DNA from: Candidatus Hydrogenedentota bacterium
GTDB lineage: Bacteria; Hydrogenedentota; Hydrogenedentia; Hydrogenedentales; SLHB01
DNA: 13,360 bases
Direction: 5' to 3'
NCBI GenBank assembly: GCA_034408725.1
Contig: JAWXCN010000042.1
Coordinates: 1 to 13,360 of the forward strand
Both the position numbers and the translations under genes were made by a program. Below the pieces are notes generated by a model. It made no database searches. It was not told the DNA's origin and saw nothing but the letters and a program-made list of their open reading frames with translations. Below are positions 1-13,360 of the stretch, piece after piece. Every line of letters begins with the position of its first letter. The stretch's first letter is position 1.

Positions 1-626
1 AACTTGGCCTGGACCGGTCCGCGCCGGCCAATCAGGTGAATCTCCCGGACCTTGCTTTCGGACAGCGCATCCAGCGCGTACGCCGCAATGTCCGTCGCGC
101 GCAATTCGTCCGCAGTCTTCGCGAGAATGCGACTGACGTCCATTGCGACGTTTCCCTGGCCGATCACAACCGCGACTTCCTGGGATAAATCGAACACGCG
201 ATCGCGATAATCGGGATGTCCGTTATACCAGCCTACAAATTCGGTCGCGGTGTGGCTGCCGGGTAAATCTTCGCCCGGTATGCCAAGCCGATTATCGGTT
301 TCCGCGCCACACGCCAGCACGATGGCGTCGTAGAAACGTTGCAACTCGACAATTGAAAGGTCGCGCCCAATGGTGACGTTTCCCAGAAATGCGAACCGTT
401 CGTGTGCGGCGATCTTGTCGTACACCTTCGTGACGCTTTTGATCTTCGGATGATCGGGCGCGACGCCACCGCGTACGAGGCCAAAAGGCGTTGGCAACCG
501 GTCGAACATGTCAACCTGCGCCACGAGGCCGGCCTTTAGCAGCGCCTCCGCGGCGTAGAAACCGCTCGGCCCGCTTCCCACAATCGCCACGCGCAACGGA
601 CGCGTCGCCGTGCCGATGCTGCTCAT
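1..626 (-). CDS. fprA: Ferredoxin--NADP+ reductase, FprA/adrenodoxin-reductase type (5' part; runs off the window edge)
   Basis: Not in the ORF track. Hand translation from ATG at 626 gives [31 protein letters not shown]...[23 protein letters not shown]...[10 protein letters not shown]...[18 protein letters not shown]...[10 protein letters not shown]. This has the FAD-binding GSGPSG, GLVRxGVAPDH, NADP-binding GQGNVAMD and GRRGP motifs of the family. GGAGG RBS at 630-634. Confidence 0.93.
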
Positions 627-699
627 GCGCCTCCCACATTTCGGTGCCCGCCACGCGAAACCCCGAACTTTATTATCCCAGACTCCGGCGGGAACCCAA

Positions 700-728
700 A
701 CGATACGGAGCAGCGTGTGTCAAGTCAA
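700..728 (-). promoter_or_regulatory. Putative sigma70-type promoter of the fprA-like gene
   Basis: Minus strand reads TTGACT (728-723), a 17-nt spacer, then TATCGT (705-700), about 70 nt upstream of the ATG. Confidence 0.45.
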
Positions 729-732
729 GGCA

Positions 733-758
733 TTGCACCCGCTCCAAGTGATGTGCAA
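733..758. promoter_or_regulatory. Inverted repeat TTGCAC-N14-GTGCAA upstream of the TA pair (possible autoregulatory operator)
   Basis: TTGCAC at 733-738 and GTGCAA at 753-758, ending 10 nt before the ATG at 769. Operator function is inferred. Confidence 0.3.
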
Positions 759-768
759 AGATTATTCT

Positions 769-1098
769 ATGGTACCCATTGAACAGATTCGCTCTTTTAT
801 ATCGACTCTCAGCGAAGCTGAAAAAACTGATCTGCTCCGGGTAGTTACGCAGGAACTGGTTAACGGCTTTCCTGGCGTCGAATCCACGCCGGGAATTTGC
901 GGGGGTGATGCCTGTATCGTACGCACGCGAATTCCTGTTTGGGCGCTGGAACAATGGCGAAGACTTGGTAAGGAAGAAGCGGAAATCCTTCAGATGTATC
1001 CAACGCTTCGCCCGGAAGACCTGCTTCATGCCTGGGCATATGCGGATGCCTACCACGATGAGATAGACGGGCAAATTCGCCGGAACGAGGACGCTTGA
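769..1098 (+). CDS. DUF433-family antitoxin
   Basis: Contains GVESTPGICGGDACIVRTRIPVWALEQWRRLG...EILQMYPTL...AWAYA, the DUF433 signature. Start placed at ATG 769 (MVPIEQIR) because the ORF-track start at 610 overlaps the fprA start and promoter. Confidence 0.88.
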   Translation: MVPIEQIRSFISTLSEAEKTDLLRVVTQELVNGFPGVESTPGICGGDACIVRTRIPVWALEQWRRLGKEEAEILQMYPTLRPEDLLHAWAYADAYHDEIDGQIRRNEDA

Positions 1099-1470
1099 TT
1101 GGCGCGTTTATTCGTCGATGAGAATTTTCCCGCCCCGACAACAATCCTACTTCGCAATTTTGGGCATGATGTCTTAACAATCCAAGATTGGGGATTTGCG
1201 GGGGTCGGACGATCTGATGAAACCGTTTTGGCCAAAGCCACCGCTGATCGGAGAGCGGTTCTGACGTTGAATCGGTGGCATTTTGTTCGTCTGCACCAAA
1301 TATCGAGCGATCATGCCGGAATTATTGTATGCTCGCAGGACGCCGATACTTCTGGGATGGCAGGGCGGATTGACGATGCGATCCGGTCCGTTTTGGAATT
1401 GAAAGGTCAACTTATTCGAGTCAACCGGCCTCCCCGGGGCTACATAGAAAGGCAACGAAATCAGGCATGA
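1099..1470 (+). CDS. DUF5615-family PIN-like toxin (VapC45-like), partner of DUF433
   Basis: MARLFVDENFP...GHDVLTI...SDETVLAKATADRRAVLTLNR..F...HAGII matches the DUF5615 pattern. The TTG start directly abuts the DUF433 stop (TGA-TTG), the usual order for this type II TA pair. Confidence 0.88.
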   Translation: MARLFVDENFPAPTTILLRNFGHDVLTIQDWGFAGVGRSDETVLAKATADRRAVLTLNRWHFVRLHQISSDHAGIIVCSQDADTSGMAGRIDDAIRSVLELKGQLIRVNRPPRGYIERQRNQA

Positions 1471-2429
1471 CGCAGGCACTTCTTCGTACCGTTGACATTT
1501 CGAACGCCACCTGGTTTCAAGGTTCGCGCTATAGCTACCCGCTTCGCACGGAAGATACAGGTGGCAGGATCGCCTTCGTAGACATTTACAAGCGCCGGGG
1601 CACCGAGCCGCCGCCGCACATTCACCACCGCGAACATGAATTGTTTGTTGTGTTGAACGGGTCATCGGAGTTTCAGGTCGCTGGCGAGATTTCGCTTTGC
1701 GACGTCGGCTCGTTTGCGTTCTTGCCGCGCGGAATCCCGCACCGGTTTGCGGTGCAGAACCCGTGGGGACATTTCAATGTCATCGTGGCGCCGAGTGGCT
1801 TCGACGAGTATCTTCAACCGTTCAGCGAGGCAGCGACGCACCTGGGCGAACCGCCAGTGTCTACGGGTCCGCCGGATGTGGCGGGGATGATTGCGCGCGG
1901 GGCCGAGTTCGGCATCGAGTTCGTTCCGCCGGGCGTGGATATTGCCACAGTGGACCATTCGCAACCCGATGGCCTGAAGCCTATCGTGCGCCAGTATAAC
2001 GAAGGCGAAATATTAAATGTGCTCGGCATTACGATTCGTGTAAAACTGTCCGCGGCCGAATCGGGCGGCGCGTTGTCGGTGTTCATGAGCGAGGACCCGC
2101 CACGTGTCGGCCCGCCCATGCACGCGCATGCAAACGAAGATGAAACCTTCCTCGTGATCGAAGGTGAATACCGCGTTCAGATAGAAGACACCATTTATCA
2201 GGCGAAGCCGGGGCAAATTGCCCATTTTCCGCGAGGCGTCGCGCATGCCTACATGAATGCGGGGGATTCTCCGGGCAAACTGCTGATCGTGACCAATCCG
2301 GGCGGATTCGAGGCGTTTTTCCGGGATGTCGACGCGCTGTGCAAACACGGCATGCCTTCCACAGATCAGCTCATGCCTATTGCGCAACGGCACGGCCTCG
2401 ACATCGTCGGGCCGCCGATAGCAGTGTGA
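1467..2429 (+). CDS. Bicupin, quercetin 2,3-dioxygenase (QdoI/YxaG)-like
   Basis: Two cupin domains, each with HxH-x4-E and a downstream His: PPHIHHREHE...PRGIPH and PPMHAHANEDE...PRGVAH. ATGA overlap with the PIN gene stop. Confidence 0.82.
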   Translation: MTQALLRTVDISNATWFQGSRYSYPLRTEDTGGRIAFVDIYKRRGTEPPPHIHHREHELFVVLNGSSEFQVAGEISLCDVGSFAFLPRGIPHRFAVQNPWGHFNVIVAPSGFDEYLQPFSEAATHLGEPPVSTGPPDVAGMIARGAEFGIEFVPPGVDIATVDHSQPDGLKPIVRQYNEGEILNVLGITIRVKLSAAESGGALSVFMSEDPPRVGPPMHAHANEDETFLVIEGEYRVQIEDTIYQAKPGQIAHFPRGVAHAYMNAGDSPGKLLIVTNPGGFEAFFRDVDALCKHGMPSTDQLMPIAQRHGLDIVGPPIAV

Positions 2430-2430
2430 C

Positions 2431-3042
2431 GTGCGTCTCGCTGCAATGATGCGCCGCGCCGTGCGGCACCCCGACGAAATTCTGCCCGCGGTCGTATGCC
2501 TGTTCACACGGTCACAGGTAAAAAGGATTGTGCGCGGTGGCGAAATTTTTCACGTCTATCGCGGAGAGATTTATCCGGATATCATCACGCACGGTAATGC
2601 GTCCGCGCATATTCTTGATACAGCCACACGCTATTGCGCCGGCGCGGGCATCGATATCGGCGCGAATCAGTGGCCTTTTCCCGGCGCAATCCCGATAGAC
2701 GATGCCATCGGCGAGAACGCGTACGCGCTGGTCCGCATTGCGGAAAGCAGCCTGGACTACGTCTTTAGCTCGCATTGTCTCGAACACCTTGCGCGCTGGC
2801 AGGACGCCCTCCGCCTGTGGATTGGCAAACTGAAACCCGGCGGTATACTGTTTATTTATCTGCCGCATGAATCCTGCGCATTGTGGCGACCCGGCGCGCC
2901 TTGGGTCGGCGGCACGCATAAATGGTCGCCAACGTGGCAGGTACTGATTCCATTTCTCAAAGGCTGCGGAATGGAAATTCTCGAGTACAACGCCGAGCAT
3001 GACGACTATTGGAGCTTTCACATCGTTGCCCGCCGCACGTAA
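2431..3042 (+). CDS. Class I SAM-dependent methyltransferase (Methyltransf_11-like)
   Basis: Motifs GIDIGA, SLDYVFSSHCLEHL and LKPGGILFIYLP. GTG start 1 nt after the cupin stop. Confidence 0.8.
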   Translation: MRLAAMMRRAVRHPDEILPAVVCLFTRSQVKRIVRGGEIFHVYRGEIYPDIITHGNASAHILDTATRYCAGAGIDIGANQWPFPGAIPIDDAIGENAYALVRIAESSLDYVFSSHCLEHLARWQDALRLWIGKLKPGGILFIYLPHESCALWRPGAPWVGGTHKWSPTWQVLIPFLKGCGMEILEYNAEHDDYWSFHIVARRT

Positions 3043-4024
3043 AAAGTCCTCGCGCCCGTCGCGAAAGCCGGCGTTGCTCGTTTCCGTCGTCGTGCCCGCG
3101 TACAACGAGGAACCGAACCTGCGATTCCTCTACGAACATCTCGATGCAGTATTCGCGACACTTGACGAATCGCTCGAACTCATCATCGTCGATGACGGCA
3201 GCACGGACAAGACGCGCGCGCTACTTGAGAGATTGCACGCTGAAGATTCGCGCGTCAAAGGCATTTTCCTTTCCCGCAACTTCGGCCAAGCGCCGGCATT
3301 GAGCGCTGGCATTCAGGCCGCCAGCGGCGACGCCGTTGTCGTGATGGACGCGGACGGACAGGACCCGCCGGAAATCATCCCCGCGCTGATCGCGAAGTGG
3401 AAAGAAGGCTATGAGGTGATTGGCGGACGACGCAGCAACCGTGAGGCGGACCCATGGTCGAAGCGGATGAGCGCTTATATTTGGTACCGCGTGATGCGGC
3501 TGCTTGTTGGTTGGGAAATGCCGATGGACACCGGCGAATTCCGCTTGATCGATCGGAAAGTCGCGGATGTATTTTGCGCATGTCCGCAATTGCACCGGCT
3601 GGTGCGCACGTTGACGTCCTGGCCGGGTTTTCGCCAAACCACAGTTGACTACGTTCACGCCAAACGCCATGCCGGCGTGACAAAGTATACGTTCCGCGCG
3701 AGCTTGCGCCTCGCGATTATGAGCATCACAGGGTTTTCCCTCGTTCCCCTGCGCGTTGCCTTTGGTTTGGGCGCCCTGGCCATGCTGTTCGCATTGATCG
3801 CGTGCGCCGCCATCATCGCGCCGATATTCGCCGGTAAGCCGGTGAATCTTCTTGCACTAGCCGTTGCCGGCCTCTGGCTCTTTGGCGGCGCGCAATGCAT
3901 TCTCCTCGGCATCGTCGGCGAGTACGTTGGCCGCACCTATATCGAAGCGCAACAGCGCCCGCTTTATGTGATTCGAGACAGAATTGGCTTTGAAGATGAT
4001 AGGTATGGAGTACGGGAACGCTAG
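2999..4024 (+). CDS. GT2 polyprenyl-phosphate glycosyltransferase (GtrB/YkoT-like)
   Basis: VSVVVPAYNEE, IIVDDGSTD, LSRNFGQ, MDADGQDPPE, DTGEFRLIDR, two C-terminal TM helices and GIVGEYVGRTY..RPLY. The true start may be TTG 3026, which has GGAG upstream. Confidence 0.92.
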   Translation: MTTIGAFTSLPAARKKSSRPSRKPALLVSVVVPAYNEEPNLRFLYEHLDAVFATLDESLELIIVDDGSTDKTRALLERLHAEDSRVKGIFLSRNFGQAPALSAGIQAASGDAVVVMDADGQDPPEIIPALIAKWKEGYEVIGGRRSNREADPWSKRMSAYIWYRVMRLLVGWEMPMDTGEFRLIDRKVADVFCACPQLHRLVRTLTSWPGFRQTTVDYVHAKRHAGVTKYTFRASLRLAIMSITGFSLVPLRVAFGLGALAMLFALIACAAIIAPIFAGKPVNLLALAVAGLWLFGGAQCILLGIVGEYVGRTYIEAQQRPLYVIRDRIGFEDDRYGVRER

Positions 4025-4138
4025 CTGCCGCTTTTACTTCGAGTGGGCAGCGGGTTGTTGTACCGGTCGAGACTACTTGCAATCCGAATTGAAAGCGGTA
4101 GCTGCGTCCGAAGCGGACTTCGCTACCGCAGTCCAAGG
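4006..4138. repeat. Inverted pair of REP-like palindromes (4006-4034 forward, degenerate; 4092-4138 reverse)
   Basis: TGGAGTACGG...CTGCCGCTTT faces AAAGCGGTAGC...GCTACCGCAGTCCAAGG between two convergent genes. Same consensus as the 5089-5427 copies. Confidence 0.7.
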
Positions 4139-4147
4139 CTTGGACCG

Positions 4148-5041
4148 CTACTTGACGCCACATCGGCCGCACATCTTCAAAAAGTATTCGCTGTCCGCGT
4201 CACTACGAATGCCGAGTCGCGTTAATGCGAAATCGTAACGCACAGGGTCGTCTGGCGCGATAATGCGAAACGCCGCGGTGATCTCGCGCGACATGCGCAG
4301 GTCCGCCGCACAACGCGCAGTGATGCCCAACGCCTTCGCGATACGGTGGACGTGTGTGTCCACAGGCATGAGCAACATGCGCCGCGGCACAAAATCCCAG
4401 CCACCGGGGTCGACTTCGTCTTCCCGCACCATCCAGCGCAGATACAAATGCAGCCGCTTGCACGCGCTTCCAAGCGCGGGTTCCGGCACCAGATAGTTCT
4501 TGCGCGCACCACCATTGATCAAAGTAACGAAACGTCCCAGCGCACCGGAAATATCCGCATCATTATTCGTGCGCGCCCGACACCGGGGAGGGCGCGCGTC
4601 CTCGCGCGCTGTCTCGTCCGTATCACCACTCATGCAGGCGCAAAACCCTCCGCCAACGCTCCCGTATTCTTCGCGAATCCGTTTTGCGCCCAGCAACATC
4701 GCGCTGAGTTCCGCGCCGGTAGCGTATCGGTGCCGGAACCCGGCAAACGACGCGCGCACTTGCCGCGGAGTCGCCGTGTCGATCCACATTGCCGGTCGTG
4801 GCAACGCATCCAGGACGCTTCCAATACTACGCACGATCTGTTGCACATTGCCGAATGCGAGACTGGATGCGATCAATCCCACCAACTCCCGGTCTTCGGG
4901 GTCAGGATAGGCCGACAGAAATTGCAGCGGATCTGGCGCGATGTATTTTTGACGCGTCCATCGCGCATATAACTGTTCGAGATGCGGATGCAAAGCACGC
5001 ATCCGCGCGATAAGGAAATCTGATGAAGAATCTTCGTTCAT
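4148..5041 (-). CDS. TIGR02757 / DUF2400 family protein
   Basis: DPLQF...DRELVGLIASSLAFGNVQQI, SACKRLHLYLRWMVR, PVDTHVHR and DPVRYDFAL are the conserved blocks of this family. Confidence 0.9.
   Translation of the reverse strand: MNEDSSSDFLIARMRALHPHLEQLYARWTRQKYIAPDPLQFLSAYPDPEDRELVGLIASSLAFGNVQQIVRSIGSVLDALPRPAMWIDTATPRQVRASFAGFRHRYATGAELSAMLLGAKRIREEYGSVGGGFCACMSGDTDETAREDARPPRCRARTNNDADISGALGRFVTLINGGARKNYLVPEPALGSACKRLHLYLRWMVREDEVDPGGWDFVPRRMLLMPVDTHVHRIAKALGITARCAADLRMSREITAAFRIIAPDDPVRYDFALTRLGIRSDADSEYFLKMCGRCGVK
4587..4609 (+). repeat. GGAG-tagged REP-like hairpin inside the TIGR02757 CDS
   Basis: GGAG-G-GCGCGCG-TCCT-CGCGCGC: a 7-bp perfect stem with a 4-nt loop. It reads AREDARPP in the protein. 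Confidence 0.5.
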
Positions 5042-5088
5042 GGCGCAACATCGTAGCGTGCAGACACATCAATTCCCATTTTAGGACG

Positions 5089-5458
5089 CCTTGGAGTGCG
5101 GTAGCGGAGTCCGCTTCGGACGGAGCTACCGCTTTGGGTTGCTGTTATTCGAGGATTTGACCATGCACGGCAAGGGTAGATTGTCCGTGATGAACAGCCA
5201 AAGCGGCGCCTTAGGGGCCGCCGCAGTCCAAATAGGCTTCTTGATAGAGCGTGGTTTTGGGTGGAGGGCCACTTTGGACAGAGGGCTATTCGGACTGCGG
5301 TGGCGGAGCGGGTAGCGCAGACACTGCTTTGGCTGTTTAGAGGCGACGGCTTGGTGCGCGCACGTGTTGAGGGGCAGACCATCTGTGATAAACAGCCAAA
5401 GCGGCGCCTTAGGGGCCGTAGCAGTCCTGATAGGCTTCTTGTTTGAACGTGGTTTTGG
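5089..5458. repeat. REP/REPIN-like cluster: four palindromic units in two inverted pairs, including a 68-bp direct repeat at 198-bp offset
   Basis: Units at 5089-5135 (fwd), 5200-5231 (rev), 5291-5330 (fwd) and 5398-5427 (rev), consensus TGGA(G/C)TGCGG...CCGCTTT. 5193-5260 matches 5391-5458 at 61/68 by manual alignment. Confidence 0.8.
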
Positions 5459-5468
5459 TGTCCAATGA

Positions 5469-7832
5469 TCAGTAATCGATTGGAAAGTGCCGGTTAATGC
5501 GTTCGCCTTCGACGTGAAGCGTGCCGCCACGCAGGCTGAACCGGATGGCTCCAACGCGATCTGTGCGGAGTACGGGGATTTTATGCGCTTCATAGCGGTC
5601 GACAATTTCAGCGTCCATCACTTGCCGGCCGCGCGGGCCCGTCGAGATGACTGCGTAATCCGGTTGCACGGCGTTAATGAATGCGATGGTGCTCGAGGTG
5701 TCTGCGCCATGATGGGGGACTTTCAACACAGTGGACCGCAGGGTATCCGGATCAAGCTGTCTTTCCGCCGCTTTCTCAATATCGCCGGTGAACAGAAATG
5801 CGTGCGGACCGAACAGGACGCGCAGCACCAGGCTGCGATCATTTGGTTCAGTTTGTTCCGGCAGATCGCGCGGCGGGTGCAACACGTCAATCGCTGTCTC
5901 CCCGATGGTGATGGTCTCGCCGCGTTTTACGCGCAGTACCGGGACGCCGCGCGCGGAACATTGCGCAAGCAATTGCGTTTCGAGCGGACGCTCATCGTCG
6001 TCTTCGCTGAGAATCAGTGTGCCAATGTCGATGGCATCTACGATGTATAGCAACCCGCCCATGTGGTCGCGGTCTGAATGTGATGCGATAACCACGTCCA
6101 GGCGCGTGATGCCGCGCGCCCACAGAAATGGCGCGACGACGCGCTCGCCGTAATCGTATTTGTCCGATGCGTTGCCGCCGTCTATCAACATTGTTTGGCC
6201 TGATGTAGTTCGCACGAACGCGGCATCGCCGTGCCCAACGTCCATGAACACGACTTCGGGTTCGTGAAACCGGAAGTTCCAGGCGATCATCGACAAAACG
6301 AACGCAGCGCATGCGGCGCGGATGACGGTTTTACGCCGTTCTTTTCTCACAAAGTAGAGCAGGCTCAAGAATCCAGCGGCAAGCCAGTACAGCGTAAATG
6401 CGGCGCCGGTTGGTGTCACCAGCGCCAGCGTCAAGAAATCCAGCGACGATGCAAGCGCGGCCACGCCACGAATCAACGTGACCGGGAGCACGACCGCATA
6501 GCCGGCGATGCGCGCAAGCGGCATCCAGACGAATGACAGTAGCGAAGTTGCAAAGCACAGCCAGAGGACAACCGCGAGAAGCGGTATCACCACCAAATTC
6601 GCAAGCATGCCCGTGAACGCGAACACGTGAAAACTCGCCGCAACGATGGGCGCGGGCAGAATTTGCACGGCGAGCGAGGTCGCAATGCTGGGACGCAGCC
6701 AGCGATGGATGCGCGCTAGTCCTGTCATGAACAGTGGCGCAAAGACAAGGATTGACGCAATGCATGTGAACGACAACTGGAAGCCTACGTCGAATATGAC
6801 GTGGGGATTCCAGAGGATAAAGGCGATGCCGGCAATGCTGAGCGCGGTCGGCGCGTCTGGCTCGCGGTCGAGCAGATCGGCGGATAAATACAGGCAGACC
6901 ATCGCCGCGGCGCGCATTGCGGGGATACTCGCGCCAGCGACCAGCGCAAAAGTGATTACGCCGAGCATACAGGCTATCGAGCGTCTGCGGCGCGGCACGT
7001 GCAGAACGCGCAATGCAAAATTCAGGGTAAGGAAAATCAGCGCGGCGTGGACACCGGAGACTGAAAGAATGTGCGCTGTGCCTGACCCGACGTAGGCGCG
7101 ATATTCATCCCGGTCGAGCGCGCTCTGTTGGCCCAACCACACGGCATAGATGAACGGCAGGATGGATGGAGGCATTGCCTCTGTAAGACGCCGCGCCTGC
7201 GCATGACGTAGACGCGCGGTATAGTACGTGGCCCTGTACCACGGCGCGGGTCCTTGTTGAACGACCGCGCCGGGACCAGACGTTTCGAGGACAGACTGGA
7301 TGCCGCGGTTGCGCAGAAAGTCTTCATAACCGCGGATGCCGGGGTTCACTTCGCTCAGCGCGAGGCGAGCATCGCCGTCAACGGTTACACGCTCGCCCGG
7401 AAAAACTGCGCGCGGCGCCTGGTACCAATTCACGTATACCAGCCCGTCCACCGGCGACAACTTTTCACCGTCGCGATACGAATCGACATCCAGCACGAAA
7501 CCGTGAAAATCGCTTCCGGGTAGCATCAAGCGTGTTGAGCGGACAGTGCCGCTGAACTCGAAATTTGCCTCTTGATGCGCCTGGAGCAGAGTGCTTACAC
7601 CGTCGCCGTGGAATTCGCCGGTCCGCAATCCCCACCACGCGCCGCCCGCGCCGATGAAACACAGAACGAGCGCGACGGGTCTAATCCTTGGAACACGAGA
7701 GGCGAAAATGGCGATGGTGCAGCCAAGTGCTGCAATGCCAAGGGAGAATAGAGGATTTGGCAGGAAGCCCCAGGCGGCGGCAACAGTTCCGCAAAGCAAC
7801 GCGATTGCGGCCCACGCCAGAGGGCGATTCAT
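5469..7832 (-). CDS. comEC: DNA-internalisation competence protein ComEC/Rec2
   Basis: N-terminal TM and DUF4131/OB-like region, Competence domain (GTAHILSVSGVH, SIPAMRA, GFQLSF), and C-terminal metallo-beta-lactamase fold (DVGHGDA, SHSDRDHMGG, FTGDIE, KVPHHG). Start uncertain: ATG 7832 (MNRPL), ATG 7844 or GTG 7856. Confidence 0.95.
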   Translation of the reverse strand: MNRPLAWAAIALLCGTVAAAWGFLPNPLFSLGIAALGCTIAIFASRVPRIRPVALVLCFIGAGGAWWGLRTGEFHGDGVSTLLQAHQEANFEFSGTVRSTRLMLPGSDFHGFVLDVDSYRDGEKLSPVDGLVYVNWYQAPRAVFPGERVTVDGDARLALSEVNPGIRGYEDFLRNRGIQSVLETSGPGAVVQQGPAPWYRATYYTARLRHAQARRLTEAMPPSILPFIYAVWLGQQSALDRDEYRAYVGSGTAHILSVSGVHAALIFLTLNFALRVLHVPRRRRSIACMLGVITFALVAGASIPAMRAAAMVCLYLSADLLDREPDAPTALSIAGIAFILWNPHVIFDVGFQLSFTCIASILVFAPLFMTGLARIHRWLRPSIATSLAVQILPAPIVAASFHVFAFTGMLANLVVIPLLAVVLWLCFATSLLSFVWMPLARIAGYAVVLPVTLIRGVAALASSLDFLTLALVTPTGAAFTLYWLAAGFLSLLYFVRKERRKTVIRAACAAFVLSMIAWNFRFHEPEVVFMDVGHGDAAFVRTTSGQTMLIDGGNASDKYDYGERVVAPFLWARGITRLDVVIASHSDRDHMGGLLYIVDAIDIGTLILSEDDDERPLETQLLAQCSARGVPVLRVKRGETITIGETAIDVLHPPRDLPEQTEPNDRSLVLRVLFGPHAFLFTGDIEKAAERQLDPDTLRSTVLKVPHHGADTSSTIAFINAVQPDYAVISTGPRGRQVMDAEIVDRYEAHKIPVLRTDRVGAIRFSLRGGTLHVEGERINRHFPIDY

Positions 7833-7844
7833 GTACAACGCCAT

Positions 7845-7886
7845 AAAATGCAACACGCCCGTTCGCGATTGGCGAACGGGCGCGTT
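7845..7886 (-). terminator. Hairpin / probable intrinsic terminator of the 44-aa peptide gene
   Basis: Minus strand AACG-CGCCCGTTCGC-CAATC-GCGAACGGGCG-TGTT-GCATTTT. An 11-bp perfect core extends to 15 bp with one G.U pair; the U tract is imperfect. It starts 32 nt after the peptide stop. Confidence 0.65.
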
Positions 7887-7918
7887 AGAATCGGATCAGA
7901 AATTTCTCAAACCGAGGC

Positions 7919-8053
7919 TTAGATAACACCGCCAAGGTTCAGGAGCCAGATCAACAGCGTGTAGCCAAAGGTACTCGCAAACGAGGTAACTTGGCCAGCG
8001 ATGTCAAGACCGACAATCCCGAAGATCAGATTCAGAATGCTCGACAGATCCAT
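7919..8053 (-). CDS. Small hydrophobic protein, 44 aa (MDLSSILNLIFGIVGLDIAGQVTSFASTFGYTLLIWLLNLGGVI), unknown function
   Basis: Below the ORF-track size cutoff. AAGGAGGA RBS (8068-8061) lies 7 nt before ATG 8053, and the stop is TAA at 7921-7919. It has its own promoter upstream and a hairpin downstream. Confidence 0.8.
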   Translation of the reverse strand: MDLSSILNLIFGIVGLDIAGQVTSFASTFGYTLLIWLLNLGGVI

Positions 8054-8105
8054 GTGCGTATCCTCCTTCTCGACGTGCGCTTAATCCACGTGGTAACGCG
8101 CCGCC

Positions 8106-8135
8106 ATGCTACAGAAACCCCAAGGGATTTGTCAA
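8106..8135 (-). promoter_or_regulatory. Sigma70-type promoter of the 44-aa peptide gene
   Basis: Minus strand TTGACA (8135-8130), 18-nt spacer, TAGCAT (8111-8106). Confidence 0.65.
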
Positions 8136-8275
8136 GGCAGAGTTCACCGCCCAGCGCAGGGGTGGTATGCCGTCGCCAAATTCCCTGCTAGATATACGGG
8201 CCAATCGAGTTTTCGTTACTATTCGCCTGCTCGTGTATCATGCCTGCCTGCGAATCAAACAGCGAGGGAGCGGGC

Positions 8276-9754
8276 ATGGGCAAGCGGTATGTCCTGGCCT
8301 TGGACCAGGGGACGACGAGTTCGCGATCGATACTAGTCGATGAAGAAGGCCAAATCCGCTCGTCCGCCGGGCGCGAGTTTCCCCAGCATTATCCCAAACC
8401 CGGCTGGGTCGAACATGACCCCGAAGCAATTTGGCGATCGCAAATTGAAACGGCCCGCGCGGCCATCGTCAAAGCCAAGATAACAGCGGATGAAATCGCC
8501 GCAATCGGCATCGCCAACCAGCGCGAAACCACGATCGTCTGGGACCGCGCGACTGGCCAACCCATTCACAACGCAATTGTGTGGCAGTGCCGCCGCACGG
8601 CGGAGTTCTGCGATAGCCTGAAGGCCCAAGGGCTATCCGAAGAATTTCGCGAAAAAACCGGCCTGGTTATTGACGCTTATTTTTCCGGCACCAAAGCGCG
8701 CTGGCTGTTGGATCATGTTGACGGCGCACGCGCCCGGGCCACCCGTGGCGAGCTATGTTTTGGCACCATCGATAGCTGGTTGTTGTACCGGCTGACCGGA
8801 TGTCATGCAACGGACTATTCCAATGCTTCGCGAACCCTGATGTTTGATATTGGGTCATTGCGCTGGGACGATACGTTGCTGTCTTATCTCGATGTTCCGC
8901 GGGAAATACTTCCAGAAGTTTTGCCGACCAGCGGGCACTTTGGGACGACGTCCCTGTTTGGCCCTGACATTCCCGTCATGGCGCTTTGCGGTGATCAACA
9001 AAGCGCCCTTTTCGGCCAGGCGGCGTTCACCGCGGGAGAGTGCAAAAATACCTACGGCACGGGGTGTTTCGTACTTATGAATACCGGTGACCGGCTGGTC
9101 CGCTCCGACAACGGGCTCCTGACCACAATTGCCTGGGGGTTGGACGACAAGGTCACTTACGCGTTGGAGGGAAGTGTGTTCATCGGCGGTGCGGTCGTGC
9201 AATGGTTGCGGGACGAGTTGGGGTGGATTACCTCTGCCGGGGAAAGCGAATCTATCGCCTCGCAAGTAACTGATAGCGGAGGGGTTTACGTGGTTCCAGC
9301 CTTTGTCGGGCTAGGCGCTCCATATTGGGACATGCATGCACGAGGAACAATTACCGGGTTGACACGCGGATCCGGAAGAGCGCACATTGTGCGCGCTGCC
9401 TTGGAGTCCATTTCATTTCAATCGTCGGATGTAATTCACGCAATGGAACAGGACCTCCGTGAGACCATTCCTTCGCTAAAAGTGGATGGCGGCGCCTCGA
9501 CCAACGGCCTGTTGATGCAACACCAGGCGGATGTCCTTGGCATACCGGTAGTTCGCGGAAAAATTACCGAAACGACGGCGTTGGGAGCAGCGTTTCTGGC
9601 GGGGCTCGCAGTGGGTGTTTGGAAGAGCCAGGAAGAGCTTCGCGGCATCTGTAAACTGGATCGGGAGTTCGCACCGGCATGGAGCGAATCGGCCCGTGAA
9701 TCGGCCTTAAGTGCTTGGCGCAATGCTATACAACGCACGCTGTCCGGGACGTAA
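8276..9754 (+). CDS. glpK: Glycerol kinase
   Basis: ALDQGTTSSR, GWVEHDP, IANQRETT, AIVWQCRRT, DAYFSGTK, GDQQSALFGQ, KNTYGTGCF, PAFVGLGAPYWD, VDGGA and ETTALGAA. Start placed at ATG 8276 (MGKRYVLAL), after GAGGGAG. Confidence 0.97.
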   Translation: MGKRYVLALDQGTTSSRSILVDEEGQIRSSAGREFPQHYPKPGWVEHDPEAIWRSQIETARAAIVKAKITADEIAAIGIANQRETTIVWDRATGQPIHNAIVWQCRRTAEFCDSLKAQGLSEEFREKTGLVIDAYFSGTKARWLLDHVDGARARATRGELCFGTIDSWLLYRLTGCHATDYSNASRTLMFDIGSLRWDDTLLSYLDVPREILPEVLPTSGHFGTTSLFGPDIPVMALCGDQQSALFGQAAFTAGECKNTYGTGCFVLMNTGDRLVRSDNGLLTTIAWGLDDKVTYALEGSVFIGGAVVQWLRDELGWITSAGESESIASQVTDSGGVYVVPAFVGLGAPYWDMHARGTITGLTRGSGRAHIVRAALESISFQSSDVIHAMEQDLRETIPSLKVDGGASTNGLLMQHQADVLGIPVVRGKITETTALGAAFLAGLAVGVWKSQEELRGICKLDREFAPAWSESARESALSAWRNAIQRTLSGT

Positions 9755-9784
9755 TTTTCGAGGAGAAAAACACCAATAAAGTGT

Positions 9785-9813
9785 TTGCGTTCTACTGGGA
9801 CTCGTGCTACAAT
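9785..9813 (+). promoter_or_regulatory. Sigma70-type promoter with extended -10, downstream of the glpK stop
   Basis: TTGCGT (9785-9790), 17-nt spacer, TACAAT (9808-9813), with TG at 9805-9806 (TGn motif). Confidence 0.65.
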
Positions 9814-9819
9814 CATGAC

Positions 9820-9972
9820 GGTCAGCGCCACATGTGGCGTTTCTCCTTCCGCGGAGGCCACGGTACGAAAGTTCCGTGGTCTCTAAAACGACTCGCGGTC
9901 TGGAGTTATCCTTTAGGCTGCGGAGTTTCGATAGATTCGGACCGAAACCGCGCTCGGTTTCGGTCCCTTTTT
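9820..9972 (+). ncRNA. Putative ~150-nt small regulatory RNA (no family recognised)
   Basis: Bounded by the promoter and a terminator, with no credible ORF. Three hairpins (9825-9840; 9853-9884 with a GAAA loop; 9890-9927) and a pyrimidine-rich anti-SD-like linker TTTCTCCTTCC (9840-9850). Confidence 0.6.
9939..9972 (+). terminator. Intrinsic terminator
   Basis: GGACCGAAACCG-CGCT-CGGTTTCGGTCC is a 12-bp perfect stem followed by CTTTTT. The U tract is present only in the + orientation. Confidence 0.85.
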
Positions 9973-10579
9973 ATGCCTGTTTCACGGCTTTCGCCCACAG
10001 GTTCATACCCAATTCAAATGAGCCAATCGTGATTTCTTCTGGCTGAAACCCTCCCGCTAAAAACAGCCCCCGCAGCGATTCCCGGCTATAGGTCTGGGCG
10101 TGCTCATCGATTTCCTCGGGACTGACCAACCGCAATCGCGCCATTGTCCGCAGTATGCCGTCGGTCCACGCAGCGGGAGTGGTAACGACGAATATGCCTT
10201 CACTGTAGAGCACGCGGCGCACCTCACGAACAAGCCGCACCGCGACGTCGAATGGCACATGTTCTATCACGGCCAACATCGTCACCGCTTTGAAACTGCT
10301 GTCCGGAAATGGCAGAGGATCCGTCGAAATGATGTCATGCGCGATCAATTGAATCCCTCTGGTCCGAAGTTCCGCCTCGACGTGGCGCTCAAGGCCGACC
10401 CGTTTTTCCACGTTGACCTTCGACAGAAACAGTGGAAACGACCCGCAACCAATATCCAATACGCTGTCGATAATGGCCGTTGGATAAAGCAGCGATCTTG
10501 CCTTGTCGCTTCGTGCTCGCGCGAGGAGGCCTTCCAAAATGCCATGCCCGCGGGTGGCGCGGGGTACAGGGCTATTCAT
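9971..10579 (-). CDS. Class I SAM-dependent methyltransferase
   Basis: VLDIGCG, LPFPDSSFKAVTMLAVIEHV and EGIFVVTTP. Start placed at ATG 10579, overlapping the upstream gene's stop by 8 nt (ATGAATAG). Confidence 0.87.
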   Translation of the reverse strand: MNSPVPRATRGHGILEGLLARARSDKARSLLYPTAIIDSVLDIGCGSFPLFLSKVNVEKRVGLERHVEAELRTRGIQLIAHDIISTDPLPFPDSSFKAVTMLAVIEHVPFDVAVRLVREVRRVLYSEGIFVVTTPAAWTDGILRTMARLRLVSPEEIDEHAQTYSRESLRGLFLAGGFQPEEITIGSFELGMNLWAKAVKQA

Positions 10580-12068
10580 TTCCAGCACTCTGGAGGTTAT
10601 AGAGGTACACGCTGGATTCGGGAAAAAGCATTGAGTCGATGCGTTGCCCGTGTGAATCAAGGTGGGTGAGGAAAAACTTGGGTTCTTCACCGACAAGTTG
10701 GGCAGGCGTGGTGGCGATCAGAATCCACGCGCGCGGGTTGCCGTCTATCGCTTCGAGTTCCCGGATGTAATGCGACCAGTCGGCGCGCGAGGATACACCC
10801 TCGATCTCGGGGAAATCGCGGCCGTACGCGATCTCGTAATATTGAAACGGCGCAACTGCCCAGGGATAGACGTAGAGGCCATCGGCATCGCGCCAATGTT
10901 GCGACAAATACTGGAACGCGGGCCGAACGCCTTCCGGCGGTGGTTTTACGATGCCGCGAACGACAGCGGTTACGGGTTGCGCAAAAATAATTATCAACAG
11001 CATCACCCACACAAGCGTGCTCCGCGTTTGCGCGCGAAATGCGTCCCAGCCCGCGCCGGCAACTATCAAGACCAGCGGCGCGAGGAAAATAAGAAACCGT
11101 CCCATGAACGGATAGCGCTGAAGGCCGCTGACCAGCAGCGTGACCGCGATGGGCGCGAGCACGCACGCGAGCAACATCCGGTTGCGATTCCATAACGTAT
11201 GAACGCCGAGGACAAATAGGAATGCGCCAACGCCGGCCGCGGACATACCCACGGGTTCGGCGAATAGTTCGTAGTACGTGCGAATAAACCACGCGCCATC
11301 GGCAGCGGACGTAGGCGGGAGCGGCATGAAACGATCAAGCCACCAGGTTCGGACTTCCGCGTTCTCCGTGTTATGACGAAGCATGAGCTGGTAATTGATA
11401 GCGAAGCTTGCGAGCCACGCGACGCCGGCCGTGGCCAACGCCGCCGTTTGTTTTCCATCGCGCGCGCGCAACGCCGCCACAAAAAGTACGGAGCCAATAC
11501 CGATAAGCACGAAGATCGCGGGAAACGCGCTCCAGACCGCGAGCGCGCCGGCAAGTATGGCCAGGATCGTGCGGGCGACCGTCATGCGCGTTCCGTTGCG
11601 AGGAATCAATAGCACATAGAGCACGACTGCGACGAGCAGGTCCGTGGCATAGGCCTTGACTTCGCTCGCGTAGCGAATGATCGGCGTGGAGAGCGCGAAC
11701 ACGGCAAACGAAAACAGCGTCGCGTTGCGCGAGAGAAACCGCGACAGGAAAAGATACACAACGATGCAGGACGCAATCGATGCTAGAACCGGCACAAGCC
11801 GAAGCGCGTATTCGCTCGTGCCCATTGATTCGACGACAAACCGCTCGGCCCATAGGAACGCCAGCGGAGCGCCCTGTCCGTAATCCAACCGTTCGGTGAG
11901 TCCACCGTAACTCCTGCGAAGAATGCTCAATGCGAGATGCGCTTCGTCGAGCCAGATGGCTTTGTTGCGCGCGTATTCAATAATGCGAACGACAATCGCA
12001 ATGGCGATCAAGGTAATTTCCGCTTTTCCCCAACGGGCGCTTCCCGCATTATTCTCGGCGGCTGTCAT
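10572..12068 (-). CDS. GT-C fold membrane glycosyltransferase (PMT/ArnT, GT39-like)
   Basis: IWLDE motif after TM1, APLAF...SEYALRL, YASEVKAY, many hydrophobic segments and a soluble C-terminal domain. GGAG RBS upstream. Confidence 0.82.
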   Translation of the reverse strand: MTAAENNAGSARWGKAEITLIAIAIVVRIIEYARNKAIWLDEAHLALSILRRSYGGLTERLDYGQGAPLAFLWAERFVVESMGTSEYALRLVPVLASIASCIVVYLFLSRFLSRNATLFSFAVFALSTPIIRYASEVKAYATDLLVAVVLYVLLIPRNGTRMTVARTILAILAGALAVWSAFPAIFVLIGIGSVLFVAALRARDGKQTAALATAGVAWLASFAINYQLMLRHNTENAEVRTWWLDRFMPLPPTSAADGAWFIRTYYELFAEPVGMSAAGVGAFLFVLGVHTLWNRNRMLLACVLAPIAVTLLVSGLQRYPFMGRFLIFLAPLVLIVAGAGWDAFRAQTRSTLVWVMLLIIIFAQPVTAVVRGIVKPPPEGVRPAFQYLSQHWRDADGLYVYPWAVAPFQYYEIAYGRDFPEIEGVSSRADWSHYIRELEAIDGNPRAWILIATTPAQLVGEEPKFFLTHLDSHGQRIDSMLFPESSVYLYNLQSAGNE

Positions 12069-12248
12069 GCGGTCTCCATTCGAACTACCGTTCCCCCAAC
12101 TCTTTCGACTCGATATTGCCCAGCCGAGTGAAAGCCATGAGTACAGTACCGATCATAGACGCAGGAGTTCTATTTGCATAGTCTGCGCATAAATCGTTTG
12201 GCGTTGATTTTCCCGTGCATGGTGGCGCGTTGCTTTTCGGCGGCGGGA

Positions 12249-12277
12249 TTGTTCGCACCCTCCGCATGTGTTATGAT
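12249..12277 (+). promoter_or_regulatory. Putative ftsH promoter
   Basis: TTGTTC (12249-12254), 17-nt spacer, TATGAT (12272-12277), with TGn extension. Confidence 0.55.
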
Positions 12278-12334
12278 AGTGGATGCTGAAAGCGAGTATT
12301 TTTCTCGGCAGAACCTGAGGGCTTGGTTTACGTT

Positions 12335-13360
12335 ATGAATGGTTTTTTCAAGCAGGTCTCGCTATGGGTCGTCTTACTCATAATTTTGGTGCTCCTGCTC
12401 ACCACGCTCCAAAGTGGTCAAACCGGCAAGCTGCCAATCGGCGCTAACGATTTCGCCAAACAACTTGAGTCGGGCAACGTCAAGACTGTCCGCATCACTA
12501 CCCCCGAAACCGAAAAGGGGACGTATACCTTCAAGGGCGAGTTGAAACAGGAAATCGAGGGGCGCGGAAACAAGTTCTCGTTCCAGAACAATGAGATTCC
12601 CGAGGACTGGAAGCAACTGATGGCCTCGCAAGGCATCGAACCGCAGTGGACCAAGGGAAATGGGCTGCTCGGCATCCTGCTGGTCAACGTGATCCCGTTG
12701 CTGCTGATCGTGGGCTTGTTCTGGTTCTTCATGTTCCGCCAGATGCAGGGCGGCAGCAATAAGGCTATGTCGTTCGGCAAGAGCCGGGCGCGCCTGGTGA
12801 ACCACAGTGACAAAGTGGTTACGTTTGACGACGTGGCCGGCGTGGATGAAGCAAAAGAAGAACTTCAGGAAATCATCGAGTTCCTAAAGGAACCGAAAAA
12901 GTTTTCGCGCCTCGGGGGCAAAATTCCCAAAGGCGTGTTACTCGTTGGCCCTCCGGGATCGGGCAAAACCCTGCTCGCGCGCGCGGTCGCGGGCGAAGCG
13001 CACGTGCCCTTTTTCAGCATCAGCGGTTCGGACTTTGTCGAGATGTTTGTCGGCGTTGGCGCGAGCCGCGTGCGCGATTTGTTTCAGCAGGGACAAAAGC
13101 ACGCGCCGTGCATTATCTTCATCGATGAAATTGACGCGGTGGGCCGCCAACGCGGCGCGGGTCTGGGCGGTGGACATGATGAGCGCGAACAAACACTGAA
13201 CCAGTTACTCGTCGAGATGGACGGCTTCAACACGAGCGAAGGCGTCATCCTTATGGCGGCAACGAACCGGCCCGTCGTGCTCGTCCAGGCATCGCTGCGC
13301 CCCGGCCGCTGCGACCGGCAGATTGTCGTAGCAAATCCGGACATCAAGGGGCGTGAAGAC
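12335..13360 (+). CDS. ftsH: ATP-dependent zinc metalloprotease FtsH (5' part; runs off the window edge)
   Basis: Not in the ORF track. Translation from ATG 12335 gives two TM segments, then [25 protein letters not shown], Walker A GPPGSGKT, pore loop FVEMFVG, Walker B IIFIDE and [15 protein letters not shown]. Confidence 0.97.

Follow-up and report, generated by a model that had tools for sequence, protein, structure and literature searches.

A conserved gene for a hydrophobic, acidic 44-residue mini-protein directly upstream of comEC in an uncultured Hydrogenedentota bacterium

The gene and its surroundings

The window (the whole stretch of 13,360 nt that was analysed, from a Candidatus Hydrogenedentota contig) carries on its minus strand a small gene located between comEC and a divergent glpK, its upstream neighbour. 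A Shine-Dalgarno sequence, an open reading frame of 44 codons and a hairpin are all present on this strand, as the earlier note on this DNA had claimed. The ORF (7919..8053), which encodes a hydrophobic, acidic peptide predicted to fold as helix, hinge and helix, runs from the ATG at 8053 to the TAA at 7921..7919, and its translation is exactly the peptide that the note had quoted. The start is fixed at this ATG because an in-frame TAA lies at 8083..8081 and no start codon occurs between the two. The ORF list shows 16 frames with 20 aa or more that overlap the region 7780..8260. The exact 44-aa protein is already in public predicted-protein sets, where its relatives are labelled ‘hypothetical protein’, and no Rfam family and no tRNA was matched at the locus. 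Most features of the gene could be compared with those of a related locus, L001, a MAG contig that is the sole locus besides the window with DNA; it was the one confirmed case among 39 pattern matches in a genome scan with a six-sequence alignment, and its positions 175..306 hold the coding sequence of the family member.

Transcription would be directed by a TTGACA -35 hexamer (8130..8135, minus strand; identical in L001) and a TAGCAT -10 hexamer (8106..8111, minus strand) found 18 nt past it in the sequence scan. The -35 box is perfect, as had been noted, but the promoter overall is good rather than perfect, since the -10 box matches four of six consensus positions and the spacer is 18 nt; the two hexamers together match 10 of 12. 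This is the sole promoter-like site on either strand of 7500..8500, where shuffled sequences lead one to expect 0.2, and the block from -35 to -10 is identical to L001 at 28 of 30 nt. We infer a transcription start at about 8099. The 5' leader (8054..8105, minus strand) shares 43 of 52 nt with L001. Reading by eye, one finds in it the palindrome CACGTG (in the window, CCACGTGG) and, 15 nt downstream, a further element, CACGTC; both are kept in L001, and this pair could be an operator. Upstream of the -35 box is a conserved non-coding stretch common to the mini-protein gene and the divergent glpK (8136..8203; L001 13..80), in which 55 of 68 nt are identical; this identity of 81% compares with 73% for the ORF and is far above that of synonymous sites (dS 1.06). 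An inverted repeat, GCAGGG (8188..8183) and CCCTGC (8161..8156), was read by eye within it and is kept in L001, and the stretch may be a regulator site shared with glpK.

The Shine-Dalgarno sequence AAGGAGGA (8061..8068, minus strand) is located 7 nt before the ATG and is identical in L001. It occurs as a single copy in the 13.4-kb window, with 0.18 expected and at least one copy in 36 of 200 shuffles, while the shorter GGAGG occurs 18 times against an expectation of 18.4. By their likeness to consensus, these signals suggest high expression of the mini-protein.

Downstream of the ORF, terminator scanning and folding revealed an intrinsic-terminator-like element (7841..7887, minus strand), made up of a hairpin (7887..7851) and a T-rich tail (7850..7841). 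The hairpin begins 31 nt past the stop codon and forms 16 pairs, followed by CATTTTATGG; its folding energy is -29.7 kcal/mol (z = -5.0). The terminator scan by itself was not above chance (one found, 1.3 expected); the hairpin, however, is kept in L001, with the same energy of -29.7 kcal/mol and a wholly different loop. Three differences between the window and L001 in the 3' arm of the stem all preserve pairing via G-U, as read by eye. The predicted fold of the mRNA is more stable than that of shuffles (z = -2.5), and in the minimum-energy structure the 5' leader pairs at long range with the 3' end of the ORF; the excess stability is largely due to the terminator hairpin.

The gene that follows on the same strand is comEC (5469..7832), identified through its DUF4131, Competence and metallo-beta-lactamase domains in Pfam and NCBIfam and through a match to TIGR00361 at 238 bits. 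It is likely that comEC starts at the ATG at 7832, 9 nt past the terminator tail, rather than at the GTG at 7856 that opens the longest ORF, because this GTG lies inside the terminator hairpin and the alignment with L001 favours the ATG. The consensus scan of 7500..8500 found no separate promoter-like site for comEC, and a recognisable Shine-Dalgarno sequence before comEC is absent from both the window and L001.

Domain searches of the 13.4 kb found no exporter, immunity, modification or phage genes. Right after comEC, an ORF of 114 aa (5038..5382, minus strand) overlaps the start of a DUF2400 gene by 4 nt; neither Pfam nor NCBIfam gave a match for it, and L001 lacks it after comEC. At 610..1470 on the plus strand, a DUF433 protein (610..1098; its true start may be later) is followed by a DUF5615/PIN-like protein (1099..1470), a pair that looks like a type II toxin-antitoxin module. 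Genes for glycan modification are plentiful in the window. The longest ORFs of a methyltransferase (9971..10696, minus strand) and of a GT-C/PMT_2-like membrane glycosyltransferase (10572..12068, minus strand) overlap by 125 nt, so that one of the two starts is probably miscalled; a further GT2 gene lies at 2999..4024 and another methyltransferase at 2431..3042.

A family of small proteins under purifying selection

An exhaustive phmmer search of 1.84 billion protein representatives with the 44-aa peptide gave five matches at E <= 0.001, four of them peptides of 44-49 aa, and a word-indexed protein search gave five clusters among five candidates. A profile search extended the family: of 272 candidates, 21 clusters reached E <= 1, of which 20 are 44-49 aa long and one is 62 aa. 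Homologues retain their length at protein identities of 41-89%. The known members all come from metagenome and MAG sequences, and the single named cluster (P0005) is from Candidatus Hydrogenedentes. This is also the 62-aa sequence, deposited as ‘hypothetical protein [Candidatus Hydrogenedentes bacterium]’, and it equals another member, P0004, with 18 additional N-terminal residues. The longer call is probably over-extended through a miscalled start, because the 18-residue extension begins at an ATG within the -10 box (TAGCATGG) and is interrupted by a stop codon in the window.

The family alignment (A5) holds 20 sequences, leaving out P0005, whose core is identical to P0004, and the repeat protein P0008. 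Six residues are invariant in it (L3, F25, F29, Y31, W36 and G42), and a further eight are nearly so (I6, G15, D17, Q21, L34, L38, L40 and I44), while position 39 is Asn in 16 of the 20 sequences. P0008, a protein of 1547 aa, matches residues 11-32 of the peptide in eight stretches (E = 1.1e-6), and the match runs through a recurring D-I-G-G-Q-V-T-A-Y-A-S-G-Y-like motif. It was not counted as a family member, its match being confined to residues 11-32, and the resemblance was put down to chance or composition. Fused or longer forms were found in none of 8000 scored candidates at E <= 1, which is weak evidence by the tool's own rating, and the phage and plasmid collections held no match to the gene.

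Comparison with L001 shows how the gene has been constrained. The coding sequences differ at 36 of 132 nt, with 13, 6 and 17 differences at first, second and third codon positions; dS is 1.06 (19 synonymous differences over 33.5 sites) and dN 0.196 (17 nonsynonymous differences over 98.5 sites), giving a dN/dS of 0.19. Identity is 99 of 135 nt (73%) over the ORF, 20 of 31 between the stop codon and the hairpin, 28 of 37 in the hairpin itself, and 8 of 18 in the stretch that runs from the tail up to the start of comEC. The promoter, the Shine-Dalgarno sequence, the start codon and the hairpin are kept despite the fact that ComEC is just 59% identical between the two loci. In both loci, which come from two related genomes, the mini-protein gene immediately precedes comEC and shares its strand, and beyond comEC the gene order differs: L001 continues with a gene for a VTT-domain (DedA-like) protein and a pyridine-nucleotide oxidoreductase, and the window with the 114-aa ORF and the DUF2400 gene. 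In these two loci, the only two that could be compared, the pairing of the peptide gene with comEC outlasts the divergence of the surrounding genes.

From the 21 clusters of conserved length, the dN/dS of 0.19 and the retention of promoter, Shine-Dalgarno sequence and hairpin in L001, we conclude that the 44-codon ORF is a genuine gene whose frame is under purifying selection. The earlier note had described a complete stand-alone expression unit for a real peptide, and on this point it is borne out. It had proposed looking for homologues, for a dN/dS below 1 and for the frame in syntenic relatives, all of which were found; paralogues, which it had also suggested seeking, were not, the window and L001 each having one copy of the gene.

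Composition and predicted fold of the peptide

The peptide contains two Asp residues and no Lys, Arg or His, confirming the composition given earlier; over its 44 residues it has a charge of -2 and a GRAVY of 1.37. Every one of the 20 aligned members carries a net negative charge (-2 to -5), with GRAVY values of 1.05-1.45; 13 of them have neither Lys nor Arg, seven have one such residue, and His does not occur. A third acidic residue, D27, is found in 17 of the 20 members, where the window has S27. Small membrane proteins usually obey the positive-inside rule, from which the near-absence of Lys and Arg in this family departs. Extreme hydrophobicity, net acidity and almost no basic residues make up an unusual combination.

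AlphaFold2, run on the 20-sequence alignment, predicts two helices at residues 3-13 and 18-40 with a hinge at 14-17 (G-x-D), at a pLDDT of 85.7; helix 2 is 23 residues long, and D27 lies inside it. Residues 3-13 have a hydrophobic moment of 0.45, residues 18-40 one of 0.24, and the whole peptide one of 0.11. Given these values, the description of the peptide as amphipathic, made in the earlier note for the whole, fits the N-terminal helix alone. Conservation of helix 1 is one-sided, with L3, I6, I10 and I13 forming a hydrophobic face and the polar face varying (permutation p = 0.008), while helix 2 is conserved on all sides (permutation p = 0.64). Such all-round conservation is what one would expect if helix 2 were buried in protein contacts rather than having one lipid-facing side.

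The best 19-residue Kyte-Doolittle mean is 1.63 for this peptide and 1.31-1.76 across the family, reaching at least 1.6, the threshold reportedly set by Kyte and Doolittle in 1982, in 8 of the 20 members. The hydrophobic tail without interruption, residues 33-44, is short for crossing a membrane. That the peptide spans the membrane fully is plausible but not certain.

Searches for a known identity

Nothing significant was found for the peptide or the members in the curated libraries Pfam, NCBIfam, PADLOC and PHROGs. HMA_2 appeared over positions 116-153 of the model at E = 0.066 in two of the 20 members, but at 13.6 bits against a cut-off of 30 this is uninformative, as is the match of four of the 20 members at E <= 1 to phrog_27208, itself of unknown function (best 6.9e-4, for P0009). 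The best hit of a sequence profile search of the PDB had E = 0.99, and a Foldseek search with the AlphaFold2 model gave no PDB match at E <= 10 and three BFVD matches, all at E >= 5.9. A feature search of a protein atlas, in which scores under 0.9 count as leads at most, reached best scores of 0.82 and 0.80, in the range of chance. Its lead to TrbL_5 (PF19511), at 0.80 and 0.76, was rejected: a third of shuffled proteins reach this level, and hmmscan did not match TrbL_5 to the window peptide or four relatives (E <= 10) or to any of the 20 members (E <= 1). By these sequence and structure comparisons the family is an undescribed one, with no relative in any curated library searched. No paper contained a 10-residue stretch of the peptide, and the listings and opening lines of abstracts on Hydrogenedentes and on PSM homologues offered nothing relevant.

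Several motif-based identities were also considered and rejected. Prepilins carry a basic leader and, after a Gly at -1, a hydrophobic stretch that has Glu at +5. The spacing from G12 through IVGL to D17 mimics this motif of type IV or Flp pilins, but position 12 is Gly in just seven of the 20 members (and Lys in seven), the leader is acidic, position +5 is Asp, and no pilin family was matched; a surface or filament subunit, one of the roles put forward in the earlier note, thus has neither motif nor family behind it. Double-glycine leaders end in GG, GA or GS and are handled by a C39 peptidase-ABC exporter, whereas positions 14-15 of the family read VG, AG or SG, never G-G/A/S, and the window has no exporter. 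A RiPP precursor was set aside since modification enzymes are absent nearby. The peptide resembles the major coat proteins of filamentous phages in length (that of Pf3 likewise has 44 aa), in the acidity of its N-terminal part, in its hydrophobic helix and in the lack of a signal peptide. The mini-protein differs from them in lacking a basic C-terminus and in having no phage genes nearby, and no match to it was found in phage genomes, in PHROGs of known function or among viral predicted structures.

Possible functions

Our preference, tentative and somewhat short of even confidence, is for an abundant membrane-embedded mini-protein that acts through tight helix packing and whose terminator is read through at a level that feeds comEC. 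The independently transcribed gene would give rise to a very hydrophobic, acidic, alpha-helical mini-protein of 44 residues, made in large amounts and residing in or on the cytoplasmic membrane. Its amphipathic helix 1 would occupy the membrane interface, and helix 2 would be buried in its C-terminal part, with tight helix-helix packing either among copies of the peptide or against a larger membrane protein. The residues expected to mediate this packing are the invariant F25, F29, Y31, W36 and G42, together with the nearly invariant Q21, L34, L38 and L40. Most transcripts would end at the hairpin, and comEC mRNA would have no other visible source than the minority that read through; the peptide and ComEC would then be produced from one promoter at very different levels. 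Low-level supply of comEC mRNA by read-through is proposed because no other promoter-like site occurs in 7500..8500.

If one promoter serves both the peptide and ComEC, then ComEC is the one concrete candidate partner for the peptide. Among the roles listed in the earlier note, association with ComEC, still a candidate role, is the only one to have gained positive evidence, namely the shared position in both loci and the lack of a visible separate comEC promoter. More specifically, the peptide might serve the ComEC DNA-uptake channel as a small subunit or gatekeeper particular to this lineage, produced in excess from the shared promoter and with its fully conserved helix 2 packing on the ComEC transmembrane domain; this proposal we regard as decidedly unlikely on present evidence. 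Comparable proteins are KdpF, CydX, AcrZ and MgtS, each small, located in the membrane and bound to a larger membrane machine. Like them, the mini-protein is under 50 aa, lacks a signal peptide and has a single long hydrophobic helix, and its gene is codirectional with and adjoins that of a large polytopic membrane protein. It differs from them, however, in being acidic with almost no Lys or Arg, and has no sequence relationship to them. Known small-subunit genes such as those of KdpF and CydX are translationally coupled to the partner gene, without a strong hairpin between them, whereas a strong hairpin parts the mini-protein gene from that of its candidate partner, and the mini-protein gene has its own promoter and the best Shine-Dalgarno sequence of the window. 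The titles listed in a literature search on ComEC and small membrane proteins mentioned no such partner.

It is also conceivable, but unlikely, that the peptide is leaderless, leaves the cell in bulk and acts outside it as a PSM-like surfactant, a biofilm peptide or a leaderless bacteriocin. The earlier note had drawn a comparison with PSM-beta of Staphylococcus (PF05480), and there is a likeness: the peptide falls in the same length class of about 44 aa, is helical, net negative and leaderless, and comes from a unit that is apparently strongly expressed and closed by a terminator. Helix 1 is indeed amphipathic with a variable polar face, several members have a hydropathy under the usual membrane-span threshold, and a PSMbeta cluster ranked eighth in the atlas feature search, with a score of 0.76 that makes it a lead at most and that shuffled proteins also attain. 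The likeness nevertheless ends at length and charge. PF05480 gave no match at E <= 10 in any of five proteins (the window peptide and four relatives) or at E <= 1 in any of the 20 members. The mini-protein is far more uniformly hydrophobic than PSM-beta (GRAVY 1.37), and its moments of 0.11 overall and 0.24 in helix 2 are those of a mostly uniformly hydrophobic rather than an amphipathic peptide. The gene is single-copy, and neither the window nor L001 has an ABC exporter, an immunity gene or a tandem paralogue. The host belongs to an unrelated, uncultured phylum of Gram-negative type, and leaderless bacteriocins are typically cationic.

Improbable, by comparison, is a type I-like membrane toxin that depolarises the membrane of its producer, a role that had also been suggested earlier. 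The peptide shares with Hok, TisB, Fst and Ldr a short (under 60 aa), hydrophobic and helical form and a dedicated small transcription unit, and the mRNA fold (z = -2.5), in which the 5' leader pairs with the 3' end of the ORF, speaks for this reading, but the excess stability of that fold comes largely from the terminator hairpin. No toxin family was matched in Pfam, NCBIfam or PADLOC, no RNA family was matched, and the consensus scan of 7500..8500, which an unusual promoter could escape, found no antisense promoter-like site. The mini-protein lacks the basic residues of type I toxins, and its open consensus Shine-Dalgarno sequence and consensus -35 box run counter to the tight repression under which such toxins usually stand. 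The gene, moreover, is single-copy, occupies a fixed and syntenic chromosomal place, and is under purifying selection among relatives down to 41% identity.

The layout of a short ORF, a terminator and a promoterless comEC is that of an attenuator, and the ORF might accordingly be a cis-regulatory leader whose translation controls termination and comEC, the peptide itself having no role. This is very improbable, in view of a peptide sequence conserved in 20 members with six invariant residues and a dN/dS of 0.19. The stop codon is 31 nt before the hairpin, out of reach of a terminating ribosome; the stretch between the two is the least conserved part of the unit (20 of 31 nt); and the fold contains no alternative anti-terminator pairing.

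That the ORF arose by chance within a conserved non-coding or small-RNA region is scarcely credible. In its favour, flanking non-coding DNA shares 81-93% of its positions with L001, against 73% for the ORF, and ORFs of this size are common at the locus (the 16 mentioned above), but homologues of the same length exist at 41-89% protein identity, the differences peak at third codon positions with a dN/dS of 0.19, and no Rfam family was matched.

Significance

Proteins of fewer than 50 residues routinely escape annotation or are merely called ‘hypothetical’, and the gene described here, under strong purifying selection and with the best expression signals of its surroundings, offers a clean example from an uncultured phylum. 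It represents a new small-protein family that is well supported and of a known general kind, with a function that we infer. If a link between the mini-protein and ComEC is borne out, a DNA-uptake channel of still poorly understood mechanism would gain a component, and a role of the peptide as its subunit or gatekeeper would make it the first described small-protein partner of ComEC. Should the mini-protein instead be a bulk peptide of the membrane or cell surface, it would represent a new class of abundant envelope component.
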